Of a DNA stretch of 38,659 bases, positions 1 through 38,659 are shown in pieces. Source of the DNA: Candidatus Woesearchaeota archaeon (GTDB taxonomy: Archaea; Nanobdellota; Nanobdellia; Pacearchaeales; GW2011-AR1). A model generated the notes under the pieces. It did not search any database, had not been told where the DNA came from, and was given only the letters and a program-made list of their open reading frames with translations. The stretch is from positions 1 to 38,659 of the forward strand of contig CAZHCL010000008.1 of NCBI GenBank assembly GCA_964530955.1, read 5' to 3'. Within the stretch, counting starts at the first letter, position 1, and each line of letters begins with the position of its first letter. Both the position numbers and the translations under genes were made by a program.

Positions 1-165
1 AATTCTTTACAAAGCTATGAAATCATCAGGTGGTTTTTCTGTTTCAAGTAATCTCATTTCCGTAGTATCCTATTCACTTGCCTCTAAGGTCTTTATTTAA
101 TAAAAAGACCCTAGACCAGTTTCTCGCAAGCGAATCTTCTCTAAGGTCATTCAATAATAGGTCTT

Positions 166-393
166 TTGGCAATGAAAAACAATATGGATGAAAAGCAACT
201 AGTTTACAGGATAATAAGAAGTGTAGGAACTGACACGTTGGAAGGAGAAAAGATAATGAGAAGAATACATGAAAGAAATGATTCAAAAAGATTAGCTCAG
301 GAAAGAGAAGAATTGTTAGAAAGATATCATAATTCAAATCCCGAGTCGGGCTTGGACCATACTTATTATTTCAGGGCAGATTACAAAGAGTAG
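166..393 (+). CDS. small hypothetical protein (start could be at 172 or 184)
   Basis: 75-aa ORF filling the gap before tRNA-Arg; no recognised motif; the TAG stop overlaps the tRNA 3' end. Confidence 0.5.
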   Translation: MAMKNNMDEKQLVYRIIRSVGTDTLEGEKIMRRIHERNDSKRLAQEREELLERYHNSNPESGLDHTYYFRADYKE

Positions 394-462
394 GCCTAAG
401 AGGAATTGAACCCCTGTTTCAACGTCCGAAGCGTCGCGTTCTATCCACTGAACTATAGGCCC
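391..462 (-). tRNA. tRNA-Arg (anticodon TCG), no intron, CCA not encoded
   Basis: Reverse complement folds as GGGCCTA TA GTTC AGTGGATA GAAC G CGACG CT-TCG-GA CGTTG AAAC AGGGG TTCAATT CCTCT TAGGCCT A. Confidence 0.95.
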
Positions 463-485
463 ACAATAAGGATTATATACTCGGC

Positions 486-493
486 TTTTTAAT
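486..493 (-). promoter_or_regulatory. TATA box of tRNA-Arg
   Basis: ATTAAAAA on the minus strand with 23 nt between the box and tRNA G1. Confidence 0.6.
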
Positions 494-526
494 CTTAATT
501 AATGAAAAGAGAGCTCTACAATAAAA

Positions 527-1645
527 ATGAATCTTAAATTGTCAGCGACTTCAACGATAATCGGAACTGTAATAGGGGCTGGTTTTCTCGCCATACCTTT
601 TGTTGTGATGGAGTCAGGTTTTCCTATAGGATTAGTGCATTTTGTAATTTTAGGGATTATTGTAATGCTGACCATGCTTTACATGGGGGAAGTTGCCCTT
701 CGAACAAAAGAAGACCATCAGCTTAGCGGATACGCAGGAAAATATCTTGGTAAATGGGGTAAAAGGCTCATGTTTATTGCATTCGCCTTCGGTCTTTATG
801 CTGCGATTATAGCTTATTTAATAGCCGAAGGTCAGTCTCTGAGCTATCTTTTCTTTGGCTCTGTCAATCACGAATTAATTTTCAGCCTTTTATTCTGGCT
901 GATTTTATCAGCAATGAGTTACTTCGGTTTAAAATCACTAAAGAAGTTTGAATCAATTGCAGTAGGATTGGTTTTGCTGTTAGTTGTTGGAATTTCAATT
1001 CTCAGCTGGCATAAAATAAATTTTGCTAATCTTTCTTCTTTTAATATGAATAACGCATTCGTTCCTTTTGGGGTTGTTTTATTTTCATTCCTTGCTTTTT
1101 CAGTAATCCCAGAAATAAAGAAGATGCTTGGCAGTGAGCAGAAGTTAATGAAATCATCAATTATCAAAGCATATATAATTGCATTTTTAGTTTACATAAT
1201 ATTCACTGCAGTAGTAATAGGTGTAAAAGGTAACTCCACTCCTCAGTTAGCTACCCTTGCATTAGGTCCCATTTTTATTATTCTTGGAATAATAACCATG
1301 TTCACTTCTTATCTCGTCCTTTCTGTTGCCTTGGCTGACTCTTATTCTTCAGATTATAAAAAGTCTAAAAAATCTTCTTGGTTACTGACTATTCTCATTC
1401 CATTGGCAATTTATCTTATACTAAAATTAACAAAAAGTGCAAATTTCACAGCAGTCTTAGGAATAGGGGGGGTAATTTCGGGTGGACTGACAGGAATTCT
1501 TATCCTCCTAATGGCTAAGAAAGCAAAAATCAATGGAGACAGAAAGCCAGAATACGAAATGCCTTACTCTTCCATATTAACCTGGTTAATTATAGCAGTT
1601 TATATCATCGGAGCAATAATAGAAGTTATTAATATAATCAGATAA
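527..1645 (+). CDS. aromatic amino acid permease family transporter (HAAAP/ArAAP-like, APC superfamily)
   Basis: About 11 hydrophobic helices; N-terminal IGTVIGAGFLAIPF motif; FGVVLFSFLAFSVIPE motif. Confidence 0.85.
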   Translation: MNLKLSATSTIIGTVIGAGFLAIPFVVMESGFPIGLVHFVILGIIVMLTMLYMGEVALRTKEDHQLSGYAGKYLGKWGKRLMFIAFAFGLYAAIIAYLIAEGQSLSYLFFGSVNHELIFSLLFWLILSAMSYFGLKSLKKFESIAVGLVLLLVVGISILSWHKINFANLSSFNMNNAFVPFGVVLFSFLAFSVIPEIKKMLGSEQKLMKSSIIKAYIIAFLVYIIFTAVVIGVKGNSTPQLATLALGPIFIILGIITMFTSYLVLSVALADSYSSDYKKSKKSSWLLTILIPLAIYLILKLTKSANFTAVLGIGGVISGGLTGILILLMAKKAKINGDRKPEYEMPYSSILTWLIIAVYIIGAIIEVINIIR

Positions 1646-3034
1646 TTATTTTTTAAGTATAGACTGTAGAACTTCTCTGGCAACCTTGAAATCTGCTCTT
1701 TTCTTTGTCACAAGCATTATCTGGCCCATAAGAAAATCAAAAGATTTCTGCTCGCCAGAATTATAATCTGCAACGGCTTTTGGATTTTTGTCAATAACTT
1801 CTTTGATTATTTTTTGTAGTTCAACCTTATCACTAATTTTTGATTCAATATTTTCAGGTATGAAAGATTTAGGATAAAACTTATTAAGAATCTGTTTTCC
1901 CTGCAGTTCAGTAATCTTTCCTTCCTTAACAAGATTAAGTAATGCAGTAAAATGCTCTACTTTTATTTCAATTTTGTCAAGAGTAGTTTTGTTATAATTA
2001 AGGAAGCGAAGAAGTTCAACAGTAACCCAAGGCAAAGCAAATTTAGGTTCCACTTTTTCACTTACCTTCTCATAGAATTCAGCTATATCAACATTTTTTG
2101 TAAGTATAGCAGCATGGTAAGGGTCAATCTTTTGTTTTTTGATTAACTTGTCAAGTTTGACATCAGGAGACTCAGGCATCTTTCTCTTTTCAGATTCAAT
2201 AAATTTATTGTCTAAAAGAATTGGCTGTAAGTCAGGGTCAGAAATGAATCTGTAGTCTTCTGCCTGTTCTTTTGAACGCATGAGCATAGTCTTTCCTTTT
2301 AAGTCATCGTATCTTCGAGTTTCCTGGGTATCGACATTTTCTTTTAAATGCCTTCCAAGTTCGTAATCTATTGCTCTTCCTATGCTTTCAATTGAGTTTA
2401 TATTCTTTATCTCAGTTCTTTGGGTTTTTCCAGGAATATTTACATTAACATCAACTTTTATTCCTGCGTTTGTATCAACGCATTTAAGGTAAGAGAGATT
2501 ATGCAATAGTTTGTTAAGCCAGCTAATAACTTCCTCTGAATTTTTGAAATCAGGTTCAGTCACTATCTCAACTAATGGAAGACCAGAACGATTGTAATCA
2601 ATCTCTCCGTTATCGGGATTCCAAGAAGCAGGATCTTCTTCAAGATGCATTGATCTTATTTTTATATTCTGGAATGAGCCCTTGATACCTACCGGAGAAG
2701 CGTATGGCCCCGAGAGAGTATTCTGAAATCCCTTTGGCAAATCTGGCCAGTTATAATGCTTTCTCTGCCAATCAAGGTTTTCATTAATCTTGCACCCAAG
2801 CATTAACCCAATTTGGACTGCTTTCTCAACAGCAATCTTATTTGGCAGCATTGGCTTTGACCCAGGCTGACCAGTGCATGTTGGACAGATATTTATGTTT
2901 GGTTTGAGCCCTCTTTCCCTACTTGCAAAGCACGCGCAGAAAAGCTTCTCTTTTGTAATAAGATAAGTATGTATTTCAAGACCAATCATTCCCTGAGGTC
3001 TTTTCTGCTCCATAATTTGTCCTTGTTTAACCAT
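1646..3034 (-). CDS. gatB: Asp-tRNA(Asn)/Glu-tRNA(Gln) amidotransferase subunit B
   Basis: GLEIH..KLFC, RKHYNWPDLPKGFQ, HLEED, DYNRSGLPLVEIVTEPD and DYRFISDPDL motifs; YqeY-like tail; lacks the AspRS-like insert of GatE. Confidence 0.93.
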   Translation of the reverse strand: MVKQGQIMEQKRPQGMIGLEIHTYLITKEKLFCACFASRERGLKPNINICPTCTGQPGSKPMLPNKIAVEKAVQIGLMLGCKINENLDWQRKHYNWPDLPKGFQNTLSGPYASPVGIKGSFQNIKIRSMHLEEDPASWNPDNGEIDYNRSGLPLVEIVTEPDFKNSEEVISWLNKLLHNLSYLKCVDTNAGIKVDVNVNIPGKTQRTEIKNINSIESIGRAIDYELGRHLKENVDTQETRRYDDLKGKTMLMRSKEQAEDYRFISDPDLQPILLDNKFIESEKRKMPESPDVKLDKLIKKQKIDPYHAAILTKNVDIAEFYEKVSEKVEPKFALPWVTVELLRFLNYNKTTLDKIEIKVEHFTALLNLVKEGKITELQGKQILNKFYPKSFIPENIESKISDKVELQKIIKEVIDKNPKAVADYNSGEQKSFDFLMGQIMLVTKKRADFKVAREVLQSILKK

Positions 3035-3122
3035 ATATTCCTGAAGAAAAGGATTCTTTTTAATTGTTATGTTGCTTATGCCTATAGCAAGATATTTAAA
3101 TTGATTTTCCTAGGATTAAACA

Positions 3123-3548
3123 ATGGCTATACCTGATGTTGACGTGAACGCCCTGGCTGTTTTAGTTGCAGCAGTAATTCAGTTCGCAATTGGTTCTCTT
3201 TGGTATTCAAACATTCTTTTTGGAAAAGCTTGGATGAGATACTTGGGAATAGACAAGAAGAAACTCAATTCAGCTCAAAAGAAAAGTATGACTGGAAGTT
3301 ACATTCTTGTCTTTGTAGGAGCATTAGTACTTAATTTTGTTCTGGCATATATTGTTAAGTATATGACTGCTTCAACTTTTGAACAGGGAATGGTTGCAGG
3401 ATTAATGGTATGGATTGGATTTATTTTGACTTCAATGTTAGGAATGACCTTGTGGGAAGGTAAATCCTATAAGCTTTACCTAATTAACGTGTTCTACTAT
3501 CTTGTAAGTTTATTAATTACGGGTGGGCTTCTCGCATCCTGGCATTAA
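3123..3548 (+). CDS. DUF1761-family membrane protein
   Basis: Four TM helices with AVLVAAV..FAIGSLWYS..LFGKAW pattern. Confidence 0.75.
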   Translation: MAIPDVDVNALAVLVAAVIQFAIGSLWYSNILFGKAWMRYLGIDKKKLNSAQKKSMTGSYILVFVGALVLNFVLAYIVKYMTASTFEQGMVAGLMVWIGFILTSMLGMTLWEGKSYKLYLINVFYYLVSLLITGGLLASWH

Positions 3549-3607
3549 ATAGAATCAATATCCAAAAAAGTAACAATCCTTATAAACGGCTAATTTGTGA
3601 AGCTTAC

Positions 3608-4051
3608 ATGGATTCGGCTGATTTAGCTAGTTTAGTTCCAGCAGATTATTCTCCAAAAGCAATTTCTTTGTTAGGAAAAATTCTTCAAAGAAGTAAATCT
3701 GACGAAACTGGAAGTGTTTTTAGGAGTAAGGGTCATTTCGCATTACATGTTTTTAAAAGATTTTCAAATGTGATAGTTGGAATGGGAGAACTTGAAGGTC
3801 GCGATTTAGAAGGCAGTCAAGTAGAAAGACAAAATTATCAATCCCATGATCAAGAAATGGCTTTGGAAGGAATGAATGGGGTTCCAGTCCAAGATGTTCT
3901 CAAAGCATATGCGGAAAGAGAGATTGATTCTCTAAAAAAATATTCCGGCGGAGATTTAAGTCCTTACTTTCATATATTGATAGATTTTACCGTTTATAAA
4001 AGAGCTGAAAGCCCAGCCATAATACAGAATGGAGAACTTGCTTTAAGATAA
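3608..4051 (+). CDS. hypothetical protein
   Basis: 147-aa ORF with upstream TATA-like CTTATAAA; no motif recognised. Confidence 0.7.
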   Translation: MDSADLASLVPADYSPKAISLLGKILQRSKSDETGSVFRSKGHFALHVFKRFSNVIVGMGELEGRDLEGSQVERQNYQSHDQEMALEGMNGVPVQDVLKAYAEREIDSLKKYSGGDLSPYFHILIDFTVYKRAESPAIIQNGELALR

Positions 4052-4747
4052 TTATTTCTTTCTCGTAACTTTCTGGACCTTGCCATCTCTAATCCAATAA
4101 ACAGTTCTTGCATGCTCCTGGGCAAGATGGGGGTCGTGAGTAACCATAATTATTGTTTTTCCCTGTTTATTTAATTTTTCAAGAAAGCTCATTACTTTTT
4201 CTCCAGTTTTAGTATCTAAATTTCCTGTGGGTTCATCTGCAAGAATAACCTCTGGGTCATTTGCCAAAGCGCGGGCAATTGCAACTCTTTGCTGCTGCCC
4301 TCCAGAAAGTTGTGTTGGGTAATGCTCCATTCTGTCCTGTAGTTCAACAAGGGCGAGAAGCTCTTCAGCCTTACTTTCCCTTTCTTCTTTTGGAATATCC
4401 TGGAAAAGCATAGGAAGCATTATATTTTCCTTGGCAGTAAGATTAGGTATTAAGTTAAAGTTTTGGAATATGAATCCTATCTTCTTTCCTCTTATCTGGG
4501 CTAATTCAGATTCTCCAAAGCTTTCTATATTAAGTCCATCAAGAAGGATTTTTCCATGTGTAGCTAAGTCGAGACTGCCAACAAGATTCATTGCAGTCGA
4601 CTTTCCGCTTCCAGAAGGGCCCATTATAGCAACAAAATCTCCTTTTTTTATATTGATATCTATTCCATCAAGAGCTTTGACCACATTATCACCCATATTA
4701 TAATATTTAGTTACCTCTTTAAGCGAAATGATATCATTCTTAGCCAT
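4052..4747 (-). CDS. ABC transporter ATP-binding protein, LolD/MacB-like
   Basis: Walker [10 protein letters not shown]-loop [20 protein letters not shown], Walker [13 protein letters not shown]-loop VTHD. Confidence 0.93.
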
Positions 4748-4822
4748 ACCATTAATTGTTAAACTAAGTTTATAATAGTTCTGCTATTTTACTATTTTGT
4801 CCGAAAAAAGGATATAGTAAGT

Positions 4823-4830
4823 TTTAAAAA
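4823..4830 (+). promoter_or_regulatory. TATA box of rpoN (probably leaderless mRNA)
   Basis: TTTAAAAA with 21 nt to the ATG at 4852. Confidence 0.55.
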
Positions 4831-4851
4831 GCACATTTGAGGAATATGAAT

Positions 4852-5049
4852 ATGATAATTCCAGTAAGATGCTTCGGATGCGGTAAGCCCATAGGCCACC
4901 TATGGGAACAGTATAAGAAGAGAATAGACGCTGGAGAGGACGCAGGAAAAGTTCTTGATGAATTAGGTTTGGAAAGATACTGCTGCAGAGCAACTCTTCT
5001 AGGACATGCGGACATGCTTCCTGAAATAACAAAGTTCAAGAAAGCTTAA
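4852..5049 (+). CDS. rpoN: RNA polymerase subunit N (Rpo10)
   Basis: MIIPVRCFGCGK...LGLERYCCR..LL zinc motifs; start moved from the ORF track's TTG at 4837 to the canonical MIIPVRC. Confidence 0.95.
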   Translation: MIIPVRCFGCGKPIGHLWEQYKKRIDAGEDAGKVLDELGLERYCCRATLLGHADMLPEITKFKKA

Positions 5050-5299
5050 TTAGTTTAGCCTTATTTTTAAAACCACAGTTTGAACACTCAATAATTCTAT
5101 AATTTTTATTTACTCTTATTTTTCCCCTTAAATAGCAAAAGCATTTTTTACAGAATTTCTTTCTTTGGACGCCAAGTTTTATTTTGAATTTCATGGCAAG
5201 CCTCTTTATCTTTTTAACATCTTTTGCATTGAAATCATCTCGAGAAAAGAATTCATCAATTTTTTGTTTCGCTTCTTTTTTGGATACTAACGTCTTCAT
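5036..5299 (-). CDS. RNase P protein component 4 (Rpp21/Rpr2-like), short form
   Basis: RLAMK..IKL...KKFCKKC...IECSNCG zinc ribbon; start set at MKTL because the upstream part of the ORF runs into the 5S rRNA. Confidence 0.7.
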   Translation of the reverse strand: MKTLVSKKEAKQKIDEFFSRDDFNAKDVKKIKRLAMKFKIKLGVQRKKFCKKCFCYLRGKIRVNKNYRIIECSNCGFKNKAKLIKLS

Positions 5300-5310
5300 A
5301 AAAAATAAAA
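5300..5310 (-). terminator. oligo-T terminator after 5S rRNA
   Basis: TTTTATTTTTT directly after the 5S 3' end. Confidence 0.55.
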
Positions 5311-5421
5311 AGACAGCATCGGAGCTTCGCCTCTTGTCGGAGACTAACACAACCGACGTAATCAGCTTGACTTCTGAGTTCGGAATGGGATCAGGTATGG
5401 CCTGACTACTGTGGCCGTCTC
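5311..5421 (-). rRNA. rrf: 5S rRNA, unlinked from 16S/23S
   Basis: GAGACGGC/GCTGTCT terminal helix, CCTGATCCCATTCCGAACTCAGAAGTCAAGC loop B/C signature; ends approximate. Confidence 0.93.
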
Positions 5422-5442
5422 ATTGTTCCTGAGAAATAAGGC

Positions 5443-5458
5443 TATAAAAAGCTTTCGC
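5443..5458 (-). promoter_or_regulatory. BRE + TATA of 5S rRNA
   Basis: GCGAAAGC followed by TTTTTATA, 21 nt upstream of the 5S start. Confidence 0.65.
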
Positions 5459-5475
5459 CCACTCTGTATTGTTGC

Positions 5476-5494
5476 GTCTTCAGGACCTGAAGAC
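5476..5494. repeat. perfect interrupted palindrome
   Basis: GTCTTCAGG-A-CCTGAAGAC (9-bp arms, 1-nt spacer) in the intergenic region between divergent promoters. Confidence 0.9.
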
Positions 5495-5546
5495 ATCGTA
5501 TTTTGATAATTGATAAGTTTATATAATATTTATAACTTAAACTTAA

Positions 5547-5915
5547 ATGGTAGATAATGAAACAAAAGTTATATTTTATGATACTTTATTCATTTCTATG
5601 TGTGCTATCTTCTCACTATATATAATGAATACACTTTTTGGATTTATTGATTTATCGTCTCTATATATTCTAATCTATAGCTATATTGTTGTATATATCC
5701 TCTTTTCGTTATTTATGATTTATTATGCTTTAAAGAAAAAAGAATATGGATATGCGATTGTCATGTTTATCTTAAATTTCCTAGGGATTGTTCCAGCAAT
5801 ATACTACTTTAGGTTATATAGAAAGCAAATAAAAAATGGAGACTTTGACAAAGAGTCTAATTGGAAAAAGAAAATGAATAAACTTCACAAGATTGGTGGT
5901 CTTGATAAAGACTAA
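5547..5915 (+). CDS. hypothetical membrane protein (AT-rich)
   Basis: Three hydrophobic segments and a basic tail; no family recognised. Confidence 0.7.
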   Translation: MVDNETKVIFYDTLFISMCAIFSLYIMNTLFGFIDLSSLYILIYSYIVVYILFSLFMIYYALKKKEYGYAIVMFILNFLGIVPAIYYFRLYRKQIKNGDFDKESNWKKKMNKLHKIGGLDKD

Positions 5916-5943
5916 GACTCCATATTACTTAATCTAATTAGAC

Positions 5944-6189
5944 TTAACCTTTATTAACACCCAAATCCAAGGCAGGTATAGCTTTCTTAATTCCATTAAA
6001 GTTATCAGCAATTTTTTTAGCGTTGCTTCCCGTTCCACAGCAAAAATCAGCAATAACAACTCCAGAACTAGACTTAGCATATTTCTCTGCACTTCTTATA
6101 GAAAAATCAATAGCTCTAACATAATCAGGTCTAAGGTTTTGAAATTTCATATAATTATCCTGTTCTGAGTAAACGTCTATGTCAGCCAT
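5944..6189 (-). pseudogene. truncated class I SAM-dependent methyltransferase (N-terminal fragment)
   Basis: Motif I VIADFCCGTG present, ORF stops about 25 aa later, before the remaining Rossmann strands. Confidence 0.65.
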
Positions 6190-6293
6190 ATTGTCTATAC
6201 ATCTATTAGGGGTTTTAAAATTTATCTTTAACTTATTCGTAAAAATCTCCCGAATTACGAAACCATTATTAATCCCATCATCTTTATTCTAAC

Positions 6294-6569
6294 ATGTTAA
6301 CCCTAAGTGAATTAAGCCAAAAAATGGAAAAACTGGACAATTGGGTTCTTGACGGCAGTTCAATAATAAAAGAACTCCAATTTGAAGACTTCAAAAAAGC
6401 CATTGAATTCGTAAACAATGTGGCAGAAGTAGCTGAGAAAAACAATCATCATCCAGACATATTCATTAATTTTAATGTTGTCAGATTAAACCTAACAACT
6501 CATTCTGCAAAGGCACTTACAGAAATAGACTTCAAAGTAGCTGAAGAAATTGACAAAATAAAGCTCTAA
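6294..6569 (+). CDS. 4a-hydroxytetrahydrobiopterin dehydratase (PCD/PhhB family)
   Basis: F.DFKKAIEFVN.VAEVAEKNNHHPDI.....V...LTTHS...LTEIDF signature. Confidence 0.92.
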   Translation: MLTLSELSQKMEKLDNWVLDGSSIIKELQFEDFKKAIEFVNNVAEVAEKNNHHPDIFINFNVVRLNLTTHSAKALTEIDFKVAEEIDKIKL

Positions 6570-6626
6570 CTGATTCTTCCATTCAATAGCACAAAACATT
6601 TTAAACCTCCTTTATGAAAGAATTAA

Positions 6627-8696
6627 ATGGAGAGGTGGAATCCGATTTACAAGAGGAGAAGGTCTAATGATACTGAAGATATGCAGAAAATTCTCAATAT
6701 TTTTAACACTAAAAAAGATGCTTCTGAAGAAGAGCAGGAAGATTCTCCTTCAGATAGCAATGAACTGAAAAAGTCAGATTCTCTCGCCTTTCTCAAGGCA
6801 GAAGAAGTAAAATTTGAAAACGTATTTGAAAAGCAATATTGGAATCTTAATTCGGAAGGCAGGAACATAATGCCCCTAACATTTTCGAATGGTAAAACTC
6901 AGGAAGATGTTGCAAAAGAGATAGTTGGATTGATTAAAGGAGGAACAAAAGTAATTCTTCTCCATGGAGTATGTGGAAGCGGGAAGTCAGCAATAGCCCT
7001 TAATGTGGCAAGAAGTTTAGGCAAATCAAGCATAGTTGTGCCAGTAAAGGCTTTGCAAAGGCAGTACGAAGAGGATTATACTGAAAAGAAGTATCTCGTA
7101 AAGAAAAATGGGCAGAAAATGAAAATAGCCATGCTTACGGGGAGAGAAAATCACGATTCTATATTTATGCCTGGAGTTTCCTGCGCAGATCCTACCCTAC
7201 CAGAAAACATAAAGTTATCAGAGAAGAATTATGACAAAATAATGGAATACTATGAAGATAATCCTTTCGTTGAGGGCAAGCAAAAGCCAAACTGGAAAGA
7301 TATGAGAAGAATAAGCATTGCTCCTGCAAATCCTTACTGGAGTCCTATTATGCCTGCAGACATCGAAATTAGCTATATCAAAGACGCTAAGAGGAGAAGG
7401 TACAAAGGAGCAGATGGAAGAGAATATGTTCTTTACCATAGAAAGCCAGGGTGCAGTTATTATGACCAGTACCTTGCTTATATTGAAGCGGACGCAATTA
7501 TTTTCAATGCAGCAAAGTTCAAGTCAGAAATAAGTCTAGGAAGAAAGCCCTATACTGAAGTGGATATAATTGATGAAGCCGATGAATTTCTTGATTCATT
7601 GTTCCAGCAGGAAGAACTTAATCTTAACAGGCTTTCATCTGCCTTAAGAAATTTAAGTACAAGCACCATTCAGGCAGAAGAATCAAAGAAAAAACTCATT
7701 GATTTAATAGAGCTTGAAGAGAAAAATAAGAGACTTTTAGGAGTTGATGAAGATAAGGTCTACCATATTTCAGAGACAAAGATGAAAGATATTTTCAAGG
7801 TATTTAATACAAGTCCTGAATTAGAATCTGAATTAATTTTAGATGAGATGAATTATGCTAACAAAGCACTGGAATCTGCCTTAGCTTTCAAGGATTCAAT
7901 AGAAGAAGTTTATTGCACATTCTCAAAAGATAATGAGTCAAATACAAGTATCAAGCTTGTAAGTACAAATCTTTCAGCCAAGTTTAATGAAATATTAGAT
8001 AAAAGCAATTGCCTTGTTTTAATGTCAGGCACTTTGCACTCAGAAAAAGTCTTGCAAAATATATTTGGAATAAAAGATTTTAAAATAGTTGAGGCAGAAA
8101 CTCTTAATCTAGGAGCAATAGAAATAATAAGAACTGGAAAAGAAATAGACTGTAAATACACTAATTTCACCTCTAAAAAACATACAAGACAGGATTATCT
8201 TTCTGCACTGTCAAAATGCATGGAAAAGGCAATCCTTCCCGCCTTGATTCATGTTCATGCTTACCAAGACCTTCCAAATGAAAGCGAGAAATCAAACTTG
8301 GATATTAATAATTTAATGTCTGGAGAGAAGCTAATTACTCTCCAATCAGGAGATAAAACTGGTTTAAGCGTTTCATTATTCAAGCAAGGTCTTTCAGATA
8401 CTCTATTTACCACAAAATGCTCAAGAGGAGTAGACTTTCCAGGAAAAATGTGCAATTCAATTATATTTACAAAATATCCCAATCCAAACATAAGTGATAC
8501 TTTCTGGAGAATACTTCAAAAAAATCATCCTGACCACTTCTGGGAGTTCTACAGAGACAAAGCCTGGAGAGAATTCCTGCAAAGAATATTCAGAGCAGTA
8601 AGATCAAGGGAAGATCATGTATTCATTCTCTCTCCAGATACAAGGGTTTTGGATGCTGTCAGAACCTTGCAGGAAAAGATGAAGATTTCGAAGTAG
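6627..8696 (+). CDS. SF2 helicase, DinG/XPD-like
   Basis: Walker A GVCGSGKS, IIDEADE, MSGT, SRGVDFPG, KYPNPN and QRIFRAVRS motifs in DinG order. Confidence 0.8.
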   Translation: MERWNPIYKRRRSNDTEDMQKILNIFNTKKDASEEEQEDSPSDSNELKKSDSLAFLKAEEVKFENVFEKQYWNLNSEGRNIMPLTFSNGKTQEDVAKEIVGLIKGGTKVILLHGVCGSGKSAIALNVARSLGKSSIVVPVKALQRQYEEDYTEKKYLVKKNGQKMKIAMLTGRENHDSIFMPGVSCADPTLPENIKLSEKNYDKIMEYYEDNPFVEGKQKPNWKDMRRISIAPANPYWSPIMPADIEISYIKDAKRRRYKGADGREYVLYHRKPGCSYYDQYLAYIEADAIIFNAAKFKSEISLGRKPYTEVDIIDEADEFLDSLFQQEELNLNRLSSALRNLSTSTIQAEESKKKLIDLIELEEKNKRLLGVDEDKVYHISETKMKDIFKVFNTSPELESELILDEMNYANKALESALAFKDSIEEVYCTFSKDNESNTSIKLVSTNLSAKFNEILDKSNCLVLMSGTLHSEKVLQNIFGIKDFKIVEAETLNLGAIEIIRTGKEIDCKYTNFTSKKHTRQDYLSALSKCMEKAILPALIHVHAYQDLPNESEKSNLDINNLMSGEKLITLQSGDKTGLSVSLFKQGLSDTLFTTKCSRGVDFPGKMCNSIIFTKYPNPNISDTFWRILQKNHPDHFWEFYRDKAWREFLQRIFRAVRSREDHVFILSPDTRVLDAVRTLQEKMKISK

Positions 8697-8716
8697 TTTT
8701 TTATTCTATAGTAAGG

Positions 8717-8724
8717 CTTAAAAA
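8717..8724 (+). promoter_or_regulatory. putative TATA box of repeat copy R1
   Basis: CTTAAAAA preceded by GTAAGG; 23 nt to G8748. Confidence 0.55.
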
Positions 8725-8745
8725 TAGATTATTCTACTCATTTCA

Positions 8746-8795
8746 AAGCTCGCGTAGTTTAGTGGCAATAAACGATAATAAATGTACGAATATAA
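8746..8795 (+). repeat. R1: 50-bp direct repeat resembling a tRNA 5' fragment; putative ncRNA
   Basis: AAGCTCGCGTAGTTTAGTGGCAATAAACGATAATAAATGTACGAATATAA, identical to 9576-9625; 24/28 identity to tRNA-Asp nt 1-28. Confidence 0.9.
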
Positions 8796-8806
8796 CAAAC
8801 AGCTAC

Positions 8807-8815
8807 TTTTTATTT
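8807..8815 (+). terminator. putative oligo-T terminator after R1
   Basis: TTTTTATTT, the same 9-mer that follows tRNA-Asp; overlaps the stop codon of the opposite-strand gene. Confidence 0.4.
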
Positions 8816-9397
8816 GAATTTTCTAGATTTAGAAATGCACATTTTGCAAGCTTTGAATTTCTTACTCGTAAAGAATTTCTTGCTATTGTTGCTTACCTTG
8901 TACTTTCTCTTTATTAATTTGCCAAATCTACATGATCTTAAATGATAAGTCTTTGTTTCTGTAGAGCCTAAAAACTTGTATTTTGGAATGTTGAGTTTCT
9001 TTCTTTTTCTTTCAATATAAACGGGCTTTATAACTTCTCTATATTCGGGAACTGGTACATTTCTGACAATTTCTCTTATAACTGGCACTTCTTTAACTAC
9101 TGGTCTATCAAGATATATTTCTCTATAAACTGGGTTTTCAACAGTCTCAATTATCTTCTGTGTTACTTCTCTTAAAGACTTAGGTTCAAGTAAGAAGAAT
9201 AAAAATATCGCATAACATACTAGCGTAATTAAAGCAACCAAGATCTTCTGTATAAGGTCAAAAGAAAATAGAAAAAGAATTAGTATAAATCCCGATATTA
9301 ATAAACAACTCATTAATACCGCAATTGCTAGATTTTCTCCTTTGAATGATTTATACTCTCTTATTTCAGGCTCTAGATATCTTATGTTGTTATTCAT
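8810..9397 (-). CDS. membrane-anchored protein with V/I-E/K-V-P-V repeats and a C-terminal Ada-like Zn-binding domain
   Basis: Two TM helices; PVVKEVPVIREIVRNVPVPEYREVIKPVYI; FLGS..TKTYH..SC...I...........F.ACKMC. Confidence 0.7.
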   Translation of the reverse strand: MNNNIRYLEPEIREYKSFKGENLAIAVLMSCLLISGFILILFLFSFDLIQKILVALITLVCYAIFLFFLLEPKSLREVTQKIIETVENPVYREIYLDRPVVKEVPVIREIVRNVPVPEYREVIKPVYIERKRKKLNIPKYKFLGSTETKTYHLRSCRFGKLIKRKYKVSNNSKKFFTSKKFKACKMCISKSRKFK

Positions 9398-9546
9398 AAA
9401 ATACCTATATAAATGGTATACTTAAACCCTTGTATTTGTTACCACTAATAAGTTATTACTGCATATAGCTGGATTAGGATATGAAGCGCTAAATCCCACT
9501 GACTTTTCTAATAAGATTATATGAATAATAATCCGATAAATAAAGA

Positions 9547-9554
9547 TTTAAAAA
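9547..9554 (+). promoter_or_regulatory. putative TATA box of repeat copy R2
   Basis: TTTAAAAA (same box as the rpoH, rps12 and rpl35ae promoters); 23 nt to G9578. Confidence 0.6.
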
Positions 9555-9575
9555 CCACAAAAGTAACTTAATTTG

Positions 9576-9625
9576 AAGCTCGCGTAGTTTAGTGGCAATA
9601 AACGATAATAAATGTACGAATATAA
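9576..9625 (+). repeat. R2: second copy of the 50-bp tRNA-5'-like repeat; putative ncRNA
   Basis: Identical to 8746-8795. Confidence 0.9.
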
Positions 9626-9634
9626 ATAAATTGA

Positions 9635-10471
9635 TTAATCCGTCTCAACTATACTCTCTTTATCATTTACATCAACTATAGCATTTCTCACGATAGGGAA
9701 AGGACTCTTAAACAATTGGTCTGACTGGTATTTTACCCTAACAGCAACTCTAAATCTCTTACTTTCTCCTTTGTTTGTGACAAATCCTAAAAACTCATCT
9801 CTATCGTTTCTGTTCTCAGATAAACTAAACCTCTTTTTGATATATTCAGTAAAGTCTATATTTTTTTGTTCATTTAAAGATAAATAATGTATTTCTTTTT
9901 CCTGTACATTCAATGTGCTATCTTTTAATCTTTTTAAGAATTTTTTACCTCTTTCTCTAAGTGGCAAGAGTTCTTTTAGTTCCATTTCGACTTCCAACCG
10001 CTTTATAGGATAACTTCCCACATTTTTTACATATATACTAAGGTCTTGATTAATTCTCACATCTAATACCGAAAGTCTAGAAAGCAAAGTAGATTTTTGA
10101 TAGATGAAAACACTCCAGATAGTAGCACTAGCTAAAACAATAGTAAAGATAGCAACAATAGATTGGTCTGTTAGTTGCAAAGGAATAAATGGGGTGGGTA
10201 TCTTAAATAACCAAAGAAAAACTATTCCTATGAGAGTTAAAATAACTACCATATATAAGATTGATAAAATAATTTTAGACATCTCATCCTCAAAACCAAT
10301 ACCTAAAATAAAAATAGATAAATAAAATAGAAAAAAGATAGTATTTAAATTAATAGATATATGAAATGCTGATATAATTATCATTAGCAAAAATATTATA
10401 GCAATAGATAACATTCTCCTTGTTTTTTTATTCAAACCAAACATTTTTTTTCTTTCTGATTCCATAATCAT
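9635..10471 (-). CDS. hypothetical membrane protein (about 4 TM plus a beta-rich soluble domain)
   Basis: Start reassigned to ATG 10471 (GGGGT SD-like motif 9 nt upstream) because the ORF track's extension runs through tRNA-Asp; YVKNVGSYP Ig-like strand pattern. Confidence 0.7.
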   Translation of the reverse strand: MIMESERKKMFGLNKKTRRMLSIAIIFLLMIIISAFHISINLNTIFFLFYLSIFILGIGFEDEMSKIILSILYMVVILTLIGIVFLWLFKIPTPFIPLQLTDQSIVAIFTIVLASATIWSVFIYQKSTLLSRLSVLDVRINQDLSIYVKNVGSYPIKRLEVEMELKELLPLRERGKKFLKRLKDSTLNVQEKEIHYLSLNEQKNIDFTEYIKKRFSLSENRNDRDEFLGFVTNKGESKRFRVAVRVKYQSDQLFKSPFPIVRNAIVDVNDKESIVETD

Positions 10472-10485
10472 AATCTTATAACCCC

Positions 10486-10494
10486 AAATAAAAA
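10486..10494 (-). terminator. oligo-T terminator after tRNA-Asp
   Basis: TTTTTATTT 1 nt after the discriminator. Confidence 0.55.
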
Positions 10495-10495
10495 G

Positions 10496-10566
10496 CGCCC
10501 GCTGCGGGAATCGGACCCGCGACTCAACCGCGACAGGGTCGTGTTTTACCACTAAACTAAGCGAGC
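10496..10566 (-). tRNA. tRNA-Asp (anticodon GTC), no intron, CCA not encoded
   Basis: GCTCGCT TA GTTT AGTGGTA AAAC A CGACC CT-GTC-GC GGTTG AGTC GCGGG TCCGATT CCCGC AGCGGGC G; G73 discriminator. Confidence 0.95.
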
Positions 10567-10591
10567 TACTGAAATTATGTTATTTTTATGG

Positions 10592-10599
10592 TTTTTAAA
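10592..10599 (-). promoter_or_regulatory. TATA box of tRNA-Asp
   Basis: TTTAAAAA, 25 nt upstream of tRNA G1. Confidence 0.65.
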
Positions 10600-10684
10600 T
10601 CTTGTTTTATTTATAGTTAGCTACATCCTACATAAGAAATTCTAGTAAATATCTATTTGAAATCACAACAAATAATATAAGCCA

Positions 10685-11291
10685 TTGAAATTAACAGATT
10701 TTATGAGAATTGAAGATATTTTGATAAGAAAAGAAGAAGTACCAATAATTCTAGACACAAACTTTGAGATACCGATACATCCTTTATTGCTGCAGCCTGG
10801 AAGCAGAATAAATCCTAAATTGGCAAACAGCTTGTTTGAGAAAGCTGCTCAGGAATGGTACGAAGACCTTCTTGCTTATTCAAGTGCTATGCCAGAATCA
10901 CAAAATAAAGAAAAAGAATGGATTAAATCTATTTTTCTAAAATCAAACGGTAAAATAGAGAATGTTCATAGGGTTCAAAGAGTAAAAGAAGTAGGTTGGG
11001 AGGATACTGTTGGGACTGATGAGAATGGTTTTGCTTCACATCTATCAATAAGTAGAAATGGGGGATCTTAACTGTGAATGTTATTTAGTTCCTAACTCAA
11101 GATTAATAAGATTTTCAGCAGATAAGATAAAGGAATTCACTATGAATCCAGAAAAATATGCAGAAATAAAAAGAGGAGCCAAAGCATATATTTATGCTAA
11201 ACACAATATAGATCATTTGCCTGGAGCTATTTTTCTGAGAAATTGGTCCCTATTATATGTCAATGAGGCGCTTAAGCAGGTGCTAAGATAG
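10685..11291 (+). pseudogene. hypothetical gene of about 200 aa, probably split by a frameshift at a G5 run (ORFs 10685-11071 and 11058-11291)
   Basis: Removing one G from 11060-11064 fuses the ORFs (…SISRNGDLNCECYLVP…); the alternative is two overlapping small genes. Confidence 0.5.
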
Positions 11292-11301
11292 AAATATCTG
11301 C

Positions 11302-12330
11302 TCAGTATCTCAGCATCTCTTTCTTTTCAACAAAGTATTTCATCAGTGATGGAATCAAACCAGTTAGGACAAATTTTCCAGAGACAAAAATACCATGATA
11401 TTTTCCTAAACTTATAATCAGCGGAGTCTGCGCAGGTGAAAATTCTTTTAGTTTAGTATTATTCTCCATGGCTTTAATGTTATTAATAACAATCTTTGCC
11501 TGATTCTTAGCATTTTGGGCAGTCTTTTCCATACTGATGTTGTTAATATCTCCAGCAGCAAAAACATTTCTGAATCCTTCAACCTGAAGAAAGCCATTAA
11601 CTTTAACCTGCTTTCTTTCATTTAATGACTTTGGAAAGTTGTTCTTTAAAAATTCATAATTTTGTATTATTCCTGTACAGACAAAAACCATATCTGCCTT
11701 TATCCTGTTTCCCTTGTCTGTTTTTACCTCTAGTTTAGAATTTTTAACAGCCATTTCACCATAAATTATTTTTACATCTCTAGAAGTAAGGAAATTATGG
11801 GCATACACTGATGCTCTTTCAGGATTTCTTTCTATGAGCCGATTAGCAGAATGTATTATTGTAATTTCCTTATCATTCTGCATCTTGCAAAGTTCACCAG
11901 CCAGTTCAGTTCCGACCATTCCTCCTCCAATAATAGCTATGCTTTTGGCTTTGCTCACTGCTTTATGATGTTTGAATAAATGATCTGCTCTTGCGACAGA
12001 AACAACATTTGATTCCTTGAAAGGTATGTTATATCTTGAACCTGAGGCAATTACAAGATAATCATAAGATATTTTATTATCTTTTACTTTGACATATTTA
12101 TCAGTAACATCCTTAGCTTCACCTAAGACTAGTTTTGTTCTTCTTAGGTAATCCTTATGCAAAACTTGCAGCTTTTTGATATGTTCTGGCTCGATAATAG
12201 TTCTTATTATTCCAGGGGTAAATTCAAAATAATCCTTATTATCAATCAAAGTAACATCAAATTCCCTCTCAAGAGCTCTAGCAATCTTACTTCCAGCAAA
12301 TCCTCCGCCGATTATTACAACTTTTTTCAT
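11302..12330 (-). CDS. FAD-dependent NAD(P)H oxidoreductase, AIFM2/FSP1- or NDH-2-like
   Basis: VVIIGGGFAG, YDYLVIASGS, IAIIGGGMVGTELAGE, NVFAAGD; lacks the long membrane-anchoring tail of NDH-2. Confidence 0.85.
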   Translation of the reverse strand: MKKVVIIGGGFAGSKIARALEREFDVTLIDNKDYFEFTPGIIRTIIEPEHIKKLQVLHKDYLRRTKLVLGEAKDVTDKYVKVKDNKISYDYLVIASGSRYNIPFKESNVVSVARADHLFKHHKAVSKAKSIAIIGGGMVGTELAGELCKMQNDKEITIIHSANRLIERNPERASVYAHNFLTSRDVKIIYGEMAVKNSKLEVKTDKGNRIKADMVFVCTGIIQNYEFLKNNFPKSLNERKQVKVNGFLQVEGFRNVFAAGDINNISMEKTAQNAKNQAKIVINNIKAMENNTKLKEFSPAQTPLIISLGKYHGIFVSGKFVLTGLIPSLMKYFVEKKEMLRY

Positions 12331-12340
12331 ATTTTACTCT

Positions 12341-12694
12341 CTAATCCTCAGCGTCAAAGATAATTGAAACTGCAAAGATTAAGATTGCTATATCTCTTAC
12401 CAAAAGGTCAGAAAATCCTGATGAGATGAATAATGAAACGCAAATATCTAACATAACTAACGAAGCAAATATTCCAGCTATTCTCCTCTTAAATCCAGTA
12501 ATAAGCCAGATAGCGATAATGCTCAGGACAACCCCATGAATTCTTACAAGTAATGGCGCAAGGCTTGTGCTAACAAAAGAAGGAACAAATCCTGCCCAGT
12601 ATCCGGGATTTATTATTTCCCATACTCCAAATACAATAAACACAAAGAAGACGCTAAAGGAAGCAATCTGTCTGCTTAGTTTTTTCATGTTCAT
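12341..12694 (-). CDS. DoxX-family membrane protein
   Basis: Four TM helices, P..W..FVP loop and C-terminal VRDIAIL motif. Confidence 0.65.
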   Translation of the reverse strand: MNMKKLSRQIASFSVFFVFIVFGVWEIINPGYWAGFVPSFVSTSLAPLLVRIHGVVLSIIAIWLITGFKRRIAGIFASLVMLDICVSLFISSGFSDLLVRDIAILIFAVSIIFDAED

Positions 12695-12744
12695 TCAATT
12701 CGTAAAATAAAGTTGTTTAAATAGCTTATGAAATTAGGTTCCAA

Positions 12745-13362
12745 TTATCTTGTAATTATGCCAGAAATAATCTTTCTTTTTAGCTCAGGCTTGTTAGTAA
12801 TGGGCGTACTTGTCTTCATTTTAATGTTAGACTCTGAAAACTCACTAAAAAGACTTCTTAATTCTTCAATGCTAAAGAAATGGCAATTAAGGCCATCTTT
12901 TTTCTCTATAGTATTCTCAGCAATAAACTTACCTTTATCATTTTGCCTGAAATCTCCTACCACAAAATCCTCAAATAAAATCTTACCCGCAGGGTTAAGC
13001 AGGTAATGCATTTTTTCAACCGCTTTTTTTCTATCTTCCTCAGATAAATTGTTCAAAACATAATAGCAAACAATAATATCAAAACTTTCTCTTGGAAAAT
13101 CAATAGAATTAATATCCTCTTCAATGAATTCAACGCCATTTGGAAATAGTTTTTTAGATATTTTTATTGCTTCAGAGGAGATATCGATTGCAACAATCTT
13201 TTTTGGTTTCTGTCTTACTATTGATTTTAATGTCTTTCCGTTTCCAACCCCTATTTCAAGAACAATTTTATCTTTCATTATCTTTGGAAGGTTCAATGTT
13301 TCCTTGTTCCATTTTGCAGAATTTCTGTAAATTTCATTCCAAATTTCTTTTTGGTCTTTCAT
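12745..13362 (-). CDS. class I SAM-dependent methyltransferase
   Basis: VLEIGVGNGK, AIDIS, FDIIV, LNPAGKILF motifs. Confidence 0.88.
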   Translation of the reverse strand: MKDQKEIWNEIYRNSAKWNKETLNLPKIMKDKIVLEIGVGNGKTLKSIVRQKPKKIVAIDISSEAIKISKKLFPNGVEFIEEDINSIDFPRESFDIIVCYYVLNNLSEEDRKKAVEKMHYLLNPAGKILFEDFVVGDFRQNDKGKFIAENTIEKKDGLNCHFFSIEELRSLFSEFSESNIKMKTSTPITNKPELKRKIISGIITR

Positions 13363-13721
13363 TCTGAATACTCCCAGAAGTTAAGCTTACCTTTGCATGG
13401 AATTTCCTTCATTCTCTGTGCATTTTCAAGCACAAAACCGTATGAACCCCATTCTTCGCTTGCAAGATGCAAGTCTTTATCTTTCTCAAATTCTTCCTTG
13501 CTTTCATAATGTTTAACTTCTTTTAAGAAAGCTTTTCCAACAATGCATCCAGTTGGAAGTTCTTTAAATCCAAACTTTTCCATTGATTTTTTATCTGGAT
13601 TTTTAGAGGCATGCACAAGAAATTCTCCCCTGAAGTTAGTATTCCATTTTCTAAGTTCTATTTTTTTCCTGCCAGAAACAACCAACTCAGCAAAAGGTTG
13701 TTTCAAAGAAAGAGCTTTCAT
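13359..13721 (-). CDS. ASCH domain protein (ASC-1-like subfamily)
   Basis: MKALSLKQPFAELVVSGRKKIELR (GxKxxExR), RGEFLVHAS, PCKGKLNFW. Confidence 0.9.
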   Translation of the reverse strand: MKALSLKQPFAELVVSGRKKIELRKWNTNFRGEFLVHASKNPDKKSMEKFGFKELPTGCIVGKAFLKEVKHYESKEEFEKDKDLHLASEEWGSYGFVLENAQRMKEIPCKGKLNFWEYSE

Positions 13722-14353
13722 TTTGCTATTCTCTTGAGTTCAGCCAATGCTTTTTTTGGATTTTCAGAATCAGAAACAAAACTACCAGTATTCAGAATAT
13801 TTGCTCCAGAAACATAAAGTCTACTTGCGTTTGAAGGATTTACTCCACCATCAATCTGGATATCTAATTTATCATCGATTTTTCTTATCTCCCTAACTTT
13901 AGAAAAAGTTGAATTAATTAATTTTTGATGTTCTCGACCAGGATGAACACCCATTAACAAAATACCATCTACCAACTGGAATAAATAGCATGATTCTTCA
14001 ATTTTATCCTCGGGATTCAATGCAAGAAAAACTTTCATTTTGTTCTTTCTTGCTTCAGCAATCACTTTAACATTATCATCAGCATTGATGTGAAATATTA
14101 TTTTCTTGAAACCTTTGTTTTTTAATGATTTTATGTATTTTGAAGGATTTTTTACCATTAAATGCGCTTCAAAGCTATTTCTGTATTTTTTTAAGCTCGG
14201 AATCTGCTGGAGGGAAACGGATTTAGCTGGAACAAACTTTCCATCCATAATATCTATTTGAAGACTATTAGCTATTTTTGTCAGTTTAGAAAGCCTTTCA
14301 TAAAATTCTCTCTTATTATGCGAAAAAACTGTAGGTATTATCCGGCATTTCAT
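13718..14353 (-). CDS. rpe: ribulose-phosphate 3-epimerase
   Basis: QIDIMDGKFVP, EAHLMV, LMGVHPG, IQIDGGVN; start set at MKCRIIP just after the rpiB stop. Confidence 0.88.
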   Translation of the reverse strand: MKCRIIPTVFSHNKREFYERLSKLTKIANSLQIDIMDGKFVPAKSVSLQQIPSLKKYRNSFEAHLMVKNPSKYIKSLKNKGFKKIIFHINADDNVKVIAEARKNKMKVFLALNPEDKIEESCYLFQLVDGILLMGVHPGREHQKLINSTFSKVREIRKIDDKLDIQIDGGVNPSNASRLYVSGANILNTGSFVSDSENPKKALAELKRIAK

Positions 14354-14357
14354 TTTA

Positions 14358-14822
14358 TTAGGCCTTTTGTGAATTTTCAAAGTGAGTTATTTCTTTTATT
14401 CTTCTTTCATGTCTTTTAGCTTTGCTAAATTCAGTATTTAACCAAGCGGTAATTATCTTCTTTATCTTTTCAATACTCAAAGTCCTTGCACCAAGGGCAA
14501 GCACGTTAGAATCATTATGTTCTCTGCTTAACTTAGCAGAAAGCAGGTCATAGGCCTCAACAGCTCTTATTCCCTTAACTTTATCCGCTGCAATAGCCAT
14601 TCCTTCGCCTGTTCCGCAGAGGAGTATCCCTTTGGATTTTTTATCCTTTGCAACTTTTTTTGCAACCTTGAAAGCAATATCGGGGTAATCATCTTTAGAG
14701 TCATAAGTTAAATATCCCAAATCTTCATAATCTATATTCTTGCTTTCAAAATATTTCTTTATTTTTTCTTTTGCTTCAAATCCTGCATGGTCTGCTCCGA
14801 GAAAAATCTTTTCTTTTTTCAT
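14358..14822 (-). CDS. rpiB: ribose-5-phosphate isomerase B
   Basis: GADHAGF, DDYPD, CGTGEGM.IAA.KVKGIR, EHNDSNVL, RHERRI. Confidence 0.92.
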   Translation of the reverse strand: MKKEKIFLGADHAGFEAKEKIKKYFESKNIDYEDLGYLTYDSKDDYPDIAFKVAKKVAKDKKSKGILLCGTGEGMAIAADKVKGIRAVEAYDLLSAKLSREHNDSNVLALGARTLSIEKIKKIITAWLNTEFSKAKRHERRIKEITHFENSQKA

Positions 14823-14867
14823 AGTCAAATAAAGGAATTATTGTTTTTAATGGTTTTGATTATTATA

Positions 14868-15263
14868 TTAAATACTATACAATGCCTTTAGTTTTAGATT
14901 TTCAACTTTTCTTCTGTCTAACACCACAAAGATATCTTTTGGCTCTTTACCTATTATAGAAATGGCTTCTTTCAGACTGCCTTCAGTGGTGCAAACATCA
15001 TCTATGAGGAAATAATCTCCTTCAATCTTGCCTTTCAATTCATGGTCTTTTATCATGGCAAATGGTTTGAAATGACTTGCAATTATTGCTCCAGCAGTGG
15101 CTATTCCAACATAGGTAACATTATCTTTAGGAATGAACGAAATTATCTTGCTTAGCTGCTCTGAATCAGTCAACAGAGAATTAACATCATAGAAAGTATT
15201 TGTTTCCAAGCCAGAATGCAACTTGAATTTTCCCTTTTTTATGAAATTTTCAGGGAAATCCAT
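14868..15263 (-). CDS. minimal type I phosphoribosyltransferase (orotate PRTase-like)
   Basis: F.LHSG....FYD hood and LIDDVCTTEGSL PRPP-binding motif; only 131 aa. Confidence 0.75.
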   Translation of the reverse strand: MDFPENFIKKGKFKLHSGLETNTFYDVNSLLTDSEQLSKIISFIPKDNVTYVGIATAGAIIASHFKPFAMIKDHELKGKIEGDYFLIDDVCTTEGSLKEAISIIGKEPKDIFVVLDRRKVENLKLKALYSI

Positions 15264-15265
15264 AT

Positions 15266-15910
15266 TTAAAGAATGCCCTGTACTTCTTTCAGAAACTTTT
15301 CAGGTGTTTGCGAGTTAGCAACAACGCTCGAGACTAAAACTCCCTTACAGCCAAGCAGAAGCGCATGAGCAACATCTTCTCCACTAGATATTCCTGCTCC
15401 GCATAGAGGAATTATACTTGAATCCTTAAGCAACTCAGCGAATTTCTTTATGTCATGCTGTCTATGTTCAGTAATGCTCTTTCCAGTTGCAATTAATTTT
15501 TTATCTTCAAAAGCCATAGCATAAGGATTTAGTTTTTTAATTTGAATTGCCTCTCTTAGTGATGAACAACATACGATAATTTTCAAGCCAGCTTCATTGC
15601 ATCTTTTCATTGTCTTTCTTATCTCAGTCATTGAAATCTTATGTTCAGAATGATTAAGCAAAGAGCCTACAACACCAGCGTTTATGAGGCTTTCAGGTAC
15701 AACAAAGCCAGTCCCTTTGCCTTTCTCATTATAGTCAACGTGCTGTGCGTAAACCTGCATATTAGGACCAACATTCTTTACACAATCAGAAAGTTCTATA
15801 GCGGGAACTGCGATTATCGCCTTATTATAATATATCTCGATTTTCTTTACAAAATCAAATACCTCTTTTCCAATCTTATAATTTTTTAAGTTTATTATAA
15901 TCATTCTCAC
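15266..15910 (-). CDS. tpiA: triosephosphate isomerase, archaeal type
   Basis: INLKNY, YAQHVD, LLNHSE, AFE catalytic Glu, LCGAGIS, GVLVSS. Confidence 0.9.
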   Translation of the reverse strand: MRMIIINLKNYKIGKEVFDFVKKIEIYYNKAIIAVPAIELSDCVKNVGPNMQVYAQHVDYNEKGKGTGFVVPESLINAGVVGSLLNHSEHKISMTEIRKTMKRCNEAGLKIIVCCSSLREAIQIKKLNPYAMAFEDKKLIATGKSITEHRQHDIKKFAELLKDSSIIPLCGAGISSGEDVAHALLLGCKGVLVSSVVANSQTPEKFLKEVQGIL

Positions 15911-15994
15911 CTTCCTTAGTATAAAGTAATAAGAATTTAGGGCTTATTAATTTAATGTTTTGGCTTTTGCCTGTTAGTCATTAAAATTAAATTA

Positions 15995-16423
15995 TTAGGA
16001 TACTCTTGTTTCATCATCTCTTGGGTGCCTTAAAGATCTTCCAAACTCATAAAGCCCAGAGGCAAGATTTGTAGTTACAAATGTAGCAAAAGTGGATATT
16101 GCTGGAGTATAGTCTTTGTTTATGAAGTGATTATAATCATATCCTGCAATATACGCACCTACCGCCAATGCAAAGGCAGCTCCAAAATAAGTTCCCAGGA
16201 CAGCTCCATCTCTGAAACTCACATCTCCCTCAGAAATTATCCTATGAGTTCTTTCCCTAGGTATCTTCAATATGCCGCCCAATTCGTTGCTTTTTATTCT
16301 TCTTACAAATGTTGGAATTCTTAAGGGCGAAACAAGAGAGGAGTAAAGTGTTTTTCCAGCACATTCTGTAAAAACTCCTGTATCACTGTCCCAAATCTTC
16401 TGCTCAATAGTTTTTTCTTTCAT
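15995..16423 (-). CDS. hypothetical membrane protein
   Basis: Two hydrophobic segments and a TNLASGLYE motif; no function inferred. Confidence 0.7.
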   Translation of the reverse strand: MKEKTIEQKIWDSDTGVFTECAGKTLYSSLVSPLRIPTFVRRIKSNELGGILKIPRERTHRIISEGDVSFRDGAVLGTYFGAAFALAVGAYIAGYDYNHFINKDYTPAISTFATFVTTNLASGLYEFGRSLRHPRDDETRVS

Positions 16424-16470
16424 TTTATTTTTTAAAAGATATTGTTTATAAGCTTTTCTGTGAAAAAGAA

Positions 16471-17076
16471 TTATCTTGCAGAATCAGCCTGTTTCTCAGA
16501 TTCATTTCTTTTGCTACAGGAATAACTATCCATAGAGCCCTTGGAAGCATTAATTATTTCATTTGCAAGAGACTCAGCCATTTTTGTCTTCTTGCCAAAA
16601 CACTTCTGATAAGAACCCTGGACCATCCATCTTATTGCAAGATTTATTCTTCTCATAGGACTGCAATCAACTGCCTGAGGATATCTCGCTCCAGCACTTT
16701 CAATAACAGTAATCTCATCTCTTGGTGAACCATTTTCTATAGCTTCAACAAAAACATGTATTGGATTTCTGCCTGTTTTCTTGGCAATTATATCCAGCAC
16801 CTTCAGAACAGTTTTCATATTTTTATTATATTTACCTGAGCTCCAGTTAGTTATTATTTTATGTTTCTTTCCAGAATGTCCTGGAACAGCAAGTCTGTTG
16901 GCAAGTCTCTCAATAACATTGACTCTGGTCATAGCAAGCTTGTCCTTTCTTCTACCCTGTGACTTTAGAATTAATTTAGCACCAAGATTTATGTAAGGTC
17001 TTAACGCAGGATCTTTTACTTGCGTTTCTGAAATATCATATAAGTCAAATACTTTGAAATTAATTTGGTCTGTCAT
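16471..17076 (-). CDS. rps7: 30S ribosomal protein S7 (uS7)
   Basis: IERLANRL, NPIHV.V.AIENGSPRDE, QAVDCSP.RR, SKRNESEKQADSAR. Confidence 0.95.
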   Translation of the reverse strand: MTDQINFKVFDLYDISETQVKDPALRPYINLGAKLILKSQGRRKDKLAMTRVNVIERLANRLAVPGHSGKKHKIITNWSSGKYNKNMKTVLKVLDIIAKKTGRNPIHVFVEAIENGSPRDEITVIESAGARYPQAVDCSPMRRINLAIRWMVQGSYQKCFGKKTKMAESLANEIINASKGSMDSYSCSKRNESEKQADSAR

Positions 17077-17077
17077 G

Positions 17078-17500
17078 TTATCTTCTACCCTTCTCTATTT
17101 TGCCTTTCCACAAAAGTCTCAAAGGCTGATCATTTACTTTAATTACCTGGAATCTGATTCCTGGAATGTCTCCCTTCTGTCTGCCAGACCTTCCGCCGAT
17201 TCTTTCAATTATAACTTCATCGTGTTCATCAATGAACTTTTGGGCAAGATTTCCTGGAATGAATGCTCCCACACTTATTCCATTTTTAATAAGCTGGACT
17301 TTGCAGCACTTTCTCATAGCTGAGTTTGGCTGTCTTGCTTCTTTTTGGAATTTAGAAATTACTATTCCTTTAGCCTGTGAAGCTCCCTCAAGAGGGTCTG
17401 CTTTCTCTCTTAAATTAAGAACTCTCTTCTTGTATGCTTTCTGATGCCATCTAAACTTGCGTTCCCGCTTCATCATTTTTCTAGCACTCATTAATCCCAT
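17078..17500 (-). CDS. rps12: 30S ribosomal protein S12 (uS12)
   Basis: [40 protein letters not shown]. Confidence 0.97.
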
Positions 17501-17548
17501 TTTTGTCTATTAAATCAGTATTTTGATGAATTTGTTTGGAAAAATTGC

Positions 17549-17556
17549 TTTTTAAA
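17549..17556 (-). promoter_or_regulatory. TATA box for rps12-rps7
   Basis: TTTAAAAA 48 nt upstream of the rps12 ATG. Confidence 0.55.
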
Positions 17557-17718
17557 TGTTCCCCCCTTCTGATTAGAAGTTCATAATGATAATTATTGTT
17601 CCGATAATAGGATAGATTGTAATTTAAGACACTGAATAACCTATAATCTAAAATAAGTACTTTTAAGTTGTGACTACTAAAAAGTAACATTTATAAATCA
17701 AGCCTAAATAAACAAAAT

Positions 17719-18912
17719 ATGGATATACAAACAAAAAAATGGTTTTATGATGAGCTTATTGCCCTTCAAGACAAGAAAGAATTAGAAGATAATGTAAGGG
17801 TAAAGAAAATGCAAAGAGTAGTAGATGCAAAGTTTGGAGCAGGAGAAAGTTTTTTATTCAGGAGAGAAAGTGCTTTGTTTGGAGATGTAATCGAGATTCC
17901 GTTTAGAGCACCTCAAATTTATAAGCCATATGCTGAAATGGATTTAAGTAATATTGTGGGGGCGATGTTATTCAGGCGTAATTTGGCTAGGGCTCACCCA
18001 TTTTTAATCGGACCTGCTACCTTAGAATGTTTATTGGAAAAGCCAGTTGATAATTATGACTATATATCTACTGGCAGGTTACCTTTTAACCCTTTATTTT
18101 TCGAATTTACAGATAAAGTTCCTGCAATAATCCCTAAGGTAAAAAGATCAGAAGTCACTTTACAGGGGGTTTATCTATGTGCAAATCAAGCACAACAAGG
18201 ATTAGACTATATTTTTAGCTCATTTTGGAAAGACAAAAAAGGAGAGATAATGGGAATAGACCTTTTTATGAAGGATCCTAGACAAACTAGATTCAAAGGA
18301 ATGGTCTCACACATTTCACAGAGTAATTTTGAACTTAGTGAAACAAAATTTGACAGAAATAGATATTCGTTTGTTATAGATACTGACGAGGATGTGATTC
18401 ATATCTCTCAGACTCCAAAAAAAGAAGCGGCTTTAGCATACGAACTTCACAAGAACACTGGTGAATTAGTCGACTTTAAAAAATTGTTCGACATCTCTCT
18501 TCCACTAAGTTCGGTCGAGCATAGAATTTTCGAGATGATTCCTAGCCTAGCAACAAATCTTATAAATTATATCAATGCGCATAATATTTCTATATTTACA
18601 AGGACGCGTTTTAGGCCAGAAATACAAAATGTCCCAAACGTTTCAAAAGAGTATCCTTATTCAATTGTAAAAGTAACGGATGCAGAATATCGCGAACCGC
18701 AAACAGAGCACCATGGAAAAGTATTGACTTACCAATTAGCAGTAAGAGGGCATAATAGAAGACTAAAGGACGATGCAGGAATAATAAGGAAAGTCATCTG
18801 GATAGATTCTTATGTTAAGGGTCCTCCAGGAACACCTTTTTATGACACTCGCCACGAGGTAACCGCAAAGAAGATTCTTGCTGAAAGAGAGTTGTTTAGA
18901 GAGATTAAATAA
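17719..18912 (+). CDS. hypothetical protein with C-terminal VRGH.R...WI...VKGP motif, inserted antisense between nusA and rps12
   Basis: 397-aa ORF with its own TTTATAAA box; RLPFNPLFFEF and VRGHNRRLK...VIWIDSYVKGP motifs. Confidence 0.8.
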   Translation: MDIQTKKWFYDELIALQDKKELEDNVRVKKMQRVVDAKFGAGESFLFRRESALFGDVIEIPFRAPQIYKPYAEMDLSNIVGAMLFRRNLARAHPFLIGPATLECLLEKPVDNYDYISTGRLPFNPLFFEFTDKVPAIIPKVKRSEVTLQGVYLCANQAQQGLDYIFSSFWKDKKGEIMGIDLFMKDPRQTRFKGMVSHISQSNFELSETKFDRNRYSFVIDTDEDVIHISQTPKKEAALAYELHKNTGELVDFKKLFDISLPLSSVEHRIFEMIPSLATNLINYINAHNISIFTRTRFRPEIQNVPNVSKEYPYSIVKVTDAEYREPQTEHHGKVLTYQLAVRGHNRRLKDDAGIIRKVIWIDSYVKGPPGTPFYDTRHEVTAKKILAERELFREIK

Positions 18913-18930
18913 TAATATTTAGATTAGAAA

Positions 18931-19344
18931 TCAAAGTATCTTCATCTCAAGACTGAAAGTATCTTTGACAATCTGCTGCAATTCTTCTTCTCTTCTTCTG
19001 TTTCTTCCTATAAGCGCAGCTTTACTCTGGCTTCCCGCAGTAATAACGAAAACTCCATCCTGAATCTTGGCTCCCATGAACCTTACTGGAGCAATAATGT
19101 CCTGCACAAATCTGACAATATCTTCCTGACCTGAAGCTTCAGTGATTACCTTTACTTTTTTTCCAAGCTTGTCCTGAATGTTTCTTATGTTAATTGCATT
19201 TGGTCCTATTGCTCTTGAAACTTGAGAAGCAGGAACAGCGAAAAATATGGTATTATTGTAAACAAAACACTTGCTTGTTTTAACCTTTGACGCGCTGTCA
19301 AGTAAATTAATATATCTTATCGTTTGCAGGTCTAAAATTGTCAT
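18931..19344 (-). CDS. nusA: archaeal NusA (KH domains)
   Basis: AIGPNAINIR and ALIGRNRRR GxxG-type loops; position directly after rpoA. Confidence 0.9.
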   Translation of the reverse strand: MTILDLQTIRYINLLDSASKVKTSKCFVYNNTIFFAVPASQVSRAIGPNAINIRNIQDKLGKKVKVITEASGQEDIVRFVQDIIAPVRFMGAKIQDGVFVITAGSQSKAALIGRNRRREEELQQIVKDTFSLEMKIL

Positions 19345-19345
19345 C

Positions 19346-22300
19346 TTATTTGCTCTTTTTCTCTAGTTTCTTGTCAACCAATGGTCCAGTTATCTTGACA
19401 AGCAATCCAGGCAGACCTGTTCCAACCGGAATAGGCTGGTTCAAAAGAATATTCTCTATTACAGAGCTCAATTCATCTCTTGCACCCTGTATTGTAGCGT
19501 TGACAAACTGCTTGTCAGGTGTTTCGAAAGTAGCTCTTGCAAGTATAGATGCTTTATCAGAGATTATTCCCATTCTTGTTACTCCCTTTACAACTCCTGA
19601 AGAGGTCATTGCATCAGCAACAAGTTTCAAGTGTCTGTCATTAATATCAAGACCCTGTGACTCAAGAACAGCTTTTATTTCATTTATTATTGTCTGTCTT
19701 GCAGCTTCTATTCCAAGAACAGAAGAGACATCATGAATGTCATTTGATCTTGTCTTTGTCTTGTCAATACCCTTAACTTCCATAATTTCCTTAAGATTTG
19801 AACCTGAAGCAAGAATTATGAAATCCTTTCCTTTATTGGAAATAACTATTTGCTCAATTCCCTTTATTCCGGAAACAATTGTTTCCTTAAGCTTTTCCTT
19901 AATTTTATATATTTCTTTGAAGTCAAGCTCAGCAACATTAAGAGTTATTTTCAAGTCATTTATTTTTACATTGAATCCTTTATCTTTAAGTCTGTCAGCT
20001 ATTTTGTCTGCACCTGCATGAACATTCTTAAGAGCCTTTGAATCAATGAATATTTCTATTTTCTTGCCGGAGAAATCAATCTTTATTTCAGAAGAAATTT
20101 CTTTTAACTTGACTTCTTTAACTTTTTCAGCAATGACCTTGGCATCCTTTTCATTGTTTACGTCTTTATCAAGATAAATTTCCATCAATGGTGTCGAAGG
20201 ACTCTTTCTCGCATCGAGAATTTCAATTAATCTTGGTAAACCTTGTGTAATCTGCATTTGCGCAACTCCTGCGTGGTGGAATACATTAAGAACCATCTGA
20301 GTTGAAGCTTCGCCAAAGCTCTGGGCAGTAACTACTCCAACAGCCTCTCCTGCAGCTATCTTTGCGTCTTTAAGGTGCAATTTAGCTACATCCTTACCAT
20401 CGTCTCCATATGCGAATTCAACTATGTTTTCAGAAGCATCTCTTACAGTTTCATCATACTCTACTTTCAAATCCTGCAAAGCAGAAACTAGTCTTCTGTA
20501 AAGGTAACCCGATTTAGGCGTTCTCAATGCAAGGTCCATAAGGCTATCTCTTCCAGTTATTGCTCCAAAGAAGAATTCACTTGGATTAAGTCCTTCAAAG
20601 AATGACGACCTGATAAATCCTCTCGCAGCAGCGCCCAAATCTCCCTGCTTGAAGAATGAAAGAGTTCTTTCCTTATATCCGAGGCTAATTCTCTTATTGT
20701 GAAGAGACTGCTGTCCTACAGAACATGCAATCTGAGTTATATTAAGCATGCTTCCAACCGACTTGGCGTTTATCATCTTATTAACATTAGCATCAACCGG
20801 GAAGTTATCCTGAACAACCTTACCCATTTCTGTTCTGACTTCGTTGAGTATTTGCGCGATCTTTATTTCCTTTGTTTCTTCAATGCTCTTTCCAGGAAGA
20901 AGACTTATTTTTCCATCCTCGAAGTCTTTTATCAATTCTCTTGTTTTTTTCTCAGCAGCAGTAATTATATCATCAGTCATTTTCTTTACTTTTTCAGATA
21001 CATTAATATCCTGAGCAGAAAGAGTGAATCCTTTTCTTGCGATATACATTGCCCCAAGCATGAATGCCTTGTTTATTGTTTCAACTGCGATTTTTCTTCC
21101 AAATTCTCTGTCAATGGATTTTATCATTACTCCCTCTTCTGTTCCGAATGAGTTGCTTCCTATAATTTCATTTGGTATTTTTATGCTAGAACCTTTTGGA
21201 ATTATCTGAGCAAAAATATCCTTACCACTAATCTCTTTTCCTTTCAATACATTTCTTACATTTGCAGCAAATAATATTTGGTCAGCATCTTTCTTTGAAA
21301 GGGTGTCTTTTCCAAGAAGATAATTTCCGGTGATTGAGTCAGCAATAGTTCCAACAAGATTAATATTGTTCTTAGAAGAGATTATATTGTTATTTACATC
21401 GAGAAGTATTTTTGCTTCAGCTCTTGCTTCCTCAGTCTGTGGACTGTGGATGTTCATTTCATCTCCATCATAGTCTGCGTTATAAGGCGCTGCAGCAGCA
21501 GGGTGTAACCTGAATGTTCTGTTTGGTAGAACTCTTACATAGTGAGCCATCAAACTCTGCTTGTGAAGTGAAGGGTGTCTGTTGAAAAGAACAATATCTC
21601 CATCTCTAAGATGTCTCTCAACCTTGTATCCTGGCTGAATTTCATTACATATTTCTTCTTTCAAGTCCTCAGTTATTCTCTTTTTCTTTCCATCAGGTCT
21701 TATAACATAATTAGCTCCAGGATATTTGTCACCATTTCTTATTAATTCCTTAAGCATTTCCATATTCATTGTTGTGACTGATTCGGCTACAGTTATTACT
21801 CTAGCAATTTCGAAAGGAACTCCAACTTCATTAATTGCTATAAATGGATCTGGAGATACAACTGTTCTTGAAGAATAGTTTACTCTCTTTCCAGCTAGAT
21901 TATGTCTTATTCTTCCTTCTTTTCCTTTTATTCTTTCAGTGATTGTCTTAAGTGGCTGTCCCGATCTGTGTCTTGCAGGAGGTATTCTTGAAACATTATT
22001 GTCAAAGAAAGTTGTAACGTGATATTGCAATAAATCCCACAAATCTTCTATGATAACTTCAGGAGCTCCAGCGTTTAAGTTCTCCCAGAGTCTCTGGTTA
22101 GATCTTATAATATCGGAAAGTTTGTGAGTAACGTCGTCTTCACTTCTTTCAGCTGATTCAAGAGTGATAGAAGGTCTTACTGTAACAGAAGGAACAAGCA
22201 ATAAGGATATAACTGCCCACTCAGGCTTGCAGGTCTTAGGATTAATTCCTATTTTTTTCAATTCCTCTTCCTTAATATTCAAAAGTCTTTCCTTAACTTC

Positions 22301-22783
22301 TATTGGACTAAGTCTTTTCTTTCCAATAAAGAATGTGCTTGGCTTCTCAAGTTTCACTCTCTCAAGAGTTTCATTACAATGAGGACACTTCTTTGCATCC
22401 TTTGCTTTTTTAGCTCTAAGACTTGGACTAAGTTCTTTCTCTTTTTCATCGCTAAGAGTTAATTTTCCACACTTATAGCAGAAACTTCTCAAACATAATT
22501 CAATTAATGGAATATACTTTATATGGAAAACTGGTCTTGCAAGCTCAATGCTTCCCGGGTGTCCTGAACATTCTTTTACTCTCTTACCACAGGTTCTGCA
22601 TCTTACTCCAGGGTCTATTGCTCCAAGTCTAAGATCCATCAAACCGCCGTCAACAGGGAATCCATCAATATCATAAAGTTCAGGAGTTACAATCTTTGCA
22701 GAGCTAAGTTTTTTTATCTTGTCAGGGCTAAGAAGACTAAACCTTAATGCTCTTACCTGTTTTCTGAAATATGTTTGATTCAT
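19346..22783 (-). CDS. rpoA: RNA polymerase largest subunit, fused A'+A'' (Rpo1)
   Basis: Clamp Zn CRTC...CSGH, GKRVNYSSR, NADYDGD, bridge helix, trigger loop TQMVLNVFHHAG and A'' C-terminus all in one ORF. Confidence 0.97.
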   Translation of the reverse strand: MNQTYFRKQVRALRFSLLSPDKIKKLSSAKIVTPELYDIDGFPVDGGLMDLRLGAIDPGVRCRTCGKRVKECSGHPGSIELARPVFHIKYIPLIELCLRSFCYKCGKLTLSDEKEKELSPSLRAKKAKDAKKCPHCNETLERVKLEKPSTFFIGKKRLSPIEVKERLLNIKEEELKKIGINPKTCKPEWAVISLLLVPSVTVRPSITLESAERSEDDVTHKLSDIIRSNQRLWENLNAGAPEVIIEDLWDLLQYHVTTFFDNNVSRIPPARHRSGQPLKTITERIKGKEGRIRHNLAGKRVNYSSRTVVSPDPFIAINEVGVPFEIARVITVAESVTTMNMEMLKELIRNGDKYPGANYVIRPDGKKKRITEDLKEEICNEIQPGYKVERHLRDGDIVLFNRHPSLHKQSLMAHYVRVLPNRTFRLHPAAAAPYNADYDGDEMNIHSPQTEEARAEAKILLDVNNNIISSKNNINLVGTIADSITGNYLLGKDTLSKKDADQILFAANVRNVLKGKEISGKDIFAQIIPKGSSIKIPNEIIGSNSFGTEEGVMIKSIDREFGRKIAVETINKAFMLGAMYIARKGFTLSAQDINVSEKVKKMTDDIITAAEKKTRELIKDFEDGKISLLPGKSIEETKEIKIAQILNEVRTEMGKVVQDNFPVDANVNKMINAKSVGSMLNITQIACSVGQQSLHNKRISLGYKERTLSFFKQGDLGAAARGFIRSSFFEGLNPSEFFFGAITGRDSLMDLALRTPKSGYLYRRLVSALQDLKVEYDETVRDASENIVEFAYGDDGKDVAKLHLKDAKIAAGEAVGVVTAQSFGEASTQMVLNVFHHAGVAQMQITQGLPRLIEILDARKSPSTPLMEIYLDKDVNNEKDAKVIAEKVKEVKLKEISSEIKIDFSGKKIEIFIDSKALKNVHAGADKIADRLKDKGFNVKINDLKITLNVAELDFKEIYKIKEKLKETIVSGIKGIEQIVISNKGKDFIILASGSNLKEIMEVKGIDKTKTRSNDIHDVSSVLGIEAARQTIINEIKAVLESQGLDINDRHLKLVADAMTSSGVVKGVTRMGIISDKASILARATFETPDKQFVNATIQGARDELSSVIENILLNQPIPVGTGLPGLLVKITGPLVDKKLEKKSK

Positions 22784-22784
22784 T

Positions 22785-25700
22785 TTATTGCTCGTATTTA
22801 TCCTTTAATTCGAATGAAGTCTGAACTCCAAGTCCCTGCAATTCATCAACAAGAAGCTTGAATGCATAAGACATTTCAATAGGCTCTGCTTCATTGCTTC
22901 CACACATAGGACAGCTTATTTTGTTTCTGATTATATCCTCGTAAACCATCTCTCCACATTCTTTGCATATATAAACTACTGTCTTATCAGAATCATATCT
23001 CTCTTTCAATAATAATGAAGCTCCATGTCCTGCAAGTGCCTGTTGCTCCATTTCTCCAAGTCTCAATGCTCCTCCTCTCGCTCTTCCTTCAATAGGCTGT
23101 CTTGTAAGTAATGTGACTTTTCCAGATGCTCTTGCGTGTATCTTATTCTTAACCATATGTCTAAGCTTAAGATAATACATATTTCCTATGAATATTTTGA
23201 CTTGCATTTTCTTTCCGCTTATTCCATCATACATTGTTTCTTTTCCATCATAGGAGAATCCAAGTTCTTTGAGCTGTGATTCAAGTTCTCCAACACTCTG
23301 TCCAGTAAATGAAGTTCCATCGACAATCTTTCCTGAAACGGCTCCTGTCTTTCCAGCAAGAAGTTCTATCAAATATCCTACAGTCATTCTTCCAGGAATT
23401 CCGTGAGGGTTAAATATAAGGTCTGGCTTTACTCCAGTCGAAGTAAATGGAATATCTTCTGCCGCTGCGATTATTCCGACAACTCCTTTCTGTCCGTGAG
23501 GATTAGAGAATTTGTCCCCAGGTTCAGGCAATCTTGAATCTCTTGTTCTTACCTGTGCAATCTTATTTCCTTCTTGGTCAACGCTTATAAAAACGGCGTC
23601 AACAGTTCCTCTTTCTTCCTGTCTTACAGCGACGCTAGCTTCTTTCTTTGCCTGTATGCTAAGATCCTTAGCTTCACTTAAGAATTTAGGAGGTGTTACT
23701 TTTCCGATTAATACTTCTCCCTCATTCATATCTGCTTCAGGATAAACAATACCATCATCTTCTAAGAATCTGTAGGATGCTTCTGTTCTGTATCCTGAAA
23801 CATCTTTGTCAGGAATTACTATTTCGTCAGCAAGTCCTCCAGCATATTGTAATTCAGTTGCAGTATAAGGTCTGAAATAAGTGCTTCTTCCCATTCCCAT
23901 GTCAATGCTTGCCTTGTTAAGGACAACTGCGTCTTCAAGGTTATATCCTTCAAATGGCATTACCGCTACAACAAGATTTTGTCCAGCAGGATAAACTTCT
24001 AAAGTGTCGTAGATGAAACTTCTTACTATAGGTCTCTGAGGATAATGAAGTATCGAAACATCAGTGTCAAGTCTTACCAAATAATTAGAAGCATAAATTC
24101 CAAGACTCTGAGTATATGTCTTGCTTCCTCTGATTAACTTTGATGAAGGGTCGTGATTTCCGAATGGAACCAAACTTGTGATAAGTCCAAACAAATCAAT
24201 AGGATGAATCTCAAAGTGAGTTGTTTCATTTGATATTTCTTTTTCATCCAATGCAACTAAAACATTGTCCTCTTCGGCAGCGTCAATATATTCAATTACT
24301 CCCTCGCTTATCAAGTCAAGCCACTTTATCTTTCCATTCTCTAAAAGAACAAGATGTTCATCCTTAAGTTTGCTTGCCCCATTTTCAACTATTATAAGAG
24401 GTCTAAGAACTCTTCCAACTTCGCTTGACATCATAATTAAATTAAGTTCTGCATTGTAACTTATACTCATCTCTCTTGGAAGCAAGCCTGCTCTTCTTGC
24501 TTTCCTTGCTTTACCAACAAAATCAGCAGAAGTATTTGTAGTTCCTATAAATCTTCCATTGAAGAAAACATCTTCTCCGCCTTCCTTGTTTAATCCTATT
24601 TCAGCAAGTTTCTTTAATATCGATGCTTCTTCAAATTGAAGGGAAGTTGATATCTTGCTCATAATAGCCAAGTTCTTTCTAAGTCCGATTTCAGTTCCTT
24701 CTGGAGTTTCAATAGGACAGAATCTTCCGTAATGAGTAGGATGAAGTGTTCTTGCCATGAAATTTTCCTGCTCTCCAGGAAGCATAGAAGAAACTCTCTG
24801 AAGCTGAGATAACATTTCAAGATAATTAGTCTTCTTCATATTCTGAGTTACTCCAGATCTTTCACCTATCCAGCTTCCCGTCGCAATTGCGCTTTCAACT
24901 CTCTGGGTGAATAATGTAGATTTAGCGATGCTTTTTATAGAATAAAATTTCTTTCTCTTTGCAACCTTCTGCAAAGAATATTGTATGTCTCTTATTAAAA
25001 TTCCTAAGTTAACTCTGAATAAGTCAGCCATCAAATCTCCAGAAAGCTTAACTCTTTTGTTTGCATAATGGTCCTTGTCAGTTCTTATTTTGTCATTTTC
25101 CTTTGCCTTCAAATACATCCCAAGTAATCTGCTAAGTGTAATTGCCTTTTCAGATCTAGAAGCTTTCTCAAGACCTATATGCGGAAGGAAGAATGAATCT
25201 ATTCTTTGCTTTACTCTATCGAGAATTTCCTTCTTCGTTCCCTGAATTCCAGATTTTTCAGCAATGTATATCATTGCATCATCAGCACTTTGCAGTTTTG
25301 CAAATTCATAAAGATTAACGATAAGGCAGTCATTTTCATGATTAATATATTTTGCAATTTCTGCTTCTTTTGTCAAACCAAGTGCCTTAAGCATAACCAC
25401 CGCAGGAATATTTTTCAGTCTGCTGAAAGTTACCTCGAGTATTCCATCATTTGTTTCTGAAATTGTTGTTGGTATTCTGTAAGAGCCTCTCTGGGAGAAT
25501 AATCTTAATGTCAAACCAAGCCTTCCTTCCTCGATGAATGGCTGATTAGCCGCCAAGTCTTCGCTCATTACCATAACTCTTTCATTTCCATTGATTATGA
25601 AATATCCCCCAGGGTCAAGAGGGTCCATATAATTCTCTCTTAACTGATCCCTAGACATGCCATAAGTATTGCACGAAAAGCTTCTTACTATTATAGGTAT

Positions 25701-26036
25701 TCTTCCTATTTCAACCTCTGAACTATCGCTCTGTCCCCCGTAATTTATAGTCAATTCGACATAAACTGGAGCAGAATAAGTTAAATTTCTAAGTCTTGCA
25801 ATAGTAGGAGTAACGGGAGAACTGCTTCCGTCAGACTCAATTATATTAGGTTTCTCAATTCTTACTTTTCCAAGTTTTATTTCAACTTCCTCATTATTTA
25901 TATTCTCATTAAGTTCGGTAACAATTTGTTGCATCTTATTCTGTATAAAATCATTAAAAGAAAGCAAGTTCGATTCAACCAGCGAGTGTTGTTCAAGATA
26001 TTTTTCAACAAGAATATTCTTTTTTCTCTTTTCCAT
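22785..26036 (-). CDS. rpoB: RNA polymerase subunit B, unsplit (Rpo2)
   Basis: GGYFIINGNERV, GRFCPIETPEG, GYNLEDA, GDKF...HGQKG, RQPIEGRARGGALRLGEME, C-terminal CKEC/CPMC. Confidence 0.97.
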   Translation of the reverse strand: MEKRKKNILVEKYLEQHSLVESNLLSFNDFIQNKMQQIVTELNENINNEEVEIKLGKVRIEKPNIIESDGSSSPVTPTIARLRNLTYSAPVYVELTINYGGQSDSSEVEIGRIPIIVRSFSCNTYGMSRDQLRENYMDPLDPGGYFIINGNERVMVMSEDLAANQPFIEEGRLGLTLRLFSQRGSYRIPTTISETNDGILEVTFSRLKNIPAVVMLKALGLTKEAEIAKYINHENDCLIVNLYEFAKLQSADDAMIYIAEKSGIQGTKKEILDRVKQRIDSFFLPHIGLEKASRSEKAITLSRLLGMYLKAKENDKIRTDKDHYANKRVKLSGDLMADLFRVNLGILIRDIQYSLQKVAKRKKFYSIKSIAKSTLFTQRVESAIATGSWIGERSGVTQNMKKTNYLEMLSQLQRVSSMLPGEQENFMARTLHPTHYGRFCPIETPEGTEIGLRKNLAIMSKISTSLQFEEASILKKLAEIGLNKEGGEDVFFNGRFIGTTNTSADFVGKARKARRAGLLPREMSISYNAELNLIMMSSEVGRVLRPLIIVENGASKLKDEHLVLLENGKIKWLDLISEGVIEYIDAAEEDNVLVALDEKEISNETTHFEIHPIDLFGLITSLVPFGNHDPSSKLIRGSKTYTQSLGIYASNYLVRLDTDVSILHYPQRPIVRSFIYDTLEVYPAGQNLVVAVMPFEGYNLEDAVVLNKASIDMGMGRSTYFRPYTATELQYAGGLADEIVIPDKDVSGYRTEASYRFLEDDGIVYPEADMNEGEVLIGKVTPPKFLSEAKDLSIQAKKEASVAVRQEERGTVDAVFISVDQEGNKIAQVRTRDSRLPEPGDKFSNPHGQKGVVGIIAAAEDIPFTSTGVKPDLIFNPHGIPGRMTVGYLIELLAGKTGAVSGKIVDGTSFTGQSVGELESQLKELGFSYDGKETMYDGISGKKMQVKIFIGNMYYLKLRHMVKNKIHARASGKVTLLTRQPIEGRARGGALRLGEMEQQALAGHGASLLLKERYDSDKTVVYICKECGEMVYEDIIRNKISCPMCGSNEAEPIEMSYAFKLLVDELQGLGVQTSFELKDKYEQ

Positions 26037-26037
26037 T

Positions 26038-26244
26038 TTAGGCTACCACCCTATAATAAATGCTTGTTTTGTCTTCGTCTTTTCTCTCAATTTTAACAAC
26101 CTCTCCAGGAACGCAACCCTGGGGCAATCCAAAATCAGTACTTTTTATTTTAGGAAGTTGTGACAGAGAAATATTGTATGTTTTAATTAGCTCTTTTACC
26201 TCTTCAGGTTTCAGTTTGACGTGTTTAGGCTGTAGGATATGCAT
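26038..26244 (-). CDS. rpoH: RNA polymerase subunit H (Rpo5)
   Basis: HILQPKH.KL, QLPKI, GEVVKIERK, YYRVV; start set at MHILQ, with GTG at 26271 possible. Confidence 0.93.
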   Translation of the reverse strand: MHILQPKHVKLKPEEVKELIKTYNISLSQLPKIKSTDFGLPQGCVPGEVVKIERKDEDKTSIYYRVVA

Positions 26245-26325
26245 AGGGGTAAAGTATGAAATCTGTTTCACATATTAATGACGAATATGCTCTTGGGTGA
26301 TCTCATAAAAAATTACAAAACTGGC

Positions 26326-26340
26326 TTTTTAAACTTTTCG
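26326..26340 (-). promoter_or_regulatory. BRE + TATA of the rpoH-rpoB-rpoA-nusA operon
   Basis: CGAAAAG-TTTAAAAA, textbook archaeal arrangement. Confidence 0.75.
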
Positions 26341-26363
26341 TACTAGGGGTTTTTGAGTATAAA

Positions 26364-26768
26364 TCACTTTTTAGGCAATATTTTAGCTATTAAATCCGAA
26401 TTAACCCGAAAACTTCTCAGTTGTTGTCTTGCACTTTGTGTGCTTCCAAAATTATTATATTCATTTACTCTTTCTCTAATATCATAAAACAAATCTCTTA
26501 CTCTCTTTTCTCCTGTATAAGCGGCAAGATTCACATTTTCTCTCCCAATTTTTATTAACTGAACTGAAACATTGTCTAATCTAACATCCCCTTTTCCCGT
26601 TACTCGGCCTTCATTGTCTCCACATAAATAAAAAGTTAGATTATCCATAGGCATAGCAAAAGTAAGGGTCTCTTTTGTTGAATGAAAATCATGCCTCCAT
26701 CTGTCAGAAGGGATATGCCTCACCAAATAAGTCAATTCATCGAATGTTAGGATACTCTTATTTACCAT
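26364..26768 (-). CDS. hypothetical protein
   Basis: 134-aa ORF between gltX and the rpoH promoter; no motif recognised. Confidence 0.7.
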   Translation of the reverse strand: MVNKSILTFDELTYLVRHIPSDRWRHDFHSTKETLTFAMPMDNLTFYLCGDNEGRVTGKGDVRLDNVSVQLIKIGRENVNLAAYTGEKRVRDLFYDIRERVNEYNNFGSTQSARQQLRSFRVNSDLIAKILPKK

Positions 26769-26815
26769 ATAGAAAATCCTAGTATCTCTTATTTAAACCT
26801 ATCATAAATAGAATC

Positions 26816-28468
26816 CTATTTATGCGTAAACCAGAATTCGTCTTTTCCCCTAGCTTTCCTATCGCATCTTGCAAATCCAAACCTTTCAAACTGGACAACT
26901 TCATTTTCTTTTACTTTATCTATTGCTTCTTCGGCCAATCCATCCATCCATTTTCCATCAGGCATTAATATTGAAATTTCTTGGCCTTCTGAAACCCAGT
27001 TTATCTTTGCTATATCCCTATTTTCAGTAGAGGTAAATTCTGCCTCTGGCTTACTTTTATTCAATTTAATATTATAAAGGTGAAGAAGTCTTATCTCCTT
27101 TCCTTTAAATTCATCAAAATCAGATTTAGATATAAAAAATTTATCTGAAATTTCAACTTCTCTTCTTTCCTTGCTGCTTGGATGTATAGGTATTTCGGCT
27201 TGTTCAATGGAAGGAGGATTTTTTATTTTGATCTCAATAGGATTTTGCACAAAAGAATATCTCCTAGCAATAGAGTCAATTAAAGAACGATTAATTGATT
27301 CCATAACAGTAGGATTTATGTGTCCTCCGCTTTTTGACATCCCAACTGTTTTTGACATCTGCTGGAACATCTCTGGCACAAAGCCCCTTCTTTTCATTGC
27401 TCTGACAGTAACAAGTCGAGGGTCGTCCCATCCAGTTATTTCTTTTTTCTCAATAAGCTCTCTTATAACTCTTCCTTGAGTTTCCGCTCCGGTAATTTGA
27501 TATCTTCCAATCTCTCTTACTATGGGCATTTTCAATTTCAAAAGTGAAAGTATTTTTTCATGAAGCTCAGCTCTAAGCTCAAATTCCTTGCTTCTTATTA
27601 CATGAGTCACACCTTGAAGAGAATCCTCAACCGGACTTTCAAAATCATACATCGGCCAGACACAATATTTATTTTTCTGGATAAAATGAGGATAGAAAGA
27701 TATCCTGAATAAAACAGGGTCCCTCATTACTCCATTATCAGATTTCATATCTCCCTTAAGCCTGAGAGTTCTCTCTCCCTCCTTGAAATTTCCATCCAGC
27801 ATAGATTTCCATTCTTTAATGTTCAATTCTTTTTTATTTTTTCTACATGGACAAGCTTTCATCTTCTCCCTCAAATCTTTCATTACTTCATGAGTGCAAG
27901 AACAAACAAATGCATCATCTTTCTTGATAAGTTTTTCAGCGCATTCGTACATTTCTTTCATATTATCTGATGCAATTATTTCTTTATCCCATTTTATTCC
28001 CAGCCAGGACAAATCTTCTTTAATGGAATTGTAAAATTCAAGAGTGGATTTTTCAGGATTAGTATCGTCAAATCTTAGTATACACTTTCCATTGTATTTT
28101 TTTGCATAAAAATACTGGATAAGAAAAACAAGTGCATGCCCTATATGGCTGTATTTGGAAGGTTCAGGAGTAATTCTAGTTACAACTTTTCCTTGAACAG
28201 CACCTTCAAGCTCAGGCAATTCACCTTCTTGTCTGACATCTTTCTCCTTAACATATTTATCATATTTTTCAAGTTCTTTTTCAAGTTCTTCTTTTTTCAG
28301 GGAATTAACTTTGCTAATTATCTCCCGTACCTTAGACATTACTTTTTTTATATCTTTTTTCTCAAGACCATGCTGAAAAAGCTTTGGTAATATTCTAGAA
28401 ACATCTGCCTTCCCATGTTCAAGAGCATTTTTAAGTGAATATGCCCATATTTCATTATCAAGATTCAT
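26816..28468 (-). CDS. gltX: glutamyl-tRNA synthetase, archaeal type
   Basis: Archaeal N-terminal helical domain, PEPS..SHIGH, RFDDTNPE, WPMYDF, THVIRSKEF, GWDDPRL; start set at MNLDNEI. Confidence 0.95.
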   Translation of the reverse strand: MNLDNEIWAYSLKNALEHGKADVSRILPKLFQHGLEKKDIKKVMSKVREIISKVNSLKKEELEKELEKYDKYVKEKDVRQEGELPELEGAVQGKVVTRITPEPSKYSHIGHALVFLIQYFYAKKYNGKCILRFDDTNPEKSTLEFYNSIKEDLSWLGIKWDKEIIASDNMKEMYECAEKLIKKDDAFVCSCTHEVMKDLREKMKACPCRKNKKELNIKEWKSMLDGNFKEGERTLRLKGDMKSDNGVMRDPVLFRISFYPHFIQKNKYCVWPMYDFESPVEDSLQGVTHVIRSKEFELRAELHEKILSLLKLKMPIVREIGRYQITGAETQGRVIRELIEKKEITGWDDPRLVTVRAMKRRGFVPEMFQQMSKTVGMSKSGGHINPTVMESINRSLIDSIARRYSFVQNPIEIKIKNPPSIEQAEIPIHPSSKERREVEISDKFFISKSDFDEFKGKEIRLLHLYNIKLNKSKPEAEFTSTENRDIAKINWVSEGQEISILMPDGKWMDGLAEEAIDKVKENEVVQFERFGFARCDRKARGKDEFWFTHK

Positions 28469-28505
28469 TGTAAGATAAAATAGCATTCTTATTTAAATCT
28501 TCTTT

Positions 28506-28916
28506 TCATCCAATAATTTTCTCTTCAAACTTGCCCATTTTTGACTCAACAAGAGAAAGCTTCTCAAGCAACTGGGAAAGTTTATACTCGAGGTCATCTA
28601 TTTTTATTTTCAGCGCATTCATCTCAACACCATCAGATTGAATGTTTGAAGTTGAAGGATAACCTGAGGAAGACAAATTATCAGAAGTAGAAGAGGAACT
28701 CTGCGCCAAGCTATCAAGAAATCCAAAAGGATTCGAATTTGAGTTATCCGTACTTACTGGGGGAATAGAATTATTTGCAGTAGAAGTAAGGTCAATCATT
28801 CCAGCCGAATCTACTTTAAATCCGGGCTTAACTCTTTCAGTCTTTTTGATGAAACCTTTTTTTTGAAGTAGAGTATAATCAATAGTTTCAACACCCTTTT
28901 TTCCCAATAATCCCAT
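28506..28916 (-). CDS. hypothetical protein, Ser-rich linker and C-terminal coiled coil
   Basis: IDYTLLQKKG N-terminus, NPFGFLDSLA short motif, LKIKIDDLEYKLSQLLEKLSLVE heptads. Confidence 0.7.
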   Translation of the reverse strand: MGLLGKKGVETIDYTLLQKKGFIKKTERVKPGFKVDSAGMIDLTSTANNSIPPVSTDNSNSNPFGFLDSLAQSSSSTSDNLSSSGYPSTSNIQSDGVEMNALKIKIDDLEYKLSQLLEKLSLVESKMGKFEEKIIG

Positions 28917-29009
28917 AACCAATAGAGATTTTCATTTTATTTAAAGGTTTCCAGATAAGCTTTAAATAAAGCCTTTTCTTCTATAAATTAACATAAAAAG
29001 AGAGAAAAC

Positions 29010-30590
29010 ATGGCAGTAAACATACATAATCTTATTGGGGCAATCTGTCCAGACGTTTATTGCGTCAGCTCCACAGAAGTTGATGGCGAAAAAGTAGAAG
29101 TAAGGGACGAAGTAAAAAAAATAGCTAAAGAAAAGGGATATCTCGCAGCCTCAGAGAAAGTTAAACTTGTGGAAGGGGGTGTGCTTAATGACGATACTAT
29201 CTATCACACAAATCCATTCAAAACACCCGGACTTAAAAGTCCAATGGAAAAGCATACATTAATCTATGATTCTTTCGGTCAAAATTTAGAGCCTATTTAT
29301 TTCTGGATTCTTGACAAGTTGGCTGACCAGGATTTCAGACAGGTAGATAAATTAATTGATAATTTTATTTCTTCTCCTGGTTCAGGTCATTTTTCAGAGT
29401 TGGGGCAGAAAGCCACGAAAATGCAGGAAGAAGGAATGAAAATGTTAGGAGCTGCAAATAACGTAGTTAAGTCAATTTTGACTCTTACCTATGATTTAAA
29501 AGAATTTAAGACTAGGCTTGATTTATATGACGAGTATAATAAAAACAAGGATGAACAAAAGAGGGCTGCTCTTTTATCTCTGAAGCAGATATGGATGGAT
29601 ACGGTAGACACCAAAAGAAGTACAACTGCTCTGAAGGCCCTTGCTCAGCAGTTCCAATACGTAACATTAATAGATGCATTCATGGCTGCAGAGTCTCTAG
29701 AGGATGTAGAAAAAAAATTAGACTTAAACGATAGAGTTAAAAGAATATTGAGCCAAAGATTAAATGAGTTCTTTTTTTGGATAACTGAATCCGAGAGAGA
29801 GTTGCGTAAAAGATATGAAATTGAAAAGACCTATCTAAGAAGTCAGGTCAATACAGTTTATCTTTACGCAAAGTGGGCGAAACCCTATCTTAAGGCAGCC
29901 AGGCAGCTTGAACAAAGAGCATCTCCAACTGCTGCTCTTGTAACCGTTTTCAACACTACTCTTTTTGAGCTGGCCCTAATGGGACAGGGAGAGTATGATC
30001 CTCAGAAAGATATTGACAAGGGAGACTTGCCCGATGTTTTCAAAGGCAAAAAATTGAGAAAATATATTCCTATTATGATTGTAGAATTCAATTTCAGAAG
30101 CGTACCTGAGAGGGCAGGACAACAAGGTTATGGTTTCAGAGGCAGAGTTGAACTTAATTTTACAAGTTATGCGTTAAGTAAGGATGAAGTTAAAATATTG
30201 AAAGATGAAATTCAGAAAGACGATATGGATGATGTATTCAAGCTTATAGAAGGAGCAACAACAGATAGTCTTGAGCAGATAAAAGGAGATATAGATTATT
30301 TCTTGAAAGATTTAGACAAAGAGTCAGATTCAAAGGACAAAAAAGAAAAAAAAGATGAAGATGATTACAATGATCCTTTTTCAGCCCTCTTTTTTCCCAT
30401 TATTAATTTGCTCAAAGGTAAGAAAAAGAAAGATAAAAAAGATTCTGGAAAGGATGAGAAGAGCAAGGAAATAAAACCTGATGCGGATCTAGAAAAGGTC
30501 TTGCGCTCTCAGGCCATAATTAAGGCTAGGCAGGAATGCAAGAAGATGTACGGCGTTTATAAAAAAGAACATGAAATGCCTGCGTTCTGA
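29010..30590 (+). CDS. hypothetical all-helical protein, 526 aa
   Basis: Long ORF with LEPIYFWILD, SPGSGHF and LYAKWAKPYL motifs; function unknown. Confidence 0.85.
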   Translation: MAVNIHNLIGAICPDVYCVSSTEVDGEKVEVRDEVKKIAKEKGYLAASEKVKLVEGGVLNDDTIYHTNPFKTPGLKSPMEKHTLIYDSFGQNLEPIYFWILDKLADQDFRQVDKLIDNFISSPGSGHFSELGQKATKMQEEGMKMLGAANNVVKSILTLTYDLKEFKTRLDLYDEYNKNKDEQKRAALLSLKQIWMDTVDTKRSTTALKALAQQFQYVTLIDAFMAAESLEDVEKKLDLNDRVKRILSQRLNEFFFWITESERELRKRYEIEKTYLRSQVNTVYLYAKWAKPYLKAARQLEQRASPTAALVTVFNTTLFELALMGQGEYDPQKDIDKGDLPDVFKGKKLRKYIPIMIVEFNFRSVPERAGQQGYGFRGRVELNFTSYALSKDEVKILKDEIQKDDMDDVFKLIEGATTDSLEQIKGDIDYFLKDLDKESDSKDKKEKKDEDDYNDPFSALFFPIINLLKGKKKKDKKDSGKDEKSKEIKPDADLEKVLRSQAIIKARQECKKMYGVYKKEHEMPAF

Positions 30591-30596
30591 AGAAAA

Positions 30597-31133
30597 ATGG
30601 TAAAAAAACAAAAACAGAAGATAGTAAAAATTACAGAAATAGCTCCGAGAATAAAAGAAATAAATTCAAAATCAGGTTCAGTCAAGGAAAATAAAAAGGA
30701 AAGCAGGTTGGAGGTTGAAGTTGAAGATATGCCTATTTCAAGTGAAAGTTTTTCATCAGTTTCAAATGTTTCTCCAGCCCCAAATCTAGTTTTAAAATCA
30801 GATGAACCTGAACAGATAATTGAAAGACCTCTTCCTGCTCCAGTGCAGCAAAGACCTGAGCCAGAATTTAGCCAGACAAGAACTTACACTACAAGGCCTC
30901 AATTCGAGGATTTTGAAAGAGCTAATAGAAGGTATGTTTCTCCAGAAGAATCCGTAAGAAGAATTGACCCAACCATTACTTCTTCAAGCGTTGCCTTCAG
31001 TTCTGAAAATCAAAGTCTTAATTTTGGAAATCGTCAGGCTTCGGCAAAAGAGTCAATGCCCGAAAGAGATTATTCAGAATCTCTCTCACAGCAACAGGAT
31101 AAGCCAAAGCGTAAATATCCCTGGGAAGCTTAA
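30597..31133 (+). CDS. hypothetical, probably intrinsically disordered protein
   Basis: S/E/P/R-rich 178 aa ending in KRKYPWEA; 6 bp after the upstream stop. Confidence 0.7.
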   Translation: MVKKQKQKIVKITEIAPRIKEINSKSGSVKENKKESRLEVEVEDMPISSESFSSVSNVSPAPNLVLKSDEPEQIIERPLPAPVQQRPEPEFSQTRTYTTRPQFEDFERANRRYVSPEESVRRIDPTITSSSVAFSSENQSLNFGNRQASAKESMPERDYSESLSQQQDKPKRKYPWEA

Positions 31134-31198
31134 ACGTAAAATGTTATTCCCGTTAGGTAACATTTAAATAAATCTTTTTTCTCCTTATATAGGTTAAA

Positions 31199-33052
31199 AT
31201 GGGAGGATATAATAATTTTTATAAGGGTGCAGATTATGGCTTTGAGGCAAAATATGATGACGAATTTCTTGGCATGGATTACCGAGCGCCTGCGGGAAAT
31301 GTAAGCCTTGCCACAAATCCTTTTACAGCCAATCAATTGCAGGAAGTTACAACCAAGCTTAACACAGGAGCAAAATCTCTTGAAGTGAATATGGCCTTCG
31401 TTGACCCTCAACAGGGAGCCATAGCAGAATCAATTCCCAATCAACATTTAGAAGAGTTAAATAGATTGAGAAAGCTTGTGGGCGCAGAGTTCACAGTTCA
31501 CGGGGCATTAATTGAGCCAACAGGTATTGTGAGGAATAATTGGGACGATACTCATAGGCAGCAGGCAGAAAGGCAGATGTGGACTAGCTTGGAAAGAGCT
31601 AAGCTTGTTGTAGGTAAAGAAGAGAAAAATAATGTGGTTGTTACATTTCACTCTAGCAATGGACTTCCAGAGCCAGAAACTTTTGTAGTAGACGAAAGAA
31701 CTGGGCAACCAGTGAAAACAGGAATCTGGGTAGTAGACGAAAGAACTGGGCAGTTTTCATCAATACCTGCAAGGGATAATCCTCTTCTTGGAAAAAAAGC
31801 AGATCCTTATTTGGAATTAGAAGAGCAAAATAAAAAAAATTGGGAAACTCAGTTAAGTCAAGCGGCTTTTCATGCTCATGCGGGTAGTGAAGCAATATCT
31901 AACACTCTCAGATCTTTGAAAGACAAGGAAATGCCTGATAAAATGAATGACCAGTCAATTATTAATTTATATAAAGATTCAAAAACAGAAACTGGAAGAA
32001 ATAATATAAATAATCTATCGCCAGAAACAAAGAAAGCATTAGATGGAGTTTTTCATGACCTTAATTATGGAGAGAGCCATGTAAACAGTGGGTATAATGA
32101 TTTGCAGACTCTTTTTAATCAGGCATGGAGTGCTATTGAGAAAGATAAAAAAGCAAAACCTGAAGATATGAAGAAGCTTGAAAGATTCAGAGAAGAAGTG
32201 CAAAAAAATCAGGAAGAAATTGGAAAGGACCTAAATAAACGTACAGAAATAGTTCTTAAGGGATTCGATGTTTTAAACTCAATTACGGCCCCCAATACAA
32301 TCAAGCCACTGAAAGAATTTGCCATTGATAAGGCATCAGACACATTTTCTAATCTTGCCATGAGATCATATAATAAATTTCATGAAAACTCTCCAGTCAT
32401 AAGTATTGAGAATCCTCCTGCCGGTTCAGGGCTTAATAGAGCAGAAGATATTAAAGCACTAATAGAAATGTCGAGAGATAAATTTGTCGAAAAAGCAAAA
32501 GCAGAGGGAATGTCCGAATCTCAGGCAAAGGAAAACGCTGAGAAAATTATTGGAGCCACCTGGGACCTAGGTCACATAAATATGATTAGGAAGTTTGGTT
32601 TTGATGAAAAACAACTTGAAAAGGAAACGAAAGCAATTGCTCCCTATGTCAAGAATATACACTTATCTGACAATTTCGGAATGGAGCATACAGAACTTCC
32701 AATGGGTATGGGAAACGTCCCAACAAAGATGCATCTTAATTTGCTTAACAAATATAATGATTCTTTCAAAAAATTAAAGCAGGTTATTGAAGCAGGAAAC
32801 TGGTACACTCAATTTAAGACAACTCCCTTCGGAGAAACTTTGTCTGCTTTAGGTTCTCCCATATATTCAATGCAGTTAGCCCCTGCCTGGAATCAAACCT
32901 ATGGTCGTACATCTACTCCCTATTTCGCAGGCTACGGACTTAATCCTGAAATTCATCATTCTATATACGGCGCAGGATTTACTACTCTTCCTCTTGAGCT
33001 TGGAGGGCAAGTCGCTGGCAGAAGCAGGTTTTCTGGCACAGCAATGGAGTAG
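31199..33052 (+). CDS. xylose-isomerase-like/AP-endonuclease-2 TIM barrel protein with a large helical insertion
   Basis: Metal-ligand strands TVHG, TFHSS, SIEN, TWDLGH, IHLSDN, VIEAG; about 200-aa insert between TFH and SIEN. Confidence 0.8.
   Translation: MGGYNNFYKGADYGFEAKYDDEFLGMDYRAPAGNVSLATNPFTANQLQEVTTKLNTGAKSLEVNMAFVDPQQGAIAESIPNQHLEELNRLRKLVGAEFTVHGALIEPTGIVRNNWDDTHRQQAERQMWTSLERAKLVVGKEEKNNVVVTFHSSNGLPEPETFVVDERTGQPVKTGIWVVDERTGQFSSIPARDNPLLGKKADPYLELEEQNKKNWETQLSQAAFHAHAGSEAISNTLRSLKDKEMPDKMNDQSIINLYKDSKTETGRNNINNLSPETKKALDGVFHDLNYGESHVNSGYNDLQTLFNQAWSAIEKDKKAKPEDMKKLERFREEVQKNQEEIGKDLNKRTEIVLKGFDVLNSITAPNTIKPLKEFAIDKASDTFSNLAMRSYNKFHENSPVISIENPPAGSGLNRAEDIKALIEMSRDKFVEKAKAEGMSESQAKENAEKIIGATWDLGHINMIRKFGFDEKQLEKETKAIAPYVKNIHLSDNFGMEHTELPMGMGNVPTKMHLNLLNKYNDSFKKLKQVIEAGNWYTQFKTTPFGETLSALGSPIYSMQLAPAWNQTYGRTSTPYFAGYGLNPEIHHSIYGAGFTTLPLELGGQVAGRSRFSGTAME
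31685..31752 (+). repeat. 23-bp perfect direct repeat inside the TIM-barrel gene
   Basis: GTAGTAGACGAAAGAACTGGGCA at 31685-31707 and 31730-31752 (period 45 bp, VVDERTGQ twice). Confidence 0.95.
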
Positions 33053-33091
33053 TAAAAATTAAAAAGCAATTAATGCTTAAACTAAGATAAA

Positions 33092-33922
33092 ATGATTGAA
33101 AAAAAAGAAAAAGATAAGGAAGAACTTTCTGTTCCTGAAAGAGCTACAAGTTCTGAAAAGGATATCGCCATGGGTTTTGCTCTAGATGTGCACAAAAAAT
33201 TTGATAGGTTGATTAAGGCATCTGTTTTGTTTGGCTCACAGGTAAAAGGAAGTGCAACAGCTACTTCAGATATAGATATTATTCTTGTTGTCGATGATGC
33301 TTCCATAAATTGGGATATGGAACTTATTGCCTGGTATAGAGAAGAGCTTGCAAAGATAATTTCTGGAAATAAATATGCACAAGAACTTCATATAAACACA
33401 ATAAAATTATCAACCTGGTGGCAAGATTTGCTTTACGGAGATCCTGTTGTAATAAATATCCTAAGATATGGAGAAGTTCTAATAGACATAGGGGGTTTTT
33501 TCAATCCTCTCAAGTCTTTGCTTTTGCAGGGAAAAATACGTTCCACTCCAGAAGCAGTTTATGCTGCTTTGCAAAGAGCACCTAATCACTTAGCAAGGAG
33601 CAAAGCTTCCCAGTTGGGAGCGATTGAAGGAGTTTACTGGACATTTATCGATGCTGCGCAGGCTGCATTGATAACAGCAGGAAAAATGCCTCCAAGTCCT
33701 GAACATATTCCATTCATGCTAAAGCAAACATTTGTAGACAAAAAGATGCTTGACCTTGATTATGTAAGAGCCATAAAAGATATCTATACTTTACATAGAG
33801 GAATAGTTCATGGAGACATAGTTAACATAAAGGGCTCAGATATCGATGCCTGGCAATTAAAAGCAGAAAAGTTCTTGCAAGAAATTACTGGTTTAATTTC
33901 AAGAATGATTGAATCAGGTTAA
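33092..33922 (+). CDS. Pol-beta-type nucleotidyltransferase fused to a HEPN-like domain
   Basis: LFGS.VKG.....SDIDIILVVDD; C-terminal four-helix domain with AAQAAL...G..P.SP.H and HRGIVHG. Confidence 0.8.
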   Translation: MIEKKEKDKEELSVPERATSSEKDIAMGFALDVHKKFDRLIKASVLFGSQVKGSATATSDIDIILVVDDASINWDMELIAWYREELAKIISGNKYAQELHINTIKLSTWWQDLLYGDPVVINILRYGEVLIDIGGFFNPLKSLLLQGKIRSTPEAVYAALQRAPNHLARSKASQLGAIEGVYWTFIDAAQAALITAGKMPPSPEHIPFMLKQTFVDKKMLDLDYVRAIKDIYTLHRGIVHGDIVNIKGSDIDAWQLKAEKFLQEITGLISRMIESG

Positions 33923-33930
33923 TCTATCTT

Positions 33931-34821
33931 TTATTCTTTCTTGCTTTTAGCTTGATAAGAGGTATATGCTCCATATAGTCTATTAGTCATTTCAGTGAAT
34001 TCCTGTGTTCCTGCACTTGAAAGCTTGGTAATTGCTCCTCTAACTGCTTTAAAGATATCATTTCCGCCATTTTCTTTAACTAATTCATCATATTCTTTTT
34101 GAGCCTTATCTAGTCTAAGTTGAGCGCCAGCCATAGCATATCTGCTTATCTCTTCTTCTTTGACGTGACCAAGCTGGACTGCTCTTTCAGCAATAGGTCT
34201 TATAGATTCTATAAAGTCATCACTTCTTTTATCCTGAGGAAGTTTTCCGCTCTTAACTTTTTCTCTAAGAGCCTTAACTTCATCCTCACCTTTTCCTCTT
34301 ATTGCATCGGAAACGTACATCTTCTCTTCATCATTACTTGTAAACTTTCTTGATTCCCATCTTTCTTTCTGGTCTTTTAGACGGACAACAGTTACATATT
34401 TTTGGAAGACAGGAATATCGCTTTCACTCATATTGCCTAGAATTAAAGGATTTTTAGAAGAGGCTTCAGATAATACTAAATCCTCAAGAACTCCAGTTGG
34501 AATCTGATTAGTAAGAGTGCCGATATTATCTCTGTGGAATAAACCTGAATATCCTTCTTCATTATCAGTCCTAATCATTCCAGCAAAATCAGAAATTTGT
34601 TTTTTATCTTTAAAGTCTTCTCTTTTTACATTTGCCACAAGACTTGGGTGGTTTGCAGAAGCATAATCGTAAGTAATTCCTCTTAATTTGTCAAAAGCAG
34701 GGCCTCTGAATTCAGGTCTTGTATCTTTTGTAGCCGTATTCACAACTTCTCCTAGTTCTTCGATTGTTCCTTTTCTAGCAACGAATTCCTCGAAAAGCTT
34801 TGGTTCTTGTTTTTCTGCCAT
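33931..34821 (-). CDS. hypothetical helical protein
   Basis: 296-aa ORF with an upstream GCGAAAGA-TTTAAATA promoter; no motif recognised. Confidence 0.75.
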   Translation of the reverse strand: MAEKQEPKLFEEFVARKGTIEELGEVVNTATKDTRPEFRGPAFDKLRGITYDYASANHPSLVANVKREDFKDKKQISDFAGMIRTDNEEGYSGLFHRDNIGTLTNQIPTGVLEDLVLSEASSKNPLILGNMSESDIPVFQKYVTVVRLKDQKERWESRKFTSNDEEKMYVSDAIRGKGEDEVKALREKVKSGKLPQDKRSDDFIESIRPIAERAVQLGHVKEEEISRYAMAGAQLRLDKAQKEYDELVKENGGNDIFKAVRGAITKLSSAGTQEFTEMTNRLYGAYTSYQAKSKKE

Positions 34822-34972
34822 TTTGTTTTTTTGTGTTTGTAAGTGTTTTTACTTAATTTCTATAGGCCAAAAGAGTATTTAAATCTTTCGCTTGTTGTAT
34901 CTACAGGGTAGTAACATAATCTTTCATAAAAAATACATAACAATAAATAAAAATGGTCAATGAAATAACTAA

Positions 34973-37534
34973 TCAATTAATGTCAATCTCTTTTTCCTTT
35001 TGAGTTTCCTCAAAATGGTCAGAATCCACAGGTATAGCATCATTTAATGGAGGAATGTCTCTCTTTCCACCCACATCTCCTGGAACATAGGCAGTATGTT
35101 CTTCATCCTCAGAAGTTTCTTTCTCAAGTTCCTTAAGCAAAACCTCTTCTATATCTTCATTAGGTCTTTGCACTTCAAGACCTTCTTCTTTCTTTGGAAC
35201 AGCCTTAGCATCATTTTCAACTTCAGGCTCTTCTTCCACAGGGGCCGCATTTTCAACGCTTGCAATTAATTTGCTGACTTTTTCAGCAGCGTCAGCATTT
35301 ACTGATACTGAATTTATTCCTTCCTTAAGCAAGAATTTAACCATATCTTCTCTGCTTCCCGCCTGTCCGCATATACTTGTTTCAACACCAAATTTCTTGC
35401 ATCTTCTTATGACATAACTTATTGCAGAAAGCACGGCAGGATTTGTTTCATCATAGAGAGCCTGAACATCCTTATTATTTCTATCAATTGCAAGCATATA
35501 TTGAGTTAAGTCATTAGTTCCAAAGCTTATGAAATCCATTCCTTCCTCGCAAAGCTCATTGATTACCTGCACTGCGGCAGGAGTTTCAACCATTATGCCT
35601 ATTTTTACATTCTGAGGAACATTAATCTTTCTTGCTATTTCCTTTGTCTGTTTTAATTCAGAAACACTGATTACCTGAGGAACCATTATCCCTATTTTCT
35701 TATTAGGGAATGCTTCTGCAACTTTCTTTGCAGCCATAACTTCTGCTTCTATTATATCTCTGTGCTTCAAGCTAAATCTTATTCCATGATCTCCTAACAT
35801 AGGATTGCCCTCGTGCTCCTGCGGAGCCCCGTCAAGGTGATTGTATTCGTCACTTCTTATGTCAGAAGTTCTTACCCATATTTCTTCAAAATGCTCTGCT
35901 ATTTTTTTCAATCCATTAAATATAACTGAAACGTAATCATTAATTTTTTTATTTTTCACAAAATAAAGAGGGTGTTTTCCCGATTCAGCTATTATTCCTT
36001 CTAGTCTAATAAGGCCAACAGATTTAGATCCCGACTTTGCCGCTCTTTCTGCAAAATCTGGAAGATCAACTATTACTTTTATTTTAGTCTTTGTAGAAAC
36101 AATTTTATTGACTTCAATCGCTTTAGCCTCTCCTTTCCCTTCGTAAACCTTTCCATTGTTTCCATCCACAGTTATGAAAGTACCTTCTACAAGCTTTTTA
36201 GTAGCCTCACCCGTTCCTACGACACAAGGAATTCCCATTTCTCTTGAAACAATTGCTGCATGAGAAGTAATTCCTCCTTCATCAGTTACTATTCCTGCAG
36301 CCTTCTGCATAGAAACAACCATATCTGGATTAGTCATTTCAGTTACTAATATATCTCCCTTCTTTATCTTGTCAATTTCATCAAGATTTTTTATTATCCT
36401 CACAACTCCGGTTCCAACTCCAGGAGATGCTCCAAGACCGTTGAGCAAAACATTTCCATGAACCTCTTTTATGTTTTCCCTTGAATACTTAGTCGTGATA
36501 GGTCTTGACTGAACTATGTATATATCTTTTCCAGAAATTGCAAATTCTATATCTTGAGGTTTTTTGTAATGCTCTTCAAGTTTATTGGCATACTGTGCTA
36601 ACATTTTAATTTCAAAAGTATTAAGGACCTGTTGATTAGCTCTCTCAGGTGTAAGATTGACTGTCTGATTCTGTCCAGAAGAATTTCTTACTATGGCATA
36701 TTTCTTAAGAGAAATTTCACTCTTTAGAATTTTAAAATCATCAAGGTTCTTATCAACTTCATAATGATCTGGTTTTATCATTCCAGAAACAATTCCCTCT
36801 CCCAATCCCCAGACAGCTTCAATAACTATTTCTTCAGTGTCAGAAGTAGGATTTTTTGAAAACATTACCCCAGATTTATCTGAGTCAATCATTCTCTGGA
36901 CAACTATTGCAAGCTGTGCTTTAACATGGGCAAACCCTTTTTTTGTTCTGTAATAAACTGCTCTTGCGGTAAACAATGAAGCAAAGCATTTCTTTACATT
37001 AAGCAACAAATCTTTTTCTCCTTTTACATTAAGGAAACTTTCCTGCTGTCCTGCAAAGCTTGCATCTGCAAGGTCTTCTGTAGTTGCAGAACTTCTGACA
37101 GCAACAAATGGTTTTTCATGAGCGCTTTTCAATATATCCAGAGCACCCTTTTTTAGATTAAGATTCCCAAGGGCTGGTTTGTCAACATCAAGAATATCAT
37201 ACGCCTCCGTTATTGCCTCAGCCATTTCAGGAGGCAGAGAAGCATTTTCAATTAACTCTCTTACCTGCTTTGCTTTCTCCTCGAGCTTTTTAGTGCTTTC
37301 AATATCGATATCTTTTAGAATAGTCTCTATTTTTTCAGCAAGATTGCTTTTCTCAATAAAATAAGAATATGCTTGTGCAGTTATCATAAATCCTGGAGGA
37401 ATAGGGAATTTATTGTTGTACATTTCAGCAAGTGACGCGCCTTTCCCACCAGCTATTGGAACATCTTTGTTGCTTAGTTCAGAGAACCATTTCACAAAGT
37501 TAACACTTCTTTCCATAGCCTCTTTTTTCACCAT
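34973..37534 (-). CDS. ppsA: phosphoenolpyruvate synthase (pyruvate, water dikinase)
   Basis: GGKGASLAEM, VAVRSSATTEDL..ASFAGQQ, VQSRPITT, GGITSHAAIVSRE phospho-His, MVETP, SFGTNDLTQ, SICGQ. Confidence 0.93.
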   Translation of the reverse strand: MVKKEAMERSVNFVKWFSELSNKDVPIAGGKGASLAEMYNNKFPIPPGFMITAQAYSYFIEKSNLAEKIETILKDIDIESTKKLEEKAKQVRELIENASLPPEMAEAITEAYDILDVDKPALGNLNLKKGALDILKSAHEKPFVAVRSSATTEDLADASFAGQQESFLNVKGEKDLLLNVKKCFASLFTARAVYYRTKKGFAHVKAQLAIVVQRMIDSDKSGVMFSKNPTSDTEEIVIEAVWGLGEGIVSGMIKPDHYEVDKNLDDFKILKSEISLKKYAIVRNSSGQNQTVNLTPERANQQVLNTFEIKMLAQYANKLEEHYKKPQDIEFAISGKDIYIVQSRPITTKYSRENIKEVHGNVLLNGLGASPGVGTGVVRIIKNLDEIDKIKKGDILVTEMTNPDMVVSMQKAAGIVTDEGGITSHAAIVSREMGIPCVVGTGEATKKLVEGTFITVDGNNGKVYEGKGEAKAIEVNKIVSTKTKIKVIVDLPDFAERAAKSGSKSVGLIRLEGIIAESGKHPLYFVKNKKINDYVSVIFNGLKKIAEHFEEIWVRTSDIRSDEYNHLDGAPQEHEGNPMLGDHGIRFSLKHRDIIEAEVMAAKKVAEAFPNKKIGIMVPQVISVSELKQTKEIARKINVPQNVKIGIMVETPAAVQVINELCEEGMDFISFGTNDLTQYMLAIDRNNKDVQALYDETNPAVLSAISYVIRRCKKFGVETSICGQAGSREDMVKFLLKEGINSVSVNADAAEKVSKLIASVENAAPVEEEPEVENDAKAVPKKEEGLEVQRPNEDIEEVLLKELEKETSEDEEHTAYVPGDVGGKRDIPPLNDAIPVDSDHFEETQKEKEIDIN

Positions 37535-37607
37535 CCAGTCAAAAAGCTTTAGGGGTTAATAAATGTTTTTTATTTGAATGTCTACTAGAAAATACGTTAT
37601 TATAAAA

Positions 37608-38153
37608 TTATTTTTGCTTGACTTTCTCAAAAAGTATCTTTGTCTTGCAAGGAACCTTTGACTTTACCATCTCAAGAGAATCTCTTGCAACTCTTGCAAC
37701 CTTATCATTTGTGCATGACAAGAAGAATATTGGATGCCCCGCGCCGACTATTGCTGCTCTTCCTATAACTACTCCAAAAGCCTGAGTCATTCCTGTAGAA
37801 ATTCTGTCAGCTCCTGCAACTGCAGCCGCGCTTTTATTTTCTCTTAGTAAATGATGAGGATGAACTTTTACCTGAATGAAATATTGTCCAAGAGCATGCT
37901 CATCCATCTGCTTTGTTATAAGCATTCTGCAAGCCTCTAATGAATTATCTCTTATCTGGCTCCATTCCTCTGCAACCAAAGTAACCGTATATTCATGCTT
38001 TCCCTCTTCGTAATCCTTCTGATTGCCTCCAGAGAATTTGACTATCTTGCTGAATGGAATTGTTTTAATGTAAGACTTGTCTTTCTTTCTAGAATTCCTT
38101 GTGTAAGGTCTTGCCTTTTTCTTAGAATATGCAAGTGCTTTTCTTAATCCCAT
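37608..38153 (-). CDS. rpl10e: 50S ribosomal protein L16/L10e (uL16)
   Basis: QIRDNSLEACR, HPHHLLRENK, GADRISTGM.QAFG...GRAA. Confidence 0.95.
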   Translation of the reverse strand: MGLRKALAYSKKKARPYTRNSRKKDKSYIKTIPFSKIVKFSGGNQKDYEEGKHEYTVTLVAEEWSQIRDNSLEACRMLITKQMDEHALGQYFIQVKVHPHHLLRENKSAAAVAGADRISTGMTQAFGVVIGRAAIVGAGHPIFFLSCTNDKVARVARDSLEMVKSKVPCKTKILFEKVKQK

Positions 38154-38154
38154 T

Positions 38155-38409
38155 TTACTTCGCCTCTACCTCGTTGGTTATTGCCTGTCCAGGAAGACCT
38201 TTTTCAAATATCGCCCTGACAAGTCCCTTATTTCCGTGAGCATCGCTTATTTTTCCCTTAATTATCTTACCAGCAGGTGATTTCCATTCAACTTCCTTTC
38301 CCTTCATTTTCTGAGCTTCAGCTCTTGTCTGGATTCCTAAATCAAGAAGATAATGTTTCTCCTTTATTCTGTGTCTACTTCTTCTGAACTGCACAACTAT
38401 TCCTTTCAT
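38155..38409 (-). CDS. rpl35ae: 50S ribosomal protein L35Ae (eL33)
   Basis: GKEV.W....G..IKGKI..AHGNKG.VRA.F.KGLPGQA. Confidence 0.92.
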   Translation of the reverse strand: MKGIVVQFRRSRHRIKEKHYLLDLGIQTRAEAQKMKGKEVEWKSPAGKIIKGKISDAHGNKGLVRAIFEKGLPGQAITNEVEAK

Positions 38410-38430
38410 ATCTGAGTCTGGAAAGATGGC

Positions 38431-38438
38431 TTTTTAAA
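38431..38438 (-). promoter_or_regulatory. TATA box of rpl35ae-rpl10e (leaderless)
   Basis: TTTAAAAA with 21 nt to the ATG. Confidence 0.6.
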
Positions 38439-38494
38439 GCTTTTTAGGAACTTCTGTTTATTGAAAAAGTATGTCTTATGTCAATAATCAAAAT

Positions 38495-38659
38495 CTAAGA
38501 TACTGCTCTTTGGGCTATATATCCTAAAATTATACCCAATACTATTGCAATAGCTATATTGCGAATAGGGTTATTTGTTAATATTCCTCTCATCTTGATA
38601 AATTTTCTAATAACATCAAAAAGTGATAAAAATGATGATAAGAAAACTATACACCAAAC
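38495..38659 (-). CDS. C-terminal part of a membrane protein, truncated by the window edge
   Basis: Open frame VWCIVFLSSFLSLFDVIRKFIKMRGILTNNPIRNIAIAIVLGIILGYIAQRAVS*, translated by hand. Confidence 0.65.
   Translation of the reverse strand, partial: VWCIVFLSSFLSLFDVIRKFIKMRGILTNNPIRNIAIAIVLGIILGYIAQRAVS

Follow-up and report, generated by a model that had tools for sequence, protein, structure and literature searches.

Promoter-bearing 5' fragments of tRNA-Asp in a Woesearchaeota-type archaeon and their probable origin by recombination in the D-arm of the tRNA gene

The window analysed here, a stretch of 38,659 nucleotides, is contig C8 of a 761-kb assembly (26 contigs, 35% GC, rated 82.7% complete) of a Woesearchaeota-type DPANN archaeon, referred to as G000. 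An exact direct repeat of 50 nt was found at positions 8746-8795 and 9576-9625, the same coordinates as given in a preliminary description of this DNA, and the similarity of the two copies reaches 60 nt at 93%; an identical 50-mer cannot be of chance origin in 38 kb. From G8748 and G9578, both copies read as the acceptor 5' strand of a tRNA, two linker bases and a D-arm with a 4-bp stem and a 9-nt loop, followed by a G and a 21-nt AT-rich stretch unlike any tRNA, in agreement with the layout first proposed (acceptor 5' strand, D-arm and non-tRNA trailer). The tRNA-Asp-derived part of copy 1 extends from 8748 to 8768 on the plus strand and corresponds to tRNA positions 1-21, that is, the acceptor 5' strand, the 5' strand of the D-stem and the D-loop. 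The non-tRNA arm of this copy (8769-8795, plus strand) consists of TAAAC, the G and the 21-nt trailer, the TAAAC being the second half of a 5-bp dyad whose spacer measures 7 bp. Copy 2, also on the plus strand, has its tRNA positions 1-21 at 9578-9598 and, at 9599-9625, an arm identical to that of copy 1.

Both copies are preceded on the plus strand by a TATA-like box, CTTAAAAA at 8717-8724 for copy 1 and TTTAAAAA at 9547-9554 for copy 2, which ends exactly 23 nt before the G in each case, as previously described. All ARAGORN-called tRNA genes of G000 were surveyed for this spacing, and among the 20 with a recognisable box 23 nt was the commonest distance (10/20), with 19 of the 20 lying within 21-25 nt. 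Because 23 nt is the modal spacing, the proposal that these tRNA 5' fragments are equipped with promoters fits the real tRNA genes of G000, whose promoter geometry they share. The T-rich terminator-like stretch after copy 1 (8806-8816, plus strand) is an 11-mer identical to the one found after tRNA-Asp, which bears out the claim that the two have the same terminator.

Two membrane ORFans and an intact tRNA gene complete the locus. The 195-aa ORFan between the copies (8810-9397, minus strand) is convergent with copy 1 and has its stop codon 15 nt from the repeat, and the 278-aa ORFan between copy 2 and tRNA-Asp (9635-10471, minus strand) has its stop codon 10 nt from the repeat. The parent of the fragments, an intact tRNA-Asp(GTC) gene (10495-10566, minus strand, 61.2 bits), lies about 1 kb from them and is inverted relative to them. 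Its own TATA-like box (10592-10599, minus strand) is located 25 nt before +1, in surroundings paralogous to the promoter of copy 2, which is of the tRNA-Asp type.

Both copies and their layout were reproduced in contigs L266, L267 and L268 (99.5-100% identical), each of which spans the two copies; these contigs come from three independent assemblies, of two ENA samples and one JGI sample. Since all three assemblies show both copies in the same order, the misassembly of one copy, which the preliminary description had considered, is excluded.

The origin of the repeat became apparent on comparison with the resident tRNA gene. Aligned with the start of the tRNA-Asp gene and its promoter, copy 2 and its own promoter were 83% identical over 70 nt, and a stretch of 15 nt around the TATA box was the same in both. 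The homology of the fragments with tRNA-Asp ends in or just after the D-loop; past this point the fragments read TAAAC, G and the trailer, and tRNA-Asp continues into the anticodon arm. These alignments identify the fragments as paralogues of the promoter plus positions 1-21 of tRNA-Asp(GTC). The flanks of the two copies had been regarded as largely unrelated, a statement that has to be qualified, because both promoters are paralogues of the tRNA-Asp promoter. Copies 1 and 2, mutually identical, differ from the resident tRNA-Asp at two positions and by a 2-nt indel, and the acceptor strand ends in CG in the copies and in CT in tRNA-Asp.

The repeat was also found in G007, a sister species of the same genus, and in none of the other genomes searched from the genus, the order, the family and the GTDB species collection. 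G007 has three units on contig C9, at positions 95 (unit A), 1024 (unit A2) and 4522 (unit B), all of them upstream of an intact tRNA-Asp gene (5355-5425) whose strand they share. Unit B, the innermost, shows no difference from the tRNA-Asp of G007 between the TATA box (-31) and +21, beyond which the two diverge; these two repeats are in direct orientation and flank 833 nt that hold one ORF. An independent assembly, L270, carries the 211-aa ORF on a contig long enough to span unit B to tRNA-Asp, and, judged from gene coordinates, it contains the same segment of unit B, 211-aa ORF and tRNA-Asp.

The trailer of unit B is identical to that of G000 at 19/21 positions (90%) and the trailer of unit A at 15/21 (71%). 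The similarity of unit A to copy 1 (76.7% over 103 nt) takes in the promoter and a T-run near +62. As a baseline, the 23-nt promoter spacers of 25 orthologous tRNA genes were compared between G000 and G007, giving a mean identity of 47% and a maximum of 78%. Unit A2 breaks at the same tRNA position and has a different continuation, without the arm, and the tRNA homology is lost at the same place in the four trailer-bearing units and in A2. The acceptor strand, on the other hand, varies among the copies and matches or nearly matches the neighbouring intact tRNA-Asp: it ends in CT in units A and A2 of G007 and in AA in unit B, as it does in the tRNA-Asp of G007. Because the head follows the resident tRNA-Asp while the arm is conserved between species, each unit reads as a chimera, with a host-specific left part, a right part conserved across species and a seam at the D-arm. 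The two species co-occur in sample ERZ27245396, so that an exchange of mobile DNA between them is plausible.

A coding function of the conserved block was considered and rejected. One frame is open across all four units; most substitutions in it, however, change the amino acid, and in two units it terminates early. Short frames across the units showed no coding pattern.

The inserts measure 0.83-3.5 kb, and G000 and G007 share no cargo: a tblastx comparison of the two loci (9 kb against 8 kb) matched only the units and tRNA-Asp. The inserts of G000 contain the 195-aa and 278-aa membrane ORFans, and those of G007 a 190-aa secreted ORFan, an AsnC/Lrp-type regulator, four ORFans and the 211-aa ORFan; among the cargo of both species, only the regulator had a match in Pfam or PHROG. 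The GC content of the G000 island is 0.27-0.30, against 0.33-0.38 in its flanks, and in three of the four trailer-bearing units a convergent gene stops 10-15 nt from the conserved block. A homologue of the 195-aa ORFan (38% identical) is present in G007 at C9:11371-11880, with no unit beside it. The 278-aa ORFan belonged to no family and had no homologue in the 16 genus members. Exact look-ups of this ORF and of a 689-aa helicase in public contigs returned no record.

Full units were confined to G000 and G007 across all the collections scanned. A 27-mer, with up to 3 mismatches allowed, served for 16 members of the genus and another 44 relatives; 300 genomes of the order were covered as well, and 80 genera of the family, each represented by one genome, were searched with a sequence model of the 56-nt unit. 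The D-arm pattern was found at 46 loci in the whole GTDB species collection, only the one in G007 being genuine. In metagenomes, L132, from the same organism as G007, was the only real contig among the arm-pattern matches listed; the others listed were AT-rich chance matches. IMG/VR yielded no genuine unit and no free attP form. The tRNA-Asp of a further relative, G015, is the same as that of G007 and has no unit within 12 kb, and in both G015 and G010 the 12 kb examined contained tRNA-Asp without units, in flanks that were not syntenic. In none of the seven genus members examined were the flanks of tRNA-Asp conserved, and owing to this lack of synteny no empty site could be defined.

The two arrays were also examined for the features expected of att junctions of an element integrated in a tRNA gene. 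Direct repeats, one of them in an intact tRNA gene, are present in G007; in G000 the units are direct but tRNA-Asp is inverted. The cargo between the repeats is foreign or variable (unrelated, mostly ORFans, lower GC). No integrase or recombinase was found within the inserts or beside the arrays of G000 and G007, and no integrase-like ORF overlaps the units. The PF00589 matches lie elsewhere, on C2 (a XerA-like gene) and C3 (a 410-aa gene beside tRNA-Ser) in G000, and on C35 and C2 in G007.

Taken as a whole, the comparison suggests that the units are attL-type junctions, or equivalently attP-like sites of inserted DNA, produced by recombination in the D-arm of tRNA-Asp, a reading to which we assign a probability of roughly 0.6. 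The crossover would occur where the stem halves GTTTA and TAAAC flank the 7-bp loop, and a 5-bp dyad with a 7-bp spacer would correspond to the usual core layout of tyrosine recombinases. The incoming DNA would carry promoter, head and arm; tRNA-Asp would stay intact under the incoming promoter, and the former promoter and head would be displaced outward and joined to the incoming arm. Repetition of this process would generate an array of unit, cargo, unit, cargo and tRNA-Asp, and in G000 the last segment would additionally have been inverted, so that tRNA-Asp faces the units. Since the displaced promoters look intact, short head-plus-arm RNAs of about 50-70 nt are probably made as a by-product. 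The preliminary description had mentioned inert recombination scars as the outcome contrary to its own proposal; scars are now the best-supported reading, but they are not simply inert, because the non-tRNA arm is conserved across species.

Several observations speak against recombination. There is no recombinase at the arrays, the inserts are tiny and have no recognisable plasmid or virus genes, and no free attP form was found in IMG/VR. The inverted tRNA-Asp of G000 needs an extra event, and beside the G007 homologue of the 195-aa gene there is no unit. Finally, the identity of copies 1 and 2 and their difference from the resident tRNA-Asp also fit gene conversion, or a shared allele of the element.

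The events proposed resemble those known for pTN3 and TKV4 of Thermococcales, where the 5' part of a tRNA gene is the shared site, the promoter of the reconstituted tRNA comes with the incoming DNA and a partial head is left at the other junction. [quoted passage not shown] The pTN3 site comprises tRNA-Leu positions 2-44 and forms part of a gene for an SSV-type integrase, and integration splits this gene (Cossu et al. 2017, PMC5495485; review PMC8371274). This integrase also inverts DNA between inverted tRNA sites (PMC5495485), and the same chemistry would give the inversion that the layout of G000 needs. Unlike in pTN3, the shared stretch at the present locus runs from the promoter to position 21 with the break at the D-arm, neither an integrase nor a remnant of one is present, the inserts are of only 0.8-3.5 kb and the host is a DPANN archaeon.

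By analogy, the tRNA-Thr fragment of Caldiarchaeum subterraneum is a very close precedent. This fragment, tRNA-Thr-F, is promoter-bearing, covers positions 1-27 and is separated from the intact gene, 1.8 kb downstream, by an inserted element with a recombinase gene (Sugahara et al. 2012, PMC3293823). Six copies of this element are present in the Caldiarchaeum genome, and its insertion left the tRNA with an intron (PMC3293823). Both loci combine a 5' fragment and its upstream region, inserted DNA and an intact tRNA of the same kind, with the break at nearly the same position (24-27 in Caldiarchaeum). In contrast to Caldiarchaeum, G000 and G007 have two or three serial units with a conserved non-tRNA arm, and there is no recombinase and no intron in tRNA-Asp.

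Another possibility, which we regard as unlikely, is that the units are genes for a functional small RNA of about 50-70 nt derived from tRNA-Asp and kept multicopy by selection; such an RNA might serve as a decoy or a guide, or act in cis as an antisense RNA on the convergent genes for membrane proteins. The promoter geometry, equal to that of real tRNA genes, the T-run about 60 nt downstream that ends copy 1 and unit A of G007, the conservation of the arm above the neutral baseline and the position of the convergent stop codons next to the block in three of four units would all be expected of it, and a small RNA would also be compatible with an origin by recombination. Nevertheless, the predicted unit RNAs folded no better than shuffled sequences (z-scores +1.3 to -1.3), no Rfam family matched the unit even at E = 10, and no complementary target was found in G000. 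Moreover, full units are restricted to two co-occurring species in a search of 16 genus members, 80 genera of the family and the GTDB species set; the head tracks the resident tRNA-Asp rather than being conserved as one RNA, and unit A2 lacks the arm.

A more far-reaching proposal, which seems doubtful to us, is that the units are the recombination sites of integrase-less mini-cassettes mobilised in trans, forming an integron-like gene-capture platform anchored on tRNA-Asp. Each cassette would measure 0.8-3.5 kb and usually carry one ORFan gene for a membrane or secreted protein, with serial stacking at the tRNA-Asp D-arm in Woesearchaeota-type DPANN archaea, and the promoter and head of each cassette would give a tRNA-Asp-headed RNA of about 50-70 nt. 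As in integron cassette arrays, the inserts are serial, mostly single-gene and unrelated, the repeat is conserved and site-like, and the anchor is fixed. Integron arrays have an IntI gene and attC-type sites that form imperfect hairpins. Unlike in integrons, the repeat here consists of a tRNA promoter and head; no IntI gene and no attC-like fold were found at the locus, the unit having only a dyad of 4-5 bp.

The units may also be explained by segmental duplication, homologous recombination and gene conversion of the tRNA-Asp 5' region, which would make them inert pseudogene pieces and require neither a site-specific recombinase nor mobile DNA. The lack of a recombinase at the locus agrees with this, as do the 100% identity of copies 1 and 2, expected after recent conversion, and the residence of the 195-aa gene family in the same neighbourhood of G007. 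We consider it improbable, because it leaves unexplained the common break at the D-arm dyad in all five units, the conservation of the arm (19/21 against the 47% baseline) and the completely unrelated cargo. Seen from the minus strand, the TATA boxes are T-runs, as would be expected if the units were the 3' UTR or terminator of the convergent genes, but the clear paralogy with the promoter and head of tRNA-Asp favours a plus-strand origin.

The preliminary description had put forward the fragments as candidate 5' pieces of a split, trans-spliced tRNA; the 3' piece would then need a leader able to pair with the 21-nt trailer. In split tRNAs the leader of the 3' piece is GC-rich and complementary, the two pieces meet at a bulge-helix-bulge, and the genome has no intact copy of the gene. 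As in the split tRNAs of Nanoarchaeum equitans and Caldivirga maquilingensis, the 5' piece is separately promoted and has a non-tRNA trailer. Its head consists of an acceptor 5' strand and a D-arm, and the lineage of G000 tolerates odd intron positions, such as the one in the D-loop of its tRNA-Asn. Unlike in the split tRNAs named, the trailer is AT-rich, no partner was found and an intact tRNA-Asp lies alongside, 1 kb away. The reverse complement of the trailer was absent from the 761-kb G000 assembly at up to 4 mismatches, and when a degenerate 24-nt pattern of the arm was run against both strands of G007 and G010, allowing up to 3 mismatches, a single weak match came up, on the reverse strand of G007 at 3 mismatches. 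When G000 was scanned for a T-arm with an acceptor 3' strand able to pair with the fragment, only the known complete tRNAs were recovered, and all Rfam tRNA matches above the gathering score in G000 and G007 were full length, leaving no orphan 3' half. The assemblies searched for a 3' partner are 83-89% complete (83-84% for G000 and G007), which leaves some room for a split tRNA.

The possibility of a missing isoacceptor was examined as well. ARAGORN called 42 tRNAs in G000 and listed no tRNA-Asn, but tRNA-Asn(GTT) is present at C1:63834-63983, where it had been mis-called as a tRNA-Gly(tcc) with a 67-nt intron; the genuine tRNA-Gly(TCC), with an intron, is located at C1:30835-30935. The tRNA-Asn of G000 has two introns, one in the D-loop and one at 37/38, and its exons match the one-intron tRNA-Asn of G007, mis-called as Ser by the same program. 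As tRNA-Asn is present, all 20 amino acids have tRNAs in G000 and no isoacceptor family is missing, so that this argument was dropped; the isoacceptors unseen in the incomplete assembly are Pro GGG/CGG, Leu GAG/CAG and Arg CCG. Furthermore, the acceptor strands differ among the units (CG, CT and AA), and one 3' piece therefore cannot pair with all of them. Derived from tRNA-Asp and with no credible complementary leader or 3' half found in the assemblies searched, the units are very improbable as pieces of a split tRNA, and this reading is largely refuted.

A tempting false positive for a split tRNA is thereby removed from the DPANN archaea, and the locus indicates how such look-alikes originate, namely as tRNA heads, promoter included, that stay behind after recombination within the 5' half of the gene. 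tRNA introns and split tRNAs have been proposed to arise by the same process (PMC3293823), and for this reason the locus may be seen as a natural snapshot of that route. If recombination in the D-arm is indeed the explanation, DPANN archaea would be added to the hosts in which tRNA 5' halves are targeted, the crossover lying in the D-arm, and tRNA-Asp would be a small hot spot for the turnover of ORFan surface-protein genes.

The two ORFan membrane genes (195 and 278 aa) lying between the chimeric tRNA-Asp units and the intact tRNA-Asp gene coincided with a low-GC island (0.27-0.30) at positions 8900-10700 of the window. The 195-aa product (8810-9397, minus strand) carried a C-terminal H-x3-C ... 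C-x2-C motif resembling a small zinc-binding module. Homologues were found in G007 (contig C9:11371-11880, 38% identity) and on contig C17 of G010 (55% over the C-terminal 60 aa).

Organisms of the source-genome type and of the G007 type were both present in a single metagenome, sample ERZ27245396 (contigs L266 and L271). Several of the metagenome contigs bearing the 211-aa ORF, which in G007 separates unit B from tRNA-Asp, were shorter than 2 kb, suggesting that assemblies may break near the 53-nt repeat shared by that unit and tRNA-Asp. Three contigs of the source genome terminated within partial tRNA sequences, namely a Leu-like 3' part (C12:29025-29048), an Ala(GGC)-like 3' part (C19:3-26) and a Cys-like 5' part (C17:4-28); either assembly breaks have truncated tRNA genes at these points, or the sequences are additional duplicated pieces of tRNA on which the assembly collapsed.

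Outside the window, the tRNA-Asn(GTT) gene of the source genome (C1:63834-63983) contained two introns, each of about 39 nt, one in the D-loop and the other at position 37/38. ARAGORN labelled this gene as Gly(tcc), and it received a low Rfam score of 19.5 bits. Its orthologue in G007, at C11:4988-5088, had a single intron, at 37/38; the D-loop intron has thus been gained or lost recently.

Contig L132 (JGI) extended G007 contig C9 leftwards and, directly upstream of unit A, encoded a 259-aa ORF (165-944, minus strand) with Sigma70 region 4 (PF04545, E = 1e-13). This domain was clear and of bacterial type, which is unusual in an archaeon, here a Woesearchaeota MAG. The gene may be part of a mobile element or a transferred gene. 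In the source genome, tRNA-Ser(GCT) (C3:65308-65392) was immediately followed by a 410-aa tyrosine-recombinase-like gene (C3:65904-66395), and the same pair occurred in G007 (C2:22537-22621 and C2:23354-23764). The recombinase-like gene is a candidate integrated element or domesticated integrase, and its product a candidate trans-acting enzyme.
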